Part shown: one piece after another, positions 1 through 64,000 of the stretch
Numbering within the stretch: the first letter of the stretch is position 1
Layout: every line of letters starts with the position of its first letter
Assembly: GCF_036321535.1 (NCBI RefSeq)
Contig: NC_087436.1
Span: 37,450,001-37,514,000, forward strand
Source: Camelus dromedarius
Taxonomy: Eukaryota
Reading direction: 5' to 3'
Length of the DNA: 64,000 bases
Notes under the pieces: generated by a model
The model's database searches: none
What the model was told of the DNA's origin: nothing
The model's input: only the letters and a program-made list of their open reading frames with translations
Translations under genes and position numbers: made by a program

Positions 1-1290
1 CAGCAACTTGAAAGAAGTAAGAGAGGGAACCTGGTAGAGATCTGGGAGGAAATATGTCCCTGATTCCTGATGATACTTGGTGTCATCAAGGAAGAGCAAG
101 AAATCACTGTGACTGAAGCAGAGTAATCAGGGAGGCTGGTGGTAGATGAGTTTGGAATAGTGGTCAGGGGCCAGACCCTGCAAGGCCTTGGAGGCCTTTG
201 ATGAGGACTTTGAATTTTGTTTTTAGTATGATGGGAAATGTTAGAGAAATTTGAAGAGGGAAGCGATGTGATTCCACTTAGATTTTAAAAGACCACTTTG
301 ACTGCTGTGCAGAAAGAATAGACTATGGAAAATCAGAGGCAGGGAGACCAGTTAAGTAGGTGTGCAGAGTCTAGACATGAGACGATGGTGGCTTCAACTG
401 GCCTGGAAGCTGTGAAGATGGTGGAAGATTGTTGGATTTGGGAGATATTTGAAAGTAGAGCCCACAGAGGAGTTATGTAGTAGGTTGAATGGTGGCCCCT
501 AAAAAGGGTATGTCTACATCCTAACCCCCGGAACCTGTGACTATGACCTTATTTGGAAAAAGGATATTGGAAGATGTAATTAAGTCAAGGATCTCTAGAT
601 GAGATACTTCTCGATTACTGGGGTATACCCTAAATTTAATGGCAAGTATCCTTATAAGAGCCAGAAGGGGAGAAGACACAGACACAGGAAAAAAGGGGAG
701 AAGGCCATGAAGATGGAGGCAGAGGGCAGCCCTGCAAACAACTCGATTTCAGACATCTGGCTTCTAGACCTGTGAGAAAATTTATTTCTGTTATTTTAAG
801 CCACTAAATTTGTGGTAATTTGGTACAGCAGCCCTAGGAAACAGGCTGATAAATTGGATACAGAATATGAGTCTATAGCTTAGGAAGAGGCCAGGGTTAG
901 AGATGTACATTTGGTACTTGTCTGTATATTATTACTTTGAAAGCCATGGCTCTGAAATCAATCAGCAGGAACTAGTGTAGATAAAGGAGAGAAAGGAGCT
1001 GATGCCTATCCCTGGAGTACTCCACATGGAGAGGTCAAGAAAAAAAGAAGCAATCATGAAAGTGTGGTAGAAAAAGCCGTAAGTTATATGGATGTAGAAG
1101 AGGAGACCAGGAAGAGTGGTGTCACTGAAACTACAGGAAGTGTGTCAAGGAGAGAGCAATCAACTTTGAAAAATGCTGCCAAAAGGTTCAGTAAGATGAG
1201 GACCAAGACTCTACCACTGGATTTACTGAGGTAGAGATTGTTTACGATCTTGTCAAAGATGATGTCAGTGGTGAGACAGAAAAACATTTT
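1..1290 (-). mobile_element. Ancient L2 LINE fragment, interrupted by an MLT1 LTR
   Basis: Purine-rich degenerate motifs typical of antisense L2 (gatggtggcttcaact, ttggatttgggagatattttgaaagtagag, taagatgaggaccaag...ccactggattt). Confidence 0.65.
477..843 (+). mobile_element. MaLR solo LTR, MLT1C-like
   Basis: Begins tgtagtaggttgaatggtggcccc...ccccggaacctgtgactatgaccttatttggaaaaagg and ends cagcagccctaggaaac. Confidence 0.8.
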
Positions 1291-1479
1291 AAGAAACTTC
1301 CCAAGGTCACCCTGCTGAAGGCATTGCAGGGCTCAAAGAGACAGAAAAGTTTAAGCATTGTTAAATCTTATACGTTCCACTATGCTTTGTTATACAGCTG
1401 GACAAGGGGTGTTGTCAAGTAGAATTAGGATAAATGCTACTTATCCAGTTTACTGATGTAAAGTAATCACCATCATCAT

Positions 1480-2090
1480 GATCATAGCTATCATTCATTG
1501 AATGTTTACTACATGCTAGGCCCTGTGTTGCATAATATAAAAATACACATGTAATCTTATCCTTCTATCAGCATTGAGAAATAGGCTTTATTCTCATTTT
1601 ACAGATGAAAAAATGAAATCAGCTTTGGGGCTTAATATTTTATCATAGTTAGAACCTCTAACATCAAATGATTCCACACCTAAGGCATGAAGCATTTTAC
1701 ATTACTTCCGGTTAGGGAATTGTACTGTCTTTTGTTGGAGAGATAGAAATACATTCTTTACTTTTCTTCCATTTCTACTTGGGATTTCTAGAACTCTAGA
1801 GCACATAAATTGAAGGCCAAGGTACATCTGAAAATTTTACTGCTCCATTTGGCATGTGACCTAGCTGACAAGATGTCAAAACCCACGTGGAGAAAATAAT
1901 GCTATGGAGTAATTATGTACCAGACATTGTGCTAGATATTTTACATGCATGAATTAATACAACCAATGCTCAATGAGGCTAAGTGTTGAAGTGACTTAGC
2001 CAAGGACCTGTATCTAATAAGAGGCACGACTAAGATTTCAATCCAAGTTGGTCTAGTTTTAAAATCCATTTCCTTTACCACAAACTGCTT
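1480..2090 (-). mobile_element. Two MIR SINE remnants (about 1480-1620 and 1900-2090)
   Basis: Motifs cattcattgaatgtttactacatgctagg, cattttacagatgaaaaaatga and aagtgacttagccaagg. Confidence 0.6.
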
Positions 2091-2647
2091 ACATACCCTA
2101 CACATTGGGATACTGGTTGTTATCATGAGAAGAGAATACTAAGCTGGGAGGAAACCGATAATGTATCTGGTCTTATCATACCTTTCTAGCTTTTGTTTAT
2201 GTTCCTTTATAAGTACCCTGTGTTTTAGATAAATAGCTTACATTTTCCTATTAAGGATTTGCTCACCATAATTTACTTTGCTTTACTTCTGTTTATCTTT
2301 GGTAAAACCAGTTCAAATGCTAACTCCTACATGTAGTCTTCCTTGATCTCTCTCAGAGCTGCCCTCCCTTTATAATCTGTAGCTCTTGTACAGAAAGTAT
2401 CCCTAAATGCCTTGTACTGAGATTATATGTTTGTATTTTTTCTCTTGTTCTATTCTATAGCATTCTTTAGAGGCAAAGGCTATCTTCATTTCTGCATATT
2501 TTAACAGTGTCTTTAATGATAATTTATAGACTTCATTATTTTGAAAAAACTGTTTCATAAGTTATGATTAAATGCAATCATGCCTGAACAGACACCTTTC
2601 TTATGGGGTTAACCATAGGTTCAGCTTTTTCAAAAACAGATTATACC

Positions 2648-2795
2648 AGTGACTCCCTAATTTTAATATGCACAGGAATCCACTATGGATCTTATTAAAA
2701 TGAAGATTATGATTCTGTAGGACTTGAGATTCTGTATTTCTAACAAGCTCCCAGATGATGTTAACACTGCTGACTCACAAACCACTTTGAGTAAT
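2648..2795. mobile_element. MER5A-like hAT-Charlie DNA transposon relic
   Basis: Motif gagattctgtatttctaacaagctcccagatgatg...accactttgagta. Confidence 0.7.
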
Positions 2796-5404
2796 GAGAG
2801 ATTTTAATCCTAATGAAACACTATAAATCTTTGTCAACAAGTAAGGATGTTGTAGCCACCTGACTAGATAATACCCTACTTTCCAGACAGGCTAACCAAA
2901 TTCCCTTTTGTTCCCAAGGCAACACATACTCCAAATCTATACCTAGGCAAGGGAAAAAGAATGAGTTATCTTTAACCCACTGAGTAGATGTTTAATCGTT
3001 ACCTGGGGGACATTAATAAGGAAGATATTCTTTCTCCACTGATTTAGCACCACTTAATTTCTATGTGCACTGTATTTTCATCTTTGGAATAAGAACAATT
3101 ACTTCCTATTTGAAACTGGGAAATTCTTAAAATCTTGGATTTAGGTTAAAATCTTATGAGTAAAAAGGATTTGAAATTTTAAAATTTATACAGTGTTCAG
3201 ATACAGATATTAGTCATCTTAGCAGAAGTCACCAAAGGCATCTTGGGTCCTCCAGCCCAAACTGCACTTGCATAAGTGAACCCAGGGGACAACACATGAA
3301 GCACAGACAAGCTGTCCCAGTTGAGTTCTTCCCTTCCCAGATAACCCACAAAATCTTAAGCCAATATTATTTTTAAACATCAAGTTTTGAAATGATTATT
3401 ATGCAGCCATGGATAACCATTACAGGAGGGTACTGTTCCTTCCCTGGAAGACAGAGGTAGCCATGAATGTTTGCTAGTGAGGAAAAAAAAAGAAGGTGAG
3501 AAAAGATAAAATATCCTACTAAAATAATATACAATAAAGGATGTACAAACAAGGAAAAATACAAAATAGCAACAGCAACAACAAAAAATATTTATTTAAA
3601 AGACTGTACTCACTGTAGCAAAATTAGAGAACATTCATAAAGTAAGGAATTGAGTTAGTCACCCAAACTCCCCTCCTGCTATTATTGCTGCTTCAGGAAA
3701 ATGCAACACAAATAAATACGAACAGAAAAAACAAGACATTCAACACCTACTAAAATTCTGATAATTATACAGCAGAAAATTATTATTGAGACATTTTGGT
3801 GCATGATAACCTAAAAGGAAACATGAGGCACAGAAAGTGTAACAAAATTTTGCAAAATAAATTTAATATCACTGAACACATAACCGCTGATATTAGAGAA
3901 TGGCATAAATTTTAAGTTCAAAGTCTGAAAACAGAAATGGAAAACCAGAGGAAGATATGAATGTATTCAACCAAACTAGGGACAAAAACTGAAGTGAAAG
4001 ACAAAAAAATCTCAAGAATGGACACTGAATTACAAGTACCCAAGGAAGAATAGATATGCCCCCCAAAAAGGGCAAAAGACAGAGGATGGGAAGGAAAACA
4101 AGAATTAAAAACTTAAACTATAATAAAGGTATGTGATATTATATTCAAAATATTGAGAAAAAAGTCAACTAAGAACACTATGCCCAGCAAAGCTATTCTT
4201 CATAAATGATAAAGGCTTACCCAAACAAACAAAAAAGCTAAAGGAGTTCAGCACTACTAGTCCTGACTTAAAAGACATCCTAAAGGGAGTTCTTTGAATG
4301 GAAATAAAAGGATGCTAATTCACTTTGTAAACACATATAAAAGTAGTGTAAAATTTACCAGTAATTGTAAAGATATAGTCAAAGTTAGATTCTCTAATAT
4401 GGTAATGATGATGTATTTCACTTACAACTCTAGTTAAAAAGTTAAAAAATTATTGAAAAGTATGATAACTAAAATAATCTGTTATTAGGTACACCATATA
4501 AAATATATGTAAACAATAATATCAACAACCTAAAATGTAAGGGGAGAAGTGTAAAGGTTAGTAATGCTATCAAAGTTAAGTTGTTAACTTTGTCTAAAAT
4601 AGGCTATTATAATTTTAAAATATTTTACATAAGCCTCAAGATAAGAAGAAATAATGGATCTCCAAAAAGAAAAAAAAGGAAAACAATGAACAAAATGACA
4701 ATAGTACACCCTTACCTGTCAATAATTATTTTAAACATAAATGGATAAATTCTCCAATAAAAAGACACAGAACAGCTGAATGGCTAAAAACAAAACAAAA
4801 CAAAAAACCAAGATCCAATGATTATCTACAAAAGACTCACTTTAGCTTTAAAGGCACACAAAGACAAATTACAGGAATGGAAGAAGATATTTGGTAATTC
4901 AAAAAACAAATAAACAAAAAGCAAGAGTAGCTATAATCATATCAGACAAAATAGACCCTAAACTAAAAATCGTAAGAGACAAAGTCATTAAATAATAATA
5001 AAGGGGTCCATCAAAAATATATAACAATCATAAATATTCACCCAACATGAGAGCAACCAAATATATAAAACAAATGGTAAAAGAACTAAAAGGAGAAATA
5101 AACAGCAATACAATAATAGTTGGGGACTTTAATATTCCCATTCTCAACAATGGCTAGATTTTCCAGAAAGAGAATCAGTTAGGAAACATCAGATTTGAAC
5201 AACTACAGACAAATGAACCTAATAAACACATACAGAAAATTCTGTCCAGCAACAGAATATACATTCTTTTCAAGCACATGGAACGTTTTCTAGAATAGAC
5301 CATATGTTAGGCCACAAACAAGTCTTGGCAAATTCAAGAAGACTGAAATCATACCAAATATGTTCTCTGACCATAATGTCATGAAATCAATAACAAGAGA
5401 AGGA

Positions 5405-8400
5405 GGGAGAGCAAGACATGGTGGAGTAGAAGACATGGAGCTCACCTCCCACCATCAAAATACACATCAAAAATACATCTACATGTGGAACAATTCTCAT
5501 GGGAAACTGGAAACTTGCAGAAGAACTCATACAACTAAAGCTGCAAGAAAGATCTCAATGTAACTGGGTAGGATGGAAATAAAAGGCATCGGGTTGGGAC
5601 CTCAGCCTCTAGGAGGAATCTATACGGAAAAGAAGGTCTATACAGCTGGATCTTACCCTGGAGAAAGACCAAGTCAAGCAACAATCTGGGCATCCCAGTC
5701 CTGGGGTTCTGTGTGGAGAAGACAAGACCCCTTGCTTGCTGGAAATCCGCTGGGACAGACAGAAGGGCTGGAGAAACCTAGACTCCACTTTCAAGGAGCA
5801 TGCTTATGTTGGCTTGCCAACAATAAAGGCAGAGGGAACCTTACACTGGCAGCTGCTGCCTCACTGCATTCCTCAAACCTAATGCATGAACACCTGAGAA
5901 GATGTTCTGATCTGGGAAGAGACTTATTCTAGCTGCATAGAGACATACTGGAGTGCCTGGGGTGTGATCCAGGTGGGGAGAATGTGGCCATTGTCAGCAT
6001 GTGCATGAGGTTCTGCAACAAAAGCAGGACGGGACTATGCACTGAATTTCGGGCAGACAGGCGCTGCGACAGGACTCTATCTAGCTACAGAGAGATAGCC
6101 TGGAGGGCCTGGGGCATGGTCCAGGTAGCGTGACTGTGGCCACTGAAAGCATGCTAAGAAGTATGCAGCAGTCCATCTCCCAGTGAGAGCAGCCCAGCTC
6201 AACCCACTCCACACTGCAACTTAGCACTAGATTTGGGCAGACGAGTCCCGGGATAGGCCTGCTAGAGAGGTAGCCCAAATTTCAGGTTGCCATACAGCCA
6301 CCTAATTTCCTGTGCCACAACTCCCTGACTCTCAGCCCTGGCCAACTCCACAGCACAGATTTGCACTAGATCTGGGACAAACACAACAGAAAAAGGGATG
6401 CAATCTTGGGTTGCCTCTGAGTGGAACTGCAGACACCTATATAGGTGGAGCATAGGTCCTCTGTAACCGCACAATCCTCATCTGTTTTAGCAGTCAACTC
6501 ATTTGGGAAAGAGCACACACTCAAGGACAATGATGACTGAAAGAACTTGACCCTCAGAGCTTCTGTTCCAAAAGCTGGGGAGCAGATCCCATCTTTGACA
6601 AGGCAGTGACAGTCATGGAACAGAGAAAGCCCTGCATTACAACCTGAATAGACTCTAAATGCCCCTGCATCAACCATACCCTATCAAGGTATAATGTCCA
6701 GCACATCCTGAGGAAATGTGTGCCCAGAGTCCATACCCAAAACAGCCTTGCACCAAAGACTTTGGACACATACAAGCTACACACAGATGCTCCCACATAA
6801 AAACACCCCTTCAAGACCACAGTAGATAACAGTTTCTCCTAAATTCACAGAGGCAGAGAAAGTTAAATAAAATAAAAATGCAGAAGAAATATTACCAATT
6901 AAAAGAAATTCCCTGAAAGAACAAATCCCCTGAAAGAACAAATAATAAAACAGAGCTCACCAGTCTACTAGACTGCAAGTTCAAAAGGTGGTAATAAAAA
7001 TTCTAACTGAATAAAGAAAGATTATCAATAGAAATGCAGATCACTGTAACAGTGAACTAGAACCCATACAGATGAACCAGTCAAAAAAAAACAATTCAAT
7101 TGCTGAAATAAAAATTAATCTAGAAGCAATGAATAGCAGATTAAATGACACAGAAGAATGAGTAATTGATTTGGAGATAGAACAATGGAAATCACCAATC
7201 AGAACAGCAGACAGAAAGACAAATTGAAAATGAAAGCAACATGAGACATATAGGATAATATAAAACATGCCAAACTATGCATAATGAGGGTTCCAGAAGG
7301 AGAAGAGAGAGAGATTTTAAAAATGTATTTGAAGAAATTATGGCTGAAACTTCCCAAATTTAAGAAGGAAGCAGATAGCCAGCTACAGAAAGCACAGAGG
7401 GTCCCAAACAAGATGAACCCAAACAGACCCACACCAAGACATATCGTAATTAAAATGGCAAAAATGAAAGATAAAGACAAGATTCTACAGGTGGCAAGAG
7501 AAAAACAAAGAGTTAAAAAGGAACCCCCATAAGGCTATCAGCTGATTCTCTGCAGAAACTTTACAGGCCAGAAGGGAGTAGCATAGTAATATTCAAAGTC
7601 CTGAAGGGGAAGAACCTGCAACTGAGGATATTCCATCCAGGAAGATAACCATTTAGAATAGAAGGAAAAATAAAGAATTTCTCAGACAAACAAAAACTAA
7701 AAGAACTCAGCAACACTAGACCTATTCAAAAGGAAATAGTAAAGCATCTTCTCTACATAGTAAAGAAGCAAGAAGCTATAGGAAAGGGGAAAATCACAAT
7801 AGGAAAGGCAACTATATAAAAGGATCAACGGTAACTTAAGCCAGGATGTAGATTAAAAAACAATAAAAAATTTTGTAAAAGTAATTATAAGTACAACAAC
7901 AGTAAAAGGATAAGCATGAAGATGTAAAGTAGAATACCAAAATCACAAAATGTAGAGAAGGGGAGTAAAAAAGTTTAGATATTTTAGAATGTTTGAATTT
8001 GAATGACTATCAGTTTAAAGCAAGTAGATACAGATATGGGTCAACATACTTGAACTCCATGGTATGTACAAACTAAAAATATGCAATAGTTCACAAAAAC
8101 CAAAAACAAACCAAAAAAAAAAAAAAAAAGAGAGAGAGAGCTCAAGCATACTGCAAAGGAAAATCATTAAACCACAAAAGGAAAATCAAAAAGAAATGAA
8201 AAAGAAGTACCAAAAAATTAGAAAACAAGTAATAAAATGGCAATAAATACATGTGTATCAAAAATTACTTTAAATATCAATGGACTAAATGCTCTGATCA
8301 AAAGATAAAATGGATGTTTGGATAAAAAAAAACAAGAACTTCAATAAGCTGCATACAAGAGACTCTCACTTTAGGGAAAAAGACACTCAGACTGAAAGTG

Positions 8401-11400
8401 AGGGGTTGGAAAAAGCTATTTCATGAAAATGGAAATGACCAGAAACCAGGGGTAGCAGTACTCCTATCAGACAAAACAGATTTTAAAAGAAAGTCCATAA
8501 AGGAAGACAAAGAACGGTTAATAATAATACAATAAATAAAGGGATAAATGTAAGAAGAGAATATTACACTTGTTAACATATACACACTCAATATAGGAGC
8601 ACCTAAATATACAAAACAAGTACTAGCAGCCATAAAAGGAAAAATGGAAAATAATACAATAATAGTAGAAGACTTTAACACCCCTCTGACATCAATGGAC
8701 AGATCATCCAGAAAGAAAATCAATAAGGCAACAGTGGTATTAAATGACACAACAGACTAAATGGACTTAATTGATAGCTACAGGATACTACATCAAGGAC
8801 AAACAATAAAAAAAACTCACAATGCACATACTTTTCAAGGGTGTATGGAACATTCTCTAGGATAGACCGCATACTATGTCACAAAACAAGCCACAACAAT
8901 TTCTAAAGGATAGAAATTATTTCAAGCATCTTTTCTGACCACAACAGTATGAAATTAGAAATCAACCACAAAATGAAAAAACAGGAGCAGAATAAACACA
9001 TGGAGACTAAACAACACGTTACTAAAAAACCATTGGTCAATGATAAAATCAAAGAAGAAATCAGAAAATACCTTGAGATAAATGGCAATGAAGACACAAC
9101 CTTACAAAATTCTATGAGATACAGCAAAAGCTGTTCTAAGAGGGAAGTTCATAGTGATACAGACCTTCTTCAAGAAACAAGAAAAATCTCAAATAAACAA
9201 CCTAAACTACCATCTAAAAAATTAGACAAAGAAGAATAAGCAAATCCCAAAGTCAGCAGAAGGATGGAAATATTAAAATTCAGAGAGGAAATAATGATCA
9301 AAAAAACAAAAAAAAACCTCTAGAGAAAAATGAGTAAGACCAAGAGATGGTTTTTTTTTTTTTTTTGAAAAGATAAACAAAACTGACAATCCTTTAGCCA
9401 GGCTCACCAAGAATAAAATAAAGAGGGCCCAAATAAACAAAATAAGAAATGAAAGAGGATAAATAACAACTGATACCACAGAAATACAAGAAATTCATAA
9501 GAAAATACTATGAATAGTTAGATGCCAACACACTGGACAACCAGAAGAAATGGACATGTTTTCAGAAACAGAGTCTGCCAATACTGAGTCTAGAAGAAAC
9601 AGATGATTTGAACAGACCAATCACTATAAGTAAAATAGAATCTGTAATAAAACTACCTGCAAACAAAGTCCAGGACTGAATGGCTTCACTGGGGAATCCA
9701 ACAAATATATAAAAAAGAACTTATACCTGTCCTTCTCAAACTTTTCCAGAAAATTGAAGATGATGAAACATTCTTAGATCTAGTCTACGAGGTCACCATC
9801 ACCCTAATACCAAAATGAGACACTAGAGAAACAGAAAATTAGATGCCAATATCTTTGATGAATATAGATCTCAAAATCCTTAACACACGACTAGACTGAA
9901 TCCAATGGTACATAAAAAGAATCATACAGCATAATCACGTTGGACTCATTCCACGGTTACTAGGATGAGGCAATGTGTGCAAACCAATATATGTGATATA
10001 CCACATTAACAACAGGAAAGATAAAACCAAATTATTTTAATAGATGCAAAAAAAAAAGCATTTGACAAAATTCAACATCCATGTATAAAAACTCTTACCA
10101 AAGGGGGAATATAGGGACCATATCTCAACATAATAAAGTCAATTTACAACAAACCTGCAGCTAACATCAGACTCAACAATGAAAACCTGAAAGCCTTCTG
10201 ACTAAATTCAGGAACAAGGCAAGTCACTTCTACTCAACATAGTTTTGGAAGTCTTAGCCACAGCAGTCAGACAAGAAAAAGAAATAAAATATATCCAAAT
10301 TGGAAGGGAAGAGGTAAAACTGTCACTGTATGCATAAGACATGATATTCTATATAGTGAACCCTAAAGTCTCTACACAAACCTATTAGAACAAATAAATG
10401 AATTTAGCAAGGTAGTAGGATACAATATTAATATACAGATCTTTGTTGCATTTCTTTACACTAATAATGAAATATCAGAAAGTAAAAAAAAAAAAAATCC
10501 CATTTAAAATTGAATCAAAAAATAAAATGCCTAGGAATAAACATCCTTGGAGGTGAAAGACCTATATGCTGAAAACTATAAAATGATAATAAATTGAAGA
10601 TGATTCAAATAAATGGAAACATATCTTGTGCTCTTGGATTGTAAGAGCTAATACAGTTAAAATGATCATACTACCCAAAGCTATCCACAGATTTAATGCA
10701 ATACCTATCACAATACCCATGAAATTTTGCACAGAATTAGAATAATCTTAAAATTGATATGGAACAACAAAAGGCCCCAAATTGGAAAGCAATTCTGAGG
10801 AAAAAGAACAAAGCTGGAAGTACAATTCTTTCAGAGTTCAGACCATACTACAAAACTACAGTAATCAAAACAGTGGTAGTATGTTGCACAAAACAGACAT
10901 ATATATCTAAACAATAGAATAGAAGGGAATGGGTATAGTTCAGTGGCAGAGCACATGCTTAGCATGCAAAAGGTCCTGGATTCAATCCCCAGTATCTCCA
11001 ATGAAAAAAAAAACAAAACAGAATAGAGGGTCCGGAAATAAACCTATGCACCTACAGTGAAGTAAACCATGACAACATAGGCAAGAATATACAATGGAGA
11101 AAAGACAGTCTCTTTAACAAGTGGTATAGGGAAAGCTGGACAGCTGTATGTAATTCAATGAAATGAGAACACTCCCTCACATCATATACAAAAGTAAACT
11201 CAAAATGGTTTAAAGACCTAAATATTAAGACATGACACCATAAAACTCCTAGAAGAGAGCTTAGGAAAAATATTCTCTGGCATAAATCTTAGCAATGTTT
11301 TCCTAGATCAGTCTCCCTAGGCACAATAAATAAAAGCAAAAATAAACAAATGGGACCAATCAAATTTACAAGCTTTTGCACAGCAATGGCAACTATAAAC

Positions 11401-12457
11401 AAAATGAAAAAAAAACTATGGAATGGGAGAAAATATTTATAAATGATGCAACCAACAAGCGGTTAGTATTTGAAATACACAAACAGCTCATACAACTCAA
11501 TGTTGAAAAAAACAAACAACCCAAGTAAAAAATGAGCAGAGGATCTAAATAGACTTTTGCAAAATAAGACATGCAGATGGCCAACAAGCACATGAGAAAG
11601 ATACTCAACATTGCTAAGTATTAGAGAAATGCAAATTGAAACCACAATGAGGTATCACCTTACACTGATCAGAATGGCTATCATCAAAAAGTCTACATAA
11701 ACACTGGAGAGGGTATGGTAAAAAGGGAACCCTTGTACACTGTTGGTAGAAATGTAATTTGGTGCAGCCACTGTGGAAAGCAGTTTGGAGGTTTCTTAAA
11801 AAATAAAAATAGAGCTACCATATGATCCAATAGTCCCACTCCTGGATATATACATCAGGAAAAAATTAAAACTCTAATTTGAAAAGCTATATGCACCTCA
11901 ATACTCATAGCAGCGCTATTTATAATAGCCAAGACATGGAATCAACCCAAGGGCCCATCAACAAATGAATGGATAAAAAAGATGTGGTGTGTATATATAT
12001 ATACGATGGAATACTACTTAGCTATTAAAAAGAATGAAATATTGCCATTTGCAGCAACATGGATGGAACTAGAGATTATCATACTAAGTGAAGTAAGTCA
12101 GACAGAGAAAGACAAATATTATATGATACCATTTATAAGTGGAATCTAAAAACTAATACAAATAAATCTATATACAAAACATAAATAGCCATAGAAACAT
12201 ACACAGACATAGAAAACAAACTCAGTTACCAAAGGGGAGAAAGAAGGGAGGAGAGGTAAATTAGGAGTATGGGATTAACAAATACAAACTACTATATACA
12301 AAATAGATAAGCAACAAGGATTTCCTGTATAGCACAGGGAATTACGTTATTTTGTAATTAACTATAATGGAATATAATCAGAAAAATTAACTATATCACT
12401 ATGCTGTACATCTGAAACTAATACAATATCATAAATCAACTATACTTCAATTAAAAA
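5405..12457 (+). mobile_element. L1-B: full-length, decayed LINE-1 nested in L1-A
   Basis: 5' end caagacatggtggagtagaagacatggagctcacc, about 1.5 kb 5' UTR, ORF1 fragments (7284-7532 NPNRPTPRHIVIKM), ORF2 ATG at 8237, and 3' UTR ending tatacttcaattaaaaa. Many frameshifts and stops. Confidence 0.92.
10925..11016 (+). mobile_element. tRNA-derived SINE (camelid vic-1-like) inserted in L1-B ORF2
   Basis: Sequence gggaatgggtatagttcagtggcagagcacatgcttagcatgcaaaaggtcctggattcaatccccagtatctcca with A-box and B-box, an A-rich tail, and TSD aa(t/c)agaataga at 10913-10923 and 11017-11027. Confidence 0.88.
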
Positions 12458-15400
12458 CAAACCACAGAAATGGAAAAAAGAACAGAAGGAAAACTGGAAA
12501 ACTTATGAATACAAGGAAATTAAACAGCAGTCTCCTGAACAACTAATGGATAAAGAAAGAAATTAAAGGCCAAATCAAGTATCTTGAGACAAGGCAACTT
12601 GCAAACACAACATACCAAAACTTATTGGATTCTGCAAAACTAGTTCTAAGAAGGAAGTTTATAGCTATAAGTACATACACAAGAAAATTGAAGGATCTCA
12701 AACAACATAACCTTAAACCTCAAGTAACTAGAAAAAGAACACACTATGTATAAAGCTATCAGAAGGAAAGAAATAATAAAGGTTATAGTAGAAATAAATA
12801 ACTTAGAGAATAGAAAAAGAAATAGAATTAACAAACTTGTCTTGCTTCTTTGAAAAGATATACATAACTGACAAACTTTTAACTAGACTAACCAACAAAA
12901 AAAAGACCCAAATCAACAAAATTATAAATAAAGGAGAAGATATGACAAGTGATACCACAGAAATACAAAGAATCATAAGAGACTACTACAAGCAATTATA
13001 TGCCAACAAACTGGACAACCCAGAAGAAATACATAAATTCTTAGAAATATCCAACCTACCAAGATTAAATCATGAGGAAATAGAAGATCTGAACAGACCA
13101 GTTTCAATTAAGGATATCAAATCAGGGATCAAAAACAAAATTCCAAGACCAGATGGCTTCACTGGTGAATTCTACCAAACATTAAAGAGAATTAATGCCA
13201 ATTTTTAAAAAATCTTCCAAAAAATAGAAGAGGAGGGATCACTTTCAAAAACACATTTTATGAAGCCAGAATTACCCTGATGCCAATACCAGACAAGGAA
13301 ACTACAAGAAAATTACAGACCAATCTCCCTGATAAGCATAGATATAAAAATCCTCAGTAAAATATAAGCAAACCAAATTTAGCAGCCCATTAAAAGGATT
13401 ATACACTATGATAAAGTGGAATTTACTCCAGGTATTCAAGTTCAGTTTAATATGTACAAATCAATTTGATACACCATACTAACAAATCAAGAGTAAAAAC
13501 CATATGATCATCTCAATAGATTTAGAGAAAAGCATTTGGCAAAATTAAACATTCATTTATGATAAAATCTCTCAATAAAATTAGTATAGAGGGAACAAAC
13601 CTCCAAAATAATAAAAGCCATATATGACAAGTCCACAGCTAACAAAATACTCAACAGTGAAAAGCTTAAAGTTATTTAAGATCATTAACAAGACAAGGAT
13701 GTCTCTCATCACTTTAATTCAACAGAATTGGGAGTCCTGGAAAGAGCAGCCAGGCAAAAACAAACAAAAAACAAAAGAAAGTAAAAAAGAAATAAAAGGC
13801 ATCCAAATAGATAAGGAAGAAGTAAAATTGTCCGAATTGGAGATGACATGATTTTATATATGGAAAATGCTGAAGACTCCACCAAAAAACCTGTTAGATC
13901 TAATAACAAATTCAGTAAAGTTGCAGGATACAAAAGTAACATGCAAAAATCGGTATTGTTTCTATACACCAATGATGAATATCTGAAAAAGAAATAAATG
14001 ATCACATTTACAATAGAATAAAAACAATAAAATACTTAGGAATAAATTAAACAAGAGATGAAAGATCTGTACACTGAAAGCGACAAGAATTTGATATAAG
14101 AAACTGAAGGCTCAAGTAAATGGAAAGATATCTCATGTTTGTGAATTGAAAGAATTAATATTGTTTAAATTTCCATACTACACAAAGCCATCTATAGATT
14201 TGATTCAATCCTTATTAAGATTCTAACAGCATTGTTTTTGTTTTTACAGAAGTAGAACAAACAATCCTAAAGTTTGTAAGTAACCACAAAAGACTGAATA
14301 GCCAAAGCCATTCTGAGAATGAAGAACAAAGCTGGAGACATACATTTGCTGAATTCAAACCATATTACAAAGCTAATCAAAACTGTATTGTACTGGCATA
14401 AAAATGGACACCGATCAATGGAACAGAATTGAATGCTAAGAAATGAACCCCAGCTTATACTGTTAACTAATACTTGACAAGGAAACCAAGAATACTCAGT
14501 AGAGAAAAGTCTCTTCAATAAATGGTGTTGTGAAAATTAAATATTCACATGTGAAAGACTGAAACCCACACCACTAACAAAAAATAACTCAAAATAAATT
14601 AAAGCCTTAAATGTTAGACTGGAAGCCATAAAACTCTTGGAGAAAAACATACAGAAAAAGTCTCCTGATGTGGGTCTTGACAGTGATTTTCTTGGATAGG
14701 ATACCTGAAGCACAAGCAAGAAAACAAACAAAAAACAAATAGAACTGTATCAAACTAAAAAGATTCTATACAGCAAAAGAAAAAATTCAGAAAATTAAAA
14801 GGAAACCTACAGAATGGGGGAGAATATTGACAAATCATATATATAAGGGGTTAATATTCAAGATACATAAAGAATAAATAAAACTCAATAGTAGAAAAAC
14901 AAGTAATCCCTTTTAAAAATGAGCAAAGGACTTGAATAGGCATTTTCCAAAGAAGATATTCAGACGGCCAGTAACATGAAAAGGTGCTTAACACTACTAA
15001 TCATCAGGGGAATGCAAATTAAAACCACAATTAGATATCACCTCACACCTGTCAGAATGGCCATCCTCAAAAAGACAATAGATAACAAATGAAGAAAGAA
15101 GTTAGAGAAGAGGGAACCCTTCTGCACTGTTGGAGGAAACATAAATTGGTGCAACCACTATGGAAAACAATTTTTTAACAAAAAATTAAAACTAGAACTA
15201 CCATATGATCCAGCACTTGCACTTCTGGGTATATGTCTGAAGAAAACGAAATCACTATGTTGAAGACATATCCACATCCCTATGTTTATTACAGAATTAT
15301 TCACAATAACCGAGACATGAAAACAATCTAAATTGTCCATGGATAGATGAATGGATAAAAATGTGTGTGTGTGGGTGTATGTACTGAGTACCATTCAGCC

Positions 15401-16611
15401 ATAAAATGAGGAAATCCTACCATTGGGGACAACATGGGTGGACCTGAGGGCATTATTCTAAGTGAAATAAGTCAAAGACAAATACTATATGACCAAATTT
15501 ATATGTAAAATCTAAAAGAACAGCAACAAAAACCAAACTGAAAAAAAAGAATTACAGATTTGTAGTCACCAGAGGTGGGGGTAAGGGGTAGGGGAATTTG
15601 ACTAAGGTGCTACAAACTTCCAGTTATAAGATAAATAAGTACTCAGATGTAATATACGACATGATGACTGCAGTTAACACTGCTGTATGGTGTATTTGAA
15701 AGTTGCTAATAGAATATCCTAAAAGTTCTCATTACATGGAAATTATTTTTTTTTTGTATCTATGTTAGATATTAGATGTAACTTGGTGTGGCAATTTTTT
15801 CACAATATATGTAAGTCAAACCATTATGCTGTACACCTTAAACTTACACAGCCCTGTATGTCAATTATATCCCAATAAAAATGGAATTAAAAATAAATTA
15901 GTGTACGGAAGTGGAGAATTGTGAAAAGGTAGAAGAGAGTAATAGAAATAAAAGACAGAGAAAGATCTGTTTTATATATAATTTGAGGCCTTATGTAGGA
16001 GAAAATACAATTAAAGAGAATATTTAAAACTATACTTAATGAAAACTTCTCTAACACACACCTATATCCTTAAATCTACTTGTTGGAAGGGCCCATGTTT
16101 CCACTAAATACCTGATACTATTGATTAGATCACAGATGTTCAATTCTAACTCACATTCTAATAAAACTGTTGGAGTTTAAAGATAATGGTGGAAGAGGGG
16201 AGAAGAACACTTAGTGCCCCCAGGCAAATAGAACAAGTTACTTAGAAATGAAAGAAATCAGTTTGGTGTAAGACTGTTTTTCAACAGCAACACTCTAGGC
16301 AAAAAATAAAGTCTATATCAAGGTCATTCAGGAAAAAAAGCTTTAAACATGCAGTAATTCAAGGATGTATTTTATCCACATTTCCTTTCTAGGGAATCAA
16401 TTAGAAGACAAATTTAAGAGCTGATCAAGGAGACTTCCATAAAAAACAGTGAACAATTAAGACTAAAACAAAGGTAGGAGAAAAGCATATAAATATATGC
16501 TTTGACAACTGAAAAGTGGAAGGAGGAAAAGAAGAGAAGATGTAATTAGCTCATGAATCGTCCTATAAATAGATACAAGTTACATTTATTATCTTTAAAA
16601 AATGTTCTTTA

Positions 16612-16850
16612 AGACAGACTGGGAGTTTGAAATTTGTAGATACTGACAGGCATATATACCATAGATAAACAAGATTTTACCGTATAGCACAGGGAAATAT
16701 ATACAAGATCTTGCAGTAGCTCACAGCGAAAAAAATGTGACAATGAATATACATATGTTCATGTATAACTGAAAAATTGTGCTCTACCCTGGAAATTAAT
16801 ACAACATTGTAAACTGACTATAACTCAATATAAATAAGTAAATAAAAAGT
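16612..16850 (+). mobile_element. 5'-truncated young L1 3' UTR
   Basis: Highly similar to the 3' UTRs of L1-D and L1-F (tatagcacagggaaatatatacaagatctt...gtgacaatgaatat...actataactcaata). Confidence 0.88.
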
Positions 16851-17679
16851 CAAATTTTTAATATTTTAATGGGAAAAAAAGACTAAATGTCTCAGTAAAA
16901 AGAAAAAAAAAGATGAGGGACTAGGGAATTAAATAAAAGTATTACAATAAAGAGCATCACTAAAAAATACACACCCTCCTAAATACCAAAAAGTTCATAT
17001 AAACAAGACAGCATTTAATAAAAGACACATAGTAAATATAACCTGAAATAACTGGAAAAATGTAGATAAAAATATTGGTCATATTAATAAATAAGTCATA
17101 TTAATAAATGCAAATGGATTTAATATACCTATTAAAATAAAAATAAGATTAGCTTAAAATAAAATCCAACTCTATGCCATATATAGGAGACAGTTAAAAA
17201 GTGTGAATCTGAAGTGATTCAGAAAGGCTAAAAGTAAAAGTAAAGGGATAGAAAATGTATCAGACAAATGCCAAGAAAAATAAAGCAAGGTTTACAGCCT
17301 TCAGATCTAAGTGGGTATAACTGAGACAAGTAACAGAGACAAAGGGTTTCATTTCAACACTGAAGCCTCTGATTTACAATGAAAACATTAAGTTATTTAA
17401 TAACTATACCTATGCACATATAACACAGAAGCAATCTACATAAAGCAGGAACTATATGAAGAAATAGAAATACCCTAAAAATTAGATATTATAACACTAC
17501 TCTTAGTCCAAGATAGGTCAAGTAGACAATAAGTAAAGATATAAGAGCTCTGATCACCACCATGAATAAAGGAGGTCTTATGATTATATGTAAAAGTCTG
17601 AAAAATAATAGAGAATATAGCTTTCTTCTCTACTGCACATGTACCACTTAGGTCACAAACGAAAACCTTGAGAAGTTTC

Positions 17680-18304
17680 TGTGGTAGATAGAGGGCCCCT
17701 CCATTCCCAAAAAGATGTCCATGCCTGATTCCCTAGAATCTATAAACATGTTACATTACATGGCAAAGGGAATCTGCAGAGGTGATTAAGGTTATAAACA
17801 TTAACATAGGGAAACTATCTTGGATTATTAAGTGGACCCAATATAACCACACGAGCCCTTAAAAGTAGAGAACTTTCTCCAGCTGGAGTCAGAAATGTGG
17901 CAGAAAGAGAAGTCAGAGAGATTCAAAGCAAGAGAGCAACATGACCTGCTACTGCTGGAAGGAGCTGCATGAAAAGCCTAAGGAACATGGGCAGCCTCTA
18001 GGAGCAAAGACTGGTCTTTTTCCTACAGCCAGCAAGGAAACAGGGGCCTCAGTCCTATAACCACATGGAATTGAAATCTGCCTACAACCAAAATAAACCT
18101 GGAAGCAGATTCTCTTCCAAAGTCTCTTGATAAAAGTCAGAGCTAGTTAGCACCTTAATTTCAGCCTTGTGAGACCTGAAGAAGAGAAATCTTTGAAGTC
18201 CATCTGGACTTCTGACCTACAGAACTGTGAAAAAATAAATTTGTCTTGTCTTAAGATGCTAAAATGATAGCACTTTGTGATAGCAGCAATAGTAAAATAC
18301 TACA
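17680..18304 (+). mobile_element. MaLR solo LTR, MLT1E/D-like
   Basis: TG...CA termini, 5-bp TSD gtttc (17675-79) / gttcc (18305-09), and diagnostic acattacatggcaaaggga, gccagcaaggaaacagggg and ttctgacctacagaactgtga. Confidence 0.85.
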
Positions 18305-19051
18305 GTTCCAAAAACCAGAAATGATACAAACAGGTTTTGATCACAAAATGCAGTAAGATTATTAACTAATAAAAATAAAATGCAAACAACTTTTGGGTCA
18401 AAGGCAAGCACATCCCAAATTGAAAATTTCTAAAACAAAATTAAAAATTAAAATTCTACATATCTTAATCCTTAAAACATTAATATGAATATTTATAGAA
18501 TTAGGGCGAGAGAATGGGCACCCAAGACCCCACTGTCCTGGAAGGATGATTGCCAAGATCTTTGTATTCCACAGCAAGGCAACTGGCTACCATAAGGCTA
18601 AACTGGAACACAGTTTGTGTGCATCCTGGTCTCAAAAAGGACTCTTGGGCATGAGTACCAGAGCACAAAGCTTCCAGAAGTGCTTCAAAGTACCACTGAG
18701 GTGCAGGCAGATCTATAGTAAGAAGCTGAGCTATAACCAAAACACTGCTAAAGAAGCACAGAATCCGATAACACAGATAAGCTTAGGAAGTGTCCTTCAA
18801 CCATAAGATGTAAAGCTAAGTAAATACAGGATTTAAGTCAGGAAATTAGGTATTTCTCAAACCTATGAGGGACTTTGTGCTGGATAATGAATAGAAACTT
18901 CTGCAGGAATCAGTGCTGTTGAAACATCCTGTCTAAATCTGAAATATAATCTTGAGGAAAGATGTGCACCATGCATAGCAAGAAGGCTGCAGAACTTTTG
19001 GGCCTGAGGCAGCTTATGGAGTCAGGACATAAGCATCTCAAGGTGGAATTT

Positions 19052-22000
19052 GGAGTGGCCAAGATGGTGGTGTAGGGACTCTGAGCTCATCTCCTCCCAT
19101 GGGCACATCTAAATTACAGCTCTATACAGAGAAACTATTTATGAGGAAAACTGGAAGACTAGAAGAAAGGATTTCCTACATCTAAAGATATAAAGAAGGA
19201 ACCATAATGAGATGGTAGAGGGGCAAAGATGCAGTATAGTCGAGACCCATACCCCCAGATGGGTGACCCACAAACGGGGGGATAATCACAATTGCAGAGA
19301 TTCTCCCCAAGGAGGAAGACATCTGAGCCCACACTGGGCTCCACAGCCCAGGATCCTGCACTGGAAAAATAAGCCCCCAAGAAGGTTTGGTTTTGAAGAC
19401 CAGTTGGACTCACATTCAGGAAACCCAAAGTGCTGTGGGAAACAGAGCCTCTACTCTTACTAAAGGGTACACACAGTATCTTATAAGATCTGGGACCCAG
19501 GACAGAAGCAGTAATTTTAAAGGAACCTGGATCAGACACACCAGATTGGGAGAGCCTTCTGAAGAGGCAGAAGGTAACTGGAGTTCACCCTGGGGACACA
19601 TATAGTAATAGCAGCCACTTTAGGGAGTTCATTCTACCATATGGACACTGGTGTTATTTTGAAATCCTCCCCTCTAGCTTATTAGCACTGGGACCTGGCC
19701 TCACTCACCAAACTGTAGGCATCAGTACTGGGACACTTTGGGCAAAGCAACTACCAGGTAGACACAACTCTATCTATGAGTAGGCCTGCTACTAAGACCC
19801 CCCTGAGCCCACATCACCCTGGGGCATTGCCCTGTCCACCAGAGGGTCCAGGACCCAGCCCTGCACACCAGTGAGCCTACACTAGCTCCTGGACCCTCTA
19901 GACCTTGGCCCTGCTACCAGAAGGCTGACACCAGCTTTGAGACCCCCCAGGGCTCTGCAGCCAGAGAACCCGGACCCAACTCCACTCACCAGTGGGCTGA
20001 CATTAGCTCCAGGACCCTCCCTCACTCAACAATGGGCAGGCACCAGCCCCAGGACCACCACTCTGGGCCCTGAACCTGCCCACTAGCAGACTGACACTAG
20101 CTCCAACAGACACCTTGGATCCCTTAGCCAGCTACCCTGAGATCCAGCCCCACTTACCAGCAAGCCGATACCAGCTTTGGGACACCACAGGCCCCACAGT
20201 CAGCAGTGTCAGACACAGTGTCAGGAACCAGCCCCATGCACATACAGACTGATTCTAGATCCAAGACCTCTGGCCCCACAACTACCCACCCAAGAAACCA
20301 CCTCTGCACATCAGTAGGCCAGCACTAGCCCCAGGACCCTCAAAGCTCTGTAGCAAGCAGCCTCATGACCTGGCCCCACCACCGGTGGCCAGCAGCCTCC
20401 CCACCAGGCAGGTCCTGACAACCAGGGGCCAGTCACACCTACCAGACTGCCCACAGTAGTCAGCCCACCATAAGAGAAGGACCCATGCAACCCAAATAGG
20501 GGACAGCACTAGAGCACCTAGCTCTGGTAACCAGAGGGTTGTGTGTTGCGAGGACACATAAGATGTCTCCTACAAAGGGCCACTTCTCTAAGCCAGGGAA
20601 ATATAATCAACCTACCAGACATATAGAAATAAAAACAGCAAATTAGGCAAAATGAGGCAACAGAGAAATATACTCCAAATGAAGAAACAAGATAAAACTC
20701 CAGGTGAACTAAGTGAAGTGGAGATAGGCAATCTACCCAATAAAGAGTTCAAGGTAATGATCATAAAGATGTTCAAAGAACTTGGGAGAAGATTGGAAAA
20801 ACAGAGTGAAAAGTTACATTTTTTAAAGCTAGAAAATATAAAGAACCAAATTGAGATGGAAAATGCAATAACTAAAATGAAAATATACTGAAAGGTATCA
20901 ACAGTAGATTAGATAATACAGAGGAGTGGATCAGTGAGCCAGAAGACAAAGAGGTGAAAATCGCTGAAGCTGAACAGAAAAAAAATAAATAAATAAAAAA
21001 TAAAAAGGAATAAGAACAATTTAAGAGAAGCTCTGAGACAACATTAAGCATACAAACATTCACGTTAAAGGGGTCCCAGAAGCAGAAGAAAGAAAGGGGC
21101 AGGGAACATATTTGAATACATAACAGCTAAAAATTTCCCTAACCTGGGAAAGCAAAGTACAGAGGAATATCTATTAGGCTATCAGCAAATTTTCAGCAGA
21201 AACTCTACAGGCCAGCATAAGGGAGTTAAATGATATAGTCAAAGTGTTGAAACGTAAAACTTTCCAGCCCCAAATACTCTACCCAGCAAAGTTATCCTTC
21301 TGGTATGAAAAGGCAATAAGGCTTTCCCAGACAAACAAAAGCTGAGAGAATTTACTACCACTACACCTGACTTACAAGAAATGCTGAAAGGAGTTTTTCA
21401 TGCTGAAATAAAGACACTGTAATCAGTAACATGAAAACATACGAAAGTACACAACACTTGAGTAAAAGTGAAAAACAGACAGAATTAGAAAACTGTAACT
21501 ATTTTAGAATGCTGTACTAGCTGCTTAGTTACAATATAAAGGTTAAAGGAAAAGAGAATAAAATAAATATAGCTACTATAATTTGTTAACAAATACACAA
21601 AATAAAAGAGATAAATTGTGATATCAAAATATAAAAGGGGAAGAGTTAAATGGTGGTTTTACAAGCAAATAAAGATGTGGCTGTCAGCATAAAATTGACT
21701 ATTTTATCTATGAGATATTTTATGTAAGCCTCACAGGAACCACAAAGCAAAAATCTAGAACAGACTCATGAAACATTGAAAAAAGGAAACTGAGGATACC
21801 ATCATAGAAAAACACCAATTTACAAGGTAGGCAGAAACAGAGGGGAAAAAAAACAGTGGAAATACAAGACACATAGACAAATACAAGTAAACAACAAGAT
21901 GGCAGTAGTAAGTACTCATATGTCAATAATCACTCTAAATGTAATTGGGTTGATTCACCAATCAAAAGGCACAGAATGGCTGACTAAACAAAAAAAGACC

Positions 22001-22230
22001 AAACTACATGATGCCTACAGAAGTCAATTCTAAAGATACACATAGGCTCAAAGTGAAGGGATGAAAAACAATACTTCAGATAAGTGGAAATTAAAAATGG
22101 TTATGGGGATAGACATACTTATTTCAGATGAAGGACTTTAAGCCAAAAATAGTAAGAAGAGACCAAAAATGTCATTATATAATGACAAAAAGATCAATAC
22201 ATCAAGAAGTTTTAACAATCGATTATGTGA
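19052..22230 (+). mobile_element. L1-C: 5' UTR, ORF1 and start of ORF2 of a decayed LINE-1, cut off by L1-D
   Basis: ccaagatggtggtgtaggg 5' end, repeat-containing 5' UTR, ORF1 ATG at 20652 (MRQQRNILQMK), ORF2 start at about 21899, and truncation inside the endonuclease domain. Confidence 0.88.
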
Positions 22231-22232
22231 CT

Positions 22233-25200
22233 GAGAGGCCAAGATGGCGGGGTAGAAGGATGCTGGTAGCTCACCCTCTCCCATAAATGCACCAAGATTC
22301 ACATCCACAGACCCACTCAGCCAACCAGAGCACCTGTGGAACTCCAACAGAACATCGTCCTCTTCAAAAGATAGAGATGCCAAAAATCTGGTAGGAGAAA
22401 AGGAAAAAAGAAAGAAGAAAAGGCAAAGCACAGCGGGATGGGTCCCACGGGGAGGGAGCAGCAAAGGAGGACTAGCGCTCCTTCGCTGGGTCTCCTCCCT
22501 CCAACCAAGAGGCCAGCAGGACGGAGGGGGAGCCTCCAAGGCTCGGATCTGTACAGAGCAGCCCTTGACTGACAGAACTATGTTAAACAGGCACAGAGGG
22601 ATTTCAAAAAAGGAGTGATCAAAGTCCTGAAGGAATTAAAAGAGATAGTGTTTAGAGATATAAAATACGTCAAAAATGAAATTGAAGCTATAAAGAAGAG
22701 CCAAGTAGAATGGGTAAACTCATTGACTGAGATGAGGAATGATCTAAAAGCTGTGCAAAGCAGACTAGATAATGCAGAGGAATGAATTAGTGACCTAGAA
22801 GACAGGACAATAGAAAGCACCCAATCAGAAGAGCTACAAGAGAAACAGATACAAAATAATGAAAATAGCATAAGGGACCTATGGGATAATATAAAGTGTG
22901 CCAATCTTTGCATAATAGGGGTCCCAGAAGGGGAAGAAAGATCAAAGGGGATTGAAAAGGTTTTTGAAGAAATCATGACTGAAAACTTCCCAAACTTAAA
23001 GAAGGAATCAGATATCAGGGTCCCAAACAGGAGGAACCCAAATAGACCCACACCAAGACATATCATAATCAAGATGGCCAGAGTCAAGGATAAAGAAATT
23101 ATTCTAAAGGCAGCAAGAGAAAAGCAAAGAGTAAGTTACAAGGGAACCCCCATAAGGCTCTCAGCTGATTTCTCTACACAAACACTACAGGCCAGAAGGA
23201 GTGGCAAGATATATTCAAAGCCCTGAATGAAAAAAAGATGCAGCCTAGGATACTTTATCCAGCAAGGCTATCCTTTAGGATAGAAGGAGAGATAAAGAAT
23301 TTCACAGACAAGAAAAAGCTGCAGGAGTTTAGCAACACTAAACCCATGCTAAAAGAAATATTGAAAGGGCTATTCTAAATAGAAAAGCAGCAGGATGCTA
23401 CAGAAATGAGAAACTCACAACTGGAAAGGTGATAACTCATGAATTACAAATAAAATAAACACGAAATTATAAAAGAAGACATACAAATCATTGAGAGTGG
23501 GAGAGGGAGGCAGGGAAATATAGAATATATTTTTTTCTTTCTTTTTAAAATTTTTTTTTCTCAGTAGGATGGGTTTGAGATCATGTTACTATCAGTTTAA
23601 TAAAAACAGTTATAGTAATGGGCTAATAGATTTACGAAAAAGGGTAACCACAAGCCAAAAACTTACAAGGGAGTCACAAAAACTAAATAAAATCCATGAT
23701 AATACAAAGGAAAATTACCAGACCACAAAAGGAAGAAGAAAGGAACAAAGAGGAAATACCAAATCAACTGCAAAGAGAAGTTCAAAATGGCAATAAACAC
23801 ACACCTATCATTAATTACTGTAAATGTTAATGGACTAAATGCTCCAGTCAAAAGACAGAGTGGCAGACTGGAAAATAAAGCAAGAACCTTCAATATGCTG
23901 CATACAAGAGACCCACTTTAGGGAGAAGAACACATATAGATTGAGAGTGAAAGGATGGAAAAGGATATTCCATGCAAATGGAAAAGCCAAAAAAGCGGGT
24001 GTTGCAGTACTGATTTCAGACAAACTAGACTTTAAAACAAAGGCCATAAAGAAAGATAAAGGACATTTTATAATGATTAAAGGAGTGATACAAGATGAGG
24101 ATATTACACTCGTTAATATATATCCACCCAATATATGAGCACCTAAGTACATAGAACAATTACTAACAGAGATAAAGGGGGATTTTGATGGGAATACAAT
24201 CATAGTTGGAGATTTTAACACTGCATTAACATCACTAGACAGATCTTCCAGACAGAATATAAGGCAAAAGAGAAATTATATAATACAATAGAAAAATTAG
24301 ATTTGGATATTTTCAGAGCATTATACCCCCCAAAAACAGGACATACATTCTTTTCAAGTGCACATAGAACATTTTCCAGGATTGATCATGCACTTAGGCA
24401 CAAAAGAAACCTCAACAATTTTAAGAAGACAGAAGTCATCTCAAGCATCTTTACTGACCACAATGCCATGAAACTAGAAATCAACAACAGAGAAACAAAG
24501 GAGAAAAAAAGGAAAGCATGGAGATTAAACAATATGTTATTGAAAAAACAATGGGTCAATGAGGAAATCAAAGCTGAAATTAAAAAATACCTTGAGACAA
24601 ATGACAATGAAAGCACAACCAGTCAAAATCTATGGGACACAGAAAAGGCATTGCTAAGAGGGAAGTTTATAGTGATACAGGCCTTCCTGAAAAAAAGAAC
24701 AAACTCAAATAAACAATTTAACCCACCAGCTGAATGAATTAGAAAAAGAACAAAAAGCCCCAAAAGGCAGCAGAAGGAAGGAAATTATAAAGATCAGGGA
24801 GGAAATAAATACAATAGAGATTAACAAGACCATAGAAAAAAATCAACCAAACCAAAAGCTGGTTTTCGAAAAAATTAAATCGAAAAACCTCTGGAAAAAC
24901 TCACAAAGAAGAAAAAAGAGAGAGCACAAATTAGTAAAATAAGAAAGGAAAATAGAGAAATTACAACAAATAAAATAGAAATACAGAGTATCATACAAGA
25001 ATATTATGAAAAACTATATGGAACCAAACTGGATAACCTAGAGGAGATGGACAAGTTTCTGGAAACATACTGTCCACCAAGACTGAATCAAGAAGAAACT
25101 GACCACTTAAACAAACCAATCACTAGAAATGAAATAGAAATAGCAATTAAAAACCTCCCTACAAATAAAAGTCCAGGACTGGACGGCTTCACTGGGGAAT

Positions 25201-27897
25201 TCTACCAAACATACAAGAAGAACTCATTACCAGTCCTTCTCAAACTCTTCCAGAAAACTGAAAAGGAGGAAATACTCCCAAACTCATTCTATGAAGCCAC
25301 CATCACCCTGATACCAAAACCAGGCAAAGACACTACAAAAAAAGAGAATTATAGGACAATATCACTGATGAACATAGACGCCAAAATCCTCACAAAAATA
25401 TTAGCAAACAGAATCCAACAACACATAAAAAAGATGACACATTATGACCAAGTGGGGTTCATCCCAGGGACACAAGGGTGGTTCAACATATGCAAGTCAA
25501 TCAATGTAATACATCACATCAACAAGAGAAAGGACAAAAACCACATGATCATCTCAATAGATGCAAAAAAAGCATTTGATAAAATTCAACACCCATTTAT
25601 GATAAAAACTCTCACCAAAGTGGGTATAGAGGGAACATATATCAACATAATAAAAGCTATATATGACAAACCTACTGCCAGCATAGTATTCAATGGTAAA
25701 AAACTCAAAAGCTTCCCACTAAAATCTGCGACAAGACAAGGATGCCCACTATCACCACTCCTATTCAACATAGTCCTGGAAGTCCTAGCCACAGCAATCA
25801 GGCAAGATAGAGAAATAAAAGGGATCCAAATTGGAAAAGAAGAGGTAAAAGTGTCACTATATGCCAACGACATGTTACTATATGTAGAAAACCCTAAAAG
25901 GTCCACACAAAAACTACTAGAGCTGATCGAAGAATTCAGCAAGGTAGCAGGTTACAAGATTAACGTTCAAAAATCAGTTGCATTTCTTTACACTAACAAG
26001 GAATCAACAGAAAAAGAAAGTAAAGAAACAATCCCCTTTAAAATAGCACCCAAAGTAATAAAATACCTAGGAATAAATCTAACCAAGGAGGTGAAAGAAT
26101 TATATAAAGAAAACTATAAACCATTGATGAAGGAAATTAAAGAAGACTTTAAAAAATGGAAAGATACCCCATGCTCTTGGATTGGAAGAATCAATATTGT
26201 TAAAATGGTCACACTGCCCAAGGCAATCTACAGATTTCATGCAATCCCTATCAAATTACCCAGGACATATTTCACAAAACTAGAACAAATCATAATCAAA
26301 TTTATATGGAACCATCAAAGACCTAGAATTGCCAAAGCAGTACTGAAGAGAAAGAAAGAGGCTGGAGGAATAACTCTCCCAGACTTCAGACAATACTATA
26401 GAGCTACAGCCATCAAGACAGCATGGTATTGGTACAAAAACAGACATACAGACCAATGGAACAGAATAGAGAGCCCAAAAATGAACCCACAAGCTTTTGG
26501 TCAACTAATCTTCGACAAAGGAGGCAAGAATATACAATGGAATAAAGACAGTCTCTTCAGCAAATGGTGCTGGGAAAACTAGACAGCAGTATGTAAAGCA
26601 ATGAAGCTAGAACACTCCCTTACATCGTACACAAAAATCAACTCAAAATGGATCAAAGACTTAAACATAAAACAAGATACAGTAAACCTCCTAGAAGAAA
26701 ATATAGGCAAAACATTATCAGACATACATCTCAAAAATGTTCTCCTAGAGCAGTCTACTCAAGCAATAGAAATAAAAGCAAGAATAAACAAATGGGACCT
26801 AATGAAACTTACTAGCTTCTGCACAGCAAAGGAAACCATAAGTAAAACAAAAAGACAACCTATGGAATGAGAGAAAATTTTTGCAAATGAAACCGACAAA
26901 GGCTTGATCTCCAGAATATATAAGCAGCTCATACGACTTAATAAGAAACAACCAAATAACCCAATCCAAAAATGGGCAAAAGACCTAAACAAGCAATTCT
27001 CCAAGGAAGACATACAAATGATCAATAGGCACATGAAAAAATGCTCAATATCACTAATTATCAGAGAAATGCAAATCAGAACTACAATGAGGTATCTATC
27101 ACCTCACACCAGTCAGAATGGCCATCTTTCAAAAATCCACAAATGACAAATGCTGGAGAGGCTGTGGAGAAAGGGGAACCCTCCTTCACTGCTGGTGGGA
27201 ATGCAGTTCAGTGCAGCCACTGTGGAAAACAGTAAGGAGATTCCTCAAAAGACTAGGAATAGACTTACCATACGACCCAGGAATCCCGCTCCTGGGCTTA
27301 TATCCAGAAGGAACCCTATTTCAAAATGACACCTGCACCCCAATGTTCATAGCAGCACTATTTACAACAGCCAAGATATGGAGACAGCCTAAATGTCCAT
27401 CAACAGATGACTGGATAACAAGAAATGGTATATTTATGCAATGGAGTACTACTCAGCCATAAAAACCAACAACATAACACCGTTTGCAGCAACATGGATG
27501 CTCCCGGAGAATATCATTCTAAGTGAAGTAAGCCAGAAAGAGAAAAAAAAATACCATATGAGATCACTCATATGCAGAATCTAAAAAAAAAAAGACATAA
27601 ATACAAAACAGAAACAGACTCAAAGACATAGAATACAAACTTGTGGTTGCCAAGGGGGCGGGGGGGTGGGAAGGGACAGACTGGGATTTTAAAATGCAGA
27701 CTAGATAAACATTATAATGTATGGCACAGGGAAATATATACAAGATCTTGTGGTAGCTCATGGCGAAAAAAAAAATGTGACAATGAATATATACATGTTC
27801 ATGTATAGCTGAAAAATTGCGCTGTACACTAGAATTTGACACAACATTGTAAAATGACTACTACTCAATTTAAAAAATGTAAAAAAAAAAAAAAAAA
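22233..27897 (+). mobile_element. L1-D: youngest near-full-length LINE-1 (inactive)
   Basis: CpG-retaining 5' end ggccaagatggcggggtagaagg, ORF1 lacking its N-terminus, ORF2 from ATG 23787 with a 511-aa open RT segment, [18 protein letters not shown] motif, 3' UTR and poly(A). Confidence 0.95.
23787..27584 (+). pseudogene. L1-D ORF2 (APE endonuclease - reverse transcriptase - Cys-rich domain), disrupted
   Basis: ORF pieces 23839-24138, 24303-24737, 25047-26582 ([24 protein letters not shown]), 26601-26870, 26904-27146 and 27118-27462, separated by stops or frameshifts. Confidence 0.93.
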
Positions 27898-28215
27898 CAA
27901 AAGCCAAAGTCATAAAAACAGAGAGTAAAATGGTAGTTACCAGGGGCTGGGTATGGGAGAACAGATGTTTAAGGGTACAAACCTGCAACAAGTAGTTAAT
28001 GAGTCCTAGAGATCTAATACACTGCATCATAAATATAGACAATATTTTATAATAAGCAAACTTGGTAAGAGACTAAAAATTATTCTAACTATTAAAAAGA
28101 AATGATTATGAAAGAGGTGCTGATTATCACAATGAAAATCATATTACAATATATAATTGTCTCAACACATTGTACACCCTAAATTTACATAATAATATGT
28201 CAAATATATTTCGAT
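27898..28215 (+). mobile_element. Older L1 3' UTR, probably the tail of L1-C
   Basis: agagagtaaaatggtagttaccaggggctggg...cattgtacaccctaaatttacataataatatgtcaaat, an L1MA-type 3' end. Confidence 0.7.
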
Positions 28216-28499
28216 TACAACATACAAAAGAAGTGAAAATTCCCTACACTCTTTGTCTACACCAAGGCTTTAAGACTTATCACTGTCAGTTATTTGATGC
28301 CTACCAGAATTTCCTACTTCTCCTACTTTGTTCTTTTGTTACCCCCATTAACTGGCACCATACCATATATTTGAGTTTGATAGCTTTATATCACTGACAT
28401 TGTTCTCAACATGAAGGAGTCTATCTTATTATTTTTAATAGCTTGCAGAGTATCCCTGTATTTTATGATTTCTTTATTGACAGATGTGTAAGGTGCTTT

Positions 28500-29442
28500 C
28501 TAGGTTTTTTCTGTCACAGTCAACGGTGATTGTTACAGACACCCTGGTTGGTGGGGCTTACCCTCAGTCCAGCTGTCTATGCAGCCTGGCCATGACTGCT
28601 GTGGGTAGTTTTGCGTGCATGAACTGGCTCTCTGCAGTGGGAGCTACTTTGGAGGGGTACTGGTTCTGGCAGTCTTCCCAGTGGGTGGGGCTGAAGCTGC
28701 TTTGGAGGGCCCAGCAGAGCCCATGTATTGAGCATGTCTGGCCTTCAGGAAAATGCTGGGGCAGGATGCATGGTATTAGCTAAACTGATGGAGAGTAACA
28801 GAAACAGGGACTACTAGCACCAGGCCAGTTAGTTGAAAGAGTAAGAACAAAAAAATAGTGCCAAAAAAAAAAAAAAAATAGTGCCCACCACTATCATCCC
28901 CAGAAAAAGTTCCACCAGATCTCTGCCCCTCCAGTACATACCCTAAAATTAGTTAGAGAATTTTCTCTACGACCCAGCGGTTTTCAAGCTTCTGCCTCTG
29001 CACTGAGACTCAGAGCAAGTATGTGCACAAGGATTTTAAGAGCAAAGTCTTGGTTTCCCACAGCCCTTCCACTCTCCCAAATGTAAGCCCCACTGGTTTC
29101 CAAAACCAGACATCATAGAGGCTCACTTTCCCATGAAGGTACCTCAAATTGGGGATCCTGATATGGAACTCAGACTCCTTGCTCCTCAAGTGGCTCTCCA
29201 TTGTTGTGACATGTCTCCCACTTGTGGGCTGTTGCACTGGAATGTGGTTTCTGACTAGACCACATCTCTGCCCCTCCTACCCATCTTGATGTAATCTTTC
29301 CTTTATATGCTCAGTTGAACAAAATCTGCTCTCCTAGACTTCAGGTTATTCTCAGAGAGAGCTGTTCTCTATGTAGCTGTAGTTTCAGTGTGTCTGTGGG
29401 AGGAGTTAAGTTCTGGATCTTCTTATTCTGCCATCCTGATCT
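28500..29442 (-). mobile_element. Isolated LINE-1 5' UTR fragment, antisense
   Basis: The reverse complement begins caggatggcagaataagaagatccagaacttaactcctcccacagacacac and is homologous to the first ~500 nt of the L1-C and L1-E 5' UTRs. Confidence 0.8.
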
Positions 29443-32400
29443 AGTGGCTACAACTTTAAGTCAAGGTAGAAGCAAATTTTATGACCTGAAGTTTTGTTTC
29501 CTACCAGAGAAATCAGGTTGTTCTGATAGAGGAAAACCATACCTTATTCACCAGACCATGCAAATTGCTGTATAAATTGTGTTAGTAGTGTTCACTGCCA
29601 GGGAGACTGGCTGGTTCTGATAAGGGTTTAGGTGGGTACCTCAAAATAGAAGATGAAAGAAAGGAAAGTTGAAAGAGGAAGCAGAGTGTTTACAGAGTTC
29701 TTAAGACTGTCAGCCACAAAGGGACCTCATTAGCATTCTTAGTGGGTGGAGGTCTCTAAGGCAAAGGATTAAGTACTAGACACTGAGAAAATCTACAAAA
29801 TTAGGAAAGTAACAGGAATAGCAGGAATACATTTTACTATAATAGAAATTTAAATACTTTCATTTTCCTCTGTTCACCTGGTTACTCCTTTCTACTAAAA
29901 AGGAGGTCAAAAGTGTGGTGATTTTGTTGTATGTGTATGCGCATGAATGTGTACACACACAACTTGGTCATGCCTTGACTGTCCAAACTAGATATTAAGA
30001 AAGTTGAATTTTTCTACTGATAATATGTGATCATCTTGGAGATCTCCTGGCCTGAACACAGAACAATTCAATGACATATCTTAGTGAGGGCAAAACCATG
30101 AGGGGACTCTGACTTGTCTGCTTAACTAAACCCACCCAACTCCATTTTCTCCACTGAGTAAGACAGATAACTGATTCAGTCTGCTGGATGAACTATTTGC
30201 TTATTTGGCAAGCTTGAAGAATGGTTGAGTTAATATTCTTTATTTAATTGGATTATAAATAATAAATTGTAAATTGTAATAAAATTATTCAAACTTTATT
30301 TAAAAGTATACTGCTCAAAGTGAAAGCTTTTCTTTGCTTCTTACCACATCTGAGTAGTAATTGCCAAGTTTTATATAAAGAAATTAGATTTAGAATACAA
30401 ATTTTAAAGCAGTAATTTAAAATTTAAACAAAAATATGTTGCAGACATAACTCTGAGAAAAGTGTTTAAAAATCTGTAAATTAACTTTGTGTTTTGTGAG
30501 TACAAAAATCAACTTTAAAAACAAGTATATTGGAGAGATCAGTCAAAATGACAGAACAGAAAGACCCTGAGCTCATTTCCTCTCATGAGCACACCAAAAT
30601 CACAATGATTTGCAGAACAATCATCAATGAAAAAGATGATGAAAAAGAATCTACCAGAAAAGATTTCATGCAACTAAAGACATAAAGAAGGAACCACAAT
30701 GAGATGGGTAGGAGAGGCAGACTTGCAATACAGTCAAGTCCCATCCTCCTGGGTGGGTGACCCACAAACTGGAGAATTATTACATTGCACGGGTTCTCCC
30801 AAAGAAGTGATAAATGGGACTCCCCACTTTGGGCTCCCCAGCCCTGGGATCCTGCACCAAGAAGACAAGCCCCTAGAACATTTCTTTGAAGGACAACAGG
30901 GCCTAATTTGGGGAGTCTCAGAGGACTGGGGAAAATAGAGACTTTACTCTTAAAAGGATGCACAAAAAAAATCTCACATGCTCTGAGACAGATGGCAAAA
31001 GCAGTAATTTGATAGGAACCTAGGCCAGACCTATTTGCTGCTCTTGGAGAGTCTCCCAGAGAAGCAGAAGGCAACTGAAGCTCACCCTGGGCACACAGAC
31101 ACTGGTGACAGCCATTCATGGGAGCTCCTTCAGCCACATGGACACAGGTGTTGGTGGGTGTCATTCTGGAATCCTCCATCTAACTTACTAGTCCCAGGAC
31201 CCAGCCCTGCCTTGGACCAAAAAACTGTAGGTGCCAGTGCTGAGATACCTCAGGCCAAACAACTAATTAAGTGGGCACACAGCCCCATTCATCAGCAGAC
31301 AGGCTGCCTTAAGACCCTCTAAGTCCTCAGCTACTATGGACACAGCCCTACCTACCAGAGGGCCCAAGACACAGCTCTACCCACCCATTGGCAGGCACTA
31401 GGCTCAATTCCCCAGGCCCTAACACCTCCTCCTAAGAAGCCAGCTCTAGCCTCTGAACCATCCTTACCCACTGAGGGCAGACACCAGACACAAGAAAACC
31501 ACAATGCTGCAGCCTGCAGACCCAGCCTGCCCACCAGCAGCCAGGCCCTTCCCTGAGACCAACTGGGTCACAGTCCTGCCCACTAGCAGTCCAACAAAAG
31601 CTTCAGGACAGCCTGGACCCCATACTCAACTATGTCAGGAAGGAGCACTCCCCCTCTCCCAGTAGCAATCTGATGCTACCTATAGGACTCCTGGGATCTG
31701 CAGCTAGATGCCAAGACACAGCTCTGCCTGCCAATACTCCAGGACATAGTTTCATCCACTAATGGGTGGGAAACAGCTGTGAAGTCTTCTGGATCTTGAC
31801 TCTGAGACAGCACTAGCCCTGGGGCCCCTGAAGTTCTGCAGCCAGCTGCCTTGTGACCCAGCCGGCAGCCAGTAGCCTCCACACAAGGCAAAGTCTGGCA
31901 ACCAACCAGACTAGGAGCCAACCAAGCCTACCAGAATGCCCACGTAGCCCACCACAACAGAAAGAGCCAAGCAGTCCTCATTGGTGAAATCCCTAGAGCA
32001 CATAGCTTGGGCGACCGGAGGGGAGTGTGCTGCAAAAGGCCATTTCTCCAAGGTCAAAAAGTGTAACTAACCTACCAAATACATAAAAATAAGTAGCAAT
32101 TTAGGCAAAATGAGGTGACAGAGGAACATGTTCCAGAAGAAGGAACAAGATAAAACCCCAGAAGAAGAACTAAGTGGAGACAGGCAATCTACCCAAAAAA
32201 AGAGTTCAGGGTAGTGATGGTAAAGATGATCAAAGAACCCAGGAGAAGAATGGGTGCACAGAATGAGAAGTTAGAAATTTTCAACAAAGAGTTAGAAAAT
32301 ACAGAACAACTACCAAACAGAGATAAAGAATAACAAATGAAAAATACACTAGAAGGAATCAACAGTAGACAAAATGATCCATGGGAATGGATCAATGAGC

Positions 32401-33177
32401 TGGCACTCATTACAATCACTGATGCGTAACAGAAAAAAGAAGAAAGAATGAAAAGAAATCAGGATACTTTGAGAGAATTCTGAAACAACATCAAGCACAC
32501 TAATATTCATAGTATAGGGGTCCCAGGAGAAGAGAGAAAGGGGCTGAGGACATATTTGGAAACCCAACAGCTGGAAATTTCCCTAACCTGCAAACGGAAA
32601 CAGTCACTCAAGGCCAGGAACTAGAGTCCCAAACAGAATGAACCCAAAGAAGACCACACAAAGAGACACTGTAATTAAAATGGCAAAAATTAAAGACAAA
32701 GAGAATATTAAAAGCAGTAAGGGAAAAGCAACTAATAACATACAAGGAAACTTCCATAAGGCGATCAGCTAAGTTTTCAGCAGAAACTCTGAAGGCCAGA
32801 AGGGAGGGGCATGATACATTTAAAGTAATGAAGGGGAAAACCTACAACCAAGAATCTCTACCCAGCAAGGCTTTCATTCACATTTGATAGAGAGATCAAA
32901 AGCTTTATAGACAAGCATTAAAATTATAAAATGAAAAAGGTCATCAGTAAGGGCAAACATACAACAAAGTTAGTAAATCATCCACACACAAAGTTAGTTG
33001 GAAGATTATAAGACAAAAGTAGTAGAACCATCTGTATCTACAAAGCAAGTAAGGGATATACAGAACAATTAGATATTAAACATGGTATCAAAAACAGTAA
33101 TTTTTGAGGTGAGGAAAGTACAAATGCAAGGTTCGTAAAAATGCATTTGAAATAAAGAGATCAGAAACTTAAATCAA

Positions 33178-33215
33178 TTATATATATATGTATGTGTGTG
33201 TGTATATATATATAC
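33178..33215. repeat. (TA)n/(TG)n microsatellite in the L1-E inter-ORF region
   Basis: tatatatatatgtatgtgtgtgtgtatatatatata. Confidence 0.85.
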
Positions 33216-34261
33216 AGCTATATAAAAACCTCATAGTAACCACAAATCAAAAATCTACAATGGATACATATAACAAGAAGAAAAATAAATCTAAACATAA
33301 CACCAGATAGTCATCAAATCACAAGAGAAGAGATCAAAAGAAGGAAAAAAAAATCTACAAAAACAACCCCAAAACAATAAACAAATGGCAATAAGAATCT
33401 ATTATTAATTACCTTAAATGTAAATAGTCTAAATGTTCCATAGAGTGAGTGAATGGATACAAAACCAAGGCCCAGATACATGCTACCTACAAGAAACTCA
33501 CTTCAGATCTAAAGTCACACACAGATTGAAAAATGAGATGGAAAAAGGTATTTCATGAAAATGGAAATCAAAAGAAAGCCAGGGTAGCAGTACTTTTATC
33601 AGACAAAACAGATGTTAAAATAAAGACTGTAACAGGATATAAAGAAAGACACTATATAATGATCAAGGGATCAATCCAAGAAGAATTACAATGTAAATGC
33701 ATATGCACCCAACATAAGAGCACCTAAATACATAAAGCAAATCTTGACAGACATAAATGGAGAAATTGACAATAACACAATAATGGTAGGGGGCTTTAAA
33801 ACCTGACTTACACCAATGGGCAGATGATCCAGACAGAAAATCAATAAGGAAACACTAGCCTTAAATGACATAGCAGGTCAAATGGACTTAATTGATATAT
33901 ATAGAGAGAGCCCTCTGTCCGAGAGCAGCAAAATATGTATTCTTTTCAAGTGCACATGGAACATTCTCCAGGACAGATTACATGCTAGGCCATAAAATAA
34001 GCCTTGGTAAATTTAAGAAAATTGAAATCTTATCAATCATCTTTTTTCACCACAATGCTATGAGAATAGAAATCTACTACAAGAATAAAACTGCATAAAA
34101 CACAAACATGTGGAGGCTAAACAATATGCTACTAACCAACCAATGGAACACTGAAGAAATCAAAAAGGAAATTAAAAAATACCTATAGACAAATGAAAAT
34201 GAAAACACAATGATCCAAGACCTCCAGGACACAGCAAAATCATTTCTAAGAGGGAAGTTTG

Positions 34262-35646
34262 ACAATGGAATAGACAGTCTCTTCAGCAAATGGTGTTGGG
34301 AAAACTGGACAGCAGAATGTAAAGCAATGAGGCTAGAACACTCCCTTACACCGTACACAAAAATCAACTCAAAATGGATCAAAGACTTAAACATTAAAAC
34401 AAGATACAATAAACCTCCTAGAAGAAAATATAGGCAAAACGTTATCTGACATACATCTCAAAAATGTTCTCCTAGGGCAGTCTACCCAAGCAATAGAAAT
34501 AAAAGCAAGAATAAACAAATGGGACCTAATGAAACTTGTAAGCTTCTGCACAGCAAAGGGCACCATAAGTAAAACAAAAAGACAACCTATGGAATGGGAG
34601 AAAATTTTTGCAAATGATGAAACCTACAAAGGCTTGATCTCCAGAATATATAAGCAGCTCATACGACTTAAGAAAAAAATAAACAACCCAATCCAAAAAT
34701 GGGCAGAAGACCTTAACAAGCAATCCTCCAAGGAAGACATACAAATGATCAATAGGCACATGAAAAAATGTCAGTATCACTAATTATCAGAGAAATGCAA
34801 ATCAAAACTACAATGAGGTATCTATCACCTCACACCAGTCAGAATGGCCGTCTTTCAAAAATCCACAAATGACAAATGCTAGAGAGGCTGTGGAGAAAAG
34901 GGAACCCTCCTACACTGCTGGTGGGAATGCAGTATGGTGCAGCCATTGGGGAAAACAGTATGGAGATTCCTCAAAAGACTAGGAATAGACTTACCATACG
35001 ACCCAGGAATCCCATTCCTGGGCATATGTCCAGAAGGAACCCTACTTCAAAATGACACCTGCACCCCAATGTTCATAGCAGCACTATTTACAATAGCCAA
35101 GGCATGGAAACAGCCTAAATGTTCATCGACAGATGACTGGATAAAGGAGAAGTGGTATATTTATACAATGGAATACTATTCGGCCATCAAAAATGACAAC
35201 ATAACTTCATTTGCAGAAACATGGATGTTCCTGGAGAATGTCATTCTAAGTGAAGTAAGCCAGAAAGAGAAAGAAAAATACCATATGAGATCGCTCATAT
35301 GTGGAATCTTTAAAAAAAAAAAAAAGACATAAATACAAAACGGAAATAGACTCACAGACATAGAATACAAACTTGTGGTTGCCAAGGGGGTGGGGGGTGG
35401 GAAGGGACAGACTGGAATTTCAAAATTTGTAGGTACTGACAGTCATATGCAGAATAGATAAACAAGATTATACTGTATAGCACAGGGAAATATATACAAC
35501 ATCTTGCGGTAGCTCACAGCAAAAAAAAAAAAATGTGACAATGAATATATGTATGTTCGTGTATAACTGAAAAATTGTGCCCTACATTGGAATTTGACAC
35601 AACATTGTAAAATGATTATAATTCAATAAAGAATTTTTTTTAAAAA
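34262..35646 (+). mobile_element. L1-F: 5'-truncated young LINE-1 (about 1.4 kb) nested in L1-E
   Basis: Closely similar to L1-D 26533-27897. 14-bp TSD aagagggaagtttg (34248-61) / aagaggaaagtttg (35647-60) at an endonuclease-like ttct/aaga site. Confidence 0.95.
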
Positions 35647-37559
35647 AAGAGGAAAGTTTGTAGCAATATAAGCTTACCTCAGGAAACAAGAAAAATCTTA
35701 AATCAACAATGTAACTTTATATCTAAAGGAACTAGAGAAAAAGGAACAAATAAAACCCAAAGTTAAGAGGAGATAAGAATTAATAACGTTAAAATGACCA
35801 TACTACCCAAGGCAATCTACAGATTCAACGCAATCCCTATCAAGCTACCAATGGCATGTTTCACAGAACTGGAACAAAAAAAAATACACAGATTCGATGT
35901 AATCCTTATCAAATTAACAATGGAATTGTCCACAGAACAGGTACAAAAAAAATTCTAATCCGTATGGAAACACAAAAGACCCTGCATAGCCAAAACAATC
36001 TTGAGAAAGAAAAGCGTAGCTGGAGGAATCATGCTCCATGACTTCAGACTATACTACAAAGCCACAGTAATCACAATAGTATGGTACTGGCACAAAAGCA
36101 GACACATAGATCAGTGGAACAGGATAGAAAGCCCAGAAATAAACCCATCCACTTATGGTCAATTAATCTATCAGAAAAAAAGGTAAGAACATACAAAGGA
36201 GAAAAGGCAGTCTTTTCAATTAGTGGTGTGGGGAAATCTGGACAGCTACTTGTAAATCAATGAAATTAGAACATTCTCCAATATCATACAAAAATAAACT
36301 CAAAATGTATTAAAGACCTATATGTAAAACCAGAAACCATAAAACTCCTAGAGGAGAGCACAGGCAGAACACTCTTTGACATAAATCATAGCAATATTTT
36401 TTTTGGATCGATCTCCTAAAGCAAAGGAATAAAAGCAAAAATGAACAAATGGGACTTAATTAAACTAAAAAGCTTTTACATAGCAAAGGAAACCATCAAT
36501 AAAATGAAAAGAAAATCTACTGAATGGGAGAAAATATTTGCAAATGATATGATCAATAAGGGGTAAATATTCAAAATATATAAACATTTCATACAACTCA
36601 TCAAAAAACCCCATCAAAAATGCTCAGAAGACATAAGCAGACATTTTAAGAAAGAAGATAAACTGATGGCCAACAAGGACCAAAAAAAAGATGCTCAACA
36701 TCATTTATCATCAGGGAAATGCAAGTCAAAACCACAGTGAGATACTGCCTCACATCTGTCAGAATGGCTATTATCAAAATGAACATAAATAAATGTTGGC
36801 GAGGATGTGGAGAAAAAGGAACAAGGGAACACTGTTGGTGGGAAAGTAAATTGGTGTACCCCTGTGGGAAACAGCATAGAGGTTTCTCAAAAAATTGAAA
36901 ATAGAACTACCATGTGACCCAGCAATTCTATTCCTGCATATATATCTGAAAAAAAAAGTAAACATTAATTTGAAAAGATACATACACCCCAGTGTTCACA
37001 GTAACATTATTTACAATTGCCAAAATATAGAAGCAAACCTAAGTGTCCATCACCAGATGAATGGATAAAGGCGATAGGGTATCATGCTACATGAAATAAA
37101 TCAGACAGAAAGACAAATACTATATGATATCACTTTTATGTGGAATCTAAAAAATACAACAAACTAGAGAATATAACAAAAAGGAGCAGAAGCACAGATG
37201 TAGAGAATAAACTAGTGGTTATCGGGGGGAGATGGAAGGGGGTGGGGTAATAGAAGGGTAGGGGATCAAGAGATAAAAACTATTATATATAACATAAGCT
37301 ACAAAGATAAATTGTACAACACAGGAAATATATCTAATATTTTATAGTAACTATTAATGAAGTATAACCTTTAAAAATTGTGAATCACCATATTGTATAC
37401 CTGTAACTCATATTTCAACTAGTATACATGAGCTATACTTCAATTTTAAAAAACCCCACAAATACAAAACCAAGTACTATCCATAAATATAGAAAGAAAC
37501 CAGCATTTGTACTTTGGGAATTCAAATAATGATGGTTGAAACTGGGAGAGGCACTTCAG

Positions 37560-37930
37560 ACTTTGTATCAAGACCAATCTTCACTAATTCATGACAAGAC
37601 TAGTAAGTCACTGTCTAGATCTTAGTTTCCATAATTTTAAATAATAGCTAACATTTGTTGATTGTTTATCATGTGTCAGGCCCTGTAAAAAGACTTTATA
37701 TGAAATAATTCAAAAGCCTATGAGGTAAATACTGTTACATTTCCATTTTGTGATGAAGAGACAGACAAAAACAATCTGCTCAAATTTCATAGCAAGTAAA
37801 TGACAACTAAGATTTGAACCCAGAAAATGGGACTTCACAGCCTTAACAGCTATGCATGAACAGGTAGCGGCATAGCCTCCGTAACTGCCTCCTTACAGAG
37901 TCGACACGAAGATAAAAATAACAATGTAAA
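37560..37930. mobile_element. MIR remnants
   Basis: cttagtttccata; aataatagctaacatttgttgattgtttatcatgtgtcagg; gatttgaacccag. Confidence 0.6.
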
Positions 37931-40900
37931 TGAAAACAATCCAAACACGATCAAGTAGTACCTAGGATCCCGTGGTAGACACACAGAAGCTAGAAATTAT
38001 CAGTGAACTCTGAAGATGAGAGCAGCATTTGATGACTGTTTCAAAACACCCTTTGAGAATCAAAACACATGTTTCTAGACTTCCAAGTAATGGATGTGTA
38101 TTTTAAATATGTGTAGATGCATAAAGTCAAGACACTAATAAATTCATACAATTTTGCAGTGTACTTTTAAATACTTAACACTTGATAATATTAGATGCTT
38201 TGTAAAAGTAAAATATAAAATTAGGATAAAAACAGGCTCTACTGCAAAAATTTTCCACAGTCTTATTTTAGTAATGAACTTACCATCCTCTAAGGAAGAA
38301 TGGGAATGTGTCAATTTAGGTTGATGAGGGTTTGCTTGGGACTTAGAAGCAGAGCTCAGAGCATAATACAAAACAAGAATGTGTTGCGTGTTTCTGTTGG
38401 ATTTCCAGTGCTGCAGGAGCCCAGTTAACTGTCACCACAGGCAAGAAAACAAATGATGGATAATAACCTAAAAGGGAAATTTTGTGTCTAAAAAATAAAA
38501 TGTAATGGGCTGGGTTAGGCAATCCACATAGCACAGCCTCCAACTGACCAGATTCCATAAACTTTTCAGTCCACTTTGGGATAAACTCAGTAGGCTGATC
38601 AGCATTGAGACCTTGAAGGCTCCCCAACACATCTATTCACAGCTCAAACTCAACAATCCACTCTTGTGATTTTTTTTAATAAAATAAAGTAAAGTTGGAG
38701 CTGTTTTATTCGATATAGTATTCAATTTCCAAGTGTTTTCACACAAACCTACCCTGCAAGTCTAGCTGGAAAGAGAAAAGCAAAGGGGTGGGGGTGCAGT
38801 CTGGAGTAGTGGGGCTCTAGGCCAAATGCTCTTCTGGAAAGGTCCCTGGAAATCCTGGGATGTGTTGACTCAGATTTTTAATGACATTTGTATTGTACAC
38901 ATTAAAATCCCAAGTGGGAGCGTATCAATGTTTATGCCACCCAGAAGGCATGGTGCTGTCATATATTCCTTTCCTACTTTTCCAGGCAGGGGTAGCCAGA
39001 GAAGCTGGTTACAGCCATCCTTCTACCATGATGATTCTCAGTCATTTTTTAAGACATGGTAGCAAAAGTATTTTGCCACTAAACATGCTGAGAAAGTCAC
39101 TGACCCATCAAAGATAAAGCTTATCACCAGTTAACCAGAGCACTTCGGGAGTAGGATGTTACTGGGTAACTCCTTTGAGTCCAAGCTACAGATCCAGGTG
39201 AATTCCAGCTTCTATATGATATAGAAATACTGGCCCCTTAGGACTGTGTGTCCATTTTTCCCAGTAGCAGACACTGGCCAAGACCCATGATTGAAAGAGC
39301 TGTCTCTGCTCTGAGCATTGCCAACCCCAGAAAATCTGAAAGGCATAGGCTTCTGCAACTTCATGTCCCTTCATCAGATTGTAAAAAAGCTGAACAATAA
39401 ACATAAAAACCAGACAAGCAAATTAGCAAACCTACCAACCAGCCAAAACAAACACTGCACAGTTTTGAAGATGAATGAATGAATGTCATGTGCTGTTCTA
39501 GAAATCCAAGGAAGTTTATTCACAGCCTATTTTCCTGGTATAAGAGTAAGAGACAAATAATATGCTCAAATTGCATCCTGACTGTCATCCAGATATCCTT
39601 TAAGTAGCTATTAAAACACAGTCCTCATTCAGGTAGAGATAATCCTGGCAAAACATATTTCTAAAAGAAGCATGGCTTACTGTATTTTCCCCATTTCCGA
39701 ATGCCAGAGTTGGGACTTTAATTATCAGGTAGACACTTGACCCAGGAACATGCCTACAAATAACAAATTCAGAAGGGAATTTCTAATTTGAGGCTTAATG
39801 AAGATTTTCTCATGTCAGACGTATTTGTATAGCAGTGTGAAGGCATTCTTCCAGGTGGCTTACAAATACAAATTCCTTTAACCTTCATAATAGCTTTTGA
39901 GAGAAAGCAACTTTTATGGTCTCTATTTTACAGATGAAAAAAATGCCCATGCTCCCCCAGTGGGTAAATGGGAGAGCCAGGATTCAAACCTAGGACATCT
40001 GCATCAGCCATGCTGGACTTGCTATACGGTATTGCCTCTCGCATGGACTTAATGAGGCTGACTGTAAATTTCTACTGTGATAGAAATTAAACACATTGAC
40101 TGATATACAGGATATACAAGGAGGTTGTACAGGAGGTATGGGTGACCGCTATCACCTCATTCAAAAACTAGCCATTGCCTTTGACCAATGTGGCCAAAGG
40201 ACTCTTCCCTTACATCAGTACCTTCAGAGTTCCTGACACAAACCAGAAAACTTCTCAGCCTTTATTTCTTGTTCCAAATTTGGTCTTTAAGCAGCATGCA
40301 ATCAATTTCTCTGAAAATACGTTGCTTCCTTCCAGAACACTGCACAAAATTCTGGCTGCCTGCCTTGCTTACCAACCTCAGGAATTCTGCAGCTCCCAAA
40401 CTCTCTCACCTGAACCCCTTCATGTCTGCAACGATTTTTCGGCTGTGATCTCTCTACAGTCATTGGATTCTGCTGTGCTCACGGGTGATACAAACACTTT
40501 AAACTCCCTTTGGCCAAAGAACTATTTGTTACCCAGACTCTGAGATTAAAAACTGATTTCCCATTCTCTGACACTCTGGCATTTCCTGGAAAACTATTTT
40601 TGTAGAAGTGGCTCTTGGAGGAGAATCTCTATTTAAACCAGTAGCATGTGGGCTACATATTCATAGGAATATCAGAAATCGTGTTACCCTCATCATCAAC
40701 AAATTCACATGAATAATAAAAGTTTGAGTCCAGTCTTTGCATGAGTACACACACCATCCTCAGGAGAGAGGAACTTTCCCCCTTGTGGCTCCCTTAAAGC
40801 ATCAGCTAAAATGATCCCTTGCTCCATCAATTTGGCAATTATTTATTGGTTTGCATGGTTTTTATGGTTTTTCTCATAGTATGAGAATCCATAAAGCAAG

Positions 40901-41079
40901 CATTATGAACTCAAGCACCTCCCAAATCTTGGTCGCAAAGCTCATTCTTTCTTTGGTTTTATAGATGCAGTTTGGTTAGCTGTCATTAGTAGATAGACTA
41001 AACTTATCTACTATAAAAATGACCTATTTAATTAAATGTAACTTTACTATTTTAAAGCAAGGGAGTCATTATTTATATT

Positions 41080-41255
41080 AGTGATTCTCAAACTTGATTA
41101 TTCATTAGAGTCACCTAGGGAGCTTTTATATTATCTGATGCCCAGGCTGTTTCCAAATTAGTTACATTAGTAGCGCAGGGAATGGGATCCAGGTGTCAGA
41201 CATCTTAAAGTTCCCCAGGAGATCCCAACACGGAGCTGAACTTGGAAACTACTGA
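41080..41255. mobile_element. MER5-family DNA transposon relic
   Basis: agtgattctcaaactt...cattagagtcacctagggagc...ttggaaactactg with terminal-inverted-repeat-like ends. Confidence 0.65.
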
Positions 41256-43488
41256 TTTACAGGGAGATTTTAGAAATACCTAATTAGACTTATAATAGCA
41301 AATTCTAGTTATACTGAACCTGCTAGTACCAGGCACTGCTGTAAACATCAATATAACCTCACCTAATCTTCACTACGATTCTGGTTTTTTTCTATGTTAG
41401 AGCTGATGGAAATAAGGGACAGAAATAAGCAAGTTGTTCAAAGTCAGCCACGTTCCAAGTGGCAAAATCTTGATTTTTGTTCTAACAGTTTGGCTCATAA
41501 CCATCATTCTGCATATGAAATGTTTGTTTTTAAATAGAGTAGTTGTAGCAGTGGCGGCTGTAGGCAATCGGAGGCGCAATTTTAAGTGCTTACGTAAAGA
41601 AATACATTGATAATAGAAAACTTCTTAAATAAAGGTCAGCTTTTGTTAGTAACTGCTTGATCTAATTCTATTTTTTATTGTTCTACTGTCAGACAAACCT
41701 TTCTCCAACGTTTATTTAACTGAAATGAAACCACATACCGTGTACCAGGGACTTCAGCTTAAAACCATCTGTTGACATTGACAATTTCTCATTCTCTTCA
41801 ATAAATAAGTGATTCTCCCCCCAAAACAAACCAACAAACACACCTCTTTTTCTCTCACTTGCAGCCCCGTGTAAGATGCTCCCTGGTAGCTCTCTCCTGT
41901 GTTGCAAGCCTTCTTACCCCGCTAACTGCCCTCCCAACATTCCGCATTTACCGTCTTTCAGTATTTCTAACACCCACGTTCAGCACAGAAACAAACTGCT
42001 CAGGGACCAGCAAGATCCAGGGAGAGGAACTTACCTTCCTCTGGTGTGCAGCGCTGGGCAGAGAGGGGCTGTCCCTCACCTAGGGCCCAGGAAGGAGGAA
42101 CCTCTGCCTGCTCCGTCCTCCTCGGAGCTATTTCCACTCTGCCTCAGGGCTCTCTGATACAGGGCCCTGGAGGGCCTGCAGCTGTGGCCATTTAACTGTG
42201 GCTGCTGCCAACCAAGATGGCTGGGGGTCCCGACTCAAACAGGCTGTTGACTTACTTCGGTGATCTCATTCTTCGCTGTAGCAAAGAACTATCTCTGTTT
42301 TTCTGTTTTCCACACTGACCTTCAGGTTTCAGCCTCTGATGCAGGCCCCAACCTGAGATACTGTCCCTTCGTCCCTCTGGGGTCTGTAGGTTAAGCCCGT
42401 AATATCAGCCCCAGCCTGGACTGCCCGCCTTCTGCCAGATCTCGCGATACCCACAGCCTACTCTCGTGGCCCTAGACCTATCGCAAGGTGTCTTGGAATC
42501 TGTTCGCCAATCTTCCTGGATGTCTTTTGCTTCACTGTAGATTGCTGAGACTTGCCCAACAGTGACCTTCTCTGCCCCTGGGGTTTTGGTGTGTTTCTGC
42601 TTACTGGCCTTTTCTAGCCTGGCCCACCTCCGAGTCCCATTTGAACTGAGGTTTGGCAGGCTTCTCTCCACTGAAGCTGGGATTGGTGATAGATTACTTG
42701 TATGCACATGGAATTTTGTTTTTACGGGACTAGGTCACAAGCTTCCAGCAGTTTTCCCCACCTGTCTCAGAATGGCTGGCAGAGAGTTCTCCTTTGTTAA
42801 AGGGGCCAGGTCCTTTTGAGTAAAACATTTAAAAGCCACATTCACATAGGGCACACCTGTAAGCAGGTACACAGTCATTTCTTAGGTATCACTGGGCGTC
42901 ATTCTTTCCCGTGCACTCGGCATCCCTCATCTGCTTCTGCCATCACTGCCCAGCCTCCTCCTGAGGGTCCCCCTTCCCTTCATCCATCCTCATATCCCTA
43001 ATCTGTCAGTTTCAATACCCCATCTTCAGGCTGTGGTTGCATATTAGAGTCACCTGAATCACCTCTAATTAAACTAGAGTGTCTGCAGGTGGGGCCAGGG
43101 CATTGGCGTTGTTAAGGGCTCCCCAGAGGAATCTAATGTGTCTCCAAGACTAAGAACTTCTGACTTAGGAAAATTTAGGATTCTGTTCTTTTCTAGAAAG
43201 GCCAAGAGGCTCTGCCACTCAGAATTACACTGTATCTAATATTATTCTATTACTAATATATAACATAGCATGTGGCATATCTTGGGAATAATGTGTGTTT
43301 GATGAATAAATAAATGGATATTCTGAAATATATTTATAATTTTTTCTTAAGGCTAAAGACTATGGTTTCTATCGCAATTGGCTAGAAAATTTAAACAAAT
43401 ACATTCTAAGCATGTCCATATCCAATTATAAAAATTTTAGATTTTGACATTCCTGATCATTCTACTTCTGAAAATTCAAAATATTTCC

Positions 43489-43790
43489 ACTCACAGACAT
43501 AGAAAACAAACTTACAGTAGTAATGGGGGGAAGGGGACAGTGGAGGGATAAATTGGGAGTTTGGAATTTGCAGATACTAAGTACTATATATATAAAATAG
43601 ATAAGCAGCAAGGTCCTACTGTATAGCACAGGAAACTATATTCAATACCTTGTAACAACCTATAATGAAAAAGAATATGAAAAGGAATAAATATGTATAA
43701 CTGAATCACTATGCTGTACACCAGAAATTAACACATTGTAAGGTGACTATACTTCAATAAAAAATAAATAAAATAAAATAGCATAAATGT
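43489..43790 (+). mobile_element. 5'-truncated L1 3' UTR
   Basis: actcacagacatagaaaacaaactt...gtatagcacaggaaactatattcaatacc...gactatacttcaataaaaaataaat. Confidence 0.88.
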
Positions 43791-45849
43791 AAAAAATTCC
43801 CCATTTATATATATAATAGGAAAAATAGAAAATACTTATAATCAAAACAAACTAAAAAAAATCTGTACTTATTCAACTCAGAAATAACCACCGTTAACCT
43901 TTTATCACCTCATCATTTACTATGCACACATATTATTGCATGTATTAAATTGAATCATATTATTATTCATTTATTCCTTCAGCAATGTATTGTGTGAAAT
44001 CTTAGTTTTATTAAAGCTTAACTTGCGGACATGTCAGCTAAACATTCGGGAGGTTACAACTTCAGTGTAAAAGTTCCCTAGAAGGACCTTAAAACCTCCC
44101 TAACATTCAGCTACAATATCACTCGTGCTCTTTTATTGGTCGAATCCTTAAATGACATTTGTGTTTGAAAGAATGAATCTTAGGAGACTGTGAAATGAAG
44201 TTACACTTCAGTGACTACATATAGGGACAAAGAAAGAATTTTCATGAAAATGAAAACATTTCCTGAGGGTTTGGAGTCTTAACATTGTTTTAAACCTACG
44301 CTTGCTTTTTTATTTTGACAGAAAAAAGTCACAATAGCTAATGTTTATGAATCACTTTTTGTTAGGCAACGTGCTAAACAACTGACATAAATTATTTTGC
44401 TTACTGTTCACAATAGGACCCTTAAATAGGAATTAAAATCCCCAGGTTTTAATCAAGGAAACTGAGGCTTAGACGGGATAAAAAAGTCACTTGGGCCCTG
44501 CAGGTAATGAGTGACAGATTCATGGATGAACAAGGTATTTCCTGACCACGTGGTCTGCTGTTAGTCTAGCAACACTTAAAAAAAAAAAATGGTACTTTGA
44601 CAAAACTTGTTCTTAATAAAAAAAACCAGTGTTGATAATCCCCCTCCCTGGATTAAGTTACTCTAGAATTTTACTGGAGCTGGCCTCAAATTTATGGTTT
44701 TAAATCTCCATTTGTCTTCTTGGGGAAATGGAGAATTTACCTATGTCTCGTCTACACAGTTTTGCTTCATCTTCTGATTTCCTAAGAATTTTCAGTGGCA
44801 GTTCTTCAGCCACATTTATTAAGTTAGATCTCCTTATGCTTTCCAGCTACATAGTCTGTTGCTGACCTCCGTGTAGAATCAGGGGAGGGGGCCCACATGA
44901 ACACTAGGACAACACAGCTCAGCCCCTTAACTTTCATAATAAATCCACTAACTGGTGAATATGCTGTGTCCAGAGCACATGGATCTCTTTTCAATCGACA
45001 GCAGAGATTATCTCATTTATCTCAGTTTAGAGCCATTTCCTATACAGCTCCTGTCCAAAGCCTGACTACTACAATTTATATTCAGGGCTGGTCATTTATG
45101 AGACATGAATAGCAATACATTCCCTGAGCTTTCTCCTATCAAGTCAAATCACCAGAAAGCAGCATACCTGCATTTTATTATTCTGGTTTTCCATAAAAAT
45201 CATTTTATAGAACTACGACTTGAATTATGTCATCAGCTTGCATCATTTACTATTATGAATGGTTACATGCAGAATGTCCATTGCTACTGAAGACCTCATT
45301 CATTATGTACTTCAGTGTTTCTTATATAAAGATTTATGTGGTGTATTCCTCCCAGAGTTCAAAGCCAGAAAAAGCTTGATCTCTCCAGGCATACCACTAT
45401 GCTTCCTTTCTTTTTTGAATAATTTCCTTTTGGTCCTAACTCCCTTCTTGTCAGAAAGCTGGTAGATAAATATTGTGATTAGTTGCTGTAGCTTCCTATA
45501 ATCTAGGCGTGCTGGTATAGATACCTGCCTGGCTTTCTTCATTACCAACCTCATTGCTCTATCCTCTGCCTCTCCTTCTTTTTGTTTTTTCCTAATAAGT
45601 TTACAGCTTTTTGCTCTGTAGTAAGGAGAACACAGATTTAAGTGTCTGACCACCTGGAATTTTGAGAAACTAACAACCAGTTTGCAGCTGTGTCACCTGG
45701 AACAAGTTTCAGAATATTCTCTACGCCCTCCTTTTTCATTTATAAAATGAGAATAATAACCCTGCCTTATATGGTTATTGCAAAAATAAAATAAAATAAT
45801 GCAGATAAAGCATAGTTCTAATGATATTATGTATGCAATTGTTTCCTTT

Positions 45850-46650
45850 TTTAAAAACTGTGATCAAATATACATAACATAAAATTTACTATTTTAACCA
45901 TTTTGAAGTGTACAGTTCAGTAGTGATAGTACATTCACATTGTTGTGCAACCAATCTTCAGAATTCTTTACATCTTGCAAAACTGAAACTCTATACCTGT
46001 TAAATGGCAGCTCTCCATCCTCTGTACCCCTAACTCCTGGCAACAGCCATTCTACATTCTATCTCTATGAAATTGACTACTATAGGTACCTCAGATAAGT
46101 GAACCATATAGCATGTCTTTTTGTGACTGGCTTATTTCACTTAGCAGAATTCCTCAAGGTTCATCCTTGTTGTAGCATGCATCAGAATTTCCTTCCTTTT
46201 TAAGGCTGAATAATATCCCATGGTATGTCTATACCAATTTTGTTTATCCACCTATCCATCGATGGACACTTGAGCTGTTTCCACCTTTTTGTTTTTGTGA
46301 ATAATGCTGCTCTAAACATAGGTATACAAATAGCTCTTCAAGACCTTGCTTTCAATTCTTTTGGACATTTACCCAGAAGTAGAATTGCTGGGTCATATGG
46401 TCATTCTATTTTTAATTTTTGAGGAATCATCATACTTTTTTTAATAGTGGTTGTACAATTTTACATTCCTACCAACAGTGCCCAATGGTTCCAATTAATT
46501 TACATTCTCACCAACACTTGTTATCTTCTGTTTTTGTTTTTTTTAATAGTAGACATCCTAATGGGAGTGAATGGTATTTCATTGTGATTTTGATTTGTAT
46601 TTGCCTAATGATTAGTGATGTTGAGCATCTTTCTTTTTCTTTTTTACTGT
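45850..46650 (-). mobile_element. L1MB-like 3' fragment, antisense
   Basis: aaatatacataacataaaatttactattttaaccattttgaagtgtacagttcagt...gtgactggcttatttcacttagc...gatgttgagcatcttt. Confidence 0.85.
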
Positions 46651-47785
46651 AAACACTTTTCACAAAAATTAGTTTATTCTAGGCCCATTCTTAGAAGTTT
46701 TTATATCTGTTCATTTATATACATATATATCATCCCTCACAATCAAATGAATCTCTGCTCTGCAGGAGAGTTCAGAATATTGGTTTTATGCATCCTATGG
46801 TATTCTGTGACTGCTTCTTTTTTTTTTTCCTCATTGTGATACTCTGCTACTGTATTGTAAGAATTTAAATTTTAGAGCTTCTCAGCCCTCTTTGGCCAGT
46901 TTCTGTTTTAGAAACTCAGTCCAAGAGATCATGTGAACCTTTTTAAACATCATTAACTTGGTTTCTTGAAGCTTAGAATCACCACCTGACTGCACCTAGC
47001 ATGTTCCACCTCACCTCACACTGAGAGTTCACAGTGACAATCTTCTTAAGCTTTCTGTCATTCCCAGCTCACCATTAACGCTTTCCACGTTGGCCGGAAT
47101 TAAGAACAGAATACCAGTTCTACCAGAAACTTCTCCCTTCTGAGGGACAAAATTCTCAGCAAAGTGAAGAAAACCTTCCCCAAGTACTAGGCTTTTAGAC
47201 CACTTGTATCTTCAGCTGGTGTCTAGTTAATCCCCCGTCTCTGACAATTTTGTAATCTTTTCTAAGAAAGACTTGATTATTACACACTCTGACTAAGATG
47301 AATTCTAGAACATTTCCATAAAAGTACCTCCTCTTCTTTTACATTTAGCTAAAAAAATTTCTCCCATGTTCCTATTCTCAAGATTAGAGAGCTTTTCAGT
47401 GCTTCTCCTTCTCTCGGTCAGCTTGCATCATTTGGAAAAGGGACCCTCTTTCACTACTGCCTTCTGGTCATTCATGTTGGCAACAAGTATCAGAAGACAA
47501 TCCTACTTTCCCTGCTTTATATCTCCCAGCATGCCCTATGTCTAGCATCCTCATTCCTGCCTCAGTGCCTGGGGAGGCTATTTCCTCAGTATGAAGGAAG
47601 TGACCTTTCTTTCCTCTCTACCCTTCCTTCTAGGCCTGGGTCACACTCTTCTTTCCCTGTGGAGCATTTGTGGATCTGTCGTTGGTAGAATTTTCAGAAC
47701 ATATCTTTTCTGTGTGTGGATGTGGCACTTACCACCTTGCTCTGGGCTAGAAATATTTGTGTCATCCTGCCCCTCCGACAAGATG

Positions 47786-48110
47786 AGAGGTTGGCAAGCG
47801 TTTTCTGCAAAGGATCAGACAGTACTTTCTTCTTTGAGAAGTCTCCATTGTGAACATGCAACTCTGTCATTGTAGCAGGAAAACAGCCACAGACCATATG
47901 TAAACAAAGGAGTATGGTTGCTTGCCAAACTTCTTTATTTTTATAGTCACTGAAAATTGAATTTCACACAAAGTCCTTGTATCATGAAATATATTTTCCT
48001 TATGATTGTTGTTCAACCATCTGAAATGTAAAACCATTCTTTGCTCATGGGTGGTACAAAAATAAGTAGTGGACCATCTTTGGCCCAGGCTGTAGTTTGC
48101 TGACCCTTGA
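47786..48110. mobile_element. MER58-like hAT-Charlie relic
   Basis: Inverted termini gagggttggcaagcgttttctgcaaagg ... tgtagtttgctgacccttg. Confidence 0.75.
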
Positions 48111-49437
48111 GCAAGATCACGAGCCATCCAAAGGCTGAGCTGTGTTTTATGCTTTTGTGTACAGGCCCCAGTTCTCTGCTTATCAGGAGTTACGCTTTAC
48201 GGGCAAGGGCTCAGTCTGTTTCTTTGCCACACTCAATGATGAGCACAGTGCCTGGTCATTTACTTTTTCAGTTTTCTAGCAATAAAAAGAGATCTGAAGA
48301 ACTGGACTACTGAGGGTTTGTGGGGTTGAGATGGAGGAGAAGGTCAGGAATACTGAGAGTGCCCTGTGAGATCGGACTTGGGTTATCTTACTAGAGATGT
48401 TTTCAGTTGGATGGGGATTGGGTGTAGACTGGTGAGGTGGAGTGGGTTGGGAAGATGGGGGAGCAAGGGTTGAAGAAGCGTGAAGAAGTGGTAGAAGTGA
48501 GAAGTTATACAATAGCATCAGGGGGAAGAAGAGCAAAGAGAGAGTTTCAAACTTTAAAAGTGAATTTCATCTTTTTTTCATATTTAGCTCTAATTAAATC
48601 CTAACATTAATCGTGTAATATTTCAAATAAAATTCTACTGTTCTGGCTTCACAGGGCTTTCCAATATATCCCAGGGAGCCACTGAGGGAGCTAATCTTCC
48701 CTTCTCACACCTCCCTCATTCTCTAATACGCTTTCACCTGTGTGAAGAGTGCGGCGTAGCCCTGGGGCTGCGGCATGCAGGTCAGCATCACTGCTGTCCA
48801 CAGTAACATGTGTCCACACGGCACAGGGAATTGAATATGGTGACACCAGACTCACTCCAGCCTCAAGAAATCCAGAGGTTTCTTCTGTGCTGCTAGCCTT
48901 CCTTGACCCCCATACCAAGGCCCAGGGAGAGGCAGGGTGGGTCTTCCATCTCTGTGGCTCCCACACTGTTTGAGCATTCCTCTCTGTGCTCCATATCTAC
49001 AGCCCACAGCCCAGAGAATCAGGCTCACAGATGTGGGCCATCAATTCTACAAGGAGGTTTAGGTGTGCTGTAACCATTAGGGCAGCTTCTTTTTATAGGC
49101 TTCTCTCAGTAGTTATAATGCTGCCCTTCACTTACCATTGCTTTTTTTGGAATGCTAGATGTTTTTAATGTAATAGCACAACATTGTTTTTGAAAATTAC
49201 AACAACGGCATTCCTGGATGTTTGCAGTAATATGTGGGTAGATGCCAGAGTTAGATTTAGAGAACCCCTGCATTTCCAACACCAGGTGTGGGTCAGCAGG
49301 TAGATTTCTGAATATTTGTATTCTGAGTTTTTTATTTCTCAGTTTTCGTATTATCTTGAAAGTTAATGATAGAGAACAATGGCTACAGGATGCATATAAA
49401 ATTAAGGAAAGAATTGGGGCAAAGTTTGAAAAATGTA

Positions 49438-49840
49438 GGTATTCTAGTCTGTTCAGGCTGCCACAACAAAATATTGTAGAGTGTGTGGCTTACACAACAC
49501 AGATTCATTTTCTCACAGTTCTGGAGGCTAGAAGTCCAAGATCAAAGTTTTAGCTGATTTGGTTTCTGACGAGAGCTCTCTTCCTGGCTTTTCTGGAAGC
49601 CAGGATATTCTTACCTGGATTATCTAACCACCTACTCACTGTGTGCTTACGTGGCCTTCCCTTGGTGCATGCACATGGAGATACCTCTTTTTTTTTTCCC
49701 TCTTCTTATAAATAGGTCACCAGTTCTGTTGGATTAGAGTCCCAACACTATGATCTCACTTAACCTTAATTACCTCCTAAAGACCCTATCTTCAAATATA
49801 GTCACATTGTGGGAGTGAGGGGCACAAGTCAGTCCACAGG
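49438..49840 (-). mobile_element. MaLR solo LTR, MLT1A-like
   Basis: agtctgttcaggctgccacaacaaaata...ttttctcacagttctggaggctagaagtccaagatcaa...taaccttaattacctcctaaagaccctatc. Confidence 0.8.
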
Positions 49841-50079
49841 TGTAGGTGTACATTATAATACTTACATTATTATTTGAATGTAGAAGACTGGAAGGAAGTG
49901 GTGGTGGTAATGGTGAGGGATGGGTATAATGAGAATAATTTTCCATGAAATTTCATTACTTTCTTCTTAGTGTCTAGAGAAGTCACCTTAAATTTAAAAA
50001 ACAAACAAAACTTTTGTTACAAAATGGGCAGGTGAGTACCCAAAAGCAAATTTCTAATTTTTTCTATTGCTGGACTTTT

Positions 50080-52700
50080 ATCCCTACCTGGCAGTAATGC
50101 AGTGGAATCCTCTACTCCCCTGCTGAAGAGCTGTCATCAGAGGTCAATAAAAAAGTCAAATTCTCATAAAATCCCAAATTTCCAGTTTTATTAGAAAATC
50201 ATTCACTATATCAATAACCAGCAACATTTCAACTTAAATGAAAAAAAAAAAAACACAATCAATTGACATAAACACTGAGAAGGCAGAGATGTTAGCATTG
50301 TCTGAGAATAATTTTAAAGCAGTCATCATAAAAATGCTTCAATAAGCAGTTATGAACACATTGTAAACAAGCAAAAAAAGTCTTTGCAAAGAAATAGAAG
50401 ACATAGAGAAGAACCAAATAGAAATTTTGGAACTGAAAAATACAATAACAAAAATACAAAACTTAATGGATGGGATCAACAGCAGAATGGATAGGGCAGA
50501 GAAAAGAACCAGTGAATTTTAAGATAGAAATATAGAAATAATCCAATCTGAACAACAGAGGAAATAGATTCATCACTCCATACTACCCCCTTAAAAAACC
50601 CCAAATAGAGTCTCAGACTTGTGGGACTATAACAAAAGATTTAACCTTCATGTCATCCAAATCTCAGAAGGAGAGGAGAAAGAGGGCAGGGTTGAAAAAG
50701 AATATGAAGAAATAGTGGCTAAAAATTCCCCCCATTTATGGCAAAAGACATAAACTTACAGGTTCAAGAAGCTCAGCAAACCCCAAATAGAATAAGCCCT
50801 AAGAAATCAACACCAAGACACATCATAACGGAACTTCTGAAAACTAAGACAATGAAAAAGTCTGGAAAACAGCAAGAGAGAAATGACACCTTACCTATAG
50901 AGAAAAATAATTTGAATGATAGTGATTTCACTGGAAACCATGCATAAAAAAGCAAGTGGCAAAGTCCATTTCAAGTGCTGAAAAAAAAAAGCAAAACAAA
51001 CAAAAAACACAACAACAAAAACCCCCTGACATTCCAGAACTCTATGTCCAGTAGTAATATCCCTCAGGAATGAATGAGAAGTCAAAGTATTCTCAGATAA
51101 AGGAAAAACTAAGAACATTTATTGCCAGCAGACCTATCCTAAAAGAATAGTTAAGGATGCCCTCTAAACATAAAGAAAGTGATAGGAAGAAGAATCTTGG
51201 AAAATCAAGGAGGAAGAAAGAACAATAGAAAGAGTAATAATATGAATAAATACAATAAATTTTCCTCCTCCTTTTGAGTGTCCTAAATTATTTATGACAG
51301 TTAAAGCTAAAATTGGAACACTAACTAATGTGGTTTTAAATGTATGTAGAGGCAATATCTAAGACAATATATTTGGGAAGGTTAAAGGAACATAAAAGGA
51401 GGTAAGGTTTCTACACTTGACCCAGTCTGGTAATATTGACACCAGCAAACTGGATGAGTTACGTGTATTTAATGTACTACATACAGTACTCATAGAAAAT
51501 AGTTATGTAAAGAGATACACTCAAAAACACCATAGATAAACCTAAATGAAATGCTAAAAAAAAGTTATGTAACCCATACGCAGAAAAACAAATTAGAGAA
51601 ACTAATAATGGAACAAACAGAAAATAAATAAATAAATAAAATGGCTGAATTGAATCCTAACATATCAGTAATTGCATTAAATGTAAATAGAAGATATTTG
51701 CAAATCACTATTGACAAAGAGCTGACATCAAGGATATAAAAAGTACCCTTAAACTCAACAGCACATAAACCAGACAATTCAATTAAAAAACGGATTAAAC
51801 ATATGAGAAGACATTTCACCCGAGAAGAGACTGGGATGGCAAACAGCACAGAAGACATTCAACATCATTTGCTTTTAGGGAAATGCAAGTTAAGATTCAA
51901 TGAGATATCACTACACGCTTAGTAGAACAGCTAAAATAAAAAACAATGACGATACCAAATGCTGCAAGGAGTGAAGCTGAATCTCTCATATATTGCCGGT
52001 GGAAATGTAAAATGGTACAGCCACTTTGAAAAGTAGTTTGGCAATTTCTTAAGAGCCTAAATATACAAGCCATATACTCAACAACCAAATCTCTTGCATT
52101 TCCCAGAGAAATGAAAACACATCCACACAGAAATCTGTACATTGTTCTTCGTAGCTGCTTTATTTGTAATAACCCCAAACTGGAAACAACCAAAATATCT
52201 TACTGTGGGTGACTGGTTAAACTGTGGTACGTCCTCAGCAATATGAAAGAACTACTGATACACCTAACAATTTGGATGGATCTGAAGGGCGTTATGCTGA
52301 GTGGGGGAAAAAATCAGTATCAAAAGGTCATATACTGTATGGTTCTGTTTATACAACCTGTCAAAAGCATAGAGAGGGAGAATACATTAATGATTGGCAG
52401 GGGTTAGAGGTGGTGGGCGGAGGGGCTGGGTGTGATTGTGAAGCAGTAGTCCGAGGAAGATCTTTGTGGTGATAGAAGAGTTTTCTCTCTTATTTTGGTG
52501 CTGGTTAGAGGAATCTACACTTGGGATAAAATGACACAGACCTACACACACTCATTGTACCACTGTGAACTCCTGGTTTTATATTGTGCTATAGTTAAGA
52601 AAGGTGTAATCAATGGGAGTAACCAGGTGAAGTATACATGGGACCTCTCTGTACTATATGGGCAATTTCCTGTGTGCTGTAATTACTTTTTGAATACAAG
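50080..52700 (+). mobile_element. Old L1MC/MD-like LINE-1 (ORF1 plus 3' end, most of ORF2 deleted)
   Basis: ORF1 fragment 50738-50947 (TPNRISPKKSTPRHII), ORF2 start at about 51641 jumping to C-terminal sequence at about 51690, and a 3' UTR with tacatgggacctctctgtacta. Confidence 0.8.
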
Positions 52701-52814
52701 AAAGAAAAAGTCCTATTTTGCCATGGCTAGCTGTGGCCCGCATTATTTCATAAGAAGAGAAATCGTGACTATGGAAAACTCCAATACTCAGTGTTACACG
52801 TAAGCATGACCTAG

Positions 52815-53660
52815 GGCACGAGAAAGGGGGTGGGAAGCAGAAAATGGGGAGCCCGGGAGGAGGTTCCCTCGCCGTGAGGATGCGGAGGCGGCGGCCACGC
52901 CACTGAAGCGGTGGGTGAGTGGAGCGCTGCCGAGCTCCAGCCCCACCCTCTGCCGCTCCGGGGCGGGTGCGCCGTCCTCGCACCGGAAGGCTGGGGAGCC
53001 AGAGGCGGGGGGACCGTCGCGCGGTGCTCCGGCACTCCGGAGGGCCACAGAGAAGAGCAAGAGAACTTTGAACCTGAACAGTTTTGGTCAATGGGATAGC
53101 CTCCCACGCTTTGGCTTCCCGCTGCTTGACTGTGGATAGAGCCCTGCGCTGCTTTCCTTCCCCCGAACATCGGAGGTGCAAGCGGGAGCACCCCCTCGAG
53201 CCCGAGTCCGGAGCGGAGGCTGTCCCGGCCTGTCCCCCGGCAGCCTGCGCCTCGCGCGCGGCGCGGGAGTCCTCGCCCCGGACAGTGGATGGCGCTCAGG
53301 GCGCGCGCGGCATGCAGTCGCTCAACATCACCCCGGAGCAGTTCTCCCGGCTGCTGCGGGACCACAACCTGACGCGGGAGCAGTTCATCGCGCTGTACGG
53401 GCTGCGGCCGCTTGTCTACACCCCCGAGCTGCCTGGGCGCGCCAAGCTGGCCTTCGTGCTCACCGGCGTGCTCATCTTCGCCCTGGCGCTCTTCGGCAAT
53501 GCACTAGTGGTCTACGTGGTGACCCGCAGCAAGGCCATGCGCACCGTCACCAACATCTTCATCTGCTCCTTGGCTCTGAGCGACCTGCTCATCGCCTTCT
53601 TCTGCATCCCGGTCACTATGCTCCAGAACATCTCCGACAACTGGCTGGGAGGTGAGTCCA
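52815..53660. promoter_or_regulatory. CpG island / QRFPR promoter and 5' UTR with GC boxes
   Basis: Abrupt switch to GC-rich, CpG-dense sequence in an otherwise CpG-depleted window. Sp1-like GGGGCGGG near 52960 and GAGGCGGGG near 53002. No TATA box is evident. Confidence 0.88.
53312..53651 (+). CDS. QRFPR: Pyroglutamylated RFamide peptide receptor (GPR103), coding exon 1 (N-terminus, TM1, TM2)
   Basis: ATG at 53312 (ggcATGc) translates MQSLNITPEQFSRLLRDHNLTREQFIALYGLRPLVYTPELPGRAKLAFVLTGVLIFALALFGNALVVYVVTRSKAMRTVTNIFICSLALSDLLIAFFCIPVTMLQNISDNWLG. This is the recognisable QRFPR N-terminus with class A GPCR GN (TM1) and LAxSD (TM2) motifs. The exon ends at a canonical donor G|GTGAGT after 340 nt (phase 1). 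Confidence 0.97.
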
Positions 53661-54049
53661 CGCCCTCTCCTTCTCCCCTAAGTCCCCAACCTTCCAGGTC
53701 CCCTCACTCCCCAACATATACCCTACTCTTCTGACTTTCTTGTATTTTTCTTGGTGCCAAATGAATCCAGTGCCCTTTCTTAGAACTTTCTCAACTGCGC
53801 ACCCTTGGAGATAAGTTTTTTGCTGCCTTTGATTCTGTTCCAGCGTTTTTCTCCTCATCGCTTAGAGATGGAAGTAAGGGAAATGCTTAGGAGAGGTTCA
53901 GGGCAGCAAGATGGGAAGTCGCACCACTCTTCAGTTGTTTCAGCTCCCCTTTCCATAATTACCAGGATTTTCCCCCTATTTTTTAAAATAACAGTGAGAT
54001 AAAATATTTCAAATAATTAAAGCTCCAACATTCTCCCATTTTTAAGTTT

Positions 54050-54086
54050 TATATATATATGTATACACACACACACACATATATAT
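54050..54086. repeat. (TA)n(CA)n compound microsatellite in intron 1
   Basis: tatatatatatgtatacacacacacacacatatatat. Confidence 0.85.
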
Positions 54087-56593
54087 TAAACTTTAAAACA
54101 AATATAATGCATTTGCAGAATAAAAATCTTGAACTGTCCTTTTTAAAAAATATATTAACAGAGTCACACAGGGAGAAGGAACACAAAATATGTGTCCTGA
54201 CTGATAAAGGAGGAGAGATTAATTTCTCGTCCTTCCTTAGAAGGGGAGCAGAAATGGCAGAGAACCATTCCGAGTCATTGTTGGGAGCAGTGTGTGGAGA
54301 AAAACTGGCACTGCACTTCACCAAATGATCCAGTCCTTCCAAAGAGACACAACTAGAGTGTGTCTTTGTAATCCATAAGCAGTCATTGAGTGTATTTGCA
54401 CCAATGCTTAAGATGTACCTTGAGGAGGGAGCATTGGTTATACCTGTGCTTTTATGGGTTGGTGTATTCTTATGGCCACATCAAAATTCTTATAAAGTGT
54501 CTGGAAATATAGAGGGAATGTGAGAGAAATGAACTATTATTTGTCTTCAAGCTCTGCTGTTTCCACCCCTTGGCAAATTACTTTTATTCTCACAGCAAGT
54601 GTTTCTTTCACCCTATCATTACCATTTTGAGATCTTCAATTTATCTCTCTGGTGTTGCTTTTTTTCATTAATTTGCACTAAGTTTATTGTTAGTAGATCA
54701 GGATGCTAAAATCTTTGATTCCCATCTCGTCTATGATGTAAATAATTTCCCAAATGCACTAAACATCAGAGTACATAGCGTTGGCTTGAAAGTGACACAT
54801 AATGCAGAGTCATAAGTTGACGTACAGACTTTTTATGCACTCTGATGAAATCATTGCACTTGGGCATTCTGAAGTTGCCAAGTGCAGCTAACTCCACAGA
54901 GTGAATTTCTAAATGCTTGTGAAGGCAGATTTCTGAAGCATGTTTGTATTGCTGGCTGATTATGACGCCATTTGTAAAGATGAACGTAGTTCAGCAAAGT
55001 GGGTTTTTATACTGGGAATCAAAAGACCTGGATTATTACTTTGACATTAATATAGGTTAATTCCACATGTCAAGACTTAGTTTTTCAATCAAATACTAAG
55101 GATTCTGGAAGCTTGGAAGTGGAATGAGGCAAATCTTTAGCACTTATTATCGGAGAACAACGCCTGGGGAAGACTGCACGGTGGACCTTCCCTCCTGAGA
55201 ACTCTGGTGGGCACTGCCAAGATTTTTCTCAAACTTTCTGTTTTCCTAATAAATGGTGGACATCTCACTTTAACTTCTAAATGCTGACAAAGGGTAATAC
55301 ATTGTTTATGTATATTTCGGGGTTAGTGTGAGGATAAAGTGTTTTAGAAAAAGTGCTTTGAAAAAACTGATCATTCCATGAAAATGTAAGGTGTTAATTC
55401 TTTTAAGGAGTGTTTAACTGGAGACAGCTTATGTTCATCTGGGACCAGATTTATAGAATAAAGATTCTTGTAAATTGAATAAGCAACACCAAAGCTGAAG
55501 TTCAGAGGAGAGGAGAGATCTTGCAAGGGTACTAGAGATAGTGGTGCAAAGAGAACTAACTTGTACTTTACAGGAGAGGGTAATAATTGCAAAACTCCCT
55601 TGATAAATGAACAAAAGAGAGTTCAAGGGACTACAATCTAAGTGTCAAGAAGGCTTCACTGAAGTGGGGATCTTGATGAATTCAGACTGGTTCCAGCAAA
55701 GAAAGAAGGATGGAGTACTTCCAGGAATGGGGGTCTACCTAAAGTGTGGAGGAAGGGGGGAGGGTATAGTAATTTTAAAAATAATTAAAATAATAACAAC
55801 AACAATAATAAAAAGTAATTAAATAAATCAAACTAATTACCTCCTCTTCTCCCCCCCAAAAATAATAAAGTGTGAAGGAAAGAAAGAAGGTAATAGAGTC
55901 CAAGGACACTGCGTAAGGAAGGCATTTCAAGAATATATAGTTTACACGTGGGGAATGTGGGAGGAAATGAGACAGAAAGGTAGGTTAGTGCAACTGGAGA
56001 GGAAAAGGTGTATTAAAAGTTCTGTAAATCCTAAGATATGAACACCCCTGAAATTCCTTCAGGAGTAAGGTCGGAAATATAAACAAGCAGTGAAGACTAC
56101 CAGGAGGTGACAGTGGCAGAAGGGCGACTGGGTGTCTCCCAGGGGTGGGATTTCTGCAGGCCAGGCCAGGTGTGTGCCCAGGGTTAGCACATCTTCTTTT
56201 GTTGTCATTGCTATTGCCTTAATTATGGTTTTTTTTCCCCAGAGAGAAATTCCCACCCTGGGAATCCTGATTTTTGTAATGTTGGCATTTAATTCAGATT
56301 TTTAAAATAAAATACAGTTGGGTGACAGAAAACCTCTCTGTGGGTTTGGCCACAAATCATGGGCCTCCAGTTTGTGACTTCTCTACAAAGTGTTTCTGAC
56401 AATGGTAGAGCTGGAAATGACGATTTCTTTCTTCTTTTAGTCCACTCATTTCCCTTGTTAGGGACAGAAGGTGACTTCTGAGTCAGAGTCTACATTTTGA
56501 TAAGGTCTCTAGGTGACTCACATGCACATGAAAATCTGAGAAGCACCACTTTTCAGACTTGGTTGTACGGAGAATCTCCTGAGGGGCTTTTTA

Positions 56594-57040
56594 GTTTTTT
56601 TGAAGTATACTGGATTTACAGTATTGTATTCATTTCAGGTGTACAGCATAGTGATTCAGTTACACATATTTATATTTTTTCAGATTATTTTCCATTATAG
56701 GTTATTATAAGATATTGAATATAGTTCCCTGTGTTCCCTGTAAATCCCTGTTATTTATCTTTTTTTTTATTTGGTGGTGTCTATCTGTTAATTCGATACT
56801 CATAATTTACCCCTCCCTCATCCTGTTCCCCTTTGGTAACCATAAGTTTGTTTCCTATGTCTGTGAGTCTCTTGCTGTTTTGTATATAAATTCATTTGTA
56901 TTATTTTTTCTAGATTCCACATATAAATGATACCATATAATATTTTTCATTCTCCGTATGACTTACTGCATTTAGTATGATAATCTCTAGGTCCATCCAT
57001 GTTGCTGCAAATGCCAATATTTCATTCTTTTTTATGGCTG
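56594..57040 (-). mobile_element. 5'-truncated L1 3' end, antisense in intron 1, inserted in a MER5-like relic
   Basis: tttcaggtgtacagcatagtgattcagtt...ccatgttgctgcaaatgcc, with TSD ctga(g/a)gggcttttta at 56579-93 and 57038-52. Confidence 0.88.
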
Positions 57041-57104
57041 AAGGGCTTTTTAAAGTGAACTGTGCCAGCCCCAGTCCAGCCTAGTTGCATCTGACTCTCT
57101 GAAG

Positions 57105-57280
57105 TCAGTGTGTGCTGACTTACAGAGTGCATTGTGCACATCTCTGCCCAGTTCCCTGTTTGGGGACATTATGTTGTCGGCTTGAAATTGCTCGTGGCAA
57201 GAGTATTTACACCATGGAAATTGGCAGCTACAAGTTAGGCCTTTAAAAAAAACCCACATAGTTGTTACCCAGCATACTAA
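57105..57280. mobile_element. MER63A-like hAT-Blackjack relic
   Basis: attgtgcacatctct...gcttgaaattg...gagtatttacaccatggaaattggca. Confidence 0.7.
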
Positions 57281-57971
57281 TGAGCAAAGCCATTGAGTTC
57301 CTCTTTGTATAGTGATGGCACCATGAACAACAGGGGAGACAATGTGTATCCATAAATATTTAGTTTATTTACGTGAATTACATGCAACTCACAAGGAGAT
57401 ACGAATGATCCTCAGCATCTAAATGTTGCCCATCATCGAGGCAAGCTGATGTGCAATCTCCTTCATATACCCTGCATTACCACCCTAATATTGGCTATCT
57501 TCGACCTACCAACTGGCTCATTCCCACAGTACCCCTCAAACTTCTTCCAGGATAGAGCGAGCAGGAGTGGGGATTCGCTTCCCCCAAGAATGATATATAA
57601 CATTTGCTTCTGACTTTTCTTTTATCACTAATATGAGGATGGAGTTGTATTGCCATAGCATTTAAGAGTCAGGCCTTGGAAATTCCGTTTCTGTTCTACT
57701 CTCTGATCTACTTAGTTGGACTCTAGCAGGGAACTTGCCCATTGTGTGTCTGGGGCCATGGAATTTACCTCTCCTTATCTGTAGCCTGTTCTTCATTTTG
57801 TGTCTTTCTTTCTTCTCCTTTTATTTCTTTCTTCACAATACTTGCATTTTCCTCCAAATACACTGACTGAATGTGTTCTATTTTTTCCAGCTGAATTCAG
57901 GGTAATACATTTTACTTCTGAGTAGTGGTCCAGAACACTTTGCTCTCTTCTCTATGTTTCCATAAACTTCT

Positions 57972-58472
57972 TCTTTTTTTTTTTTTTTAACATTTTTTAT
58001 TGATTTATAATCACATTTGACAATTTGTGTCAAATTCCAGTGTAAAGCAGAATCCCCCAGCTATACATGAACATACATACATTCACCATCACACCCTCCT
58101 CTCTGTGAGCTACCACAAGATCCCATGCATACCTCCCTGTGCTATACAGTATAATCTTGTTTATTTATTCTACAATTTTGAAATCCCAGTCTGTCCCTTC
58201 CCATCCTCCGCCCCCTTGGCAACCACAAGTTTGTATTCTATATCTGTGAGTCTGTTTCTGTTTTGTACTTAAGCTTTGTTTGTTTGTTTGTTTGTTTGTT
58301 TGTTTTAGATTCCACATATGAGCGATCTCATATGGTATTTTTCTTTCTCTTTCTGGCTTACTTCACTTAGAATGACATTCTCCAGGAGCATCCACGTTGC
58401 TGCAAATGGCATTATGTTGTTGGTTTTTATGGCTGAGTAGTATTCCATTGTATAAATATACCACCTCTTATT
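57972..58472 (-). mobile_element. Young 5'-truncated L1 (about 500 bp), antisense in intron 1, with clustered A-to-G hypermutation
   Basis: Poly(T) followed by the reverse complement of an L1-D/F-type 3' UTR and ORF2 end, with internal (TTTG)n. Flanked by a 26-bp direct repeat. Confidence 0.93.
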
Positions 58473-59591
58473 TCTTCTCTAGGTTTCCACAAACTTCTCT
58501 TTTCCATCTTTGTTATCTTTATGTCTCTGTCTCTTTCTTTATGCTCTGCTTTTTAATGGTTCTCACATTTACCCTTAATTTTTAAGAGTGTGTTGCCAAA
58601 GCCTAGTATACAATGTCTTTTCTTTCATTATTCATTTTTGCATTAAGGCTATAGTCAGGACTCTCGTTTCTTTGCTGATGATTCTGAAATAAGTATCTAA
58701 TCATTATCGTAAACCATAGTCTCTCACCTGATCTGAAGACTAGGCATTTACACATGGATATCTTGCCTGCCTCCAGTACTCTCTCACCCTATTTTGTCCC
58801 TCTGCCCAGGTCTAAACTGTTATTAATAGTACCACCAGTCATTCTTGTACGCAGCATTTCTTAGGTATCGGCCGTTGTGTCCTGGATATTTTAGGTGTTG
58901 AGAAAGCTGTGCCCTTGTGGAATAGCTAGTTTCACATAGAGCAAGAGGGGGAAGGAAGCATTCAAAGAGAAGATAGAGAATGCAGAGGATTTTCTTGATA
59001 TTAGTGTTCCAGAGTGCACAGTGGTGCAAGCACGGTGGAAGTGTTGGAGGGGAATTTGTGTCAGATTGGGATGAGCTTGTATGAGGATCAAGGCCAAGGG
59101 ATGGTCTAAGAGAATGGAACTTGTGGTGACAGGGAAATGTGAAGTTGAGGCTTGGGGGGATTAATTCTGAAGACCTCCCAGAAGGAAGTGGAAAATCAGT
59201 GCTAATTCTAATCTTTTATGGTTCTTAGCATTAATAAGGAGAGATGGGGAATGTCTGTGGGAGGAGTGGAGTGATGGCTTTGCTAGGAGCCCACAGGGCT
59301 CTGTGCCCCTTTCTTCCTGCTGTGGATGTAGTTCCAGCCAGAGGAAAGAACCGACTTCCCAGCTGTGCGCGGAGCTCCGTGGCTCCTCCTGCAATCCTGC
59401 TGTGGGCAGTGAAAAGAACTTTCTAATGGTGGCTGACAAACTGAGTAAAAGCTCTTCCAGAAAAAGAGTTCCAAAAATACCCTAAGTAATGGCAGTGTCC
59501 GTGGGAGAAGTACACATTTGATGACTACTAGCTTGGGTGGTCAAATGTAAAAATTAATTTCCTCATCAGCTCATATGAGAATTCCTCCTAG

Positions 59592-59765
59592 ACCAGTGGT
59601 TCTCAACTTCCCAGAGGATCACGTGGGGAGTTTTTTAAATGATGCTGGATTCCTTACCCCTAGAGATTTTGATTTAATTGATCTGAATGATACCTGGGTA
59701 TCAGATTTTCAAAAGTTCCCCAAAAGAAAAGGTTATAATTTGTAGCCCAGGTTGGGAACCACTGA
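59592..59765. mobile_element. MER5-family relic
   Basis: cagtggttctcaac ... gttgggaaccactg inverted termini. Confidence 0.75.
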
Positions 59766-61069
59766 TGTAGTTCAAATGCTGAAGATTAAAAGAAATAATG
59801 TATGTAAAGTACTTAAATGGCACAATGCCTGTCACATGTACCAGCACAATATAGCTATTATATATTTTTTTAAAATAGCAACTGGAGTTGGAATGATTGG
59901 AAAATGCAGAAGTAGGTTGCATAAAATGGAGTCCAACATGGAACTCTGAAGCAGTTCTTTCATTGTGTGCAGCCAATCACATCTTTACTGAAGCCCTTGA
60001 CCTTTTCAGAGTCTTTCAAAATGGATTTGGGAAGAAGTCAAAAATGATGAACATGTTGGGATCTAAGATAGGCAAAGAAGGACTGGAAGAATGATTCTCT
60101 CACCTGGAAACTAGAACTTTAATTCTAAACTAGCACAGCCCACAACAAGGTCTTAGGTCTGTTTTATCCCGAGTCATAGTGGCTGATGTGGGTGTGACAG
60201 GATTAAGCAAAGCTCCCAAGCTTCCTCAGAACTACGCCTTTCTCTCTTTTTAATAGATCAGGTTTTGCATGAAAAAGAATTTTCCCGCAGGAAGGACCAA
60301 CGTACCAGAGGGAGGATAGGAGGGGAAGAAAGAACACTCACTGCACTCAGCATGACTAATTTAGGTGTGTTTTTAGAGATTTTAAGATAATAAGTTGTGA
60401 AATGGGCTACTAAAAGAAGTTATTGAAATTTTATTTTTTGGTGAAATGATCTCAGTTCTTTAGACAACTTCAGAGCATGGGGATTAGACTGGAATGTCTG
60501 GTCTGTTTTATCATCTGATTCATGGTTAAAAACATCACTTTTCTATAACATTTCAGAAACTTCAGAATCCTAGGGGGAATTTTAATTTGATGAGACTGAT
60601 GTGAAATCAACAATATTACGGGGCTTTTAAAAAATCTTTTAACAGTCATGATGAAAGCTGTGGGAAAAGAATAGTCTCATTAAAGTAGAGAAGTTTAAAA
60701 AAATAAAAGAAATGAATGAAAGGGAGGCCCAACAGCAACAACACTTTGGAAGTAAAATTTAAAAAAAAGTTGTGCCCTGGGGCTAGCCTGGGGGTGATCC
60801 TCCCTAGAATCAATTATGTACATGCTTTGAGAAGAAAAGATGCCAGGGGATCAAGACAATTACTAAATTCTCTTGGGACATCAGAGCTGGGCAGTAACAG
60901 CAATGGGATTTATATAAAAGATTCTTTCTACTTAGGCACAGGATTTTACAGTTAAAGGATTTAACAATGAGACAGTTTGAAAAATTTCATTGTGCACGTA
61001 GGAAAATAAAAGGAATCTTTTTAAATTTGCTTTTCTGTAGCATAGCTCAGCATATTCTTTGATCAGTGG

Positions 61070-61960
61070 TTGGTTTATTAGGATTCTTGTTGTGAGTAGA
61101 ATAGCCCAACTTTAACTAAAGGAAATAGAGGAATATTCTGTCTCAAGAAACTGTGAAGCTCAGAATTAGAGATAGTTTCAGGCACAGCTGGATCCAGGTC
61201 CTCCAACAATGGCTCCAGGGCTTTGCCAGTCTCCCTTTGTTCCTAGCTTCACTTCCTTCTTTATTGTAGTTTCATTCTTGGGCTGTCTTTTGTCAGGTAT
61301 GTGAAAGATGGTCCCTGGAGCTATAAGCTTACATTTTCTTTAAAACTCCCTGTCTCAACTCAAGCGTCTATCACAGTTGAATGAATAGACAAAGTGTGCT
61401 ATATATACATAATAAAATACTGCTCAGCCAAGTTCTGATAATAAACATTCTGCTAAATGAAATAAACCGGACACAAAAATGATAACTTTTATGATTCCAT
61501 TCATGTTTGCCTATCTAAAAGAGACAAATTCATAGAGCTAGAAAGTAGATTACACATTATTTGGGGGCTGAAGGGGAAGAGAAATAAAGAGTTATTGCCT
61601 AATAGGTATAGACTTCTGTTTGGGGTGATGAAAATGTTTTGGAAGACAGTAGTGACGGTTGCACGACATTGTGAGGTAATTAATGCCAGTGAATTGTATA
61701 CTTAAAATGTTTAAAATTACAAATTTTATGTTATATACATTTTACAATAAAAATTTTCCAAAAAAATTAAAGAAAAATTTCCTCCTTATATCAGGAGGTG
61801 AGAGAGGATCTTTCCTGGTAGCTGCAAAATGCTCTGGAGAATTCCAGACAGCTTAGCATCATTCTCTTACCCATAGAATCCATCACTGTGGCCCAAGCTA
61901 TGAAATCCTCTGCTCAAGTATCAGTCATGTACCCATGCTGGTGGGGAAATACAGGGGGGG
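61070..61960. mobile_element. Old MLT1-type LTR interrupted by a + strand L1MB-like 3' end (about 61360-61775)
   Basis: MLT1J/K-like ttcaggcacagctggatccagg. The insert has tgaatgaatagacaaagtgtg...ttggggtgatgaaaatgttttgga...ttttacaataaaa. Confidence 0.6.
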
Positions 61961-62009
61961 AGGGCCAGGGCCACCCCCACTTCAATGACTCGGATTGAGT
62001 AGAGTTGCT

Positions 62010-62640
62010 ATGGGGAGATGAGGGGAACAGCTCCACCACGGCACCCTGGCAACCTTGCACATCTTCCTATAGGACAGGTAGGCAAGGCTTAACCACCATC
62101 TGACCTGAGTCTTGGCAGAATGCCTGGTGACACCTGGAGCAGGGGGAGAAAAGCCTGGTGGGTAGCCATGGTGAGGCAAGTCTCTGTCCCTGTTTCCTGG
62201 GGGACTGACCACTTCTCATCCATCCCCCTAGTTTGATTTTACTAGAACACCGGACTTCCCACCGTGCCCCCACTTCAGGCCCAGCTACAGGCCTTTGTGT
62301 AAGTCTGTAAAATTGCTTTTACTTTAGGGTAGAGGGGGTGGTCCTCATCTGCAGAGTACCCATTGTTCATGCCATCGGCCTCCTGGCCATTCAGGTTTGG
62401 TGTCTTCTTTGGGCTGAGGGACCCAGGGAGCTGACACCGTGTTGATCTTGTTTTACTGGTTGTGTTTTTACCTTGTCTCCTTACTGACAGAATCTGTGCA
62501 GTAGGAGTACTTCTGCCCTCTTAGCCACCACACTGCTGTTTGGGAATGCTTGACACTCGACAGGAAGTTATCCTGAAGGTAGGAAGGCATGCAAGTTAGA
62601 CGATCGTGCTTAATAGAGTTGCCTGCCTGTGGCTACTGGA
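62010..62640. mobile_element. Probable old ERV LTR
   Basis: GC-richer block with LTR-like motifs (ggtcctcatctgcagagtacccattgttca, gaggggacccagggagctgacacc). Family not assigned. Confidence 0.4.
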
Positions 62641-63649
62641 CTGAGTCTGACTGATGGAAACTATAAGCTCCCCAAACATACGTCTTCCATCTTTGGTTTC
62701 TTTGATGTCCTCCCACAGAGCATAAGCTCCGGGCTAGGTTTTTCAGGACCAAGCTCAACCAGAGTTTTGAAGAGCCTCCCCTGGTGACCTCTCCTGGTCT
62801 GGAATGGATGCGGGCATCTCCCTGAGTTGCTCCCACCACCATTACACGCTTCTTTTCAGTTCCTTGAGCCGCCATGCAGCTGCTTTCTCCTGGTGCTGGA
62901 GATAGGCCTTCTCCCTCTGCTAAGGAATTATTGAAAGGTCAGTGAACCGGCTCTGGGAACTCCATCTTGGCAGTTCCTTCTTAGTCTGTCTCTAAAAAGG
63001 ATTTAGCAGAAGCTGAACTTCTTGCTTCTTTTCCTATCTTAAAACTATGGATTTCTAGTGATTGATGTTGAAGTACTCAAGTAAGTGTTTATTGTTTGTA
63101 TCTATCTATGCAAAACTAAATTTGTTCTCCCTATGGCTGTGTTTCTGAGAAATACATCACCTTTTATACCAGAAAGATTGCAGATTATTAAGTCTCCTTA
63201 TAACATGTTCTCATATCCTGGGAGAAATAGAAGAGTCAGATTGTTTGGTACAGTGAAAATGAACATGTACTTTAAAGTCAGACAGTCTTAGTTCTAACTC
63301 TGTTCTACCATTTACTGTATTAAACAGATTGTAGGTTACATTTCCTTGCACTCTATCTGCCCCCATTAGAAGACGAAGCAAAGAAGTTAATAATGGATGC
63401 TGCTGCCCCACAGTGGTCAGTGCAGCCCCAGAAACTACAAGAAAGATGAAGTTTTACATCGTACTATATTTTAACAAAAATATTCATGCATATCCAGTTC
63501 TGATGATATCCCATTGGATTTCAGTATGAAGCAGCTAGTATTTACCTATTTTCACCTGTAAAACTTGAAAGCCCCTTTCAATATACGGATGAAGAAACAT
63601 TAACATTATTCAAAAAAAAAAACTTCCTGTGAAATTGAGATACCTGCAG

Positions 63650-63815
63650 ACATTACAGGTTGGTAAACACTGTGTTTGGTGTTGGGACAATTATTTAATT
63701 TCTCTTTGCTCTAATTCCCTCATCTGTAAGCTTGGGAAAACCTATGCCCACCTTACAGGGCTGCTGTGAGAATGAATGACCCCACGTGGAAAGGACCTGG
63801 CACTTAGAGGGGACC
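63650..63815 (+). mobile_element. MIR SINE
   Basis: ttgggacaattatttaatttctct...ccctcatctgtaag...ttacagggctgctgtgagaatgaatga. Confidence 0.7.
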
Positions 63816-63869
63816 CAATAGAAAGAAACAGATTGTTATTCACAGCTGTGAAGTATTAATCAACAAATC

Positions 63870-64000
63870 AGACTAAACCAAAACAAACACGTAGATACAG
63901 AGGACAGAGTAGTGGTTACCAAGGGGAAGCAGGGAGGGCAAAATGGGTCAAGGGAGTCAACTCTATGGTGATGGATGGAAACTAAGCTTTTAGGGGTAAG
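63870..64000 (+). mobile_element. L1 3' UTR fragment (runs off the window)
   Basis: aaacaaacacgtagatacagaggacagagtagtggttacc...caactctatggtgatggatggaaacta. Confidence 0.75.

Follow-up and report, generated by a model that had tools for sequence, protein, structure and literature searches.

A dense one-strand A-to-G tract in a dromedary L1 3′ UTR as a probable genomic record of ADAR-type RNA editing

A 5′-truncated L1 copy on the minus strand of the window (the whole 64,000-nucleotide stretch of Camelus dromedarius DNA analysed here) contains an 80-nt tract in which 18 of the 35 ancestral sense-strand A's now read as G (51%), whilst none of the 22 T's reads as C. The one-strand cluster is real and far beyond chance. 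The best reading, which we consider likely to be correct, is that ADAR-type editing acted on the L1 RNA before it was reverse-transcribed; the main new support for editing is a sister locus on another contig (L003, contig C23), a retrocopy which carries two complementary L1 arms that are both rich in A-to-G changes. The features of the insertion, and the three further L1 pieces of the window that serve as unedited comparators, are as follows.

58473..58498, minus strand: 5′ copy of the target-site duplication (26 nt), 24 of 26 positions identical to 57946–57971
57989..58472, minus strand: 5′-truncated L1 3′ end (end of ORF2 and 3′ UTR), belonging to group A (loci L002–L030)
57974..57988, minus strand: poly(A) tail, A15
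57946..57971, minus strand: 3′ copy of the target-site duplication, pairing with 58473–58498
58054..58133 (q417–q338 of the element), minus strand: A-to-G tract, putatively hyper-edited, scored against the group A majority
58125 (q346, adjoining q347), minus strand: C-to-T change directly 5′ of an edited A, a putative decayed new CpG
58088 (q383, adjoining q384), minus strand: C-to-T change directly 5′ of an edited A, a putative decayed new CpG
27420..27895, plus strand: older-subfamily L1 3′ end, A-rich in the tract, 81% identical to the element, unedited comparator
35148..35648, plus strand: older-subfamily L1 3′ end, 79% identical, unedited comparator
16661..16848, plus strand: short older L1 3′ end, 75% identical, unedited comparator

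The minus-strand element has the hallmarks of target-primed reverse transcription: an A15 tail, 5′ truncation within the end of ORF2, and a 26-nt target-site duplication matched at 24 of 26 positions; the inserted copy is approximately 485 nt long. The sense-strand polarity of the changes, taken together with the poly(A) tail and this duplication, fits a change made in RNA. The event is old, since both newly created CpGs have decayed, the duplication is mismatched at 2 of 26 positions, and the flank of the tract lies 5.8% off the subfamily majority. The element was searched against the same genome (2.3 Gb in 171 contigs), which gave 40 further matches in the list returned, and 29 other copies were taken as loci; these group A-type copies are 86–91% identical to the element over approximately 490 nt (87–91% on BLAST re-scoring). 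Approximately 900 nt away, and oriented like the element, lies a second, older L1 fragment (56811–57041, minus strand; corresponding to q35–276, 74% identity).

Substitutions were scored against the column majority of 25 copies of the same subfamily (group A) from the same genome. By strict majority there are 20 A-to-G changes between q338 and q417 (58133–58054); because q355 and q395 vary among copies of the subfamily (the copy L004 has both G's), these two were scored as inherited, which leaves 18. The remainder of the tract differs from the majority at two positions, both C-to-T and each directly 5′ of an edited A; there is no other change and no transversion. The flank, with 382 aligned positions, has 22 substitutions of ten types, including A-to-G at 3 of 167 A's and T-to-C at 4 of 83 T's. 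The A-to-G excess of tract over flank (Fisher, 2.0e-13) and that of A-to-G over T-to-C within the tract (Fisher, 1.8e-5) are both pronounced. Fifteen of the 18 edited A's are preceded by A or T. The opposite, APOBEC3-type change, G-to-A, occurs at no position of the tract and at three of the flank.

The initial reading of the locus, made from its sequence without database searches, stands on these points. The minus strand at 58048–58135 reads as was quoted; the 'about 17' A-to-G changes estimated by eye are 18 (20 by strict majority), and the suspected skew is confirmed as an extreme bias, with 18 A-to-G changes and no T-to-C. Both C-to-T changes described as lying directly 5′ of new G's are present, at 58125 and 58088, so that both of the two CpGs that editing would have created now read TpG. 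The proposed sparing of A's preceded by G is likewise seen in this copy, with one of six such A's edited.

The alignment on which these comparisons rest comprises the element and 87 other copies, in which three groups were defined: group A (25 copies from the element search, with the A-to-G-rich copies L003, L013, L015 and L021 left out), group Y (24 copies picked by their 5′ flank only, with five atypical copies left out), and group G (16 copies from a search with the tract). At positions that separate the three groups, the element has the group A states. The 18 edited positions are A's in group Y, in group A, and in the older copies of the window, and only q355 and q395 amongst the G's of the element are shared subfamily variants. 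When the tract alone was searched against the genome, the best non-self identity was 84% (40 matches scored of 349 candidates), which argues that the pattern of G's is not a subfamily trait; a concern that many copies might carry exactly these G's is thereby answered for the matches scored. No cluster of at least six A-to-G or T-to-C changes was present in any of the 29 copies selected by 5′ flank alone. The word GCTCACAGAG-R7-TGTGAY, which covers a run of seven A's, has 3,440 matches genome-wide and, among the first 100 listed, the element alone has at least three G's in the run. Approximately 13 of the same first 100, L005 among the carriers, have AAAGGAA in place of AAAAAAA; this two-G variant is probably a subfamily marker.

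All three of the in-window paralogues originally compared with the tract are real and A-rich there, as described; they belong, however, to older subfamilies with 75–81% identity. Group Y (L062–L090) is a very homogeneous and presumably young L1 subfamily, with a 9-nt deletion at q305–313 and 3′ UTR states of its own; its 5′ part is 91–93% identical to the element, and the tract region differs.

Other copies carry A-to-G clusters. The search with the tract enriches for G-rich copies, and the counts below, made over the whole aligned element, are to be read accordingly.

L003: 25 A-to-G, 0 T-to-C
L036: 13 A-to-G, 0 T-to-C
L041: 15 A-to-G, 2 T-to-C
L042: 13 A-to-G, 2 T-to-C
L033: 22 A-to-G, 4 T-to-C
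L034: 20 A-to-G, 2 T-to-C
L039: 20 A-to-G, 4 T-to-C

Since these copies were found by similarity to a G-rich tract, A-to-G changes at the element's own G positions were selected for; off those positions the seven copies, in the same order, still have 10, 5, 7, 7, 14, 13 and 12 A-to-G changes. Within the spans of the clusters, T-to-C changes number 0, 0, 0, 0, 0, 2 and 2 for the element, L003, L036, L041, L042, L033 and L039, respectively. On the question whether clusters recur elsewhere in the family, matches to the tract search thus include copies whose A-to-G clusters differ from that of the element and lie in the corresponding region of the 3′ UTR. L033 and L034 (L033:546–1667 and L034:542–1667) are different loci whose flanks are unrelated. 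The two pieces are 91% identical, have 13 A-to-G positions in common, and share one starting point of homology, approximately 1.1 kb from the 3′ end; they appear to descend either from a single source that had already been edited or from a non-autonomous unit of 1.1 kb.

The strand preference was also counted across the genome, as exact matches to degenerate words which left every other A (or T) open to editing and tolerated CpG decay. GG at q416–417, where the sense strand has two A's, occurs 29 times versus 10,378 words with AA; CC at q399–400, where it has two T's, occurs once versus 2,910 with TT. As the baseline of this first T word is small, a second T control was added: C at both T's of TGTATA (q404–409) is found 5 times versus 9,405, and one of the five is the antisense arm of L003. 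The comparison of 29/10,378 with 6/12,315 gives a Fisher value of 9e-6, or 0.012 if only distinct words are counted (15 versus 5), in a census which compares different dinucleotide contexts and in which several of the 29 GG matches share a 24-mer with one another and could stem from a common ancestor. By eye, 21 of the 29 GG copies have at least one further A-to-G change in the 24-mer beyond the common subfamily variant, as do approximately 12 of the first 100 AA rows listed; two of the six CC copies have another T-to-C change. A mirror search, made with a T-to-C-hypermutated arm, gave 39 non-self matches on a flat plateau of 84–88% identity, and the three of these that were inspected are ordinary copies with at most 3 of the arm's 15 C's. 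The genome-wide word counts favour sense-strand A-to-G doubles over T-to-C doubles.

The locus L003 informs most directly on the mechanism. Positions 1501–3240 of L003 comprise an L1 with an A-tail followed, from the very next base, by a 1.24-kb segment with a poly(A) of its own. This segment (L003:1987 to approximately 3226, starting right after the first A-tail) has a counterpart on contig C7 (L091/L092), with 92.5% identity. The homology ends on C23 in an A11 tract; on C7 an intact AATAAA is located 17 nt before the homology ends, and the sequence beyond runs on without an A tract. The position of the second poly(A) at the C7 AATAAA signal indicates that the C23 locus is a retrocopy, composed of L1 and 1.24 kb of C7 sequence, and the segment would have been either 3′-transduced or template-switched from C7 and polyadenylated at the C7 signal. 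In-place conversion at L003, an earlier candidate, was dropped because the second poly(A) and the AATAAA mark an ordinary retrocopy.

The structure resembles that of an L1 3′ transduction. The arrangement of an L1 with its A-tail, sequence from another locus and a second poly(A) after an AATAAA is the same; unlike in such a transduction, the parent locus on C7 is without an L1 and no target-site duplication was found at L003. No source L1 was present at the C7 parent locus in this assembly, where the 688 nt upstream match nothing else in the genome, and the 22-mer that follows the second tail of L003 has no nearby second copy with up to three mismatches. It must therefore be assumed that the source L1 has been lost or is polymorphic, or that the template was switched.

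Within the C7-derived segment, an antisense L1 3′ end (L003:2317–2466) lies approximately 330 nt downstream of the sense L1, as part of an older, twin-primed insertion. Compared with its C7 paralogue and read on the RNA strand, this antisense arm has A-to-G changes at 17 of 39 A's and T-to-C at none of 67 T's; the only further changes are one C-to-G and one A-to-C. The remaining approximately 1.1 kb of the segment has a symmetric spectrum (14 A-to-G, 12 G-to-A, 8 C-to-T, 7 T-to-C and 25 transversions). The sense arm has 25 A-to-G changes and no T-to-C, the conversion of A's in the two arms is 53% and 47%, and both clusters fall inside the complementary interval. In their edited form the arms are predicted to fold into a continuous stem of approximately 150 bp (−254.7 kcal/mol, z −12.7, with none of 20 shuffles as good). 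This is the pattern that ADAR leaves on an inverted-repeat duplex formed by a single RNA, here one that was later reverse-transcribed. As the retrocopy keeps both edited arms of the duplex, edited L1 RNA must have been reverse-transcribed in this lineage.

The element in the window has no such partner beside it. A sensitive BLAST search of 50000–64000 found no inverted L1 copy near it, the other L1 pieces there being in the same orientation, and by BLAST an inverted L1 piece adjoins the edited element at L003 alone among 12 loci of A-to-G-rich copies and the region of the element. This is as expected if it was the source transcript that was edited. Nor does the 3′ UTR supply a long duplex of its own: self-folding of an unedited relative gave z −1.08, with 10 of 100 shuffles as good, and that of the edited copy z +0.50, each with short hairpins only. 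The proposal that the RNA was edited over a local duplex is therefore not supported, and the partner is more likely to have been an antisense L1 3′ end. Conversion of approximately 50%, in a 3′ UTR without its own long duplex, suggests a near-perfect partner of at least 80 nt, and the geometry of the sister locus L003 makes an antisense L1 3′ end the most likely candidate. L1 copies are 5′-truncated, and the 3′ end is hence the part of L1 that is commonest in the genome, in either orientation.

The sequence neighbours of the edited A's give a mixed picture. Pooled over eight clusters, A's were edited at 61 of 90 sites with 5′ A, 31 of 64 with 5′ T, 11 of 43 with 5′ G and 9 of 52 with 5′ C, from sites that are few and not independent, as the same positions recur in related copies. 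On this pooled count 5′ G is disfavoured (11/43 versus 101/206, p 0.007), and 3′ G is not enriched (10 of 38 edited, versus 102 of 211 for the other bases). The ADAR preference given in a published review is U > A > C > G on the 5′ side and G > C ~ A > U on the 3′ side (PMC11019741), and for hyper-edited RNA Porath et al. report G as depleted upstream and enriched downstream (PMC4365171). The clusters follow the rule for 5′ G, 5′ C is edited unexpectedly seldom, and the rule for 3′ G fails; we count these departures against the editing reading, though not as its refutation.

The structures and counts above are best explained as follows. A group A L1 transcript would have been base-paired, over 80 nt or more of its 3′ UTR, with antisense RNA, most likely the 3′ end of an L1 copy in the opposite orientation that was either part of one read-through transcript with it or supplied in trans. 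About half of the adenosines of the duplex would have been deaminated to inosine by an ADAR enzyme, which the L1 reverse transcriptase would read as G, and target-primed reverse transcription would then have inserted the 5′-truncated copy of approximately 485 nt with its poly(A) tail and 26-nt target-site duplication. Decay of the two edit-created CpGs to TpG would have come later. From the sequence-only reading, the proposition that an L1 RNA was hyper-edited, reverse-transcribed and integrated is supported by the substitution spectrum, the uniqueness of the tract and L003; for the element itself we infer that the edits preceded insertion, and likewise that ADAR was the enzyme, what the partner was, and that the setting was the germline or early embryo.

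Clustered mutation of the DNA after insertion, by error-prone repair with a WA-motif polymerase or by ADAR acting on the DNA of an RNA:DNA hybrid, is an improbable alternative. The 5′ A or T found at 15 of 18 edited A's is a WA context as well, and on the evidence of this locus the changes may predate or postdate the insertion. Polymerase error gives changes neither as dense nor as one-sided as half of the A's and 0 of 22 T's. The same sense-strand polarity in other copies and in the word census, the flat mirror search, and the sister locus, demonstrably a retrocopy, also speak against changes made in DNA. ADARs do deaminate dA in DNA:RNA hybrids in vitro, according to a review (PMC12925331) that cites Zheng et al. 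2017. Somewhat less probable again, and in our view very unlikely, is a mosaic origin, in which the tract came from a G-type L1 subfamily by gene conversion or template switching and then acquired a few extra mutations. The G-type is a real subfamily, with two diagnostic words that match the genome exactly at 455 and 474 places and frequently occur together in a copy, and 7 of the element's 20 G's (q348, 355, 373, 375, 385, 391 and 395) are also G in sampled G-type copies, a sample biased toward G-rich members and enriched for the G at q385; that G belongs to a minor sub-lineage of 20 copies, as a five-G word has only 20 exact matches. The other 13 G's are not G-type, however, and G-type states interleaved with the shared ones are missing from the element (q344 T, q360 G, q369 C, an insertion after q369, q319 G and q326 G); the best donor match to the tract is, again, the 84% amongst the 40 candidates scored.

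We give little credence to an assembly or sequencing artefact with A as the true base. Twenty sequencing runs from 10 studies, under four organism labels, contain 0.70–0.83 of the 31-mers sampled from 57850–58650, shares that cover the 78 sampled words jointly without telling which words each run has; two decayed CpGs and avoidance of 5′ G are foreign to sequencing error, and the same kind of cluster is found at other loci. Equally hard to credit is entry in place, whereby an edited transcript of the locus served as template for repair, or for cDNA-mediated conversion, of its own gene copy. The idea came from L003, before its retrocopy structure was known, and is compatible with everything seen at the locus in the window; L003 has nevertheless turned out to be an ordinary retrocopy, with its second poly(A) after a polyadenylation signal, and near the element there is no inverted partner to make a transcript double-stranded. 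Editing of the L1 RNA ahead of reverse transcription remains the preferred reading.

Deaminase signatures frozen in retroelement copies have reportedly been described before: Carmi, Church and Levanon are said to have reported APOBEC3 G-to-A 'DNA editing' fossils in retrotransposons in 2011, and Knisbacher and Levanon, in 2015, genomic A-to-G clusters in retroelement copies. The APOBEC3 fossils resemble the present tract as one-type clusters recognised against paralogues; the change is the opposite one, sense G-to-A arising from deamination of C in the cDNA, and no G-to-A is found in the tract. To judge by its title, and by a sentence citing it which lists hyper-editing in 'mammalian transposons' (PMC5850729), the 2015 Knisbacher and Levanon paper considers the RNA editing of retrotransposons to be one source of genomic change.

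The closest biochemical parallel is ADAR hyper-editing of double-stranded RNA formed by inverted repeats (Alu, SINE, L1), with which the tract shares a conversion of approximately 50%, and L003 the geometry; in that system the edits are differences between RNA and an unchanged genome, whereas here the G's are genomic and 3′ G is not enriched. The Bass review puts the ADAR end-point at 40–50% on perfect dsRNA longer than about 50 bp, a level that cellular substrates seldom reach (PMC11019741). Another review describes Rous-associated and avian leukosis virus sequences from the mid-1990s that were hypermutated from A to G, with 'nearly 50%' of adenosines changed and one case in an inverted repeat (PMC12925331). 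These retroviruses resemble the element in that edited RNA was reverse-transcribed and the edits passed into DNA; they are exogenous and were found in infected cells, whereas the element is a non-LTR retrotransposon, inserted by target-primed reverse transcription and fixed in the host genome.

For L1 itself, Orecchini et al. report no editing in more than 2.5 kb of transfected L1 RNA in cell culture, with ADAR1 restraining L1 independently of editing and a small edited fraction left open (PMC5224506), and the 2016 Goodier review leaves it 'not yet determined' whether ADAR editing has a part in how Alu subfamilies evolve (PMC4982230). Our full-text literature search, in which subscription journals are thinly covered, returned no description of genomic ADAR fossils in L1. 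Events of this kind have been described in retroviruses and, going by a title and a citing sentence, in mammalian retrotransposons, rarely in so clear a form.

If the editing reading is correct, the locus in the window, and above all L003, would indicate that heavily edited L1 RNA can finish retrotransposition in vivo and reach fixation. Edited copies would then keep a record of which L1 RNAs had formed duplexes and over which stretch, and of how completely ADAR acted in the germline or early embryo. Dense A-to-G tracts also make a copy look older than it is and can pass for differences between subfamilies. Were full-length elements to remain active after editing, their edits would be a direct input to L1 evolution.

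A bolder proposal, which we put forward tentatively and think somewhat less probable than its negation, is that ADAR hyper-editing of L1 3′ UTRs is a recurrent source of heritable mutation that founds L1 lineages and does not just leave dead-end copies. The G-type copies (L035–L058; for example L048:1437–1667) have seven derived A-to-G changes, at q319, 326, 348, 360, 373, 375 and 391, within 73 nt of the 3′ UTR, in which comparison with older copies and with groups A and Y reveals no other derived substitution type; this subfamily could be the trace of an edited founder. The 13 A-to-G positions that L033 and L034 share, despite their unrelated flanks, point in the same direction. If lineages have been founded in this way, RNA editing would have helped to drive the diversification of L1 into subfamilies.

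Amongst the copies collected, two pairs of loci on contigs C37 and C38 (L020/L023 and L046/L047; 3.1–3.5 kb) are 99.7–99.9% identical end to end, so that the two contigs share very recent duplicated or homologous segments.
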